The notes under the pieces: generated by a model
Databases searched by the model: none
Seen by the model: only the letters and a program-made list of their open reading frames with translations
What the model was told of the DNA's origin: nothing
Shown here: one piece after another, positions 1 to 64,000 of the stretch
Layout of the letters: each line of letters opens with the position of its first letter
How positions within the stretch are numbered: position 1 is the stretch's first letter
Program-made: the position numbers and the translations under genes
NCBI RefSeq assembly: GCF_035594765.1
Contig: NC_085847.1
Location: forward strand, 7,316,001-7,380,000
Reading direction: 5' to 3'
Length of the DNA stretch: 64,000 nt
Source of the DNA: Anolis carolinensis
Lineage: Eukaryota

Positions 1-345
1 ATATAGTCATATGATACGATTATATTGTATTATATTACACTGACTTTTATTATATAGATCAGATCCCATAGCATTGGGAATATATAATAAATACAAATAT
101 TATACAATATTATAATCATATAATATACCATAGTAATGATCCAATGCTATAAACTGCTGCAGTTCAAAGCAGATCTTGTGGGATTATCTGCCTTGATATT
201 CTGGGTTATATGACTGTTTGGAAGGCCTGTAGTATCCTGTTTGTATTTTTGGATGCTCTGGCTGGGTCTGATATTAGAGCCTTGAGCTTCTGATGGGAGG
301 GTGGGAACCCACTGCAACTCCCATCGTCCCCGATCCTGTCCCTAC

Positions 346-423
346 CTGTTGCTCGGCCACGTCCTCGTCCTTAGGCCGCCGCTTCCTTCTCCTCCGCCGC
401 CCGAAGGCCTGAGCCGGAGCCAT
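346..423 (-). CDS. DDX54: Probable first coding exon of DEAD-box RNA helicase DDX54 (gene continues beyond window start)
   Basis: ATG at 423 in a CpG-rich patch encodes MAPAQAFGRRRRRKRRPKDEDVAEQQ (basic NLS-like stretch, then acidic), followed by a phase-0 donor CAG|GTAGG at 346/345. Identity rests mainly on synteny (DDX54 lies head-to-head with RITA1 in human); sequence similarity to human exon 1 is weak. Confidence 0.55.
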
Positions 424-429
424 CGCTCC

Positions 430-600
430 CGAAGATCCAGGAAGTTCTGAGCAGAGCCAGCCACGTGCAGGAGAAAGGGTTGCCTCGGGGGCGGAGCTTA
501 GACTCAAGCTTGGCGTGGGATTGGACGAGCGGACGAGCGGGTGGGAGGAGCCTCGTCTAAGCCCCGCCCAGATCTCGCTTCTCGCGCCTGGCAGTGCCTA
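430..600 (-). promoter_or_regulatory. CpG-rich promoter of the DDX54-like gene
   Basis: GC boxes (GGGGCGGAG ~487, CCCCGCCC ~562), ATTGG/CCAAT at ~520 and TCTCGCG at ~580, immediately 5' of the exon. Confidence 0.55.
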
Positions 601-884
601 AGCTCCTCTGTCACTCACAGCATTGGGCACATAGAGATAGTAACAGTAAGACAACTCACTCATCTCACGAATGTGGGTGAGCTTGACCACAGAGATAAGA
701 CTTTTAGACTAACACATTTCATTACAGATTGAGCCTCTCTTGATCAAACTCCTTGGGATTTGGGGTGCACCCACCCTGGAGAATAAATGCAGATGGACAC
801 CCTTTGTACTGCCATGGCATCGTGGGGTGTTGTAGTTTGACACTCTTTGGCCCAGAAGACCTTGGGAAACTACGTCTCCCAGCA

Positions 885-1790
885 TCCCATAGCATTGAGT
901 CATTAGTATAGTATATTATTATATCAGATATTATATTATTTAATATATAATAAATATTATATTGTTTTATATAATGTATAATAATATATTATTTATATAA
1001 CTTATAATATTATATTACTTATATGTAATGTTATTATGTTATAATGTCATATAATAATATATTGTTATATTGAATTACAGTATATTATTTGATCCCATAG
1101 CATTGGGTCATTAATATAGTGCTACATTATTATATTATATAATATTACTATAGTATATTATTATATCAGATATTATCTTATTTATTATATAATATATAAT
1201 AATATTATATTATTTATATAATGTATAATAATATTATATTGCTTATATGTAATATTATTATGTTATAATGTCATATAATAATATATTGTTATATTGAATT
1301 ACAGTATATTATTTGATCCCAGAGCATTGGGTCATTAATATAGTGCTATATTATTATATTATATAATATTAGTATAGTATATTATTATATCAGATATTAT
1401 ATTATTTATTATATAATATATAATAATATTATATTATTTTATATAATTTATAATTATATTATTATATTATGTATATAATTTATAGTATTATCATATTACA
1501 TTATATGCAATATTATTATATTATAATGTCATATATGAATATATTGTTATATTGAATTACAGTATATTATTTGATCCCATAGCATTGGGTCATTAATATA
1601 GTGCTATATTATTATATTATATAATAATATAATATTTTTATTTGTTATATAATACATTATTATATGATTCTAACATATTATATAGTCATATAATATAATA
1701 AGCTATTGTTCTATTATATTTTTTGATCCCATAGCATTGGGTTCTTATTCTATTATACTATATTATTATATAATAATGTTATATTTATTT
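885..1790. repeat. AT-rich minisatellite, ~150-260 bp units
   Basis: Anchor (GA)TCCCATAGCATTGGGTCATTA recurs at ~885, 1091, 1315, 1573 and 1725 (also ~62), separated by near-identical AT-rich blocks. Confidence 0.85.
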
Positions 1791-2050
1791 ATTTATTTAA
1801 TACATTTATATCCCGCCCTTCTCACCCCGAAGGGGACTCAGAGCGGCTTACAAATTAAATTTACATACAATATAATATTATTAGCATAGCGCAATACTGG
1901 CAATGAATTACCATATCGTACTATATCTATCTATTGTAATATTATTAATAATATTACATGTAATATATACTTGATTTTATTATATTGCATTATTAGTATT
2001 ATCTTGTATTACAAAATAATATTATTAATATTATATGCATATTATATTAT
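1790..2050 (-). mobile_element. AT-rich retroposon with L2-type 3' tail
   Basis: Reverse strand reads ...TTGTAAGCCGCTCTGAGTCCCCTTCGGGGTGAGAAGGGCGGGATATAAAT then (TAAA)n. The same family occurs at 16225-16500, 55270-55577 and 56500-56800. Confidence 0.65.
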
Positions 2051-2082
2051 TTTATATTCTCATATTATATATTATTATATTA

Positions 2083-2558
2083 CTAGCTGTGCCTGGCCAC
2101 GCGTTGCTGTGGCAAAGTGGTGGTGGTATTGGTTAAAAATTGTTGTGTAATTTTTATTTGACGTTATTTGTATTCTTTAATTAATTTTATTGTAAGTTAT
2201 CTTTTTATTTATTATATTTTATTATTTTCTTGTATAATTTTTAGTTATTTTTTGTTATTATGGTATTTTATTGCATTAATTTTTTAGTGTTTTTAATTAT
2301 TTTTAGTGTTTTTTATTATTTTTATTGGGTTGCTAGGAGACCAAGTTGGAGGAGCTTAGCCTTCTAACTGGCAGCAATTGGATAAAAGCAATTATTCCTC
2401 TCTCTCTCTAATTAGGACTTTATTTTTCTTTTCTTTTTGTTGTATCAACCTAGAGGCGTGGATGATGGGTTGTGTCGTCAAATTTCGACGTTGGGGGGGC
2501 CTGTAGTTTTGTTGTTTTGTGGGTCGCCGTGATGCCATCACTCTTTTATATATATAGA
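2083..2558 (-). mobile_element. Non-autonomous Helitron
   Basis: Minus strand begins TC (TCTATATATATAAAAG) and ends CTAG, preceded by the hairpin GCCACAGCAACGCGTGGC. Inserted between A and T with no TSD. Confidence 0.85.
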
Positions 2559-2769
2559 TATTATATTATATTATGTTATATTATTTCTTCAGTTTAGATG
2601 TACCCTGAGATATTTTCATGAGAGATCTGGGGTATGACACCCAAGCCTAAAGAAGACAATCATTGATGTTGCATAGACACACAGCCTGCAATATAATATG
2701 TTGTGTGTGTGTTCATGAAACCAAGGCATCAGGAAGCAAAGCATAGAAGCCAGCAAGTTCCTGCCTGGC

Positions 2770-2875
2770 TTTAACCAAGAGCGGCGAATGGGAACCGGAA
2801 GTGAAGGGTTGTGCCCGGCCCTCTTTGGTGCGGAGCTGCTGTGGCCAAAAGAGGGGCCAAGGAGGCGAGCAAAGC
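2770..2875 (+). promoter_or_regulatory. RITA1: RITA1 promoter and probable exon 1
   Basis: CpG-rich, with an ETS/GABP motif CCGGAAGTG at 2795-2803 and a donor AAGC|GTAAGA at 2875/2876. The next acceptor is CCCAG|GAG at 4420/4421. Confidence 0.55.
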
Positions 2876-3177
2876 GTAAGATCGGGGGCGAAGGGGGCCA
2901 GGGGCCGGGCTCATGGGGTGGGAGTGCAAAAGGAAAGGGCAGAGCGTGCCTCAGGCCGGGTGCAAAAGCCAGGGCTTGGTTGCATTGGCTGCTTTGCAAT
3001 CGTTTCCCAGGGAAGCAAGATGCAAACAATGAACAGGCTGCATCTTCTGCTCTGACCTCTCTTGAACTGCTTTGGCTCCAAGGTAGTGGATCCTGGGAGT
3101 TGTAGTTCGGCCGGAAAGGCTCCAGACCTTGGGAAACTACAACTCCCGGCAGCCATTCCACAATGTAGGTCAGTGAT

Positions 3178-3236
3178 TCCCAAAGAGGGCGCTACCGCCC
3201 CCTGGTGGGCGCTGCAGTGATCCAGGGGGGCGGTGG
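3178..3236. promoter_or_regulatory. Cluster of CTCF-like motifs
   Basis: CCACCAGGGGGCGG on the minus strand at 3195-3208 (near consensus), flanked by CCCAAAGAGGGCGCTA (3179-3194) and TCCAGGGGGGCGGTG (3221-3235) on the plus strand. Confidence 0.55.
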
Positions 3237-3254
3237 TGGCACCTATTAGGACAC

Positions 3255-3560
3255 GGGGGCGGGGCCAGGAGAGGGGCGGGGCCTCTTCCCAAGTGCCGGA
3301 GACAGGGCTGAGCATCCGAGGCGCCTGTTAGGACACACAGGGGGCGGAGCTAGAGGAGTGGGCGTGGCTTCTTCCCAAGAGCCCGAGACAGGGCTGAGCA
3401 TCTATACCTCTCCTGAGGCGCTTGTTGGGACACAGAGGGTGGAGCTAGGGAAGGGGGCGGGGCCTCTTCCCAAGAGCCTGAGACAGGGCTGAGCCTCTAT
3501 ACCTCTCCTGAGAGGCCTTTTAGGACTAAAGGGCGGGGCTAGGGGCAGGGGCGGGGCTCA
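3255..3560 (+). repeat. GC-rich tandem repeat (~90-100 bp x3) with GC boxes and G-quadruplex potential
   Basis: Unit GGGGCGGGGCCTCTTCCCAAG...GAGACAGGGCTGAGCATC... is repeated three times; G-runs at 3531-3557. Confidence 0.75.
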
Positions 3561-3815
3561 GTATTTACGAATTTAGCATCAAAATATCATGATATATTGA
3601 AAACATTGACTACAAAAATGGCTTGGATAATCCAGAAGCTTGGATAAGCGAGGCTTGGATAAGTGAGCCTCTACTGTATTATTATTAGTATCCAATTGCT
3701 CTTCAGGGGCTTCTATTATTATTATTATTATTATCATTTGTATCTCATTGCTCTCAAGGAGCTATTATTATTATTAGTATCCTATTGCTCTTTAGGGGCT
3801 TCTATTCTTCTTCTT

Positions 3816-3846
<31 letters not shown>

Positions 3847-4242
3847 TCATTTGTATCTCATTGCTCTCAAGGAGCTATTATTATTATTAGTATCCTATTG
3901 CTCTTTAGGGGCTTCTATTCTTCTTCTTCTTATTATTATTATTATTATTATTTTTATTATTTTCATTTGTATCTCATTGCTCTCAAGGAGCTATTATTAT
4001 TATTAGTATCCTATTGCTCTTGAGGAGCTTCTATTATTATTATTATTATTATTATTATATTTATTATTATCATTTGTATCTCATTGCTCTCAAGGAGCTA
4101 TTATTATTATTATTAGTATCCTATTGCTCTTGAGGGGCTTCTATTATTATTATTATTATTATTAGTAGTAGTAGTAGTATCGTTATTATTATCATTTGTA
4201 TCTCATTGGATAAGCGAGGCTTGGATAAGTGAGACTCTACTG
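3561..4242 (+). repeat. Truncated Tc1/mariner-type MITE end duplicated around a ~110-120 bp minisatellite (about 5 copies)
   Basis: TTGGATAAGCGAGGCTTGGATAAGTGAG(A/C)CTCTACTG at ~3640-3676 and 4206-4242 brackets units TAGTATCCTATTGCTCT...GGGGCTTCTATT(ATT)n...CATTTGTATCTCATTGCTCTCAAGGAGC. Confidence 0.8.
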
Positions 4243-4488
4243 TACATAACGCGCATCATCCAGGACTGAACTCCAGTACAAAGCACCGGGTTTTGGGAAA
4301 AATTCATCGATGCAGTTTGGCACGACTGTAAGCTTCATGGCTCAGTGCTACGGTATCATGGAAGTTGTAGTTTGGTTGAGAAGGTAATCTGTTGCTCTCG
4401 TTTCTTCTTTGTCTGCCCAGGAGAGGCGTCTGAAGCCCTGGCCAAGCGTGGATGGCTGTTCCTGCTGGGACTTGGCTTTGCGGGATCC

Positions 4489-5259
4489 ATGAAGGCCTCG
4501 GCCGAGCTGGGCATTGCCGCCCTCCAGTTCCAGCGCCAGGCGAGAGGCCCCCGGGTCAAGGCCAAGGCCTCCTTCGTGGACGAGACCCTCTTTGGCAGCT
4601 CCGCGGGGCGTCAGGTCCCGGCCGTGGAGTTTGACCCTCCCTGGGCGGAGAGCACAGCCCCTTCCCCGAGACCCTTACTGTGGAGCCCCGAGGTGGGTGC
4701 CAGCCCCGCCAAGGGCCCTCCGTCCGCTGGCACCCCAAGAAAGAGAAATAAATACAGGTATGGGTCCAGTGGAACACACATTACACAGACAGTCCCCGAG
4801 TCACAAACATCTGACTTACAAACAACTCCTAGGCCCCTTCTACACTGCCATATCATTCCGATTATCAAAGCAGATAATCCACATTATCTGCTTTGGACTG
4901 GATGATATGAGTCTATACTGCCGTATATTCCAGTTCAAATTGATACTCTGGATTTTATACGGCAATGTAGAAAGGGCCGTAGTCAGTTTTAATCATGACT
5001 TTTTAAACTCGCGTCTTGTGTTTGCTATATTATTATTATTATATTTATTTATACCCCGCTTTATCTCTCCCGCAGATCTTTGTTCTGTGCATTTTAATGT
5101 ATGTATTTGTGGAAATATGCTGTAATATATTTGATAATGTTTATCAAATCAGGAAGAGAGGGCGGGTTATAAATAAATTATTATTATTACTACTGTACTG
5201 TTATGTGTTTTAAGCTATGTGGTAACTTGCCTCGAGCCACGAGGAGAGGTGGGTAAGAA

Positions 5260-5295
<36 letters not shown>

Positions 5296-5615
5296 CTAAG
5301 TCAAAGACTCTGGCAGAAACCAGTACAGGTGGTCCCAGTGGTGATGGGCACACTGAGTGCCGTGCCAAAAGATCTCAGCTGGCATTTGGAAACAATAGAC
5401 ATTGATAAAATTATGATCTGCCAACTGCAAAAGGCCACCCTACTGGGATCTGCGCGCATCATCCGAAAATACATCACACAGTCCTAAACACTTGGGAAGT
5501 GTTTGACTTGTGATTTTGTGATATGAAATCAAGTATGTCTATCTTGTTTGCCGTGTCATACAATAAAATAATAATAATATCTGGTAAGTGGAGAAAATAA
5601 TTCCTTAATAATTGC

Positions 5616-5664
<49 letters not shown>

Positions 5665-6468
5665 TGTTTTTAGCTATGTGGTAACTCCCCTCAAGCCATG
5701 ATGAGAGGTAGGTAAGAAATAAAAAAATGATGATAATAATAATAATGTAATTATTTTCTCCACTTACCAGATAACTTCATGAGTGCTTTCCTTTCCATGC
5801 TGCTCTGCCTAAAGTTCATACATGGGTCTCCAACCCTAGCAAAATTGTGACCTTTTATTAGTAAATTAAAGAATTGTCCCAACTTCAGAGCTTTGATACA
5901 ATGAACCAGGTGGTAAGATTTCAGTTCATCTCCCTTCCTTTCTTGCCAAAGGCTGAAAAGTCACACTCCATCCTATTGCGACGAGACTCTCTTTGGACCC
6001 AAACCCGGGGAGCAGGAATGGGCCGCCTCTTGGATGTCCGGCAGCGACGTGGCCAAGCTTTGCCCGCTACTTTTGACGCCGCCTTCCGCCTTGAGAGACC
6101 GGCTTGCCCTGTCCCCTCGCCCAAAGGCGACGCCGCTGAGAGCCGTCCACCAGGAAAAGGGGAAAGAAGGCGCCGGAGCCCTGCGCAGAAGGGAAGATGC
6201 TTTCCGGAGACCCCAAGAGAGCGGTTCGGACAGGACCAACCAGGCTGACCTGAGGAGAAGACGCTCGTGTTCCCTTACCCGGCTGTGTAGTGCTTCGGAT
6301 CGGGCTCCGCCTTTGGCGAATAACCCAAGGACAAGTACGCGGCAGGATCGAGCCCTTCTGGTTCCCTCCACGGGGTCTTTTGCGAGACCATGTTCGCAGG
6401 GTTTCTCCGTATCTACCAAGGCAACACGGTCGAGCGACTCCTGTAAACCCAAACCTCCTTGGAAGTAA
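4489..6468 (+). CDS. RITA1: RBPJ-interacting and tubulin-associated protein 1; coding exons 4489-4757 and 5952-6468
   Basis: Motifs ASFVDETLFGS, FDPPW, TPRKRNKYR|LKSHTPSYCDETLFG, SPRPKATPLRAVH and C-terminal KPKPPWK* match RITA1. The GT-AG intron is phase 2 and keeps frame. Confidence 0.95.
4832..4978. mobile_element. Palindromic MITE (Harbinger/PIF-like termini)
   Basis: TIRs GGCCCCTTCTACACTGCC / GGCAATGTAGAAAGGGCC. Related copies at 8379-8578, 12246-12357 and ~155-228. Confidence 0.65.
5301..5578 (+). mobile_element. 3' fragment of R4/Dong-clade LINE in a (TAA)n tract
   Basis: Encodes ...RLWQKPVQVVPVVMGTLSAVPKDLSWHLETIDIDKIMICQLQKATLLGSARIIRKYITQS*, the C-terminus of an RLE-type non-LTR ORF, then a short 3' UTR and (TAA)n. 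Confidence 0.8.
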
Positions 6469-7245
6469 GATGGCTAAGGAAATGACCACCCAATGTTGGG
6501 GTCTCTATGGAGTAGTTGTGCTAGGTGTCATTCCCATTTGTAGACTTTGCCTTCTTTCCTTGGTGCACATGATGTGGGGTAGACGGAGGTGTGTTCATAC
6601 TGTGCAATTATAGCAGTTTGATGCCATTTTAGCTACCTTGGTCCCATCCCATCATTGAATAATATTTGCAACTGTCTTCCCGCCCCAGGAAGAGGTTTTA
6701 GATGTACATGTGTGCCTTCAACTCACTTATAGACTTATTGTGACCTTATCTCCAGCAAGGAATTTTCAAGAGGCGGCTTTGCCACTTCCTTCCTGTGAAA
6801 GAGGGCCTACAACACTTAGGATTCATTGATGGCATCCCATCCAAGTCCTAACCATGGCTGAGCGGGCTTTGCTTCAAGATCAGGCGGCATCTGATGCCTT
6901 TAGAGTTTTTCCAATGTTATCTCGAGTAGAGGTGGGTGAGAAATAAAATAGTAATAGTAATAATAATAAACCAATCTGATTATACTGAAAATATCTGAGG
7001 ATGAGCCCAATGTGTCTAGATCGCCAAAATAAAATCGGAAAGAACAGGCTTTGTGGGGTTTTTTTTAATGAATCCAGATGTGCCTTTGACCTACTCAGAT
7101 GGAGAAAAGGGGATCAATGATGAAAAAAAGTGAGGAAAGGTTCTCGGAAGACTGCTTTTATTAAGGAAGACGCACCTTGACAAAGGGTACCATCTTTTTC
7201 TCTCCATAACCATCTGGGGTACAAAAGGTGGGACGGGGCCGAGGC

Positions 7246-7757
7246 TCACTTCTTGGTGGGCTTCTTCCCTTTGCCCTTCTTCTTCTTCCGCCGAGTGCGC
7301 AGTATGGATCTCACCTGGTAGCCCTTCCAGAAGGCCTGGATGATGGTGGCGGCCCGGACCAGGACAGCCATCTCCTGGTCCGACTTCTCCTTCTGCTCCA
7401 GCTTCATCTTCCGCTCCTCCTTGATCTGGGCGTGCTCTTGGTCCAGGAGGCGGAGCTTCTCCCGCAGGTCAGCCAGGTGTTCCTTCACCACCGAGTAAAC
7501 CACGTCGATTTCTTCAATCTCTTTCTGCAGGGAGGAGCAAAGGGCAGGGGATTGGGGAAAAGCATTCAACTGGGGGTTGGAAAGACTATTTAGGGGGTGA
7601 GGATGGGATCTGTAGTGCCCCCAAAGGTCCCAACAATGGGCATTCAAGAGCCCAGCATCTCTAGGGTACTTTGGGTCCTCCAGATGTTTTTCAACAATCA
7701 CTTCAGGGCCAGGATGGCTGGTGGTGCATCTGCACTATAGAATGAATGCAGTTGGAC

Positions 7758-7807
<50 letters not shown>

Positions 7808-7968
7808 CAAAATTACGATCTGCCAACTGCAAAAGGCCACCCTACTGGGATCTGCACGCATCATCCGAAAATACATCACACAGTCCTAGACGCTTGGGAA
7901 GTGTTTGACTTGTGATTTTGTGATATGAAATCCAGCATGTCTATCTTGTTTGCTGTGTCATACAATAA

Positions 7969-8014
<46 letters not shown>

Positions 8015-11000
8015 CTTACACAAGTATAAATACAATGATGTAAATATAACCAACAGTACATAAAAATCTCACCAATCACATTATAAAAATATAAAATTCC
8101 TAAAATGCATTAGAACCTACTTGAACTGCCATGGGGATCCTGGGAGTTGTAGTTTTCTAGGCTCACACTGAATGCCTTTGGATAAAAGCCACACATACCT
8201 GTTTTTCCACCATCTCGACATCATACTTCTGGACCCAGTTCTCAATTTCCATCTCCACTTTGAATTTCTTCTAAAGGAGATAAAGGCAGGGAAAATGTCG
8301 GCAGATGTCATTTTTGGGTTAGGCCTGAGCAGGATGCCTCAAGTTTCCCCAGGTACAAAAGTACTTTCACACTCCTTAGGCTGGATCTACACTGCTCGGT
8401 ACCCCAGGATCTGATCCCAGAATATCAAGGTGGATAGTCCACAATATCTGCTTTGAATGGGATTATCTGAGTCCAGTTCAATGTGGATTTTCTACAGCTT
8501 GTGAAAGGGGCCTGAGTCTGCACTGCTAGATAATCTGGGATCAGATCCTGGGTTACAGGACAGGGTAGATCCAGCCTTAGAGAGAACTGGGGTGCACAGT
8601 GAAGCCAGGGTGTAGGGCAAACAGCCCAGAAGGTCTCCTGGAAGCAAATGCAGCCTCACAACCTCCCCCTGTTGTCTGCCTCTGCTTTGGCCCTGTCTGA
8701 ATGCCTTTCCCATACCTTCCGGATCGCCTTCTCAGCATCTTGGTTCTCTGCGATGAGGGCGTTGAACTGGGCCCGTAGCTGGTTCAGCTCCTGTTGCAAC
8801 TTGAGGCACTTGGCATGCGCCCCCTGCTGCGCCTCCTTCTGCTGCTCCTCAGCTTCAGCCCGGGTGCGTTGGATCTGGCTGTCGGCACAGTTGGCCAGGT
8901 TGTGCAGCTGGCTCTTGAGCTCCTTGATGATCACATCCTTCCTGGAGAGCTACAGAGCGGGTCAATGGAGATCAAGGCATGTAAAAGCAAGAGTGGCAGG
9001 CTCTGGATGCAACACTGCTCCAGATTTTAGGGAGCAAAGAAGAGCATATGGTCCTGGCCTTTGGCTAGGACAATAAGCGCATCAATCAACCAATCACTGA
9101 GTTGCCAGGGCTTTGTTATGCTTGTAACCTTGAGGTCAGGCCTTGCCAAGCTGTGGCACTCCAAACCCCAGAAATCCCAACTGTTAGGAAGTGAGGAAGT
9201 TGTAGTCCAAAACACCTGGACTGCCACAGGTTGGCCAGGCCTGTTCCAGGTCTGGAGGACCGCTGCATCCCCAACCACATTCCCATCTCCTCCATGTACC
9301 TCCTCATCCCGATCCAGGACTGCGGCAGTTACTTCTTCCTCCAACCAGGCGATCAGCTCCTTGTTTTTTTTGTCCTGCTCGCTCAGTTCCTCCTTCAGCT
9401 CCTTCCATTCTTTGTCCTCCAAGGGAGTAGTCAGCAGCCTCTCGAGAAAGAACATGCGGAACTCGACCAAGCTCTTGAGGAAGAGATTGGCGCTGAGGCG
9501 CTTCCGGCGGGCAAAGCTTCGTATGATCTGGCCAGTCTCGGAGTTGGTGTCGAAGAGGCGCAAAATATTGCGGACGGAGCCCTGCAGACCGTAGGTGACC
9601 AAAGGCAGGTGGCCTGTTGGGTCTTTGGCGGCACCAGTCTTCCTTTTGTGTGTGTCCTTGTGCAGGGGGCCCGTTCCATCGAGGCGGGAGCGTGTGGCAG
9701 TCAGGATGTTGGAAAGCCTCAGGTGTTCTTTCAACGCCCCTGTCAGTTCGGGGCCCAGCACCATACTCGCTGCTTCCAAGTGCTGCATCAGGTATGGGAA
9801 GGTGGTGACGAGCTCGGCCCGCAGGATGGCCTCGTCCAAGACCGACATGATCTTCTTGGTCTCCACCGTGACCAGTCTTGTTCGACCAGGCCCCTGGGCT
9901 TTCATGGGCAGCCTCTGGTTCAGCCTTTTGGCCCGGTACGAAATGACAGGAACATAGGGCAAGTGGGAGGTCGGCTCTGGGCCCGTAACTTCCACTGGGG
10001 AAGAGGTTTCAGATTTGGAGGGAGAGCTTTTGGGCCGATAGATGTGCTCCTGTGGGGAAATTGACAGAGAAATTTATTTATTTATTTACCCTATTTATAC
10101 CCCGCCTTTCTCTACCCCATAGGGGACTCAAGGCGGCTTACATATGGCCATTATTCAATGCCTAAAAAGAACTCATATAAAACATAAACTTAAAATATTT
10201 GCAAATTAAAAATGAATACAGATTGACAATTAAAAAACATACATACAATTAAAATTACGCCATCCAAAAATCATAGTCTAGAGCTGTTCCATGGTCATTG
10301 CACATATTATAAAGACCAGTCTGGCAACACAATTTGGTCGAGATTCTATTTAGTATCATAACAACCAACAAGAAGGTGGCTGCATTTGTGGTCGGAGAAA
10401 GAAAGGCATTTGAAAAGAAATCTTGCCAGCTGTCCCTTCAGAGGCAGAAACTTCCCCCTTTTACCCTATTTCCCCCCAAAAAGAAGACTGAACCAGTAAA
10501 CAAGCCCTAGCATTATTTTTTTCCAAGGCTGGTCATGTAAGCCCTGCCCCCAAAATAAGTCTTAGTTAAGATCGTCAGCCATTACATCCGTTGCAACACA
10601 CGACGGACATAATAATATAATAATAATATAACAAATCCTTATTTATATCTTGTTTTTCTCCCACGAAGGGACCCAAAGCAGCTTCCAACATATTAAATAC
10701 AATACCAAAAAAACAGCAAACAGCGTACTGAATGATAAAATCATAATCAGAGTATATAATTAATTAAATATAAATAAAGAATGTTTTTGACATTAGTACT
10801 TGAAGCAAATGCTAATGTACATTATAATTAAGCTTTTGCAGCTACCCGAGCCTTTGGTTGAGAGATTTTTGTACATGAATAAATGAACAAATGGAGATTG
10901 TTGGACATGAAAAAATCAAGACACTCCCTGAAAATGCCGGTTAGCCCTGTGGCATCTTTTGGAGCAAACCTCCCTCTTCTCTTCGACAACACAACCTTGC

Positions 11001-11292
11001 TATTTTCGGGGAAATACGGTACATCCAGATTGTGTTGAAAGTGATTTCTTCTTTCTTTAAGAAAAGAGGAAATCAAGCTGTTGTTGTTGCCTTCAGGGTC
11101 AACTCTTTCATGGGGTTTTCTTGGCAAGACTGGTTCAGAAGGAGATTTAGCATTGTCTTCCTTTCAGGCTGTTGTCGCCCACATTTAGCCAGTTTCATGG
11201 CTGATAGGGAAAATGAACCCTGGTTGTCCAACCTCAAACCACTATACTACGCCAAGTCCGCAATCAAAATAGAATTACAAATAAATTGAAAC

Positions 11293-11342
<50 letters not shown>

Positions 11343-11932
11343 TTTTTTTTTGTACCCCGCCACCATCTCCCCAGAGGGACTCGGGGCGGCTTACAGATAT
11401 AAAACCAACATACAATAATATCAAATACAAAACACACAAATAAATTTAAAAGGCATTAAAAATCACAGTTTGCGGGTGAACTACAACTCACAACATGCCA
11501 GGTTTTTGCAAATTTTGTTGCATACTGTTGTTGAAATTCCTATCTCCTGCCATATGTCATACAATCTCTGCCAGTAAGATAAAACTGTAGGTAGTCATTG
11601 AAGCATATCAATTACATATTAAACAACTTATACTAAACATGCCTAGATTCACTGGATGCTAGATTTGGAAAGCCACCTAGACCAAACCCCTTCTGCCAGG
11701 CAGGAAGGCACCATCAAAGCCCTCCCGACAGATGGCCATTCAGCTTGCTAATTTGGAAATACTTGGTGACAGGGAGCCTTCTCGCCTGTTTTCTGCCAAA
11801 TCTGAAATCCAGAAGGAATGATGCAACATAAGCCATACTTACCGGGAAACGTGTCTTCTTAACCTCCCTCGTCAAAGAACTCGGCGGCCCTTGAACACAT
11901 TCACTTGTCCCACAGGAAGTGCCCTTCTCCAT
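7246..11932 (-). CDS. IQCD: IQ motif containing D / dynein regulatory complex subunit DRC10; exons 11843-11932, 9300-10049, 8716-8949, 8199-8270, 7246-7524 (~474 aa)
   Basis: All introns are GT-AG, phase 0 and in frame. Motifs: RTRLVTVETKKIMSVLDEAI, KKFKVEMEIENWVQKYD, IQ motif AATIIQAFWKGYQVR and a Lys-rich tail. PolyA signal AATAAA on the minus strand at ~7157-7162. The first exon (11843-11932) is less certain. Confidence 0.9.
7807..7975 (+). mobile_element. R4/Dong LINE 3' fragment in (TAA)n
   Basis: Same 3' end sequence as 5301-5578, flanked by (TAA)n on both sides. Confidence 0.8.
8379..8578. mobile_element. Palindromic MITE
   Basis: Termini GGCTGGATCTAC...GTAGATCCAGCC with internal inverted CCCAGGATCTGATCCCAG / CTGGGATCAGATCCTGGG. 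Confidence 0.65.
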
Positions 11933-12245
11933 TTTTGCCTAATCACTGTTGAAACATAGAGACAATTGTTGGTTGATCTGCTTTCAAACGTTCGCCTCGG
12001 GGGTGGAAAAAAAAACACAATGCTTTTCAAGGCAGCGCTCTCGCTCTGAGATTCCTCCTCTTTTGTCCTGGGAGTCTAGGTAGTCTTTAGGGATGCTGCT
12101 GGACTACAACTCCCATCAGACCTCAGGAGATACCGCTATGAGCATACCACAAGGGGGTTCTGGGGGATGTAGTCCAAGCCCTGGACCTCACTGGATCTTG
12201 AGATGATGGGTGCTGCAGTCCAATCACATTGGGAGACAAACTGGA

Positions 12246-12357
12246 GGCCCTTCGAGACAGGCCCTATATCCCAGGATCTGATCCCAGGTTTTCCATACTG
12301 AGATAAACGGAAAACCTGGGATCAGATCCTGGGGTATAGGGCCTGTCTGGATGGGCT
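12246..12357. mobile_element. Near-perfect ~50-bp-stem palindromic MITE
   Basis: AGACAGGCCCTATATCCCAGGATCTGATCCCAGGTTTTCC - 14 nt loop - GGAAAACCTGGGATCAGATCCTGGGGTATAGGGCCTGTCT. Confidence 0.75.
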
Positions 12358-12441
12358 CTGGGTTCTATTCCTTCTCAAAGGACCAAAAGAGCAGACTCTT
12401 CCCTCTTCACCTTTTTTTCTCTCTCTTTCAAAACAAGCCCC

Positions 12442-12556
12442 GTTGCTTAGCAACCCTGAGCCAAGTCATGACGGATGACTGCTCTGAAAAATGGGTGGGA
12501 CTCGAAGGAGAGGAAGCAACCAATCCCAAGCCTCCAATCTTCCCCTTCGCCCAATA
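12442..12556 (-). promoter_or_regulatory. Probable IQCD promoter: RFX X-box plus CCAAT boxes
   Basis: Palindromic X-box GTTGCTTAGCAAC at 12442-12454 and CCAAT at ~12520, 12534 and 12551, about 500 bp 5' of the IQCD start exon. Confidence 0.6.
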
Positions 12557-12969
12557 GGAGGGCTGATACAGCAAAATGAGCTTCCACAGCCCCTTACTTG
12601 CAGACCACTTGCTTCAACTGCATACTTCAGGTTCCCCAACGACTGCTGGTTCCCTATTGACTAGACTGGGTGGGCAGAAATAAATAAATAGTTAATGACG
12701 ATGTGATCGGAACAGCTTCTGGATTATGATTTTTTAGTCTATGTGTAATCTTTCAACATCTCATTTATGTATTTATATATAGTGTCTTACGATGTTCATG
12801 ATTTAATGCACAATGTAGATGCATTTTGTTTATTTTATATTAATGTGGCATTGAATTATTGCCAATTTGGAAGCCGCTTTGCGTTGGGGTTGAGATAGAG
12901 CCGAGTAAAAATACTGTAAATAAATACATTAAATTGCAATAATGTTGTAATATAATATAGGTATGATAT

Positions 12970-13300
12970 AGGTAAAGGTAAAGGTTTTCCCCTGACATTA
13001 AGTCCAGTCGTGTCCGACTCTGGGGGTTGGTGCTCATCTCCATTTCTAAGCCGAAGAGTCGGCGTTGTCCGTAGACACCTCCAAGGTCATGTGGTTGGCA
13101 TGACTGCATGGAGCGCCCTTTCTTCCCGCTGGAGCGGTACCTATTGATCTACTCACATTTGCATGTTATCAATCTGCTAGGTAGGCAGAAGCTGGCACTA
13201 ACAGCAGGAGCTCACCCCAATCCATGGATTCGAACCACCGACCTTTCCGTCAGTAAGTTCAACAGCTCAGCGGTTTAACCCGCTGTGCCACGGGGGGCTC
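12970..13300 (-). mobile_element. Sauria SINE (full length)
   Basis: tRNA-like head with A/B boxes (GTGGCACAGCGG, GGTTCGAATCC) and a Bov-B-like tail ending (ACCTTT)n. Confidence 0.9.
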
Positions 13301-13452
13301 AATTAATAATATATATATTCTGTATATTACATTGTGTGTATATTGTATATGCATATAATATTGATATAATATTGATAATAATATAATGTCATACATTAGG
13401 ATTCTAATACTACACTATAATAATATATAACAACGTAATCTATTGTATATCG

Positions 13453-13673
13453 TGCCCCTGGTGGTGCAGCGGATTAAACCACTAAGCTGCTGAACTTGCT
13501 TACCGAAAGGTCGCCGGATCGAATCCAGGGAGTGGGGTGAGTTCCTGCTGTTAGCCCCAGCTTCTGCCAACCTAGCAATTCGAAAACATGCAAACGTGAG
13601 TAGATCAATAGGTACTGCTCAGGCGGGAAGGTAAGAGCGCTCCATGCAGTCATGCCAGTGGCCACATGACCTT
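13453..13673 (+). mobile_element. Sauria SINE (3' truncated)
   Basis: Head and body match the neighbouring copies; ends at CACATGACCTT. Confidence 0.85.
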
Positions 13674-13872
13674 GTATATACATATAACATTGATAATACT
13701 ATTATAATGTCATACAATTACCTAAGAATAATACAATTTACTAATATGTAATAATAATATTGTAATATAGTAATACTAATATATTAACTATGATTACTCC
13801 CGATCATATATAACAATATATCATGATATACTATACTGTTTTATGATTGTATCTCTGAATATTTGAAGTTAT

Positions 13873-14198
13873 GGAGCCTCCGGTGGCTCAGTGTGTTAAA
13901 GCGCTGAGCTGCTGAACTTGCAGACCGAAAGGTCACAGGTTCAAATCCGGGGAGCGGAGTGAGCGCCCGCTGTTAGCTCCAGCTTCTGCCTACCTAGCAG
14001 TTCGAAAATATGCCAATGTGAGTAGATCAATAGGTACCGCTCCGGCGGGAAGGAAGGCGCTCCATGCAGTCATGCCAGCCACATGAGCTTGGAGGTGTCT
14101 ATGGACAACGCCGGCTCTTTGGCTTAGAAATGGAGATGAGCACCAACCCCCAGAGTCAGACATGACTGGACTTAACATCAGAGGAAACCTTTACTTTT
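13873..14198 (+). mobile_element. Sauria SINE (full length) with 107-bp flanking direct repeat
   Basis: GGAGCCTCCGGTGGCTCAG...GGAAACCTTTAC; the flanks 13764-13870 and 14200-14306 are near-identical. Confidence 0.9.
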
Positions 14199-14369
14199 TA
14201 ATATAGTAATACTAATATATTAACTATGATTACTCCTGATCATATATAACAATATATCATAATATACTATACTGTTTTATGATTGTATCTTTGTATATTT
14301 GAAGTTGTAATGGTTTTGAATGTGACAAATCGTAGAGAAACAGCGGGATATACAAGAAATAAATAAATA

Positions 14370-14667
14370 CAGTAGAGTCTCACTTATCCAACGTAAATGG
14401 GCCGGCAGAACATTGGATAAGCGAATATGTTGGATAATAAGGAGAGATTAAGGAAAAGCCTATTAAACATCAAATTAAGTTATGATTTTACAAATTAAGC
14501 ACCAAAACATCATGTTATACAACAAATTTGACAGAAAAAGTAGTTCAGTACGCAGTAATGCTATGTGTATTTACGAATTGAGCACCAAAATATCACAATA
14601 TATTGAAAACATTGACTACAAAAATGCGTTGGATAATCCAGAATGTTGGATAAGCGAGACTGTACTG
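14370..14667. mobile_element. Tc1/mariner-superfamily (pogo/Tigger-like) MITE
   Basis: TIR CAGTAGAGTCTCACTTATCCAA, TA target duplication, ~300-325 bp. Confidence 0.85.
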
Positions 14668-14779
14668 TAAATAAATTATAAGGCCCATCTCTTCAGAAGC
14701 ACTGAGGATTTCTCCTCTGCCTTCCCAGATATAATCCCAATGGTTCCCGAAGCCATGTTCCACTCTTTCTTTTCGCTTT

Positions 14780-15142
14780 GGGCCCTGTTTTCCCCAACTT
14801 TCGGCCCTCCAGCTGTTTCGGACTTCATTTCCCAGAATCCCTTCTCATTGGCTCCAACAGCCGAGGCTTCTGGGAGTGGAAGTCCCAAACACTGGAGGGA
14901 GCCGAAGTTTGGGACCCTCCGAGCGGAGAGGCCTGGTCTCGTCTTCGGAGCCTGAGCTAGAGTTGGGGGAAGGGCCTGAAGGGACTTGGCGGGCTTTTTC
15001 GCCTCCGCGGTCCCTCCTTTCTGGCCTCTTTCTCCGCCTCCTTCAGTCGCTGGAGCCAGAGCGAGTGGGACGCCGGCTGAGAGGGAGGAGGCAGCGGCTT
15101 CCTCCATGAGGGCCCGGCGGGACTGCCAAGGGCTTCCTCAGC
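14780..15142 (+). promoter_or_regulatory. TPCN1 CpG-rich promoter / 5' UTR
   Basis: CpG-dense region directly upstream of the TPCN1 ATG at 15143. Confidence 0.65.
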
Positions 15143-18100
15143 ATGGCGGCCAGCCCCGAAGACGACGACGTGCCCCTCATTCTGACCCTGGAAGAGAGCA
15201 GGAGCCCCGCGGCCCTCCGTGAAAGTAAGCCCGGCCTCAGCCTCCCACCTCCCCATCTCTCCTCCTCTCCCCTCCCCGACGGCCATTGGAGCATCCTCTC
15301 CAGGAATTCCCCAGCTTCCAGGGATTTGGGGGACTCCAACTCCCAGAAGCCTCAGCTGCTGTGGCCAATCAGCAGGCATTCTGGGAGATGGAGTCCAAAA
15401 CTCCAGTTGGGGGGATTCCACCAAAGGTGTCCAAATTGCCCCTTCTGGGAGGCTGAGAGAGTGGCCCATGAACTTCCATGTTTCATCTTTGGTGTGAATA
15501 TTAACATGCCATTTTAGTTTGACGTTGGGCTGGATTTTTAATTTTTGGTTCAATTTCCATATTTAATTTTATTTTGACATTGGGCTGGAGCTTTAATTTT
15601 CATTTCAATACAGTAGAGTCTCACTTATCCAACATAAACGGGCCGGCAGAACCTTGGATAAGTGAATATCTTGGATAATAAGGAGGGATTAAGGAAAAGC
15701 CTATTAAACATCCAATTAGGTTATGATTTTACAAATTAAGCGCCAAAACATCATGTTAGACAACAAATTTGACAGAAAAAGTAGTTCAATACGCAGTAAT
15801 GCTATGTAGTAATTACTGTATTGACAAATTTAGCACCAAAATATCACGATTTATTGAAAACATTGACTACAAAATTGCATTGGATAATCCAGAACGTTGG
15901 ATAAGCAAATGTTGGATAAGTGAGACTCTACTGTATTTCATTTTAATTTGACCTTCAGGCTCTAACATGTGACTGGATGCATCGACGTTGTGGAATGGAT
16001 GCTGTTTGACACCGCTTGTGCTGCCCTGGCTTAGTGCAATTGGATCCTGGGAGTTATAACTTGGATCATCAAGACCTTGTCAAACTACAACTCCCATGAT
16101 CCCATAGCATTGAGCCTGGACAGCTCAAGTGGTGCTAAACTGCATTCATTCAACTGTAGTTACAAAAACTTTGTTTCGGGACCCAAAGTATTAAAACATG
16201 GCCTTTAAAATGACTTTCAAGCTATTTATGTATTTATTTGCTACATTAATATCCCGCTCTTCTCACCCCGGAGGGGACTCAGAGCGGCTTACAAATAAAA
16301 TGTACATACAATATATTATTAGCATAGCACAATATAAGCATTAAATTACTATATTGTACTATATCATTATATGGTAATATTATTAGTAATATTATATTTA
16401 ATATACAATTAATATTATATTATATTATTGTTAGTATAATATTGTATTACATTATAATATCATTACAATATATATTTATAAATTATTGTATATTATATGT
16501 GTGTGTGTATGTATGTAAAATTATGCTTAAGATGTCTATGAAACATCAATGTGTTTTGTGTTTAGACTTGGGTCCACTTCTAAGAGATCTCATTACGCAT
16601 ATGCAAATATGCATTACGTAATATGCAAATATCGAAACAAAATGCTGACCAGGAGTCCCCACAAAAGTGCTATCGGCAGTCATTTTGGTGTCACCTGTAC
16701 AGCCCACACCCTCCACTGGAGACCTATGGAATGAATAGAATTTGAGTCTGTTTTGTTTTGTCTTGGCATTGTTTTGTCTGTTGAAAAGCCAAATTCTTTC
16801 ATACAGGAGTGGAAAGCATCCTTTGTTGATGACACATCCTCAAGGGTTAGTCTCTTGCAGAAAAAATGTTCACCTGGAGTCCTGTGTCCCCTTGAAACCA
16901 CTGGGTTCCAGCCAACCAGCCAGCAGCCTCTGTTTTACTAAACTTGCTGCAACATCTTAGTTGTTTTCCTCCACCGCTTCATGCTGCTTGGGGGAGTTTT
17001 ACACCTTTCTGTGTCTCCTGGGAGTACCTTTTCCTGCTTTATTGACATCAGGAGGGCAAAACCCAGGCAAATCAAAGAGACTCTTCAGGGTAGCAGTCAG
17101 TGCCTTGGCCAGCTGGCTAAAACTTAGCAGTGTCTTTCCCTGTTTGCCATCTGCCTCACCTCCGATAGTGTTGAAACTCAGGGCAGGGCCTCTAATGATC
17201 TTATTTTTATGGTGGCTATAGCAAATCCCAACTATTGCATGAGTCAAAATGAGAATGGAGTTTGTAGTGTGTGTTTACTATCTAGTTAAAGGAAACAAAC
17301 AAAAGAGTTTGCAAGGTACTGAAATGTGTGAATGATTCATTGATGTCCTTGCTGACAACATTTAGGAGACAAGCCTTGTCCGTCTCATACTCCACTAACT
17401 TTGGGGGAAAATATCAAGGCAACAGTGATCCAGAACTCTCGCCTGCTTTCCCACAGCACACAGGATCCCTGTTATGAGATGCAACTAACAAGAAGACACG
17501 CACTAAAGAGGAACAGGTTATGGTTTCTTTATTACACATTGGCCTAAATTCTGTTTTTAGTCCTAACCCGTGGAGTAGATCCATTCCATCTATGGGATTT
17601 GACTCACTAGTCAAGAATTGATTGAATAGGACTACTCTTGTGGGGATTAACCACGGGATGCCCACTTCTGTGTATTAATTGGCTTACCCAGCGCCAGGCT
17701 ATTTGTGTTACCAGCAACAGTTTGAGAAAGAACCAGTATTAACTGTGCAATTGTCAATATTTTCTATGTTCAGCATCCCTATGAACTCTCTGTGTTTGTG
17801 TTGATATACATATTACAGAAATCTAGATGTCAGTTCATACAACTGGGGGAAAAGTTGGGCTGTGATGAATTTTGGAGCCTTTCAGGTGCTACAGGTTGTT
17901 TGTTTTCAGCATTTTTGTAGTACTGCAAGGTCTACTGGAAGAGAGGAAACTGGGTGATCTTGAGCAGGTTATTTTCTCTCGGCTTCAGAGGAAGATCATG
18001 GCACACCACACACTGTAAAGTGATTGTGTAATGCAGCGTTGATTGAAAATAGTGCTTGTATGCTTTTAGTTCTATGGGTCTGTTGCCCCATGTGCTCTGC

Positions 18101-21100
18101 TGCATGATGGGCCTGCCGTGTGGGTGGTCTTCTCTGGTGCATGGGTTGTGCAAAGAGCCAAGACTCCTCTAGACCTCATGTTTCAGTTACAGATGGGCAG
18201 AATGCCATACGACTTCCAGTGTAATGAGCTGCTTTCCGCTGATGAAGTCACAGCGAGAATAAATTGGAGTGCTTTGGCTGAGTTGGGCTGTCTGTTATGC
18301 CTAAGATTGTCAATTTATTCTAGTTAATTAGAATCGGAGGTTACCTGCAAATCTTCCCCAGCCATGGATGGCATGCTTGGCATAAATTTGACCAGATAAT
18401 GGGATTGTCGGTAGCATATGCTTTGGCTGGTTTCCTGGAGACTTTTGCTTCTTTGCATTGGTCTTTCGGTCTCCCTGGCCAAAGGCACTTGAGTTCCCAC
18501 AAGGAAACATGTAACCCTCAGGATGATGTTAGCTTTCAGTTCCTGTTGTCCTTTCTTCACCATTGGGCATTCTGATGGGAATTGTAGTCTAACAGCCTTT
18601 GAAGGACCTCCGTAACCCCTGAATCAGGGGAACCAGCTCTAGAGAGTTCTTCTGCCAACTCTGTAAACATAAAATAAACTCTTGTGCGTTGCTCTAAAGT
18701 TTTGGCACTGAGTGGGTGGGTGGGGGGAGCATCTGTAATTATTAATGTTGCTTAAGTGTGGAATAAGGCTTTGGTAATAAGGAAATCCTTTTTAGTTACA
18801 CAAAATGTAAAATAATCCAGTTTGCTTCAGATACACCAGGCCCTTACAGCTCTTGGTCAGGGTATTGATGCTGCTATCAGTGTTCACCATCACTTATCAA
18901 GGGTATGATTGATGTGGGGCCAGGCAGTGTTCTCTGTCTTTTTTTTCTAGGTCGGACAACCTGCAGAATATTTTAAAGAGCACAGGCCTCTTTTGTGCAA
19001 GTTTTCATTCCAGTGCGGAGTAATACAGAGTAAAGTAAGAGAGTTTTGTTGTAGTTCTCAGCTGTGCTGGCATGTTAAAGTTTTGTCTAGTGCTGCCAGA
19101 AGCTCTTAGTGGCTTGAGATCCTTTGCAAGCTACTCAGACTTTTAAACAAGATCGCTTTGAGAGCCTTGTTTGCTAGTATTGGAAAGGAAAATGAGCCTG
19201 AGAAAGGCAGAGATGAAAGTCTGTGCTGGGAAAAAAAACTTTAAAACTGTAACAAGTTTAACAGGGCATTTCCATTTCCATATGAAAGAGTGGAGATTCA
19301 GAGCTGCAGAAGAGTGGTGACAGAGTTATAGGAGTAGCAGAGAGAAATGATTTGAATAGGAACATGGTAAACTGTATTCAGAAAAGTTGCTAGCAGGAGA
19401 GAAAAGGCCAGCAAAAAGTTTGTGTGTGAAGGAATGTCTTTAGCACTAAGTGCGCTCATTGCACCTTCCTCTTGGTTAGTTTGGAAAAGATACACTGCAC
19501 TTTTGCATGCATTTAGAGGCTCAGCTTGTTTTGGAAGCATCCCTGGCTGTTTCTGATGCCACAGCTTCTGAAACAAATCCTGTGCCCCCCTCCTCCCCTT
19601 CTGAAGCACTGAAATGGAATGTTCTGGCTCATAAGCACAACGGAGAGGGAATCTGAGCCTGGAACCCCTCGGGCACTGAAAGAGGGAGAAAAGGCAATCA
19701 GTCCCAGCTCTAACCACTGCACAGATGTTTATGTGTAGTTTATACAGTGTGGCTTATGGAACTGGGAGAAATAAAATGAGATTTCTGAGCAGGGGGCTTG
19801 GCAGCAGGAGGAGGACGCCTTCCCCGATGCTACCTAGGGCAAAGGAGTTTCCTGCAAGCATCGGACTGGCAACGATGACTGAACTCAGCAGGCCCACCTT
19901 TTGTTTTCATCTGGGACTCAAAAACACTTGGCCACAGCCAACATATTTTATCGGAAAGCCACAAGAAGCAGAAAAGATAATAATAAAAACATGCCAAGCG
20001 GATGTATTCCCTGGGAGGCGATGAAAATCTAATCGTTCTTTGTTTCTCCAAGTGGTTCCGCTCTGTGCGTCAAATGTTCCAAGTCAGCTACGGCAAGCGG
20101 AAAGCGACCAGACGCTGTCAAAAACTTTGTCATTTCGGAACTGCAGTTTCAACGTCTCCTAGTGCTTTAGAAATCGTTTATAGCCTCATAACCACCTGTT
20201 CCCTTAACAGAATGGCTTAATGGTGCCGTACATGTAAACACTGCTACCATCCCTCAATGCAAACCAGCAAAGGGAAAAGGCATTATCTTGGGCTTAGGGC
20301 AAAGGAAGATATTGAAAGTTGGCACCTGGAAAGTCATGCTCTTTCTTTCATCCAAGCAGCCTCCAGTCGTTCAAGTGTGCTGGAGAAAGTGCAAAGAAAA
20401 TCGAGTATTATGTTTTACGTGAAGACACTCAAATAACCTAAGTCATTTGGAATGTATTGACTGTGGTTACCACTATCCCCATAAAAACTATACACTGAAG
20501 TTCACAATGAAACTTCCTAGCATCACAGTGATTGGATTGATGTTACTGATGTTGCTGGTCATCGACTGTAATAAATAAATTTGAATTTGATGTTCATATC
20601 ATTACCTTCTCCTTCAATGTTTGGAAGGCTTCTTTTTGGAATGGTCAAGCAAAGCTTCAATGGAGGTACTTCCAAGTGACCGCCCTTATCTATCATATGA
20701 GAAAATTCATTTATACCGTATATACAAGATGTTATCCAGTGAACTTGTTTCTTTATGCTCAATGGTGAGATGTAAGTTTGTCACTGAGTCAAAATTAGTA
20801 GTTCAAATTTGGTATGTAACATCTATAAAGCAATGGTATATAGTGCCGACGTGTTACGATGTGTTTGTCCATAGTGGTGCTTTGCAGCATGTGTTACTTT
20901 TGTGCTGTGCAGAGTCTTTATAAATCTATAAAACTGCACTGAATCAGTGGGGAGCGCCTTTTCAAAGATGAGGGTGTAGAAGGCTGTGTGCTGTTGCGCT
21001 AGAATTTAAAGTAGGCTGCCCATAAATAATGGAAATCTAAACTGGGAGAGAATAAAATGGTTTGTTTGTAACCATGCCGAAGGAAGCAGATGCTTTGGGC

Positions 21101-24100
21101 ATTTTTAGTAGCATCTGGGATAGTAAAGTAAATTCTTCAAAGTTGCAGTCGATGCGTTACGGAGATGGTGAAAATTTAGAACAGAACAAAAGCATTGTAC
21201 TTTTGGATAATGTCTCAAGAAGATGCAAACTGTGGAATGTAAATGGATAAATAGTACAATGAGGACAAACATGAGTTGAGAGAATGAGAGATGGTGATCA
21301 ATGAGTTTTTAAAATGCAAATTTCACTGAATACAGGGAAGATGGGGAAAGAATTTGTTGCTGCTCCTGCTGCTTCTGTTATTTGCTGCCCTTTTTTTAGC
21401 CTGGGACTCACGGAGGCCTACGAAAGTTAAAATAGATAGAGCTGGAAAAAGTACATCATTCAAAAGTTTAAAATATAATTAAAATGAAAACAGTGCAGTC
21501 ACTCACAAAGTTGTGTAATGACAGGTTGCTGGTCCCCAACCTGTAGGCAGCCTATGTCTTAGATGGCAATCTAAGTATTGTGGTGTGCAGTTAAAGTGGC
21601 ATTAAAATGCTGTCATTGCACAGTGTAGTCCACATTAAGTTATGTTTGGCCCTTCGAGTTACATCTCCATCTTGCTTTAAAGGCACAGGTTCTTTACTTT
21701 CTTGAGAGGAAAAATGTGGTATTGGTGTTTAGACTGAAGAAAGGAATAAATGTGTTATTTTTGTGTCATGATCCTGCCAACTTCGAAACAGCTTTCAGAT
21801 ATTGTGCTCTTCTGTCATTTTATCTTTGGGTTCTGCAGAATCCTTTCTCTCCTGGGGAAAGGGGAAGCGTCAGCAGGACCCGAGCATGCTTTCACTGGCG
21901 GTAGTTGGACGGGAAGGATTGTGTGCCCCACCCACCCCCTGGCAATCCTGTCTGCTTGGTTTGGAAGAACTGGTTTATTTTGGCTGACCTATGCTGGCAG
22001 CTAACTCCTCTCAGTAATTTCTTTGCCATTCATATTCCTCCTTCTCCTTGAGTTTGTTTTAGAATGATCCGTTATAAGCTCTAGCTAGATTGGGGAAGCT
22101 TGAGTCTTAAGGTAACCAACTTCCCAGGGTTGTTTTGGGGATGTAAATGGAAAGAAGGCCTGTGTGCTTTGTCTTGAACTTCTTGCAGTCGATGTAACAT
22201 TTTCAGATGTTCAGCGAGGCTTGGCCTTTCTAGTGGTTTTGTGTTCCATTTTTAGTGGAGTGGCTCTGATCTATTAATAAAAGGCAAAAGGACAATGGAG
22301 TGTGACATGGTGGCTGGAAGAACAAATGCTTCATTGGAAGCCTCTGCGCTGGGGTTCTTCTTGAAATAATCCTTGCTGACATGATCATTTGCTTGTGTCC
22401 TCCACTGGCTTTGCTTGTCTTTGAACCTGTCTCAAGTCCTGGCTTTATAATCACACCCCTGGCAGTCTAAATTGAGAGTGCTAGCGTTTCTTTGCCAGGG
22501 CTTTATTCGGCCTGTTAGCCAGCTGAATATTACGAGTTAGTAAACATTTGCATTCCTGTTCCCCCCACCCCACATACACACTTTCGCCGTTATATGACGG
22601 CATCTGGAAGCCGTTTCTATTTCGAGGCCTGCCAGAGCCCCCTCCAATGAATGGAAATGCCTGCCTCCCTGAACCGTCATTCCAGAGGCCTTCTGTAAGC
22701 GGGACAGCTGGCTCCGATGGAACTCCGGGGAGAAGTCACGCGGGCGCAAAGACAGCTTTACCATCTGTGCAGATCTGCCTGCTTGCAGTCCCTCCCTGTG
22801 TCCTCAAGGTTTTTGCAAGCACACTCCTGGAAGCTTTGGCTCTCCTTTGCTCAGCTCTTTGCAGTTTAAATATCTCGGCAACAGAAAGGTTTTATGAAAG
22901 GGACTGTCAAGATGTTGGGGCTCAGTGGAATGCACTCAGAGGGTGAGGTTCTTTAGGAGTCACTGTATGTAGGGATGAAGGCTTCAGGTGCTCTGTCTCT
23001 GCTCTGTAAAGGTCCAGGACAATCTGAGTTACATTCACTACTCCACCCACTAAAATTACACTGACTGAACCACTTTGGTAGATCACAGGGTTATGGCAGA
23101 AGGAATTGTTGTCAAAAATCACCTGCTGTACTTGCAGTGGAGGCTGAACTTGAACAGGGAACCCTGGCTCTTCATTAACAGAGTGCATGTTGCCTGGTGG
23201 TTGGGAGGGACATTGGTGTGTCTAGTATGAGAGATCAGTGGCTGCTGCCAATATTTGTGAGAATTAAAGGTGGGGGGTTGTGAGTCGTGCATGTCTATTG
23301 AAGGAAAGGAAGAATGTAAATGTCAGAAATGAATACAAATGCACAGGAAACCATTAGAGGGAGAGGGGGCATGATTGCGTTCATTTTGGCTTTTGTCAAG
23401 TTGAGCAACTGCTTTTGACATTGGCACAAATCAAAGCTTGCTGCCTGAAGGCCCTTTTCTTCCACTGGAAGTGTGCTGGTGAGGCGCAGGTGGGAAATTT
23501 GGTGACAGCTTGTATGACATATGTGGCGTATATGCTGGGTTGCTCAATGTGAATTATATTTGTTTATGTATTTGCTATTTATAGACTATTGCGTATTAGA
23601 CATTTTCTGGGGGCTTGCAAGAAACAACAAGAACCAATTTTTTAAAATCACAGTTACAGTAAAAATGCAATAAAAGAAAACTATAGAATTTTTTAAAAAA
23701 ACTGGTGAAAACAAATATGACTGACTTGGGCTTTTCTACCTAATTGATGTGCCTTGGATTGATAGGCAAGTAGTATAAACTCTTAGTGGGGTTGTTTGGG
23801 TTCTTGAGATTGCAACAAGCTGTGTTGGAAACTTTCATCATCATCAAAACCTATTATTTATTCCCGGGAGGCCAGCTTTTGTGTTAGATATTCTCTGTTT
23901 TGAGAGCAGGCTTTGAATACAACATGCAGCTGTTACAATAAGCTGAATGTCATTGCTTTGAAAATAAAACCTGGTTCTCAATGTGAAGTCTTGGTTTTAA
24001 TGTTGAAGGAGTGGTTGCGTTTGTCTGCATTTCAGCAAATCAGTTCCTTCAAGAAGAAAGCATATTATTTAATTTTAGAGTTATAGAGTTGGAAGGGACC

Positions 24101-27100
24101 TCAAGAGCCATCTAGTCTAGTCCCCTCCCAATGCAGGAATCTATTGCTAAAGCAGCCCTGACAGATGTCCATCTAACGTCTATTTAGAGACTTCCAAAGA
24201 GAGCCTACCACCTTCTAAGGTACAACTCTTACCATTGGGAAGTTCTTCTCCATGTTTAATTGGAATTCTGTTAGAAAGGATGTGTGTGCATTTGATTTAC
24301 CTACATATAGTTAGGCTTCCTTTCTGTAGGAGAGTCTTCCCTAACCTAGCACCCACCAGATGTTTGAAATGCAGCTCCCATCTCCACCTTGTTTGCCCCA
24401 AGACTAGGGTCATAGATGAGAACAAATACATCATTTCGCCCTTTCCCTTCAACACAGATGGAGGCAACTATGACTTGGTCAACGACACGCACAGCCCGGC
24501 TGCTGGGGACTGCTATCCTCAACCAACCTGTGGAAGACACAACTGGGAAATGAATTACCAAGAGTCGGCAATCTACCTCCAGGTAGACTGTGTTGGGTAA
24601 ACCTATTTGTTGGCATTACAGAAGCTCACCGGGAGACAAAAGTGTAACAGTCAGCTGGTTGGAAAATATTTTTACATTATGCTATGTACCTGTAGTATAC
24701 CTACATAGGAGGTCTTATGTTGTTGTTGTTTGAAAACCTTACACTAGGAAGGAGCGAACAATGACAAGTTTCTCACGCACCCCAAGGATGCCAAAGCGCT
24801 GGCTGCCTACCTCTTTGTACACAACCATCTCTTCTACCTAATGGAACTGAGCACGGCCCTGCTGCTCCTGCTGCTGTCCCTTTGTGAGGCCCCTGCCGTC
24901 CCCATGCTCCGCCTCGGCATCTACGTACGTACCTTGAGGATAGGATGGAGGAGGGTCTGAATGGCCAGGAGTAGAAGCTACTTGTGTTTTAAAATGCCTT
25001 AAGCTTTTGCACATAGATTAGCTCTAAAGTTGGAAAGGATGGCTCAGTTTGCTGCTACTGTTGGACAGGGAATAGGGAACAGGACTCGGCCATCCTCTAT
25101 GTAGCTCTTTAAACTTCCTATTGTAGCAAACGGAATTGCAGGTGTTAAAATCATCTCTTTTTTTGGCTGTTTGATCCCAGATCCATGCAACCCTGGAGCT
25201 GCTTGCCCTCACGGTTGTAGTGTTTGAGCTCTCGATGAAAATGCGGTGGCTGGGCTTCCACACTTACATCCGGCACAAAAGGACCATGGTCAAGGTGAAG
25301 CTCTGGAACCTTCGTGATTCCAGTAGTGCAATCCTAAATGTTTTTTACTTAGAAACAAATGCCACTGACTGTACTGAACCCTGTCTGTTGTACCTGAAGG
25401 TTGTAACTCCTTGTTTGCCTTTTTAATATCGTCTAGAGTTGACTGGATACTCCAGTATAAAAATATTTGGGTTTCGAACATTGTATCCCACACCACTTCC
25501 TGCTTTGGTGACAACAGTTGCAATACATGTTGCATTGTTGCATGTATTTATATCATGACTAGTTTGTGGGGTTACTTTTTTCACAGAATCTCAAATGTAA
25601 TCCTGTTTGTTTTTGCTTGCCTTGATGCAGAAGCAAAAACACTGTGCAAGTTGATACTTTGTGCTTCTGGTCTCACAAAGCTGGATTTTGCTTGCAATGG
25701 CTGCTGCCTTCACTGCCTCCTTCCTTTGCAGACCAGCGTCTTGCTGCTGCAGTTTGTGGAGGCGATTGTAGTGTTGGTGCGCCAGACGTCCCATGTTCGC
25801 ATCACGAGGGCCCTGCGGTGCATCTTCCTGGTCGACTGCCGCTACTGTGGTGCTGTCCGAAGGTGATGGGGCTAGGATTTTCTGGGCTTTGCCTAACACT
25901 TCTGATGTTTCTCTTCCATGCAAAATGCTACTAAACGTTTTTTCCCCCCCGCTTTCTGTCGTAGGCCTAATGCATGTTGAGTGTATAAGATAGACATCCT
26001 CAAACTGTGGCCCTTCATCTGTTTGGGCCTCCAACTCCCAGAATTCCTGACCATTAAACAAACTGGCTAGGGCTTCTGAGAGTTGGAAGGCCAAACAGCT
26101 GGAAAGTTGCAGGTTGAGAATGCCTGGTCTAAGATAATATGGTAAGCAAGGTTAGCCAGTGGTGAGGAATGCTGGGAGTTGAACTCCAACAACATTTGAA
26201 GGACCACAAGATTCCCACACAAGCAAAACCACTGTCACACTTTGAGCTGTTGTATCCAAGTGAATTATGGTTGCCTTAGACAGACATTTTTCTTGGTGGC
26301 AGGCTGATCTTGAATCCGGCCACAACAAAGCTTTTCTATCTCGATGCAGGCTGGCCCCAAGGTAGAGAGATGAATGCCTTGCCATAGTACTCAGGGGCCT
26401 CTTCAAATTCCAACTATTGTGAAAGATTGGGAGCGGAGATGTCTCAAGGCTAGAGAGTCTATTTTGAGAAAAGCTGTGTAAGATAAACAGTTGGGGAGCT
26501 CTAGTTTGACATGAAGAGAATGATCCTCCCAAAGGAAACAAAAAGCAGAAAGCGGCCTTCCACGTTGGTAGTCTGGGCATATGCGCATGAGGGTCTACTA
26601 ATTCCAATTTTGATCATTTTGATAGAGGTGTGTTTGAAATTGGGTGCCTTCCTTCTGCCTTCTAATACTCTGCTGTCACTATATTGTCACTATATAGATA
26701 ATTTCAAATGGACTTTGAATAGAGGTTCTGCCGCATTTAGGGTAAGAGTGGCAATCTTTACTCCCCCCCCCCCCCCATAACAGTAGGAAGTGACACAACT
26801 TCTTGGATAGCAAGTGAATCCAGCATTTAGTCAGGCCAAGCAGTTGTTTATGGGAAGAACAGTTACAGCGATGGCTACTAATCCATTCTTCCTTTCAGGA
26901 ACCTGCGGCAGATCTTTCAGTCCCTTCCTCCATTCATCGACATTCTCCTTCTCCTGCTTTTCTTCATGGTCATCTTTGCTATCCTTGGTATGTACCTGGA
27001 GTATTTCCTCCCCATGGACTTTGGGATAAGGGAAGGGTTGTGTGATAGCCACATAATTCATGCAGTAGTTGCAGGAAGAGCTGCTTCACATGTGTACTGA

Positions 27101-30100
27101 TTTTTCTTTAAATTTATGTTGCTATCACCCATGTTAACTGATACATGCCAAAGGGACTGCAGCCAAAGCGAGGCCCGTTGGAAAACAAGAAGGGAGCATT
27201 GACACACTCAGAGACACTCCCAAGGTTTGCTGTAGTGCAAAACAACTTTGAGGCGGGAACGGGACTTAAAGGAACAATAGCAAAGTCACACTCCAATCCC
27301 CTCTGAATCAATCATGCTGAGGAAAAAATTCCCTCTATAGTCACCATAGGTCAGAAATTACTCAAAGGGACACAATATCAACAGCATTGTTGCGACTTAG
27401 TTCCCAACTGCTTGAATGTATTCTTCCCTTACCATTCCATTGCTTAATTTCCCCCTTTCTTCTTCCCTCACCATTTTTCTAGGCTTTTATTTGTTCTCTC
27501 CCAACAAATCGGATCCTGTAAGTAAAAGCCTTGCTTTGTGGATACTTGAGTGCTCGCTCTGTGGGAATGGCAGTGAGCAAATCAGTAATATAAGCCCTTT
27601 AAATCAGAAATAGGAGCTCTTTAAAATGAGCCCTGTCTGCATTTTTTGGCTGGAGAACATGGGTGGGGATCCTTCTTCTGCCTGTGGTTGCATTACGGCT
27701 TTTGTTGCTGGAGAGTGTTGTGTTTGGGGAAGGCTTTGGCTGCTGAGTCTGCATTTCTCAAAGGGGTTCCCTTGTGACTTCTCTCGGTCAAACCTAAATT
27801 GCTGAGCTTAAAGGCAGCCTGCTTTCGGCATCTGCAAGACCGAGAAGAAAGTTGCTTAAAACAATGGGGCGCTTATGAACGGAGTCTGGGGCCAATGGCG
27901 TAGTGATAAACATTGAAGGGAAGGCACCTATTGGGATTTCTGTCCCCTGTCACCACCTTAAGACGACGTTCCTTTAGCTTAACAGGTTTTAAGAGTTCAT
28001 TCCAGACCAAACTGATCCTAAATGGTTTGAATTTTGACTCAAAATGCTATGCTATTGTAATAAAAATCTGCCCCTTCCTTCTCTGGCTTCTGCTGTGAGG
28101 CTTAAAGGGAAACCTGAGGGCCATGGCATGCAATGTCCTTGTCCTTGCAGGGAGGAAGTCCAGCCTTTCATGACCTTGTTTTACTACACTATGTACTGAT
28201 ACAGTTTTGAGAGTTGTATCTTTGAGGGTAGGCAACTGTGCTATTTTCTGACAGTTGTTTCTCTCCTGCAGTATTTCAACACCTTAGAGAACAGCTTGGT
28301 GAATCTCTTTGTTCTTCTGACCACTGCAAAGTAAGTAAGTTCATGCGTGTGAACTTTTCAGCCAGTGGTTCCCCACATCTTTGCTTAGAAGGAACTTCTT
28401 TTCAGCTCAGTTGGGAACTTGCTTCCTAGCTGACAGGATTGTGTTTTTTTTAAGAAATATTTTGCGTGATAAGAAAGCCCCACCAATGGTAACGCAAATA
28501 AATGAAACTGGCTTAAGTTTTCTGCCGTAGTGGTATACGACGAAACCAGAGGATGGAAATGACTCCCATTCTAGAGCATGTCCTCCCACAATCCAGGTCC
28601 TAGGGAAGGTTTAAAATTATGGCTTGATTTGACATAACATGGACATGGAACTATAAAATCTGCCTTGTTTGAAGCTAACAGTGTGGTTTCTCTCTTTTGG
28701 GGGCTTCAGTTTCCCAGATGTCATGATGCCCTCTTATGCCCGAAGCCCCTGGTCCTGTGTCTTTTTTATCGTGTACCTTTCCATCGAGCTCTACTTCATC
28801 ATGAATTTGGTAAGTCCCTTGGCTGTATCCTCAAGCCTCTTGTTTCAGTGCTTCACTGCCCATTGCTTTGGATGGACAGACGGGTAACTTTATCAACCCG
28901 GAGCAGCAACAAGGGCAGAAAGTCTTGTGGCGCCTGAAACGCAAGCATTTCTTGCTGCATTGCAATCCACATCTCAGTGTTTCATGGGAGTGAAGGCTGC
29001 CACTGGAAGATGGGGAGACTGGCTCATCTCCTTCTCCTCTTCCTTTAGTTACTTGCTGTTGTGTTTGATACTTTCAATGACATTGAAAAGAGGAAGTTCA
29101 GATCCCTGCTGCTTCACAAGCGGACAGCCATCCAACATGCCTACCGCCTGCTTGTCAGCAAACAGGTATGTGACCCTGCGTGTGGATAGACATGTGCCAA
29201 AAAATGGAGGCATTTCACATCCCTCGGAGTAGGTTATTAACACTTTCTTTAAGCACAACTCTTATGGGCTGGAATTAGAGCTTGGAGGAATTCTTTTTTG
29301 GTCTAGAACTCCTAGAATTCCCAGCTAACATGGAGAATCCTTCAGACACAAGGTCTTCAGATTAGCTGACATCTGATCCTGAACACAGATGATTTGGCAA
29401 TTGCTAAAAGTTAAAAAAAAGTTTAACTTTTAAAAGTTTTTTTTAACCTTTTAAAAATTAAACCACTACTTTCTTTCCAGAATTTTAAAAATGAGGTATG
29501 ATGATAACTGTACATTTTCCTGATGCAACCCATGTGTGGAAATCTTTCCCTTGCTTCTAGAGACCCGCTGGAATCCCCTTCAAGCAGTTTGATGGGCTGA
29601 TGCGCTTTTATAAACCTCGGATGAGCGCTCGGGATCGGTATCTTACTTTCAAAGCTCTGAATCAAAGCAATACTCATTTACTCAGGTCAGGGCGCCATTC
29701 TTTCTTTCTTTGAACTGGAAAAGTTAGCAAAATATCCAAAATGTGTTTCCATGTGCGCCTTGTAACATCCAGTTCTTTATTGAGGACATTTTCTCTTTCA
29801 GTCTGAAGGACATGTACAGTTTCTATGAAGTTGTCGGCTTAAAGTGGAAGGTAAGGCCTTTATGGGGTGCTTGTTTGGTTGGTTTTTTTGGGGCTCCATG
29901 TTTGAAGAGGGTTTGTGGTAGCGGAGAAGGATGCGGAAGGAAGATGGAAGCAGAGAGAAAGGAGAGTAAGGGGAGGTAGGAGACCTCCAAGAAGAGGAGG
30001 CATCTTGCAAAAAATTATTTTTGCTTTTTCTTTGGCACAATTTAAAAAATACAACTCACTGGAGATGGGCGTCTTTATTGAGTGACGCTTTGCGGCGGCT

Positions 30101-32731
30101 TTCCCTTCCAGGCAAAAAGGAACCGGGAGCATTGGTTTGATGACCTTCCACGGACTGCGTTCCTTATTTTTAAAGGTAATGCCCTCCAATTGGAGAGGCC
30201 TTCCTTGAACTACCAGTGACTTCTCTCCTATATGAAAGATTGTTTGATTCCTTACAGGAAGGGTCTTAAATTAAGATTTGAACTCATTAACACTGTTTTT
30301 CTTGTATGTTCCTCCTACCAAACAGGCATTAACATACTGGTGAATTCCCGAGCCTTCCAGTACACTATGTGTAAGTCTTGCAGGCCATTCTTTGGTCCAT
30401 TTGCTGTCCATAGAGCGGCTTTCCCTTAAGGCAAATGGAAAGATCGGGACCTTTTAGTAGCATGAGGAATGGAGTCCTTGGGAATGCATTGGCAGAAAGG
30501 TGGGATAAAAGCCCAACAGGTCGATAAATTGAGGACTTTTACCTTTGGATCCTATTTGGTTCTGATTAATATATCACATATATATCATATATACCTATCC
30601 CTGGGGAGGTAGGGTGGGATACAAATAAAGTATTACAGTAGAGTCTCACTTATCCAAGCTAAACGGGCCGGCAGAAGCTTGGATAAGCGAATATCTTGGA
30701 TAATAAGGAGGGATTAAGGAAAAGCCTATCAAACATCAAATTAGGTTATGATTTTACAAATTAAGCACCAAAACAATGTTTTACAACAAATTTGACAGAA
30801 AAAGTAGTTCAATACACAGTAATGTTATGTTGTAATTTCTGTATTTATGAATTTAGCATCAAAATATCACGATATATTGAAAACATTGACTACAAAAATG
30901 CATTGGATAATCCAGAGGCTTGGATAAGCGAGGCTTGGATTAGTGAGACTGTACTGTATTATTATTATTATTATTATTATTTTAAAAAAACATAAATAAA
31001 TGGCATCCCAAGGTCAGTGTTTTTACACATCTGGACTATCCTAGACTCTGCTGGAAAGCCATAAAACCCTGATCCTTGGTTGTGTTTTCTAGATACTCTG
31101 GTGGCAGTGAATGGCCTCTGGATCTTAGTGGAAACCTTTATGCTCCGAGGTACATAATCCTGCCTCCTTTTGGGTCTTGCTCCCTCTTCTCCATTGGGAT
31201 GTGGTTTTAAGGCCCCTCTGAGATGTGCACGCTTCGTTTTTCTTCTTCTCTAGATGGAATCTTTTCCCGGGACGTCCCTTGGAGTTACATTGTTTTCCTT
31301 ACAAGTAAGTCTCAGTGCTCACTGTGAGGCCCAAGATGGCTCACAGTGTGGCTTTAAAAAACAGATAGTGCTAACAACCGCGCAAACTTCATTTTTAGAC
31401 ATTTTTCCTTCTTGTGCCAACAGTCTATGGGGTCGAGGTGTTACTGAAGATCACCGGATTGGGGCCTGTGGAGTATCTCTCTTCGGGCTGGAATCTGTAA
31501 GTGTGTTGTCGCACCTTTTTCTGGTTCGGTCTCACAAACTCCCCATTGAAGGACCCTTCCCCTTTTTCTCTTCCAGCTTTGATTTTTCGGTCACCTTGTT
31601 TGCTTTCTTGGGTCTCTTGGCGCTGGCGTTTGACATGGAGCCATTCTACTTCATCGTCGTTCTGCGGCCTCTGCAGTTACTCAGGTAAGTCGATGATCAA
31701 AGGCCTTCAAAGCAAGTTGGAAGTGAAGCTGGGAACGTTCATTTATACAGCGGTCTAGTGGAGAACTTGGTTTGCAAATGGTCTCCTTTGGTGAGGCCAC
31801 ATTAGGGTCCAAAGCAAATGGAGAACAGCCAGGAATCGATATCTGGGTTTCTGGGAGATCAAGATACGGAGCAAATGTACATTTCTCTCTCTTGTCACAG
31901 GCTCTTTAAACTGAAGAAACGTTACCGGAATGTCTTGGATACGATGTTTGAGCTGCTTCCCAGAATGGCCAGGTATAATCCTGAGCTGGATTCCTTTTCT
32001 CTTTGGAATGGAGTGAGAAGAGAGGCTGGGCATAGTTCAGCCCTTTTTTACTTACACTCAGGCATTCCTATTATTATTTACTCATCCAATGAGTTAATTA
32101 GATTTGCATCCTTTCTTTTGCCTGGTACGGAGTCTAACGTCGCTTGCAATGTAGAGGAAAACAAAATGCCTATAAAACCCAATCATGGTATTAAATACCA
32201 CTTTACGTACTATTAAATCAACTATCCAACTGAAAACAGCATTAATTTAAACACTGTAGAAGCCTTCAGAAGGCCACAATGACTCTCCATTTTGTGTCTC
32301 CAGCCTAGGCTTAACCTTGCTCATCTTCTATTACTGCTTTGCCATCATCGGCATGGAGTTCTTCTCAGGAAAAGTCTTCCCAAACTGTTGCAAGTGAGTA
32401 TATCCGCTTTCCCTTCCTTCCCTTTGGAAAAGCAGGTGTAGGGCAAGCATCTGAAACAATGAGCCGGGGAGGAGTTTGACTTTCATGGCCATTGTTGGTC
32501 ATTTTGTCCCTGGTTTCCTCTTCAGCGCCAGCACAGTGGCGGATGCCTACCGCTGGGTGAACCACACCATTGGGAACAAGACCGTGATGGAGGAGGGCTA
32601 CTACTATCTCAACAACTTTGACAACGTTTTGAACAGCTTTGGTAAGGGCCGAAACGCTGCTCCTTTAACAAGTGTATATGAGCATATGTGAGAAATTCCT
32701 GTTGAGTGTGAGGTACAGTGTGTGAGGCCTC

Positions 32732-32778
<47 letters not shown>

Positions 32779-35009
32779 AGTGAGTTAAAGAAGAGAACAA
32801 ATCTAAAATGCTTCCAATTTCTCCGGTGTAAAAAATTAGAGTAATAAAATGGTGTTGGACATCTCAACAGAGGGAACAGCACAATCCAGGTGTCTCAATT
32901 TTTACTGTCTTTGTATCATAGAGATATTTTTTTCTCTTCCTCCTCCTTCCTCCTCTGCCCACCCCCAATTTCCTCCACACAGTTACCCTGTTTGAACTGA
33001 CAGTTGTCAATGACTGGTATATCATCATGGTAAGTAGTTCACCAACATTGCATCAGGGTGGCAAGGCCTGAAGGGATCCCCAACAACCCCCCAAACCATG
33101 TCCATTGCCTTTCCAGGAAGGGGTGACGTCCGAGACTTCGCATTGGAGCCGCCTCTACTTCATGATTTTTTACATCGTGACCATGGTGAGCTCAGTTTGC
33201 AACTGTGACATTTTGTAAATTGACGTTGCTGTACGCGGATAGGCTTCTGGAAGGCACATATGCACACAGTGTCCCCATCTTCCAAACCTTGGGTGGACAG
33301 CAATATACAAATCCCTACATTTTCAAATAACAGTGGTTGAAAACTCCTTATAACCAAGTCCCTGAGCCCTGAAAATCAGTTCAAAAGACATCAATAAAAC
33401 ACCAGATGCTGATGAGCTACCTTTTCCCCATTCTCTTCCCGTTCTTAGGTTGTGATGACCATCATTGTCGCCTTTATACTGGAGGCGTTTGTGTTCCGCA
33501 TGAACTACACCCGGAAGAATCACGATTCCGAAGGTCTGAGGGGCATATATAGGTCTTGCACGTATTCCCACTCTGTGGTTCTCCCAGAATAACTTTGGGA
33601 TGCAACATTTTGGCCATTATCGTTTTCTTTTGTGGGTTTAGGACAAGATTTGAGGGACGGTGGTTAGGAGCAGCAAAGGGCCTGCTTCTGTTGCCTCCTC
33701 ACCCCTCCCTGCCCTATGTCTTTCTCCTCTGCAGAAGACAGTGGCATTGTATTAGAGAGGGAAGTCTCCAAGGAAGAAGTCACCGCCGTAGCAGAGATGT
33801 ATGGAAGATTCAGCAGTGCTTCGGCTGCCGGCCAGCTGCTCAGGATCGTCTCCCAGATGGACCGGCACCAGGTGAGTCTCCTGTCCTGGGTCAGTGACCA
33901 TCCAAGTCTTTTTCTTCCCCTTAAAGGGGGAAGCTTTGGTCCTTGGTCCTTTGTTTTAAACCATTGTATGCTTGTTTTATATCTGTAAGCCGTCCCGAGC
34001 CCCTCTGAGGAGATGGTAGNNNNNNNNNNNNNNNNNNNNNNNNNNNNNNNNNNNNNNNNNNNNNNNNNNNNNNNNNNNNNNNNNNNNNNNNNNNNNNNNN
34101 NNNNNNNNNNNNNNNNNNNNNNNNNNNNNNNNNNNNNNNNNNNNNNNNNNNTGGGGTTGCATTGTCCCGTTCTCTGACTAGTCTGCCTCCTTTTCCTTTA
34201 GCAAACATCTATGCTTTTCTTGGGTCGGCGCTCGAGGACCAAGAGTGATTTAAGTATGAAGATGTATGAGGAAGAGATACAGGTAATAATAATAATAATA
34301 ATAATTTTTATGTTTTGCCCGCCTCTCCTTTTGGCTCGAGAAGGGGCACGACACAGTCAAAGACATTTGTAAAAGCACCGATTCAAACACACATATTAAA
34401 ATACATGACACAAAAGTTGAAACACAATACAAATAGGTGATGTGAAACTAAACACACCCAGATTGGCATGATGTGTGTTGGCTGTTCTAACCGTGTTCCC
34501 AGGCACCCCCCATCCCTTTACCATTGTTCAGCGAGAATCTCCTTGATTGTTCAAGAATCCAAACTCCAGCTTTCTGCCCTCAGCTGTCACTATATGTATG
34601 GCCTTTGGGGCCATCTTTAGCCCAAGGGGAGCCTTTCTCAAACAGGAAATCCCTTCCAAGCTCCTCCCTGATGGAAAAAAATGTCTAAAGTGGTGAAGGG
34701 AAGTATACTTTGGGGGGCATTTTGGGGCAAAACACAATTGTCATTATTTATAGCCTGGTACTTTTTATGCTTCAATGGCCCTGGTGACGTTTTGGAGGTT
34801 CATGAACACACAGTTGTTGCTCTGAGAACCAGTTTGTTGCCGGAAGTGCAATGACTCCTGTTCTTCCTCCTCCTCTCTCTGCTCAGGAATGGTATGAAGA
34901 GCACGCTCGGAAAGAAGAGCGACACTTTCCTTGGCAAGGGGATGGCGAGATGCTTAGCCCCCCGCTGACAGCCCCAGGCCTGCGCCAGCGCTCTCAAACC
35001 ATCATTTAG
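15143..35009 (+). CDS. TPCN1: Two-pore channel 1 (TPC1), 27 coding exons, ~806 aa
   Basis: Exons 15143-15224, 24458-24582, 24748-24924, 25181-25294, 25732-25862, 26899-26987, 27483-27517, 28272-28330, 28710-28809, 29049-29165, 29561-29685, 29802-29850, 30112-30175, 30326-30370, 31093-31149, 31254-31304, 31424-31496, 31577-31684, 31901-31972, 32304-32393, 32526-32641, 32983-33029, 33117-33185, 33449-33533, 33735-33871, 34202-34282, 34887-35009. All are GT-AG and in frame (2421 nt). Motifs: [19 protein letters not shown], filter I TTANFPDVMMP, IIS4 [20 protein letters not shown]-terminal RQRSQTII*. Confidence 0.97.
15611..15933. mobile_element. Tc1/mariner-type MITE
   Basis: Same TIR and TA TSD as 14370-14667. 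Confidence 0.85.
16225..16500 (-). mobile_element. AT-rich retroposon with L2-type tail
   Basis: CCCGCTCTTCTCACCCCGGAGGGGACTCAGAGCGGCTTACAA plus AT-rich body, as at 1790-2050. Confidence 0.65.
30636..30956. mobile_element. Tc1/mariner-type MITE in a TPCN1 intron
   Basis: Same TIR and TA TSD. Confidence 0.85.
32733..32778. repeat. (GAT)n microsatellite
   Basis: About 15 perfect TGA/GAT units. Confidence 0.9.
34020..34151. other. Assembly gap
   Basis: Run of N inside a TPCN1 intron. Confidence 1.
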
Positions 35010-36793
35010 GCCCAGCTGACTCGGCGATACTTCTCCTCTTCTGCAACAACCACTTCTTTCTTCACTTGGCCATCTAGTGTAGCCTGGCAGAAGAACTCCT
35101 CCTGGGACTCTTTGGGAGAAGAGATGTCTAGTTCTGCTTCTGCCAAATCCTGCTGCTGTCCTGATTCCTGCCAGGGACATTGGGGTGGAGGACATTGAAG
35201 GCATGGCTTGGGGAGGGTAGCAAGCCGGATGGAGTTCTGGCTTCAGACTGATGGGAGATGAAGTTTAACCACAGCTTGAGGGCCATCACATTGCCCTCAA
35301 ATGCCTCCATCCAGTACCTAAACCCAACTAGAGTTAACCCACTAAAGTAGTTGGCAAATGGTAAGTGAACTTTTAAAATCCATTCCTTCCATGGGTCGAC
35401 TCTGGTTGATTCTGGATCTAGACCGGGAGAGAGAATCTAACATTCTGACTCCCCTCTGCAAAAAGACTTGTATTCCATTAGGTATAAATGTAACTTCCTG
35501 AAACCGTTAAAACTTGGGGATCTTCTTCACTGCACTCCAGCTGGGAAAGGGAGATATTTCACAGCAATAATTCTTTTTGACAAAGCGATGTTCTGTCAGA
35601 GAGGATGCCCTTGTTTGGCCTCCTCCCTGATTCCTGGGCTCTCTCCCGACAACTCTTTGTGCAGAGATAGAAAGCAATAAAACGAAGAGGGGGGTGACCG
35701 AGTGCCATCGTTCCTTGGTTGGAAACGTGCGCATGGGGGGAGCTGGAGCTCTTTACCTCAAGCCTTTCTCTCCTCAGTTCAATCTGAGCCACCAAAGAAG
35801 GCCACACTTCTCTGCCACGGCTCCCACTTAATTTCCCTTGCTATCCCCAAGCAGAAAAGACTGCTGCAAGGTAACCAGAGAGGTGGGAACAAACCTAAAA
35901 CTTGCCCAGTTAACATTGGCTCAAAATAAATCTAGTCATTTCCAGGTGGGCAAAGTGTAAAGCTCCATCAGCCTGTGTATTCTGGAGGCCAAGGGCTGCT
36001 CCTTTTCCTTCAACCATACTCTAATCCCTGGCTTTCTGGGTCCGAAGGAATTGGTGCCCAGGTACCATGCAGATGCCAAGCGGAAAGCATTGTGTAAGGA
36101 GACACCAGATACCTCCTTGCGTAACATCCAAGCAAATATAACCCTGGTTAAGAGGTGCTCGGCCAGTTCAAGTCCCCAAGAACATTGCCCCTGGTTATTT
36201 TTGATGAGAAATTAATCTTGGTTTCCCTTTTGGTGAAAGGGAAACTCGAGTCTCTCCATTTGCCAGATCACTAACTAGTAGAAGCAAATCTCTGTGTAGC
36301 TTTTTGGGGCCGGTTCATGAGAGATCCAACTTAGGCGAGCTAGTCTTACCATTCCTTTACTCTCACTGCGATCTTAAACTTTGTTACTCCGCGTAGGTAA
36401 GGATGTGACATAGAGGAGCGCCAAGCCAAGATCGCTTCTGGGAACAAAGATCCACATCATAGGAAATCTCTGTAAGGTCTGAAGTCAAGGATTCTTTGGC
36501 CACGTTGCTAACTAATCCAGCTGTCCCTCGATTTGCACTGTATCTTTTTGTGTTTTGTAAAGAATAAGCTAATCCTTAATTCCCGAAGCGACTTCCTTCC
36601 ACTGTCTTGGAGGCCGGAAGGAAAAGCAAGCTCAGTATGGGGCATCCCCTTCTAACCCTTCTCTCCCTTGGACAAACCTTTAACTCCAAAGACAATCATG
36701 GGTCAGGATGAAACCCTGGGTGGGTTTCGTATGTTGGCTGTTGTAATAATGATGTCTGAAACAGTATTATATAGGTGTTTCCAGGCACGATTC

Positions 36794-36799
36794 AATAAA
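36794..36799 (+). terminator. Likely TPCN1 polyadenylation signal
   Basis: AATAAA ~1.8 kb after the stop, with a U/GU-rich downstream element (TTTGTTTTGG ~36830). Confidence 0.5.
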
Positions 36800-37191
36800 C
36801 CTTTGTAAGCATTCCCAAGGCCTGCTGGACTTTGTTTTGGGGGGAGAGGGCACTCGCAAAGCTGTGCCAAAGGATATAGCCAGCCTTTCCTCTACTTCGG
36901 TTTGAAGCCCGTGGTTTATGTTTGGACCTCTTTCAGCTTTTTAGAGCACACTGCAATGTGATGACCAAATTCTCCATCAGGTTTCCCTCTGAGAAATGTG
37001 TCTTAGTTCCATACTCAAGTATGGTCCGGAAAAGCTCTTAAAACAGTTGTTTCTCTTGTATAAGATCCCTTGGCTCACTCTTGGGCTTAGAAATGTTGAA
37101 CTGCACCATATAAGCCATTCTCGGTGCTGAAACCATCTGCAGGTCAACTGTATAAGCACTGAAAACGAAGCGTTCCTTTTCATTTTTTGCC

Positions 37192-37197
37192 TTTATT
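37192..37197 (-). terminator. Likely SLC8B1 polyadenylation signal
   Basis: TTTATT (AATAAA on minus) ~1.9 kb downstream of the SLC8B1 stop, convergent with the TPCN1 3' UTR. Confidence 0.5.
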
Positions 37198-47500: not shown

Positions 47501-50500
47501 TTAAAAATGTATTTGTTATGCAATGCTTTTGACACGAAATAAAAATCCAAGATATTCGCTTATCCAAGGTTCTGCCGGCCCGTTTAGCTTGGATAAGCGA
47601 GACTCTACTGTGTAACTTCCGGGTGAGAAGGGCGGGATTATAAATGTAACAAATAATAAATATTAAATAAAAATAAAATAAAAAACACTCGAAAATATGG
47701 AGAAGTCTATCTTTGTTTGTGGATTGGTTCCAAAGGGCAGAATTAAAAGCTAAGAACTGAAAAGATTTTTCAGGCATCCTTACTTTGAGTGCGATAGTGG
47801 CCTGAGCTATCATAGAGAAGGGTGTATTTTTCTGTTAGCGACTACTTTTAAGAGACCCCAGACAGTCATGGGCTGGACCTGAGACCTTCTGGACACAGAG
47901 AAGGAAGTCTGGTGGCTTCTTTGCTCCTTTCCTTACCTGGCTCTGCAGGGCTAGGCGGGGCCAGCCTCTCTCTGCGCTGCCTCTTGTGAAGCCACGTGGA
48001 CACCACCACTGTCAAGACGTAGAAGATGTACAGCCCAAGGTAACCTGCAAAACCAAAAAAGTTGCTTCACGACAGCCCAGACCGCCCTGATCTCGAGGGC
48101 CTTTAGGCTCCAAAGGCCCCTTGACCTCGTCTAGCAATGGCTTCTACCTCTGGACTTACTCAAGGCTTCTCCCAAGGTGACCTCCTCGAAATAGAGTGCC
48201 ACGAAGGTCAAGAAGACCGCCACCATATAGAAGACGGCATCCCTGAGGAATGGCCTGGAGGCTGCTGTGAAGGGCCGGACCAGGGCTATGCCGCCCGCCA
48301 CGATCGTGGTGACAAAGATGCCGGCACCTAGAAAGAAAACATCGGTTCGGTTAAGTGAATAGCGACCTCTCTCACCCACATGGCCACGGAGATGTGAGAC
48401 TGGGCACAGGGGACGATGACAATGTTCCTTATGCCGGGCTGGTTAGCAGCCAGCTGCAATAAATCACTCTGAGTTTGAAGCCAGCCCATGTTGGGGTGAG
48501 CACCCGACAATGAAAAATAAAACATAGCCCTTGCTCGTTGCTGACCTAAGCAACCCAAAAGATAGTTGCATTGATCAAGTAGGAAATTTAGGTACCATAT
48601 GTGGGGAGGCTAATTTACGACACCATAAAAATCATCCAGCCGCCGTTGGAATGAGGAAGTTGCCGTCGCAGTGGATGATGAAGCAGCTACTCCCCGTGGC
48701 TGGAATCAAACATACCCTCAGGAAGCTGGAAGCTGGAGAAGGTTTAAATTGCCTCTGCGTCTGTCTCTGTCTCTTTTCTATGTTATATGGAATTGAATGT
48801 TTGCCTTATATGTGTACAATGTGATCCACCCTGAGTCCCCTTTGGGGTGAGAAAGAAGGGCGGAATATAAATACTGTAAATAAATAAATAAATAAATAAT
48901 GAATAAATTATGCCAAACGCACTGGGCCAAAGGGACACTCTAAGCACTCCAAGAAGTGCAACGTCTGGAAAACAACACGAGTTCAGAGTGCAAACCAGGA
49001 AGGAAGGAAGCAGGGCAGGTCCCACCAAAGCAGGAAGGGAAAGGAAGAGAAGGACTGCCAATTGCAATTTGTCATAAAGCGTCCGGAACAAACGCATACC
49101 GAAGAGTGCGCCAATGGCTAGACCGGCGGTCCGGGGGTCCGAGAACGCCACCACGGCACTGAAGACGTCTGGTGCCCCATTCCCAAAGGCCAGAAAGGTG
49201 ACACCATGGAAGAGAGCGTTAAGGAAAAGATCGGGTGTCGGATTGGATGCAAAATCCCACTCCAAACCTCATATAAACATACTAGCTGTGCCCGGCCACG
49301 CGTTGCTGTGGCGAAGTATGGTGGTATGGGAAATAAAGTATTGAGGAACTGGTGGTAGTTAAGGTCAAGGGTAAAGGTGTAGAGTCCAGATAATCCAGTT
49401 AAAGCAGATAATATATAAGATTATATGGGTTATATAGCTGTGTGGAAGGGCCTTGAGTCTACACTACCATCTAATCCAGTTAAAATCTGATAATCTGTAT
49501 TTTATAGGCAGTGTGGAAGAGGCCTAAGTGAGGCCTAACTCTGCCTGTCCCCTGGGTGAGTGAGTTGCTAGGAGACCAAGTGGGCGGAGCTTAGCCTTCT
49601 AACTGGCAGCAATTGGATAAAAACAATTCTTCCTCTCCCTCTAATTAGGACTTTATTTTTCTTTTCTTTTTGTTGTATCAACCTAGAGGCATGGATGATG
49701 GGTTGTGTTGTCAATTTTTGAGGTTGTGGGGTGTTTAGTTTTGTTGTTTTGGCGGTCGCCAGGATTCCATCACTCTTTTATATATATAGATGTCACCCTC
49801 CAAAAAAGTGGACACTCATATACATGTTTGCACTAAAGCAGCGTTTCTCAACCTGGGGGTCGGGACGCCTGGGGTGTCAAGGGGGGGGGGGGTCACCAAA
49901 GACCAGTATTTTCTGTTGGTTATGGGGGTTCTGTGTGCCAAGTTTGGTCCAATTCTATTGTTGGTGGAGTTCAGAATGCTCTTTGATTGTCGGTGAACTA
50001 TAAATCCCAGTGACTACAACTCCCAAATGAAAAAATCCACCCCCCCCCCAAACCCTACCAGTATTCAAATTTACTCATATTGGGTATTTGTGCTAAATTT
50101 GGTCCAGTGAGTGAAAATACATCCTGCATATGAGATATTTACATTATAATTCATAGCAGTAGCAAAATCGCAGTTATGAAGTAGCAACAAAAATAATTTT
50201 ATGGTTGGGGTTCAGCACAACATGAAGAACTGTATTAAGGGGTCGCAGCATTAGGAAGGCTGAGATCTTGGCTCTGAAGACGTTATATAATGCTCTATAA
50301 TTAAGCCTACATCATATGAATCTATGGGTAGAAATGATGGGTTGGATCCAGTTAGTCATACTTTCAACAGCCCAACTGGTTTTCTATGGGCCTCCTCCCA
50401 GTAGGACTGGATCCAAGCCATTGTTTCAATAGTTTCAAAGCATATGTTCGTTGCGTGCATACTGCACATAGAATAAACCCATGAAAGGATACTGCCACGT

Positions 50501-50596
50501 TGTGGGACAACTTCAGCTTGGTGGAGATGGCAGACAAATTGGGACAGAAGCTGAAGGGGGAAGAGAAAGAAAGAAAGATCGAACGAGAAAGCACAG

Positions 50597-50629
<33 letters not shown>

Positions 50630-52785
50630 TTCAAAGACTATGGCAGAAACCAGTGCAGGTGGTCCCGGTGGTGATCGGCACATTGGGTGCCGTGCCAAAA
50701 GATCTCAGCTGGCATTTGGAAACAGTAGACATTGACAAAATCATGATCTGCCAACTGCAAAAGGCCACCCTACTGGGATCTGCAGCATCATCCGAAAATA
50801 CATCACACAGTCCTAGACACTTGGGAAGTGTTCGACTTGTGGTTTTGTGATACGAAATCCAGCATATCTATCCTGTTTGCTGTGTCATACAATGTAGTTG
50901 TATCAATAATAATAATAATAAAAAACTTTATTTATACCCCGCCACCATCTCCCCGTGGGGACTCGGGGCGGCTTACATGGGGCAGAGGCCCAAACAACAT
51001 AGGACAAAATATAGGCAACATAATGCAAATCACACTATAAAAAGAAAAAAATAGTAATACAATATATCAATTAAAACAAAAATACAGGATAAAAAATTGC
51101 ATTTAAAACACATAAATGGTAAAATCGTAATAAATACAGGATAGATTATTTAAAAAAACCCTCTGGGGCTGATTAATTAAGCACTTTTTGATCCATGTTC
51201 TCCTGGATAAGAATTCTGCTCCCCATTTTCCTTCTGTCCCTCCAAACTGTAGTTGCTTAAAACTTCAGTTGGGCATGTAAAAAAATACAGTTTAGAAAAA
51301 GGGAAGGGAAAGTGATCAACGGAAGGTGGACACAGCGCATAGAAGAGGGAACCCTTTCCAGGGTCTCCCAAAACTTCTGGAGTTTGACTTACAATTTCTC
51401 CGCGGTGACACCAAGGATCACAAAGAGGTAAAGGAGCCACAGCGCCTGCAGGAAACCAAAGGGAAGAGTCTCACGGCACTTCTTCTTTGGAAGGGTGAAA
51501 TCCAGAACCAATTCCCTGAACGTGAGTCACCATGGCACTGCCTCATGCGTTGCAACGGCTTCTCTCAAAGATGTGGTGCTTGGTGCGCCACAAATGGCTT
51601 GATTCTTGGCCCGACTACAAATCCGTTCTGCCCGCCACGCTTTTAGCCCTGAAGTGGCTGGTCCAAACCTATCGTTCCCAAGCTCTGCTTATTCTCCACT
51701 CTATCGTCCTGAGATGCTGAGACACCAAGTCCTTTGAGAAAAGCCCACCCAAAGGAGAACGTCCTCCTGCTGCTCCTGCCCCCCGGCATCTTTCATGCCA
51801 GACCTTCAGAGATCCCATCACAAGCCAAGCAGAAAGAAAAGGGGTCCTCCCCCCCCTTCCCAACCCATGGCTTTGGCCCTTACATAAAGGGTGATGGCCA
51901 GAGGCTGCAGGGAAGCTGGGAAGACGCAGAAGACGCCGTTGAGGTAGTTGAGGAACCCGCCTTCCATCTGACAGTCCGGGTTGGTCTTGATGAAGGAGCA
52001 GCGCCCAGAGCTGTTCTGCTTCTTCACCTCTCTGCACTAGAATAGAGAGAGAGGGAAAGTAAACAGAGAGGGGACATTACTCCAAAAGGGAATGTAAAGG
52101 ATGGGCGGAAAGGAAGAGAGAGAGAAGAAAGGAGAGGAAGGGGAGTGAAAGAAAAGAGCAAAAAGAAGAGGGAGGGAAAGAAGGGATTTTTTATCGTGAG
52201 AACATACTGCAAGTCGCTTCTGGTGTGAGAGAATTGGCCGTCTACAGAGACTTTGCTCTGATGTGTTACCATCCTGCTGGGAGGCTTCTCTCATGTCCCT
52301 GCATGGGAAGCTAGAGCTGACAGGCAGGAGCTCACCCCGTCTTGCGGATTCGAACCACCAACCAACCCATTGTGCCACTGCGGCTCCAAGGAAGGGATTA
52401 GAAGACCACAAAGAGAGAAAGAGCAAAGGGAAGAGTGAAGGAGGGAAGGAAAGAACCAAGGAAGGGGTTCCAATACTAGAAAAAAGACACCAGATGATCC
52501 CAATGGCCTTCCATCCTATATTTATGAAGGACGTTTCCAAGAGTAGCAACCAAACTAACTTGCCCCACAGACAACGACAAGCTTCTCCCGTTCAGGAAGG
52601 AGAGAGGAACTTCCCCTACTTACATCCACGTGTGGACCCGGGTCCAGGACCCTGATGGCCTGCCCTCTGCTGTCCAAGGGAAGAGGCACCGAGCCCTCGG
52701 CATCCTGAGATCCCAAAGGAGATCCTCGAGCGTTGGCCTCTCCAAAGAGCATCCAGGCCACAGCAACGACCCAGACAGTTTGCAT
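39072..52785 (-). CDS. SLC8B1: Mitochondrial Na+/Li+/Ca2+ exchanger NCLX, 15 coding exons, ~586 aa
   Basis: Exons 52624-52785, 51884-52036, 51393-51445, 50493-50550, 49100-49205, 48160-48327, 47937-48044, 46561-46620, 46187-46317, 45036-45177, 44668-44789, 42686-42839, 40743-40823, 40078-40142, 39072-39269 (1761 nt, in frame). Alpha-1 repeat GVTFLAFGNGAPDVFS and alpha-2 repeat GLTLLAWGNSIGD. Confidence 0.96.
39490..39752 (-). mobile_element. R4/Dong LINE 3' fragment in (TAA)n
   Basis: Reverse complement of the 5301-5578 sequence, with TTA repeats on both sides. Confidence 0.8.
40143..40742 (-). other. SLC8B1: U12-type (minor spliceosome) GT-AG intron of SLC8B1
   Basis: 5' site A|GTATCCTTGG; branch-like TCCTGAAC at 40160-40153, ~11 nt before CAG; no long polypyrimidine tract. 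Confidence 0.85.
40441..40680 (+). mobile_element. tRNA-headed SINE with L2-type tail (internally deleted), preceded by a CR1-like 3' remnant (40382-40440)
   Basis: GGGGCTGTGGCGCAG...AGTTCGAGGCC head; tail GCCCTGAGTCCCCTTCGGGGTGAGAAAGAAGGGCGG(TAAA)n. Confidence 0.65.
41419..41726. mobile_element. Tc1/mariner-type MITE (runs into gap)
   Basis: TIR CAGTAGAGTCTCACTTATCCAA; internal sequence inverted relative to the 14370 copy. Confidence 0.85.
41727..41902. other. Assembly gap
   Basis: Run of N. Confidence 1.
42159..42613 (-). mobile_element. Non-autonomous Helitron
   Basis: 5' TC...hairpin-CTAG 3', A|T site; near-identical to 2083-2558. Confidence 0.85.
43346..43668. mobile_element. Tc1/mariner-type MITE between two tandem LINE 3' ends (43200-43340, 43700-43835)
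   Basis: TIRs and TA TSD; the flanking ~135-bp duplicated tail reads ...GTGAGCCGCCCCGAGTCCC...GGAGATGGTGG...ATAAATAAAGTTTATT. Confidence 0.8.
43962..44490 (-). mobile_element. Tandem array of three R4/Dong LINE 3' ends
   Basis: Copies at ~43963-44054, 44072-44164 and 44190-44490, separated by TTA repeats. The longest encodes KNYQDLKIELQRLWQKPVQVVPVVMGTLG. Confidence 0.8.
45580..46157. mobile_element. Tc2/pogo-like DNA transposon remnant with an internal 37-bp tandem repeat
   Basis: Terminus CCGTACATACTCGAGTATAAGCCGA; internal repeat TAATAATAGAGAAAAATAATAAATGTAATAATACCAA about 4 times (45990-46120); related copy at 55578-55955. Confidence 0.65.
46670..47001 (-). mobile_element. Non-autonomous Helitron (short variant)
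   Basis: Same termini as the other copies, with a different shorter interior. Confidence 0.85.
47006..47610. mobile_element. Two adjacent Tc1/mariner-type MITEs (47006-47085 internally deleted; 47101-47610 rearranged)
   Basis: TIR pairs CAGTAGAGTCTC...GAGACTCTACTG. Confidence 0.85.
48430..48900 (+). mobile_element. SINE with L2-type 3' tail
   Basis: Tail CCCTGAGTCCCCTTTGGGGTGAGAAAGAAGGGCGGAATATAAAT(TAAA)n; body shared with 40441-40680. Confidence 0.65.
49282..49790 (-). mobile_element. Non-autonomous Helitron with captured MITE fragment
   Basis: TC...CTAG termini; the interior 49378-49525 resembles the 4832-4978 MITE family. Confidence 0.85.
49839..50271 (+). mobile_element. SPIN (Space Invader) hAT non-autonomous element
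   Basis: 5' CAGCGTTTCTCAACCTGGGGGTCG; 3' ...GTTATGAAGTAGCAACAAAAATAATTTTATGGTTGGGG...AACTGTATTAAGGGGTCGCAGCATTAGGAAGGCTGAGA, matching SPIN termini as I recall them; degenerate 8-bp TSD CACTAAAG/CTCTGAAG. Confidence 0.8.
50631..50893 (+). mobile_element. R4/Dong LINE 3' fragment in (TAA)n
   Basis: Same sequence family as 5301-5578. Confidence 0.8.
52200..52388 (-). mobile_element. tRNA-derived SINE (Sauria-SINE-related)
   Basis: Minus-strand head GGAGCCGCAGTGGCACAATGGG...GGTTCGAATCCGCAAGACGGGGTGAGCTCC. Confidence 0.65.
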
Positions 52786-55269
52786 GATGCCAAATCTAAA
52801 AGGAACCACTGCCTACTTCAAACTTCTGCACATCACGGCATCATCTGTCTCGGAAGCAAGCGGAGAAAAGGGAGACGAAGTCAAGCCCTGGGCTCTAACC
52901 ACCAGGATATTTCACAAATGCAAACCGTTGGTGGAAATGGAGAAGTGAAGCTTGCCTGGCAGAAAGGTGGAAAAGGCTCCTTCCCTTTGTCGAGAGCCGG
53001 AGCTGCGGAGAAGCAGAAGGGAAAAAGTCACTTTCGGTTGGATCCCGCGGCTAAAAGTAGGAAGCAGCCTGGCTACGAACGCCAGCAATTGATCTGAATC
53101 TGTGAAGGCCGGGGACGCAATAACGCAAGACATTTGTCACCTCGAGGAAAGAAAAGGCGCAGGTACAGAAGAAGGGCTTTCCACTTGAGGCTGACCTTTG
53201 GAGGTCTAGACAAGGAGGAAACCTGAACATGGGCAACCCTTGGCCGCTCTGCCACAAAAGTCCTGACAGAGGTCACCAAGCCAATCGACTCGAAAGCCAA
53301 ACACAGACCATTTCTAGAGGACTTCTTTTTTCAAAAAAAAGTCATTATCATCATCATCATCATTTAATTACTTATTAATCGCCCTCCATCCAAGATGCTC
53401 TAGGCGATTTACAAGATAAAATTGTAAAGGATAAAAATATATACATACAAATATTGATAAAATTAACCTAGATTAAAAGCTCTAGTAAAGAGCCAGGTCT
53501 TGAGTCCAAACCATTATCAGCTGGTTTGTTTGCCCAGCCTTCCAACTTCGAAGATAATAAACCCAGCGTTCATTCTTTCTTAGAGGGAGTCCGTCCCTCA
53601 TCCTTCCTCAACTTGGACTTCTTAGAAAATAACAGAAAAGGGATAGACAGGTTTATTTCTCAGTGTTATCATTTTGCGTGTATTCATTCATAGAGCTGCT
53701 CCATCCAGCTTTGGCATCAGCCTGCGGTTGAAAAATGCATTATCGCCTTTAATGTGTATTACAAATACATGGATTAGACACTCCGAAAGCACCTTTCCGC
53801 AGAGTAAAATATGCCTTGGACTCTAAGAGGCCCCCATCAATTAAATTATTTAGAGATTTAACCAAGTGTATTTCCTATAAAAGACATCATATACTTTTGA
53901 GACCCGAATGTCAAAATCTAAGAATGTTTGAATGCGGACAGAGGCAGAAAGTCACTTTTCCCACCTTGTAAGCCTTCCCATTCAATCGCAAGCAGGATCG
54001 AGGAGCAAAGGGCATATTTATACAATAAAAGGTCCACTTGACGGGATCGAAAATCCCTCAAAGGGATTTCCCTTGGCCTCGTTCAATCTTTAACCTCAAT
54101 ATCCTGCTGTCGGTAAGCTGAGAAACTATCACTTTTTATTATGCTTAGAATGAGACTTTGAAGACGCGGCTGATTTCAGTGGCCGGGAATCATACATCTG
54201 TGACTTTAAATTACTTTTAATTCAATTGGATTTTAAGAGCACAATTTGTTCTGGGGTGTTTTTAAATATTTGACGTTTTGAATTTTGCTGCAAACAGTCT
54301 CAAGCCTTAGTTTCAGGGAAAGAAGCAGGAAACAGACAGATCAATACTGCAGGTAAGTTCCATATCTGATCATAAATTACCATCCAGGTCCTTTGAAAAC
54401 CTGGAAGTAATAACTCATAGGATTGTGGGAACGACATTCATCTTTCACCTGTCGTTCTATTTATTTTTGGTTGATTTAATTGTCAAACTTCTGCATTAGC
54501 TGCTGTTTGAATGGTTTGAGGCTTTACCTTCTATTGGGTTCTGAAAACAATAAGCGATGGACCCTGAAACGGAGGGATTTCTTTTTAAACTGCCAGCTTT
54601 ACCTGGCTATTCTTAACCTCCTGTGAGTCAGAAATCCCTTCAGATGTATTCCAAATCTCCCAGAGATCCACCAGCAGCTCCTGATCATGAGCTTAGAAGA
54701 GTTATTTTGGGATGGGAGCTCCCAGAACCCACTGGAAGCATAGCCATGCGAGATTCTGGAAGCTGTAGTCCATCAAACCAAATGTGTCCACGTTCCAGAT
54801 CTACCTTTTAGTTCCAAAATAAAATGGTTCAAAGAGGAAAACAAGAGCAGAAGAACGCTTTGCAATTTGTAAACACCCATTGCTCTCTCTACAGAGACAC
54901 TGAAAAAGACCATTCGAACTATCATTCCCGGCTCAGCAGCCAATGACTCAATAACGGCGGCTCCCAGCAGGCCAAAAGGATGCACATTACCTACTTATGC
55001 ACCGATGGAATGAGAAAAGTGGTTGCCCATTAGCTCCTAATAGCTTTCGGAGGCATGCGGGTCGGGAAAGGAGACGCCAACATACCTGGATAGACTGACT
55101 GACAAGGATCTGGGTAGGACAGAGGAAAGCGAGACGAAATTACAACTATTATAGCTCAAGATATCCCCATCTTGCTCAGCAGAGCCGTCCGTACCAATAT
55201 GGGGCAAGATCTTGGGAGCAGTAGTCCCCCAAAGCGACTTTCTCATGCTTTGGTTGCCCAGCAACATGC

Positions 55270-55955
55270 TAATAATATAATATGTATTACACATATATAC
55301 TGTATATTGTATATAATATACAATATAAAATACAGTAATATATAATAATATATTGTATGTACATATAATATTGATAATAATATAATACAATACTAATAAT
55401 TATACAGTATAATAATATTAATTATGTATTACATGTAAAATTACAATACAGTGGTATAGTATAATATAGTATAATGCTCATATTGTGCTATGCTAATAAT
55501 ATAATATATTATAGTGTGTGTACATAAAACTTGTAAGCCGCTCTGAGTCCCCTTCGGGGTGAGAAGGGCAGGATATACCACATATACTCGAGTATAAGCC
55601 TAGTTTTTCAGCCCTTTTTTAGGGCTGAAAAAGTTCCCCTCGGCTTATACTCGAGTCAGGGTCCTGGCCAGCTTATATCCAGGTCAGCTTATACTCGAGT
55701 ATATAGGTAATCAGAGCTGGACAGTCTTATCTTATTAAAGCCTTTTTATTATCTTATATTACGGTTTTATATAAATATTCAGAAACATTTAACCTACTGA
55801 TGCCTCAATTAATGTAATTCTATTAATATCTATTTTTATTTTTGGAATTTATCAGTAGCTGCTGCATTTCCCACCCTCATCTTATACTGGAGTCAATAAG
55901 TTTTCCCAGTTTGTTTGTGGTAAAATTAGGTGGGTCAGCTTATACTCGAGTATAT
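55270..55955. mobile_element. AT-rich L2-tail retroposon (55270-55577) abutting a Tc2/pogo-like remnant (55578-55955)
   Basis: L2-type tail at 55531-55577; repeated CTTATACTCGAG motifs, and reverse-complement similarity to 45580-45800. Confidence 0.65.
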
Positions 55956-56418
55956 AAATGTAGTAAATAAATAAATAAGTACACCCTCTAAATTAATCCA
56001 GGTGAACATCTGAATGTGTGAAGAGGCCGACCCTGGTTGATAATGGCATAAAGATGTTCTAACACTGGCACGGATCAATACTGTGCCAGGCAAACTGCAT
56101 TACTTTCCTAGGCTGGTATCATAGGTTATAATCAACAAAGCCGAGAAATTAACCAACTGATAGAAATAGGCCACGGTAAAGGGGGAGATTGGGGGTGTCA
56201 GCACAATGGACTTTTGGAAGCTGGAATTGCTGGAAAAGGCCAAGTCCCCATTCGACTTGAAGGCACCCTGTCATTGCATTCCTACCAATTTCTGCATTTC
56301 CAGCCTAACCTGATTTGCAAGGCAGTTGGAAAGATCACTGGCAGAACCAAACAGGACCCCTTCGCCGCCTTGAAGGAAAAGGCAGTGTACAGACCCAACA
56401 AAGACATATACAGTAGAG

Positions 56419-57137
56419 CAGGGGTCCCCAAACTAGGGCCCGGAGGCCGGATGTGGCACTCTGAGGTCATTTACCTGGCCCCCGCCCTCAGTTTTATAAT
56501 ATAATATATTCTATATACATATAATATTGATAATAATATTATAATGTAATACAAAATAACACTAATAATAATACCATATAATAATATTAATTATATATTC
56601 TATATTACATATAATATTACTAATAATATTACAGTATAGTGGTATAGTTCAATATAGTAATATTTAATGCTAATATTGTGCTATGCTAATCATATAATAT
56701 ATTGTATGTACATATAATTAGTAAGCCACTCTGAGTCCCCTTTGGGGTGAGAAGGGTGTGATACAAATGTAGTAAATAAATAAATATTAAATAAATAAAT
56801 TTTAGACTTAAGCTCGCCCAAAGTCTGAAAGGCACACAACAACAACAACAATCCTAATTAACTTGACTATCTCATTGGCCAGAAGCAGGACCACACTTCC
56901 CATTGAAATCCTGATAAATGTATGTTGGTTAAAATTGTTTTTTTATTTTTTAATATTGTATTGTTCTTTCATTGTTCTTGTTGCTGTTGTTGTTGTTGTT
57001 GTTTTTGCACTACAAATAAGACATGTGCAGTGTGCACTGGAATTTGTTTGTATTTTTTTTTCAAATGATAATCCGGCCCCTCAACAGTCTGAAGGATTGT
57101 GGACCGGCCCTCAGATTAAAAAGTTTGAGGACCCCTG
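56419..57137. mobile_element. hAT MITE with 8-bp TSD, inserted into a mariner MITE TIR and itself carrying a retroposon
   Basis: TIRs CAGGGGTCCCCAAACT / AGTTTGAGGACCCCTG; TSD CAGTAGAG (56411-56418) / CCGTAGAG (57138-57145). Confidence 0.85.
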
Positions 57138-57145
57138 CCGTAGAG

Positions 57146-57864
57146 TCTCACTTATCCAACATAAATGGGCCGGCAGAACGTTGGATAAGTGAAAATGTTG
57201 GATAATAAAAAGGGATTAAAGAAAAGCCTATTACACATCAAATTACGTTATGATTTTACAAATTAAGCACCAAAACATCATGCTTTCAACAGAAAAAGCA
57301 GTTCAATACATGGTAACATTATGTAGTAATTACTGTATTTATGACTTTTGCACCAAAACATTGCAATGTTTTGAAAACATTGACTACAAAAACATTGACT
57401 ACTAAAAGGCAAACTACATCGGATAATACAGAATGTTGGATAAGCGGAGGTTGGATAAGTGTATCTATCACAATCTGTCCAAGGAAGACTATATTATTAT
57501 TGTTGTTGTATAAATAAATAGAATAGGAATAATGATGACAATAATAATAATACAGTAGGAGTCTCGCTTATCCAACGTAAAGGGGCTAGCAGAACGTTGG
57601 ATAAGCGAATATGTTGGATAATAAGGAGAGATTAAGGAAAAGCCTATTAGGTTATGATTTTACAAATTAAGCACCAAAACATCATGTTATACAACAAATT
57701 TGACAGGAAAAGTAGTTCAATATGCAGTAATGCTATGTAGTAATTATTGTATTTACGAATTTAGCACCAAAATATCACGATATATTAAAAACATTGACTA
57801 CCAAAATGCGTTGGATAATCCAGAACGTTGGATAAGCGAGGCTTGGATAAGTGAGACTCTACTG
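57146..57864. mobile_element. Two Tc1/mariner-type MITEs (57146-57460 remainder of the interrupted copy; 57553-57864)
   Basis: TCTCACTTATCCAA... internal family sequence; TIR GAGACTCTACTG at 57853-57864. Confidence 0.8.
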
Positions 57865-57929
57865 TAATAATAATAACAATAAAAACAACAACAATAGCAA
57901 TAACAACAACAATAATAACAATAATAATA

Positions 57930-58255
57930 ATGTGTTGTCGAAGGCTTTCATGGTCGGAATCACTGGGTTGCTGTGAGTTTTCCGGGCTGTCTGGCAAATG
58001 TTCCAGAAGCATTCCCTCCTGACGTTTCGCCCACATCTATGGCAGGCATCCTCAGAGGTTGTGAGGTCTGTTGGAAACTATGCAAGTGGGATTTGATTCC
58101 CCCAGGCAGGAATCAGCCAGACCTTGAAGATTCAATGCTAATCAAGGTGGACAATCGAAACATTAACACCCGCCTCCAAGAGACAATGGTTCTTTCTCCC
58201 ACATTGAACATTCCACAGATATCTAAATCCACTTGCCTAGTTTCCAACAAACCTG
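57930..58255 (-). mobile_element. Penelope-like element terminal-repeat fragment
   Basis: GGGTTGCTGTGAGTTTTCCGGGCTG...CCTGACGTTTCGCCCACATCTATGGCAGGCATCCTCAGAGG; contains a hammerhead motif typical of PLEs. Confidence 0.7.
58018..58058 (-). ncRNA. Minimal type-I hammerhead ribozyme motif (PLE-type)
   Basis: CCT-CTGAGGA-T-GCCTGC-CATAGAT-GTGGGC-GAAA-CG-TC-AGG: core CUGANGA/GAAA, stem II, palindromic ACGU stem III, GUC cleavage triplet, and CCU/AGG stem I. Confidence 0.75.
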
Positions 58256-58379
58256 GGAGGTGTCTTTAGGCAGAAAATGTGAAAGAGTTTGTCAAACTAC
58301 AAACTCTCAGCACTCCATGGCACTGTAAACATGCCTTCTCAGTTTTGGACTCCAACTCCCAGAAGCCTCCGCTTCCTGG

Positions 58380-58810
58380 GCCAAAGCGGCCGGGAAATCA
58401 GCCTGAGAGGCCTTGAGCCTGTCACTCAAGTCTAGCCCAAACTTTGGCGTTTGGGACTTCAACTCCCAGAATTCCCGCTCGTTGGCCGAGGCGGCCGAGG
58501 TTTCTGGGAGTTGAAGTCCAACACCCCTCAGCATCTCTGATCTACTCTCGCAAGCGGTAAACAACGCTGCTCCCGAGGGATCGTTCCCGGACGTGCTCTT
58601 GCCTCGGGAGGAGGAACTCACCATTGACGGAGAAAGCGACAACTCCCACAACTGGACTCACGCTCTCGCCTCCCGTTGCCTTTAGCCGGTCCTTAGCCCC
58701 ACCCCTGCTCTGGCTCCGCCCCTTTCCCCCCTCAGCGGCGCCTTAAAGGGACCCCGCCGCGGAGCTCCTTGCCCCGCCCCTTTTTGCCCCTCTCGGGACC
58801 CCGTAGCTGC
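58380..58810 (-). promoter_or_regulatory. SLC8B1: CpG island; probable SLC8B1 promoter and non-coding exon 1
   Basis: GC boxes; minus-strand donors GAGC|GTGAGT (58662/58661) and AATG|GTGAGT (58622/58621). The ATG exon at 52785 has an in-frame stop upstream and an acceptor at ~52845, implying an upstream exon. Confidence 0.6.
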
Positions 58811-58950
58811 CCTGGTTTCCAACTTTTTGGAGCACTGTAGAATGAATGCATTCTGACCCCACTTTTGCCTCCCCTGACTCAAGGCTAGGGCATTGCTAAA
58901 CTGTAGATCCTAGGATCCAATACCACAGAGCACTTAATAATAATAATATT

Positions 58951-59148
58951 GGGTTGCTGTGAGTTTTCATGTTCCAGAAGCATTCTCTCCTGACGTTTCG
59001 CCCACATCTATGGCAGGCATCCTCAGAGGTTGTGTGGACTGTTGGCAAGTGGAGTTTATATCCGTGTGGAATGATATCCAGGGTGGGAGAAAGAAAGAAC
59101 TCTTGTCTGTTGGAGGCAAGTGGAAATGTTGCAATTGGCCACCTTGAT
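58951..59148 (-). mobile_element. Penelope-like terminal-repeat fragment with a second hammerhead motif (58989-59029)
   Basis: Hammerhead segment identical to 58018-58058. Confidence 0.7.
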
Positions 59149-59176
59149 TAATAATAATAATAATAATAATAGTAAT

Positions 59177-59303
59177 AATAGTAATTAATAATAATAATAC
59201 ATCACACAGTCCTAGACACTTGGGAAGTGTTCGACTTGTGATTTTGTGATACGAAATCCAGCATATAGATCTCGCTTGCTGTGACATACTATGTCTTTGT
59301 GTC

Positions 59304-59305
<2 letters not shown>
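59177..59305 (+). mobile_element. R4/Dong LINE 3' end in (TAA)n
   Basis: TACATCACACAGTCCTAGACACTTGGGAAG... followed by a long TAA tract. Confidence 0.75.
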
Positions 59306-59361
<56 letters not shown>

Positions 59362-60397
59362 GTAAGTTTTATTTATGTCTCGCCCCCTCTCCCCAAAGGG
59401 ATTCAGGATGGTTTACAAAAAAGTAAATGAATATAATAAATAATATAACATAGAAAGAGATCAATTTCAGACCTACATTGAACAGCCTTGCAGCTTGCTG
59501 CCTGAGGGAATCCTTTATTGGGACGTATTAGCTGGCCCTGGTTATTTCCTATCTGGAATTTCCCTGTTTTCTGAGTGTTGTTCTTTGTTTACTGTCCTTT
59601 TTTTTAAAATACTGACCTTGAGCTGTGGCACTTAAGAGGGGCCAAAGTGCATTAATTCAACAGTGTAGATGCACCCCGGGAGGCCTTCCATCATGTTATG
59701 GCGATATCTGATCGCCAAGGCTTTGCTGCGGATAAATGTGCAACATGCAACAAACCCATGGTTTGTCGCTTCCTTGATTTCAGCCTAACCACAGCCCCAC
59801 TTCAAAGAGCTGCCGCCCCAGACCCAGTTGTCTGGAAAAGGATTTGCAATGCCCTGGGGTCACTTTGTGGAGGGCAAGTTGGTCGTGGGAGCGTCGCTCC
59901 CCTGCATTCCCATCATCGGATGGAATGAACCAACGCCGGGTTTCAAAACGGATTTTGAAACCATGAACCAGCTTTGGGAATTCGGCGAGCGTTTCTCAAA
60001 TGCTGTCAAGGTGTATTTTGTCACAAGAATCCTCTTTCAGAGTGCCAAACGTCCCACTTGGGCTCAAAGCGATGCTCCAATGAACCCTGGCATTCTGCAC
60101 ATGCTTCAGTGTACTGTTGTCATGTGCTTTTGAATTAAAACTCCTGGACAGAGGAAAACCCTTGTGAACTCTGTTAAGCCCAAACTTTGAATTAAGTGCT
60201 GGCCCCTCCAAGGACATCTCCTTATCTGGAGGTGTGGATGGCCATCTGTCGGTAGGGATTGGATGGTGTCTTCCTGCCTGCCATAAGTCAAGGTGAGGAT
60301 AGCTGTGCCAGGCTAGGCCATACTTTGGATTAAGTGTTGGTCCCTCTAAGGACATCTCCTTATTTGGAGGTGTGTAAACATAGGCTGGATGATGATG

Positions 60398-60435
<38 letters not shown>

Positions 60436-60620
60436 TTGGAAACAATAGACATTGACAAAATTACGATCTGTCAACTGCAAAAGGCCACCTGACTGGGATC
60501 TGCACGCATCATCCGAAAATACATCACACAGTCCTAGACACTTGTGTTCGACTTGTGATTTTGTGATACGAAATCCAGCATATCTATCTTGTTTGATGTG
60601 TCATACAATAAAATAAGAAT
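60436..60620 (+). mobile_element. R4/Dong LINE 3' fragment in (TAA)n
   Basis: Same family; further small ends on the minus strand at 62331-62402 and 62514-62570. Confidence 0.75.
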
Positions 60621-62570
60621 AATACTTTATTTTTATACCCTGCCTCCATCTCTCCGAGGGGACTCGGGGCAGCTTACATGGGGCCAAGCCCAGATAAAAC
60701 AAACAAACCAAAATAAAATATCAGAAAATACAAAACACGAAAATTCAAATGAACATTGTAAAATATAAAAATAACAAACATCATAACAAACATGGATTTG
60801 GCACCCAAGTAAAGAGGATAAAAACGAACTGGGTAAGGTGCAACGAGTGAATATCATCATAATCATCATCATCATTTAATTACTTATTAATCGCCCTCCA
60901 TCCAAGATGCTCTAGGCGATTTACAAGATAAAATAAAATGTAATATTGAATATTGTAAACAAGATGGTTAAAAAGATGCTACCGTCAACAGGATGGCCAT
61001 CTGTCGAGAGGGATTGGATGGTGTCTCCCTACCTGGTAAAAGGGGTCAAACTGAATGATCCCTGGGGGTCTCTTCTAACTCTAAGATTCAATGAAAGGCC
61101 TGTTTTGACAAGGATCAGACAGGAGCGTGGCTTCTGACCGATGTCCCCGTGCGGCTTCCAAAGGACAGCTGAACCCGAGGACCTTGCTAGTGGGGACTTT
61201 TCCTTGGTGGCGTTTTGTAGTTTGCAAAAGCTCGGTGCAGCAAAACAGCTCCAGCTTTTCCCATCGGCGCCACACCTTGGCAGTGTGAACCGGACGGCCT
61301 CTTCTTGGAGCATGTGATCCCAGAGACGAGCAATCGAACAAGGTGCCGTTTTGACCTTTTAAGCTCTTAAGGCTCTTATATCCCAAGGCAGGTCATAGGG
61401 CCTGGCAAATAAATAAATAAAATACCGCCAAAGCCCTTTAAAAAAAAATACTGGGTTGCATAGACTCTTAGAGCTGGAAGAGACCCCCAAAGGCCACCCG
61501 GTCCAACCCCCAGGAAGACACAATCAAAGTCCTCCCGACAGATGGCCAGCTTCCTTCTTAGGGTGTGTTTGAAAGCATTTGCCTTCAAGGCGACAATATC
61601 AATCCTTTGCTTTTAGGGGCAGCCCAAAGGAAGAGAAGGGATTCTCCTCAAAATATTTCCCCAAGGAAAACTGGGATCCATGTGGTCAAGCGGATCAAGA
61701 CTTTTTGTTTTGGGTTTAGAAAGGCATAGAGAGAAGGAACATGTTTCACAAAATATTCAGAGGTCAGGAAAACAAAATGACCCAACCAAAAGTATTGCAA
61801 GTCCTGTTTGGGAGGCCGAGGGATCGGTCACAAGACACTGGGAAGGGCACTCGCTTTGCTGGCATTATTTTTCCTCCTTCAAAAAAAAAAAAAAAAAGAG
61901 ATTAGTAAGCACATTCCTGCAGCAAAAGGAGAAAGGCGAGGACTTGCAAGAGTTCGCCCCTTCAAAAAATACAATCCAAAAAAACCCTAGCAGGGCAAAA
62001 GAGCCTTTGTCAGAAATTCAGAAATCCAAGAGATTCCCAAATCTGAATCCTGGGCGGCCGAGATAGTGAGACTTTAGCTTTCTGATATTTCAGCTTTCTT
62101 TTATGGGAAAAATTATTTAAAATATTGCACAGAATTATATACGGGAGATAAGATAGATGGGCTCTCTAAAATATACATTAATTATGTTGCTTAGATTTGG
62201 TTCCTACCTCCAAGCTCTTTCACGACGTACCTGCAAATATTCCGAAATATGAAAATTCCAAAAATCCAAAAGACTTCTGGTCCCAAACATGTCACATAAT
62301 GAATACTGTATCATTATTATTATTATTATTATTGACACAGCAACATAGTATGACACAGCAAACAAGATAGATATGCTGGATTTTGTATCACAAAATCACA
62401 AATTATTATAATTATTATAATTATAATTATAATTATTATTATTATTATTACCCTGCTTTCTTGGCTGGATCAAGACCCAAATGGCTCACAAGCTTAAACA
62501 TATAATTATTATTATTGACACAACAACATAGTATGACACAGCAAACAAGATAGATATGCTGGATTTCATG

Positions 62571-62623
<53 letters not shown>

Positions 62624-62734
62624 TGGGCCTGTTTAGAAGTTGTTCAGGGCCCCTTTGGGGTGGCCCAGGGCCTGTTTTGCTGACCCTGATTGTTTCTGTT
62701 CTAGAATTCCCCTAACACTAGCTAATACCTCCCA

Positions 62735-62993
62735 GGATTCCCCCAGGCAGGAAGCAGCCAGACTTTGAAGCTGAAAGGCCATTCAATGCTAATCAAGCTG
62801 ACCAATGGCAACATCCACACTTGCCGCCAACAGACAAGAGTTCTTTCACCCACCTTGGATATATAAACCTCACTTGCTTAGTTTCCAACGGACCTTACAA
62901 TCTCTGAAGATGCCTGCCATGGATGAGGGTGAAACTTCAGGAGAGAATGCTTCTGGAACATGGCCTGACCTCCCGGAAAACTCACAGCAACCC
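62735..62993 (+). mobile_element. Penelope-like fragment with degenerate hammerhead (62901-62941)
   Basis: TCT-CTGAAGA-TGCCTGCCATGGATGAGGGT-GAAAC-TTC-AGG; stems II and III are partly broken. Confidence 0.65.
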
Positions 62994-63345
62994 AATATAT
63001 TGTATTATTATTAGTATTATATTGATTAAAACAACCTGTTAAAATCGCCTTCAACAAATGAGTCCAACAGCCCCCTGAGGGGGAAATTTTAGTTTACTGT
63101 TATTGTGCTGCTTCCACTTTAAAGGCCGTGTACTTCTGGGGCTTGTAGTTCAGAGGCTCAAGAGTTTCGGGGCTGAAGAGGCTCAAGAAGGATGTTAGGA
63201 CTTCAAATCCCGGCATTCAGTGCGGTGTTGCTTTAGGCGCCTTGGAGTGCGTTGGGTGATCAGAGCTCCCTCTAGAGGCCACCCCGGCGTAGCGCCGCAG
63301 GGCACGGCTCAGTTGTGCGAGCGGCTGGGCGCTCTTCCTCGGCCC

Positions 63346-63563
63346 ATGGCTCCCGCTTGGCTGCTCCGCTTCTTCGGCCTCGCTTTGCTTTTGGCCCGTT
63401 CTCCAGCCCGCCGCCCGCCTCCCTTCCCGGATCCGGCTGCGGTGCCGACCCGGAGCTGCTCGGTGGTGCTGGAGCCCGGCTCGGCCGCCTTGAAGCTCGT
63501 CAACGGCTGGGCCCCCGGCGCCGTCGCTTGGGCCAACCTCACCGAAGGCATCCGGCAGAACGG
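63346..63563 (+). CDS. PLBD2: Phospholipase B domain containing 2, exon 1 (gene continues beyond window)
   Basis: Signal-peptide-like MAPAWLLRFFGLALLLA..., then RSCSVVLE...AVAWANLTEGIRQNG, matching PLBD2 AVAWANLTNAIRETG. Donor GG|GTAAG; synteny after SLC8B1. Confidence 0.9.
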
Positions 63564-64000
63564 GTAAGCAAGGCGGGCAGGCGCCGGCCAGCCCTCCAGG
63601 CGCTCTGGACTCCCACTCCCAGAATCCTCAGCTGCTGCGGCCAATGAGTAGGCATTCTGGGAGATGAAGTCCCAAACAGCTGGCACTCAGAGTTGGGGAA
63701 ATCTTGCCCTTTGAGCTGCGGTTTGGGGAGGAGAAGGCTCAAGACCTTGGGGAACTACAACTCCTAGGATCCTAGAAGACTGAGCCATGACAATATAGTG
63801 TCAGACTGCCTTCATCCAACAGGATAGGAGGAGAAGGTACCTTTCCATGCAGTTGTAATGCTAAAGGGTTATCAAAACTATCATGTCTAATTCTGGATAC
63901 TCTGATCATAGGAATGACTAGATATTTTGGATTTGGGCTCTGCAGTTTCCCAAGTATTATGGACTTGAGCCCTATATGTTTCCAAGTATTTTGAATTTGG

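What the first reader, a model, noticed from the sequence alone, without database searches (positions are those of the whole stretch)
49206..50492. SLC8B1 intron with minor-spliceosome signals and non-canonical GT-AT ends
Seen: a perfect U12 donor GTATCCTTT after ...CACAACGTGGCA and a perfect U12 branch TTTTCCTTAAC 12 nt before the next exon. The last intron bases are ...TTCCAT, with no AG available. Of the junctions I tried, the GT-AT one uses the U12 donor and restores the conserved HNVA-GVTFLAFGNGAPD alpha-1 repeat. Established: U12 3' sites are positioned by branch distance and tolerate non-AG/AC ends, and GT-AT is rare. Inference: this could be a rate-limiting or error-prone splice just before the ion-binding repeat, and GT-AG-only gene models would mis-annotate it. 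The intron also hosts a Helitron ~55 nt from the branch site and a SPIN MITE.
Basis: partly seen in the sequence, partly recalled or inferred. Interest (0 to 1): 0.75.

Follow-up and report, generated by a model that had tools for sequence, protein, structure and literature searches.

The report
Known GT-AT minor intron in NCLX
This lizard gene for the mitochondrial calcium exporter NCLX has an intron with the signals of the rare minor splicing machinery that ends in AT instead of AG, and spliced transcripts cut it exactly there; it is ordinary in the sense that a GT-AT minor intron of this gene, most likely the same one, has been catalogued in human and mouse since 2006.

Summary
Observation confirmed; novelty refuted. 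The 1,287-nt intron (50492 to 49206, minus strand) has a perfect U12 donor and branch motif and ends in AT, with no AG between the branch and the exon. Only this cut gives NCLX's HNVA|GVTFLAF. Spliced contigs from two studies fit that junction (acceptor read directly, donor from depth arithmetic), and a DNA-like run repeats the AT, so it is no assembly error. A GT-AT U12 intron of this gene (old name SLC24A6) is listed as conserved in human and mouse (Sheth 2006), has 327 human reads (Parada 2014), and is classed minor, mis-spliced in 4 of 9 minor-spliceosome-loss datasets, with a 'minor' orthologue in Anolis carolinensis (Olthof 2024). The mis-annotation claim holds: 48 of 99 sauropsid-dominated protein models that cover these exons are not clean here. 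The 'rate-limiting' idea is untested; no retention was seen. The Helitron is real; the SPIN label is uncertain. The gene has a second U12-type intron (GT-AG, 40742 to 40143), also catalogued. The scan's index held no SLC8B1 note; it noted a GT-AT U12 intron in LIPT1 on other DNA.

The parts
49206..50492 (-). U12-type intron with GT-AT ends, phase 0, between codons for HNVA and GVTFLAF; fourth coding intron of the model
   Evidence: spliced contigs
50484..50492 (-). U12-type donor GTATCCTTT
49218..49228 (-). U12-type branch motif TTTTCCTTAAC, 12 nt before the exon
49206..49207 (-). non-canonical acceptor dinucleotide AT
   Evidence: same letters in DNA-like run X18
50493..50550 (-). upstream exon, 58 nt (FCPNLSAISTKLKLSHNVA)
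49100..49205 (-). downstream exon, 106 nt, start of the first Na/Ca-exchanger alpha repeat (GVTFLAFGNGAPD; 'alpha-1' label recalled)
   Evidence: (matches residues 141-176 of NCLX chains 9ps1, 9z4i)
49282..49790 (-). non-autonomous Helitron-type element in the intron: A|TC start, hairpin, CTAG|T end; three more copies in the window; this copy carries a further insert at about 49373-49546
   Evidence: very high depth
49839..50271 (.). hAT-type MITE, 433 nt; one terminal repeat matches the SPIN-type TIR at 15 of 16, the other is decayed; candidate 8-bp target duplications agree at 6 of 8
40143..40742 (-). second U12-type intron of the gene, GT-AG, donor GTATCCTTG, branch-like TCCTGAAC 10 nt before the exon
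   Evidence: not checked against reads
39072..52785 (-). SLC8B1 (NCLX) coding region, 15 exons, 585 aa from the first ATG after the in-frame stop

Best explanation
This intron of the lizard SLC8B1 (NCLX) gene has U12-type donor and branch signals and is cut at GT and AT in spliced transcripts, most likely by the minor spliceosome, and it is likely the same intron that is already catalogued as GT-AT in human and mouse. Shown here: the signals, the absence of a usable AG, the junction in transcript contigs, and the intact reading frame. Inferred from established U12 biology: U11 reads the donor, U12 reads the branch motif, and the 3' cut is set mainly by its distance from the branch (optimum 11-13 nt), so AT is accepted where AG is absent. 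Shown by others for the human intron: mis-splicing when the minor spliceosome is impaired. The transposons in the intron are later passengers that leave the three signals intact.
For: Signals and spacing; defining features from Turunen 2013, PMC3584512 passages. In 3 of 3 RNA-guess runs the downstream exon piece stops at 49204 and the contig goes on; bin depth shows exactly 49 letters in 50402-50540 for X12 and X14, and of 7 acceptor positions tested only GT-AT predicts both numbers; the same aligner convention reproduces the neighbouring GT-AG intron. 51 of 120 listed homologues read HNVAGVTFLA, two of them full-length proteins from unnamed Logan contigs. Sheth 2006 Table 3 lists SLC24A6 GT-AT as conserved in human and mouse, and states GT-AT supports U12 splicing; SLC24A6 is SLC8B1. 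Parada 2014 supplement: 163-nt GTAT intron, U12-like, 327 reads in 14 of 16 tissues, direct repeat 1, as in the lizard junction. Olthof 2024 Table S6: same coordinates after a constant offset, class minor, responsive in 4 of 9 datasets including U12 morpholino; Table S8: Anolis carolinensis orthologue 'minor' for both human SLC8B1 minor introns. The window's gene has exactly two U12-type introns of 14, in the same order.
Against: The joint is not printed in the joints table (104 rows hidden by repeats) and the upstream exon piece is not listed; the donor side rests on depth arithmetic. X8 has only 28 letters beyond the joint and does not count as bridging, so 2 of 3 runs bridge. The runs are RNA by guess. 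No human DNA was aligned: same position rests on Olthof's orthology table, intron order, and coordinate arithmetic that excludes the next intron downstream but not the one upstream. The human intron did not respond in 5 of 9 datasets, including U4atac and U6atac morpholinos. Minor-spliceosome dependence was not tested in a lizard.
Confidence: 0.95

Rival explanations
1. The AT end is kept by selection as a throttle or an imprecise acceptor: slow or shifted splicing just before the first ion-binding repeat lowers NCLX output, through retention (a stop 42 codons into the intron) or a one-base shift.
For: A non-AG end looks widespread: 40 of 120 protein models read through the acceptor and end in H (39) or Y (1), which means AT or AC; human and mouse are GT-AT. 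Two of 120 models (a turtle, a parrot) imply an acceptor one base further on. Reviews report lower efficiency of non-canonical ends and error-prone U12 acceptors. Retention stop.
Against: No contig covered intron bases 50402-50491 in X12 or X14 and only the exact junction was seen; the human junction has 327 reads and sits in 7 annotated transcripts. Read-through models are biased towards species without AG. The two shifted models may be aligner artefacts. Contigs cannot give levels, so this is weak both ways.
Confidence: 0.12
2. The AT is an assembly error and the true end is AG.
For: None found.
Against: A contig of run X18 (share 0.96, so not identical to the window over the 3' UTR) matches 48913-49300 with no differences; orthologues are non-AG.
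Confidence: 0.01
3. The major spliceosome removes the intron using an upstream AG (54 nt up, in frame) or another cryptic site.
For: An in-frame AG exists at 49261-49260 and would add 18 residues without a stop.
Against: All 3 RNA-guess contigs leave the exon at 49204, not further upstream in the intron; that AG lies before the branch motif; the donor fits U12 at 7 of 7 positions after GT.
Confidence: 0.03

Closest known systems
Human and mouse SLC24A6/SLC8B1 GT-AT U12 intron (Sheth 2006 PMC1557818 Table 3; Parada 2014 PMC4176328 supplement; Olthof 2024 PMC11347168 Tables S6, S8)
   Same: Same gene, same GT-AT ends, U12 class, one shared G at the junction, upstream one of two minor introns in the gene; Anolis carolinensis orthologue already classed minor.
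   Different: 1,287 nt against 163 nt in human, the extra length largely transposons. The tables I saw give the class of the Anolis intron, not its end letters.
Other U12-type GT-AT introns (ADAT2/DEADC1, ALG6, CACNA2D2, OCRL, AP1M1 in the Parada table)
   Same: Same subtype: U12 donor, AT end; 4 human and 3 mouse cases in Sheth 2006, 6 of 20 GTAT rows typed U12 in Parada's total sheet.
   Different: Different genes; nothing mechanistically distinct was found here.
Anolis non-autonomous Helitron and hAT/SPIN elements (Novick 2011, PMC3014272)
   Same: Helitron-type ends, several copies in the window; a SPIN-type terminal repeat.
   Different: No family assignment was possible; the MITE's 433 nt matches neither SPIN_NA11 (273) nor SPIN_NA1 (745), and hAT-N1 has the same terminal repeat.

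Membership tests
U12-type (minor) intron | Extended conserved 5' splice site (RTATCCTTT) | tested here: met
   GTATCCTTT, 0 mismatches; 11 of the other 13 introns have 4 or more mismatches after GT, apart from three rows whose ends were mis-set in that call
U12-type (minor) intron | Conserved branch motif TCCTTAAC | tested here: met
   0 mismatches, the only perfect one among 14 introns
U12-type (minor) intron | Short branch-to-acceptor distance (optimum 11-13 nt) | tested here: met
   12 nt after the motif; optimum from PMC3584512
U12-type (minor) intron | No distinct polypyrimidine tract | tested here: inconclusive
   The 12 nt after the branch are pyrimidine-rich but short
U12-type (minor) intron | Splicing depends on U11/U12/U4atac/U6atac | not testable with these tools
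   Human intron mis-spliced in 4 of 9 loss datasets; no lizard data
GT-AT non-canonical subtype | Transcripts are joined at GT and AT | tested here: met
   2 of 3 RNA-guess runs bridge, third agrees on the acceptor
Orthologue of the human SLC8B1 GT-AT intron | Same gene | tested here: met
   562 of 585 residues match Anolis sagrei NCLX; NCLX structures; alias
Orthologue of the human SLC8B1 GT-AT intron | Same codon position | tested here: met
   Indirect: orthology table plus only two U12-type introns in the same order; coordinate bracketing leaves c.362 or c.420, and the lizard intron at the c.362 site has U2 signals
Helitron (non-autonomous) | 5' TC, 3' CTAG with a hairpin, between A and T, no terminal inverted repeats (end motifs recalled) | tested here: met
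   4 of 4 window copies end CTAG|T; 3 printed starts read A|TC; hairpin -5.5 kcal/mol
SPIN MITE | CAGYGGTTCTCAACCT terminal repeats at both ends, 8-bp target duplication, family length | tested here: inconclusive
   One end 15 of 16, the other not within 3 mismatches; duplication 6 of 8; length fits no listed SPIN family; no repeat library available

The most novel reading that the evidence does not exclude
The AT end has been kept from the amniote ancestor in mammals, birds and reptiles because it makes this splice a deliberate weak point: it retains or slips by one base just before the first ion-binding repeat, tying mitochondrial calcium export to minor-spliceosome activity, in a gene that carries two minor introns.
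Probability: 0.12. Interest if true: 0.45.

Novelty: already known. Interest (0 to 1): 0.1.

Why it matters
As biology it adds little: it extends a catalogued human-mouse GT-AT intron to a lizard and, indirectly, to birds, snakes and turtles. The practical point is annotation: 48 of 99 listed protein models that cover these exons carry invented, shifted or missing residues at the start of the first exchanger repeat, which would mislead alignments and selection scans of NCLX. If the AT end were a selected throttle, it would link minor-spliceosome diseases to mitochondrial calcium handling, but nothing here shows that.

Tried and rejected
No whole genome is held for the window, so no genome-wide U12 background was built. 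Motif counts in the whole window are at chance level and were not used as evidence. No listed run is on record as RNA; the joints table was swamped by transposon copies, so the pieces and depth tables were used. No retention contig is no proof of no retention. Paper searches 'SLC8B1 + minor intron' (0 papers) and 'SLC8B1 + U12' (1 unrelated) missed the record, which sits under the old name and in supplements; none of my 7 searches surfaced a study of this intron's function, which is not proof that none exists. Sheth 2006 supplements could not be read and may give the intron's position; one Parada file was not searched. An attempt to read Table S8 rows for fish, frog, chicken and invertebrates returned only one row cut before column 174, so depth beyond amniotes is open. 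Searches held some wrong exon ends of my own, corrected; stop and identity totals are therefore not used, only the junction peptides. Pfam found nothing in three ORF pieces of the neighbouring genes, so synteny is not claimed from tools. Rejected: assembly error, upstream AG, and the shifted cuts at -3 to +3.

Full report
What is in the sequence. On the minus strand, 50492..49206 is a 1,287-nt stretch that starts GTATCCTTT and ends TTTTCCTTAACGCTCTCTTCCAT. The flanking exons read FCPNLSAISTKLKLSHNVA and GVTFLAFGNGAPDVFS; the second matches residues 141-176 of the two NCLX sequences in the PDB (2 hits). Each motif alone is at chance level in 64 kb, but their places are fixed by the exons: P about 4e-5 for the donor and 7e-4 for the branch slot. 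No AG lies between branch and exon; the nearest are 54 nt upstream and 37 nt downstream.

The gene. A search with the next exon gave 422 relatives, 120 listed, led by Anolis sagrei NCLX. Mapping that protein gives 15 coding exons from 52785 to 39072, an open frame of 585 codons with 562 identical residues; 13 of 14 introns are GT-AG and this one is GT-AT, phase 0. The host is therefore an Anolis lizard; A. carolinensis is my inference, not a tool result.

Is it spliced there? I laid 4 of the 19 runs that hold the 3' UTR on 47900-52050: three guessed to be RNA (X12, X8, X14; three studies) and one DNA-like (X18). In each of the three, one contig carries the exons in series, and the piece for the downstream exon stops at 49204 while the contig goes on (112, 28 and 140 letters). 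The upstream piece is not printed, but bin depth gives 49 letters in 50402-50540 for X12 (48.9-49.1) and X14 (49.0-49.3), and for X12 59 plus 53 letters account for all 112. Intron and exon both begin with G, and the tool gives shared letters to the higher piece, as it does at the neighbouring intron. Of 7 acceptor positions, only GT-AT predicts 49204 and 49. X8 has under 31 letters beyond the joint and counts only for the acceptor. X18 repeats 48913-49300 without a difference, which removes the assembly-error rival. No RNA contig in X12 or X14 covered 50402-50491; contigs drop rare forms, so this does not measure retention.

Other species. Of 120 listed proteins, 51 read HNVAGVTFLA, 40 read through the intron end into the exon, 4 lack the downstream exon, 4 differ otherwise, and 21 hold neither exon. 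The read-through residues are informative: FSLTSPLH (21 of 40) and kin encode the branch motif and an end in H or Y, so AT or AC and not AG; 10 of 120 read on from HNVA as VSF or VSL, as a GTATCC donor would. This set is biased to species without AG and cannot tell AT from AC. Two models (P0047, P0096) imply an acceptor one base further on, either real slippage or an aligner artefact. The mis-annotation claim is thus supported: 48 of 99 models covering these exons are not clean.

What is in print. Sheth 2006 (PMC1557818; passages and one section read) counts 4 human and 3 mouse GT-AT U12 introns and lists SLC24A6 as GT-AT, conserved in both. SLC24A6 is SLC8B1 (PMC6553700, passages). Parada 2014 (PMC4176328; passages and supplement rows) lists chr12:113758491-113758654, 163 nt, GTAT, U12-like, 327 reads in 14 of 16 tissues, 7 annotated transcripts. 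Olthof 2024 (PMC11347168; passages and supplement rows) lists the same 163-nt intron as minor and mis-spliced in 4 of 9 human datasets (MOPD1 fibroblasts, Roifman syndrome, ZRSR2-mutant MDS, U12 morpholino; not CENATAC at either time, MOPD1 amniotic, U4atac or U6atac morpholino), lists a second SLC8B1 minor intron downstream (2 of 9), and marks the Anolis carolinensis orthologue of both as minor. That the human intron is at this codon is indirect but tight: the lizard gene has two U12-type introns in the same order, the junction's one-base repeat agrees, and the coordinate of human c.280 leaves only the introns after c.362 or c.420, the first of which is U2-type in the lizard.

How it works. 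Shown: signals, junction, frame. Inferred from established knowledge (Turunen 2013, PMC3584512, passages): donor and branch define the class, the acceptor is placed 11-13 nt from the branch, and non-canonical ends work, often less efficiently. Retention would stop the frame after 42 codons, and decay of such a message is expected but untested. Whether this limits NCLX is open; I put it at 0.12.

Transposons. A 509-nt element at 49790..49282 has Helitron-type ends and three more copies in the window; its end is 53 nt from the branch motif (end motifs recalled; Novick 2011, PMC3014272, passages, reports six non-autonomous Helitron families in the anole). A 433-nt element at 49839..50271 has one SPIN-type terminal repeat (15 of 16) and an imperfect 8-bp duplication, but fits no listed SPIN length. 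Neither touches the splice signals.

Verdict. Interest 0.10.

Noticed in passing
window 40742..40143 (-): Second U12-type intron of SLC8B1, GT-AG, in the GIIF|NMLVG region; a second minor intron is also listed for human SLC8B1.
   Followed up: partly
proteins P0047 and P0096: Parrot and turtle NCLX models in which an upstream frame shift is cancelled by an acceptor one base past the AT; real slippage or aligner artefact.
   Followed up: partly
window 50331-50427: Inverted repeat with 22-nt arms, 86% complementary, 65 nt inside the donor; folds at -35.8 kcal/mol as RNA, no shuffle control; perhaps a small MITE.
   Followed up: no
window 49373-49546: About 174 nt inserted in this Helitron copy and absent from the copy at 47002-46669; itself high-copy in the runs.
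   Followed up: no
window 49099..48328 (-): The next intron has a donor 2 mismatches and a branch-like motif 2 mismatches from the U12 consensus, 22 nt before a normal AG; probably an ordinary U2 intron.
   Followed up: no
window 52836-52785 (-): An upstream in-frame ATG is followed by a stop, whereas the Anolis sagrei model reads through and is 22 residues longer at the start.
   Followed up: no
window about 31000-39300 (+) and 63276-63567 (+): ORF pieces that I recall as TPCN1-like and PLBD2-like, the neighbours of human SLC8B1; Pfam gave no hit on three pieces, so the names are unconfirmed.
   Followed up: partly

What the first reader, a model, noticed from the sequence alone, without database searches (positions are those of the whole stretch)
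58018..59029. Pair of identical minimal hammerhead ribozymes bracketing the SLC8B1 promoter on its sense strand
Seen: two identical motifs (58018-58058 and 58989-59029, minus strand) with a CUGAGGA/GAAA core, a 6-bp stem II, a one-pair stem III with palindromic ACGU and a GUC site. They lie ~1 kb apart on either side of the CpG island. Established: Penelope-like elements carry such minimal hammerheads, which are thought to cleave as dimers through the palindromic stem III. Inference: the first copy would be in SLC8B1 intron 1. Any transcript starting further upstream (for example divergent from the PLBD2 promoter) would contain both, allowing intramolecular dimer cleavage. That could act as an RNA-level insulator or a TSS-choice filter, or excise a ~970-nt RNA that might circularise.
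Basis: partly seen in the sequence, partly recalled or inferred. Interest (0 to 1): 0.7.

Follow-up and report, generated by a model that had tools for sequence, protein, structure and literature searches.

The report
Two anole Poseidon retrotransposon hammerhead relics
The two matching hammerhead motifs are real but are the already published ribozyme of a common lizard jumping gene, left in two separate broken insertions that flank the likely SLC8B1 promoter and are probably inert.

Summary
The two 41-nt motifs are present, identical and on the minus strand at the stated coordinates, either side of a CpG island. Read by eye, both match letter for letter the hammerhead of Poseidon_Ac, the anole Penelope-like element studied in vitro in 2024 (PMC11167929). 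There it cut only with the element's protein, and no RNA-seq reads ended at the cut site. Each motif sits in its own truncated, decaying insertion. Copy A ends at the published reverse-transcription start (+118) and has an inverted 5' part. Copy B lacks that 34-nt tail, has 8- and 15-nt deletions, and was split by about 325 nt of later insertions. A third copy, 4 kb away, has a decayed ribozyme. The identity therefore follows from the family consensus, not from a matched pair. The proposed dimer is topologically possible but strongly disfavoured across the 930-nt spacer in folding models. A transcript spanning both copies, and the start site, could not be tested. Some doubt remains: neither copy has a change in the ribozyme (p 0.004 to 0.16, depending on the flanks counted), and the three copies cluster. 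Verdict: known element, probably inert here, low interest.

The parts
57931..58269 (-). Copy A: 5'-truncated Poseidon-type Penelope-like pseudo-LTR/ORF-start fragment with an internal inverted segment and the 34-nt tail, followed by an ATT/GTT repeat
   Evidence: compared by eye with the template printed in PMC11167929: 11 substitutions and 1 insertion over +1..+118
58018..58058 (-). Minimal hammerhead of copy A; predicted cut 58021/58020; element start codon at 58049
57931..57963 (-). Tail of copy A, ending in the AC-rich stretch at +112..+119 (+111..+118 after the 1-nt insertion), the published reverse-transcription start
58095..58260 (+). Inverted upstream pseudo-LTR segment of copy A
   Evidence: (I1, I10)
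58361..58860 (.). CpG-island-like likely SLC8B1 promoter with GC boxes (58780, 58722) and candidate exon-1 splice donor at 58621
   Evidence: promoter role inferred, not shown by RNA
58950..59150 (-). Copy B, near part: pseudo-LTR/ORF-start fragment without tail, with 8-nt and 15-nt deletions
58989..59029 (-). Minimal hammerhead of copy B; predicted cut 58992/58991; element start codon at 59020
59151..59475 (.). About 325 nt of later insertions that split copy B: ATT arrays, a piece of a repeat with 10 other matches in the window, and another repeat end
59476..59533 (-). Copy B, far part; colinear with the near part apart from one missing base relative to copy C (may extend to about 59590, read by eye)
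   Evidence: local score 58; best of 500 shuffles 33; junction read
62720..62994 (+). Copy C: third fragment of the family, no tail; hammerhead at 62901-62941 has 6 private changes of 41, palindrome and stem II broken
52624..52795 (-). Likely first coding exon of SLC8B1 (ATG at 52785; 54 codons, in phase with the next exon)
   Evidence: read; inferred
51884..52036 (-). SLC8B1/NCLX coding exon, matches NCLX residues 53-103
   Evidence: Na_Ca_ex on 3 of 7 translations
63346..63564 (+). PLBD2 first coding exon, in a second CpG-island-like stretch (63101-63700)

Best explanation
The two motifs are the standard hammerhead of a Poseidon-type Penelope-like retrotransposon, carried in two separate truncated insertions that flank the likely SLC8B1 promoter and are probably inert. 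Mechanism of origin (inferred from the published in vitro work): the element's protein nicks AT-rich DNA at ATT and starts reverse transcription at one of two sites just inside its ORF, so even the shortest copies contain the pseudo-LTR end with the hammerhead. Copy A began at +118 (tail present) and has an inverted 5' part. Copy B began about 34 nt earlier and was later deleted in two places and split by other repeats. The motifs are identical because both still equal the family consensus. Copy A is likely transcribed in intron 1 and spliced out. It likely does not cut, because a minimal hammerhead cannot close stem III alone, its partner lies upstream of the likely start site, and both copies stop short of the +172 that the protein needed in the insertion assay.
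For: [quoted passage not shown] The 41-mer equals the Poseidon_Ac template at 41 of 41 positions, and B matches it for 66 consecutive bases (by eye). A ends at the published +111..+118 site and B and C end 34 nt earlier, the 30-40-nt tail. ATT-rich sequence follows 3 of 3 copies. A has an inverted 5' part, typical of these elements. B is deleted and split. C shows the motif decaying (6 private changes of 41). In the direct flanks the lack of change in the ribozyme is not significant (p 0.15-0.16). Dimer fold disfavoured: ACGU-ACGU pairing about 1e-16 to 1e-17 in the native context against 1e-2 to 1e-4 with spacers cut to 20-400 nt. From papers: no cleavage without PAc protein, no RNA-seq reads at the cut site (PMC11167929); monomers inactive and dimers weak (PMC4209133); 16,208 polymorphic Penelope-clade insertions in 28 anoles (PMC7561263). 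With 20,000-100,000 copies assumed, 0.6-15 of 20,000 promoters would be bracketed this way by chance (copy number, genome size and promoter count are assumptions).
Against: Neither A nor B has any change in the 41-mer. If the upstream pseudo-LTR, including A's inverted part, is counted as flank, this is significant (p 0.004 for both, 0.045 for A alone, 0.13 for B alone). That test is confounded by source-subfamily differences and rests on three copies. B is old enough to have been split by later insertions yet keeps a perfect motif with both CpGs. All 3 of 3 motif-bearing copies in the window fall within 5 kb (p about 0.017 under uniform placement, post hoc). At 5,000 copies the chance expectation of a bracketed promoter is only 0.04. 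The folding model penalises hammerhead folds in general (17 kcal/mol even with a 12-nt linker), so its absolute values mean little. The RNA needed for protein-assisted cleavage, as opposed to insertion, was not mapped in the text I read. No RNA data were laid here.
Confidence: 0.85

Rival explanations
1. One reading: a transcript starting upstream of 59029 (from the PLBD2 promoter, or from copy B's own pseudo-LTR promoter) holds both motifs. They fold into a double hammerhead through the ACGU palindromes and cut, filtering upstream starts or releasing a 971-nt RNA that might circularise.
For: Both motifs are intact, on the same strand and flank the CpG island. The double-hammerhead pairing is nested and so possible in one RNA. 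No poly(A) hexamer lies between the copies on the minus strand. Zero changes in both motifs (p 0.004-0.16). Fly Penelope has an internal promoter (PMC2377424, abstract only).
Against: Dimer fold is about 40 kcal/mol above the ensemble, and stem II of copy A forms with probability only about 0.3 in the long RNA. Purpose-built dimers cut weakly. The same motif needed PAc protein. Four poly(A) hexamers lie between the PLBD2 promoter and copy B (no background estimate, and they are common in AT-rich DNA). The copies are independent and decaying, and B's pseudo-LTR is split. Self-ligation of related type I hammerheads was 1-3% (PMC7229834 passages).
Confidence: 0.04
2. Copy A alone is cut occasionally in SLC8B1 intron 1, helped in trans by Poseidon protein or by pairing with another Poseidon RNA in cells where the element is expressed. 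This slightly lowers or delays NCLX mRNA, as an unselected side effect shared by many sense-oriented intronic copies.
For: Copy A is sense to SLC8B1 and downstream of the candidate exon-1 donor (inferred). It keeps the AC-rich region to +118. PAc is expressed and its protein activates this motif.
Against: Copy A lacks +119..+172, needed in the insertion assay. It has an insertion and substitutions downstream of the cut site. No reads at the cut site were found for the family. Intronic cuts need not block splicing (recalled, not from a call).
Confidence: 0.07
3. The fragments act at DNA level (weak alternative promoter in copy B, or edges of the CpG island), and the ribozyme is incidental.
For: The CpG-island-like stretch ends about 130-270 nt from each copy. 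Penelope pseudo-LTRs hold promoters. The three copies cluster between the two promoters.
Against: No direct evidence. Both pseudo-LTRs are rearranged (inverted in A, split in B). Clustering also fits insertion preference for ATT-rich or open DNA (open-DNA part inferred).
Confidence: 0.04

Closest known systems
PAc / Poseidon_Ac Penelope-like element of Anolis carolinensis and its protein-assisted hammerhead (Frangieh et al. 2024, PMC11167929)
   Same: 41-nt motif identical by eye; start codon at stem II; cut 26 nt after it; 3' ends at the two reverse-transcription starts; ATT targets.
   Different: Truncated, no RT or GIY-YIG ORF. All three copies share six differences from the consensus at +67..+85 and a different upstream pseudo-LTR, so they likely come from a sibling subfamily. 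Single copies, not tandem.
Minimal hammerheads of metazoan Penelope-like elements (Cervera and De la Pena 2014, PMC4209133)
   Same: No loop 3, palindromic 15.2-16.2, extra base between 9 and 10.1, G10.1-C11.1, long helix II; mostly dispersed single motifs from truncated elements.
   Different: Helix I is 3 bp here (4-5 bp in the Schistosoma example). The two motifs do not flank an element ORF but a host promoter.
Non-LTR retrozymes (PMC7229834; bioRxiv 10.64898/2026.07.22.740005)
   Same: Type I hammerheads that work as dimers in vertebrates and can release unit RNAs that circularise.
   Different: Retrozymes are tandem repeats of 150-450 bp with canonical motifs. Here the 930-nt spacer is host promoter sequence and the copies are independent.
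Conserved amniote hammerheads linked to mRNA biogenesis (mentioned in PMC7229834; the names HH9/HH10 are recalled)
   Same: Hammerhead motif in a likely host intron, sense orientation.
   Different: Those are few and highly conserved. These are copies of a mobile family, with no Rfam match; cross-species conservation was not tested.

Membership tests
Poseidon-type Penelope-like element (truncated copy) | Hammerhead at the pseudo-LTR/ORF junction, start codon at stem II, cut 26 nt after it | tested here: met
   3 of 3 copies
Poseidon-type Penelope-like element (truncated copy) | Sequence similarity to Poseidon_Ac | tested here: met
   by eye: motif 41 of 41; copy A 107 of 118 plus one insertion; no alignment program was run on the paper's sequence
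Poseidon-type Penelope-like element (truncated copy) | 3' end at one of two reverse-transcription starts, optional 30-40-nt tail | tested here: met
   A ends at +118/119; B and C end 34 nt earlier. The paper's text gives a number only for the +111-118 site
Poseidon-type Penelope-like element (truncated copy) | Insertion at ATT-rich DNA; 5' truncation, often with an inverted part | tested here: met
Autonomous Penelope-like element | ORF with RT and GIY-YIG nuclease between pseudo-LTRs | tested here: not met
   stops within 40 codons of the start in 3 of 3 copies; the spacer is the host CpG island
Minimal hammerhead (Cervera and De la Pena 2014) | Conserved core, extra base after A9, G10.1-C11.1, palindromic 15.2-16.2, long helix II | tested here: met
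Minimal hammerhead (Cervera and De la Pena 2014) | Short helix I (4-5 bp in the described example) | tested here: inconclusive
   3 bp only; the paper's descriptor figure was not seen
Minimal hammerhead (Cervera and De la Pena 2014) | Self-cleavage as a dimer or with a helper | not testable with these tools
   published for the same motif only with PAc protein
Rfam hammerhead families | Match at gathering score | tested here: not met
   0 matches in 64,000 bases
Non-LTR retrozyme | Tandem repeat with at least two consecutive hammerhead-bearing units | tested here: not met
   no tandem unit; the copies have different ends and unrelated flanks
Non-LTR retrozyme | Abundant linear and circular unit RNAs | not tested
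   no reads were laid
Co-opted host ribozyme | Conserved at the orthologous site across species, beyond neighbouring sequence | tested here: inconclusive
   within-window test p 0.004-0.16; no orthologous loci were available

The most novel reading that the evidence does not exclude
Two independent Poseidon insertions were co-opted as a pair. RNA that starts upstream of the SLC8B1 CpG island carries both minimal hammerheads and is cut, probably only where Poseidon protein is present, while RNA from the proper start carries one and is spared. That would be a ribozyme-based start-site filter switched by a retrotransposon protein.
Probability: 0.04. Interest if true: 0.7.

Novelty: already known. 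Interest (0 to 1): 0.12.

Why it matters
As found, it matters little: it is a local instance of a described element whose ribozyme has already been assayed. If the pair did filter upstream transcripts, it would be a host regulatory use of a Penelope minimal hammerhead, which none of my seven paper searches showed, and it would touch the mitochondrial Na+/Ca2+ exchanger. The more useful open question is genome-wide: whether intact motifs are depleted from sense-oriented intronic copies, which would show that these ribozymes cut host RNA in vivo.

Tried and rejected
Rfam scan of the whole window: 0 matches. No whole genome is held for this window, so copy number, orientation bias and orthologous sites could not be counted. 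Run search on 58280-58930: 24 runs listed, all contigs of one organism, no RNA holder listed; this is not evidence on expression, and small shares were not used. No reads were laid, so the start site, upstream exons and empty-site alleles remain open. Folding of the 71-nt motif regions gave z -1.2 and -1.4, uninformative for a minimal hammerhead. Pfam found nothing on 4 of 7 translations; PLBD2 and NCLX were then confirmed against PDB sequences. One search failed on a frame slip and was corrected. Local duplication of A to B was rejected: different ends and unrelated flanks. One element with two pseudo-LTRs was rejected: the spacer is the host CpG island with no ORF. Earlier-findings look-ups by sequence, by place and by the longer word set returned nothing. 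Supplements: files 1-3 of PMC11167929 gave only figure labels and run lists, and its consensus file (.gbk) and figures could not be read; supplements of PMC4209133 were not opened and those of the bioRxiv preprint are closed. They may hold anole copy counts or the ribozyme drawing.

Full report
Observation. A 37-nt core occurs exactly twice in the window, at 58019-58055 and 58990-59026 on the minus strand, with no further match at up to three mismatches and none in 100 shuffles. The full 41-mers agree at 41 of 41 positions. They show the hammerhead core, an extra U after A9, a 6-bp stem II with two G-U pairs, palindromic ACGU, a GUC site and a 3-bp stem I. Rfam gives no match. A CpG-island-like stretch at 58361-58860 lies between them, with GC boxes at 58780 and 58722 and a candidate donor at 58621. 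The genes are SLC8B1/NCLX on the minus strand and PLBD2 on the plus strand. That exon 1 ends at 58622, which puts copy A in intron 1 and copy B upstream of the start, is inferred from sequence.

What the motifs belong to. Frangieh et al. 2024 (PMC11167929; parts 1-3 of 4 read) studied the anole element PAc (Poseidon_Ac). Its ORF starts at stem II of a hammerhead and the cut lies 26 nt after the start codon; the same holds in all three window copies. Compared by eye with the template printed in their Methods, the 41-mer is identical, copy B matches for 66 consecutive bases, and copy A differs at 11 of 118 positions plus one insertion. All three copies share six differences from that consensus, so they likely derive from a sibling subfamily. 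This also suggests an Anolis genome (inference). The two motifs are identical to each other because both equal the family consensus.

Anatomy of the insertions. Copy A (57931-58269) ends at +118, the published reverse-transcription start, and runs into an ATT repeat. Its upstream pseudo-LTR is inverted (58095-58260), a typical structure (PMC8557442 passages). Copy B ends 34 nt earlier, without the tail, and has deletions of 8 and 15 nt. Its upstream part continues at 59476-59533 (score 58, best of 500 shuffles 33) and joins the near part at 59150 with one base missing relative to copy C (read). About 325 nt of other repeats were therefore inserted into it later. Copy C (62720-62994, plus strand) has six private changes in its 41-mer, which break the palindrome. 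Ends and flanks differ, so these are independent insertions, not a duplication and not the two repeats of one element.

Would they cut? In PMC11167929 this motif showed no cleavage without PAc protein, core mutants did not affect insertion, and no RNA-seq reads began or ended at the cut site. Insertion needed the first 172 nt of the ORF; A has 118 and B about 85 less a 15-nt deletion. The RNA needed for assisted cleavage is not given in the text I read. In PMC4209133 (parts 1-2 of 4) a single minimal hammerhead was inactive, and dimers and trimers cut weakly. My folding test shows that the double hammerhead is nested and so possible in one RNA. It lies 40-43 kcal/mol above the ensemble for the native 1151 nt, 22-28 with the spacer cut to 20-400 nt, and 17-18 with a 12-nt linker. 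The model lacks magnesium, tertiary contacts and protein and penalises every version, so only the trend is meaningful: the native spacer makes the dimer much less likely.

Would a transcript hold both? Not tested: no reads were laid, and no genome is held. By sequence, RNA from the PLBD2 promoter must run about 4.3 kb and pass four poly(A) hexamers (60880, 60631, 59519, 59373) to reach copy B (no background estimate). Copy B's own pseudo-LTR is a nearer possible start, since fly Penelope has an internal promoter (PMC2377424, abstract only), but it is split.

Chance and selection. Penelope-clade insertions are abundant in anoles: 16,208 polymorphic sites in 28 animals (PMC7561263, section 6 and passages). 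With 5,000, 20,000, 50,000 or 100,000 motif-bearing copies assumed, 0.04, 0.6, 3.8 or 15 of 20,000 promoters would be bracketed within 1 kb on each side in sense orientation (inputs assumed). Against a plain neutral reading: neither A nor B has a change in the motif. This is not significant against the direct flanks (p 0.15-0.16) but is when the upstream pseudo-LTR is included (p 0.004 both, 0.045 A, 0.13 B). The upstream region also differs strongly between these copies and the published consensus, so source differences can inflate that count. Low methylation beside the CpG island could spare the two CpGs (inference). All three copies lie within 5 kb (p about 0.017 if uniform, post hoc), which fits either insertion preference or retention.

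Comparison with known kinds. The motifs meet the tested features of Penelope minimal hammerheads and the fragments meet those of truncated Poseidon copies. They fail the tests for an autonomous element and for a retrozyme (tandem units; PMC7229834 passages; bioRxiv 10.64898/2026.07.22.740005 part 1 of 5 and passages). My searches (most hits seen as listings only) showed no paper on this locus or on promoter-flanking use of such motifs. The library lacks most subscription papers. Earlier scan notes report the same kind of motif in at least 14 genomes; these are unchecked AI notes and are not used as support.

Verdict. Observation confirmed; class of element correctly named; paired regulatory role not supported, though not excluded. 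Best explanation: two independent, probably inert relics (0.85). Novelty: already known. Interest 0.12.

Noticed in passing
window 62720-62994 (+): Third fragment of the same family with a decayed hammerhead, about 350 nt upstream of the PLBD2 start codon; all three copies in the window lie between the two promoters.
   Followed up: yes
window 58095-58260 and 58064-58097: Copy A's inverted part carries 14 private changes in 100 columns against 1 in 104 in its direct part, and about 34 nt are present on both sides of the inversion. It may be two events of different age or source.
   Followed up: partly
window 5390-5564, 7807-7966, 39495-39668, 43961-44366, 50720-50901, 59195-59300, 60440-60609, 62343-62573: Eleven pieces of one repeat, mostly beside ATT/AAT arrays; resembles the 3' end of an R4/Dong-type LINE (label recalled, Pfam gave no hit on one translation).
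   Followed up: partly
window 58342-58527, 63606-63677, 14815-14892, 15331-15404: Related hairpins with ACTxCAACTCCCAG-like arms inside both CpG-island-like promoters and elsewhere; the arm resembles the ZNF143/THAP11 promoter motif (recalled).
   Followed up: no
window 57140-57862: Two adjacent copies of an inverted-repeat element with about seven more matches across the window; MITE-like.
   Followed up: no
window 59761-60080 and 61081-61400: Two further CpG-rich patches between the SLC8B1 and PLBD2 promoters; possible extra start sites or enhancers.
   Followed up: no
window 62853 (-): A donor-like site on the SLC8B1 strand inside copy C, about 500 nt from the PLBD2 start codon; could serve a divergent upstream exon, untested.
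   Followed up: no
whole window: SLC8B1 and PLBD2 lie in a gene block that I recall as X-linked in the green anole (homology to chicken chromosome 15); recalled, not checked.
   Followed up: no
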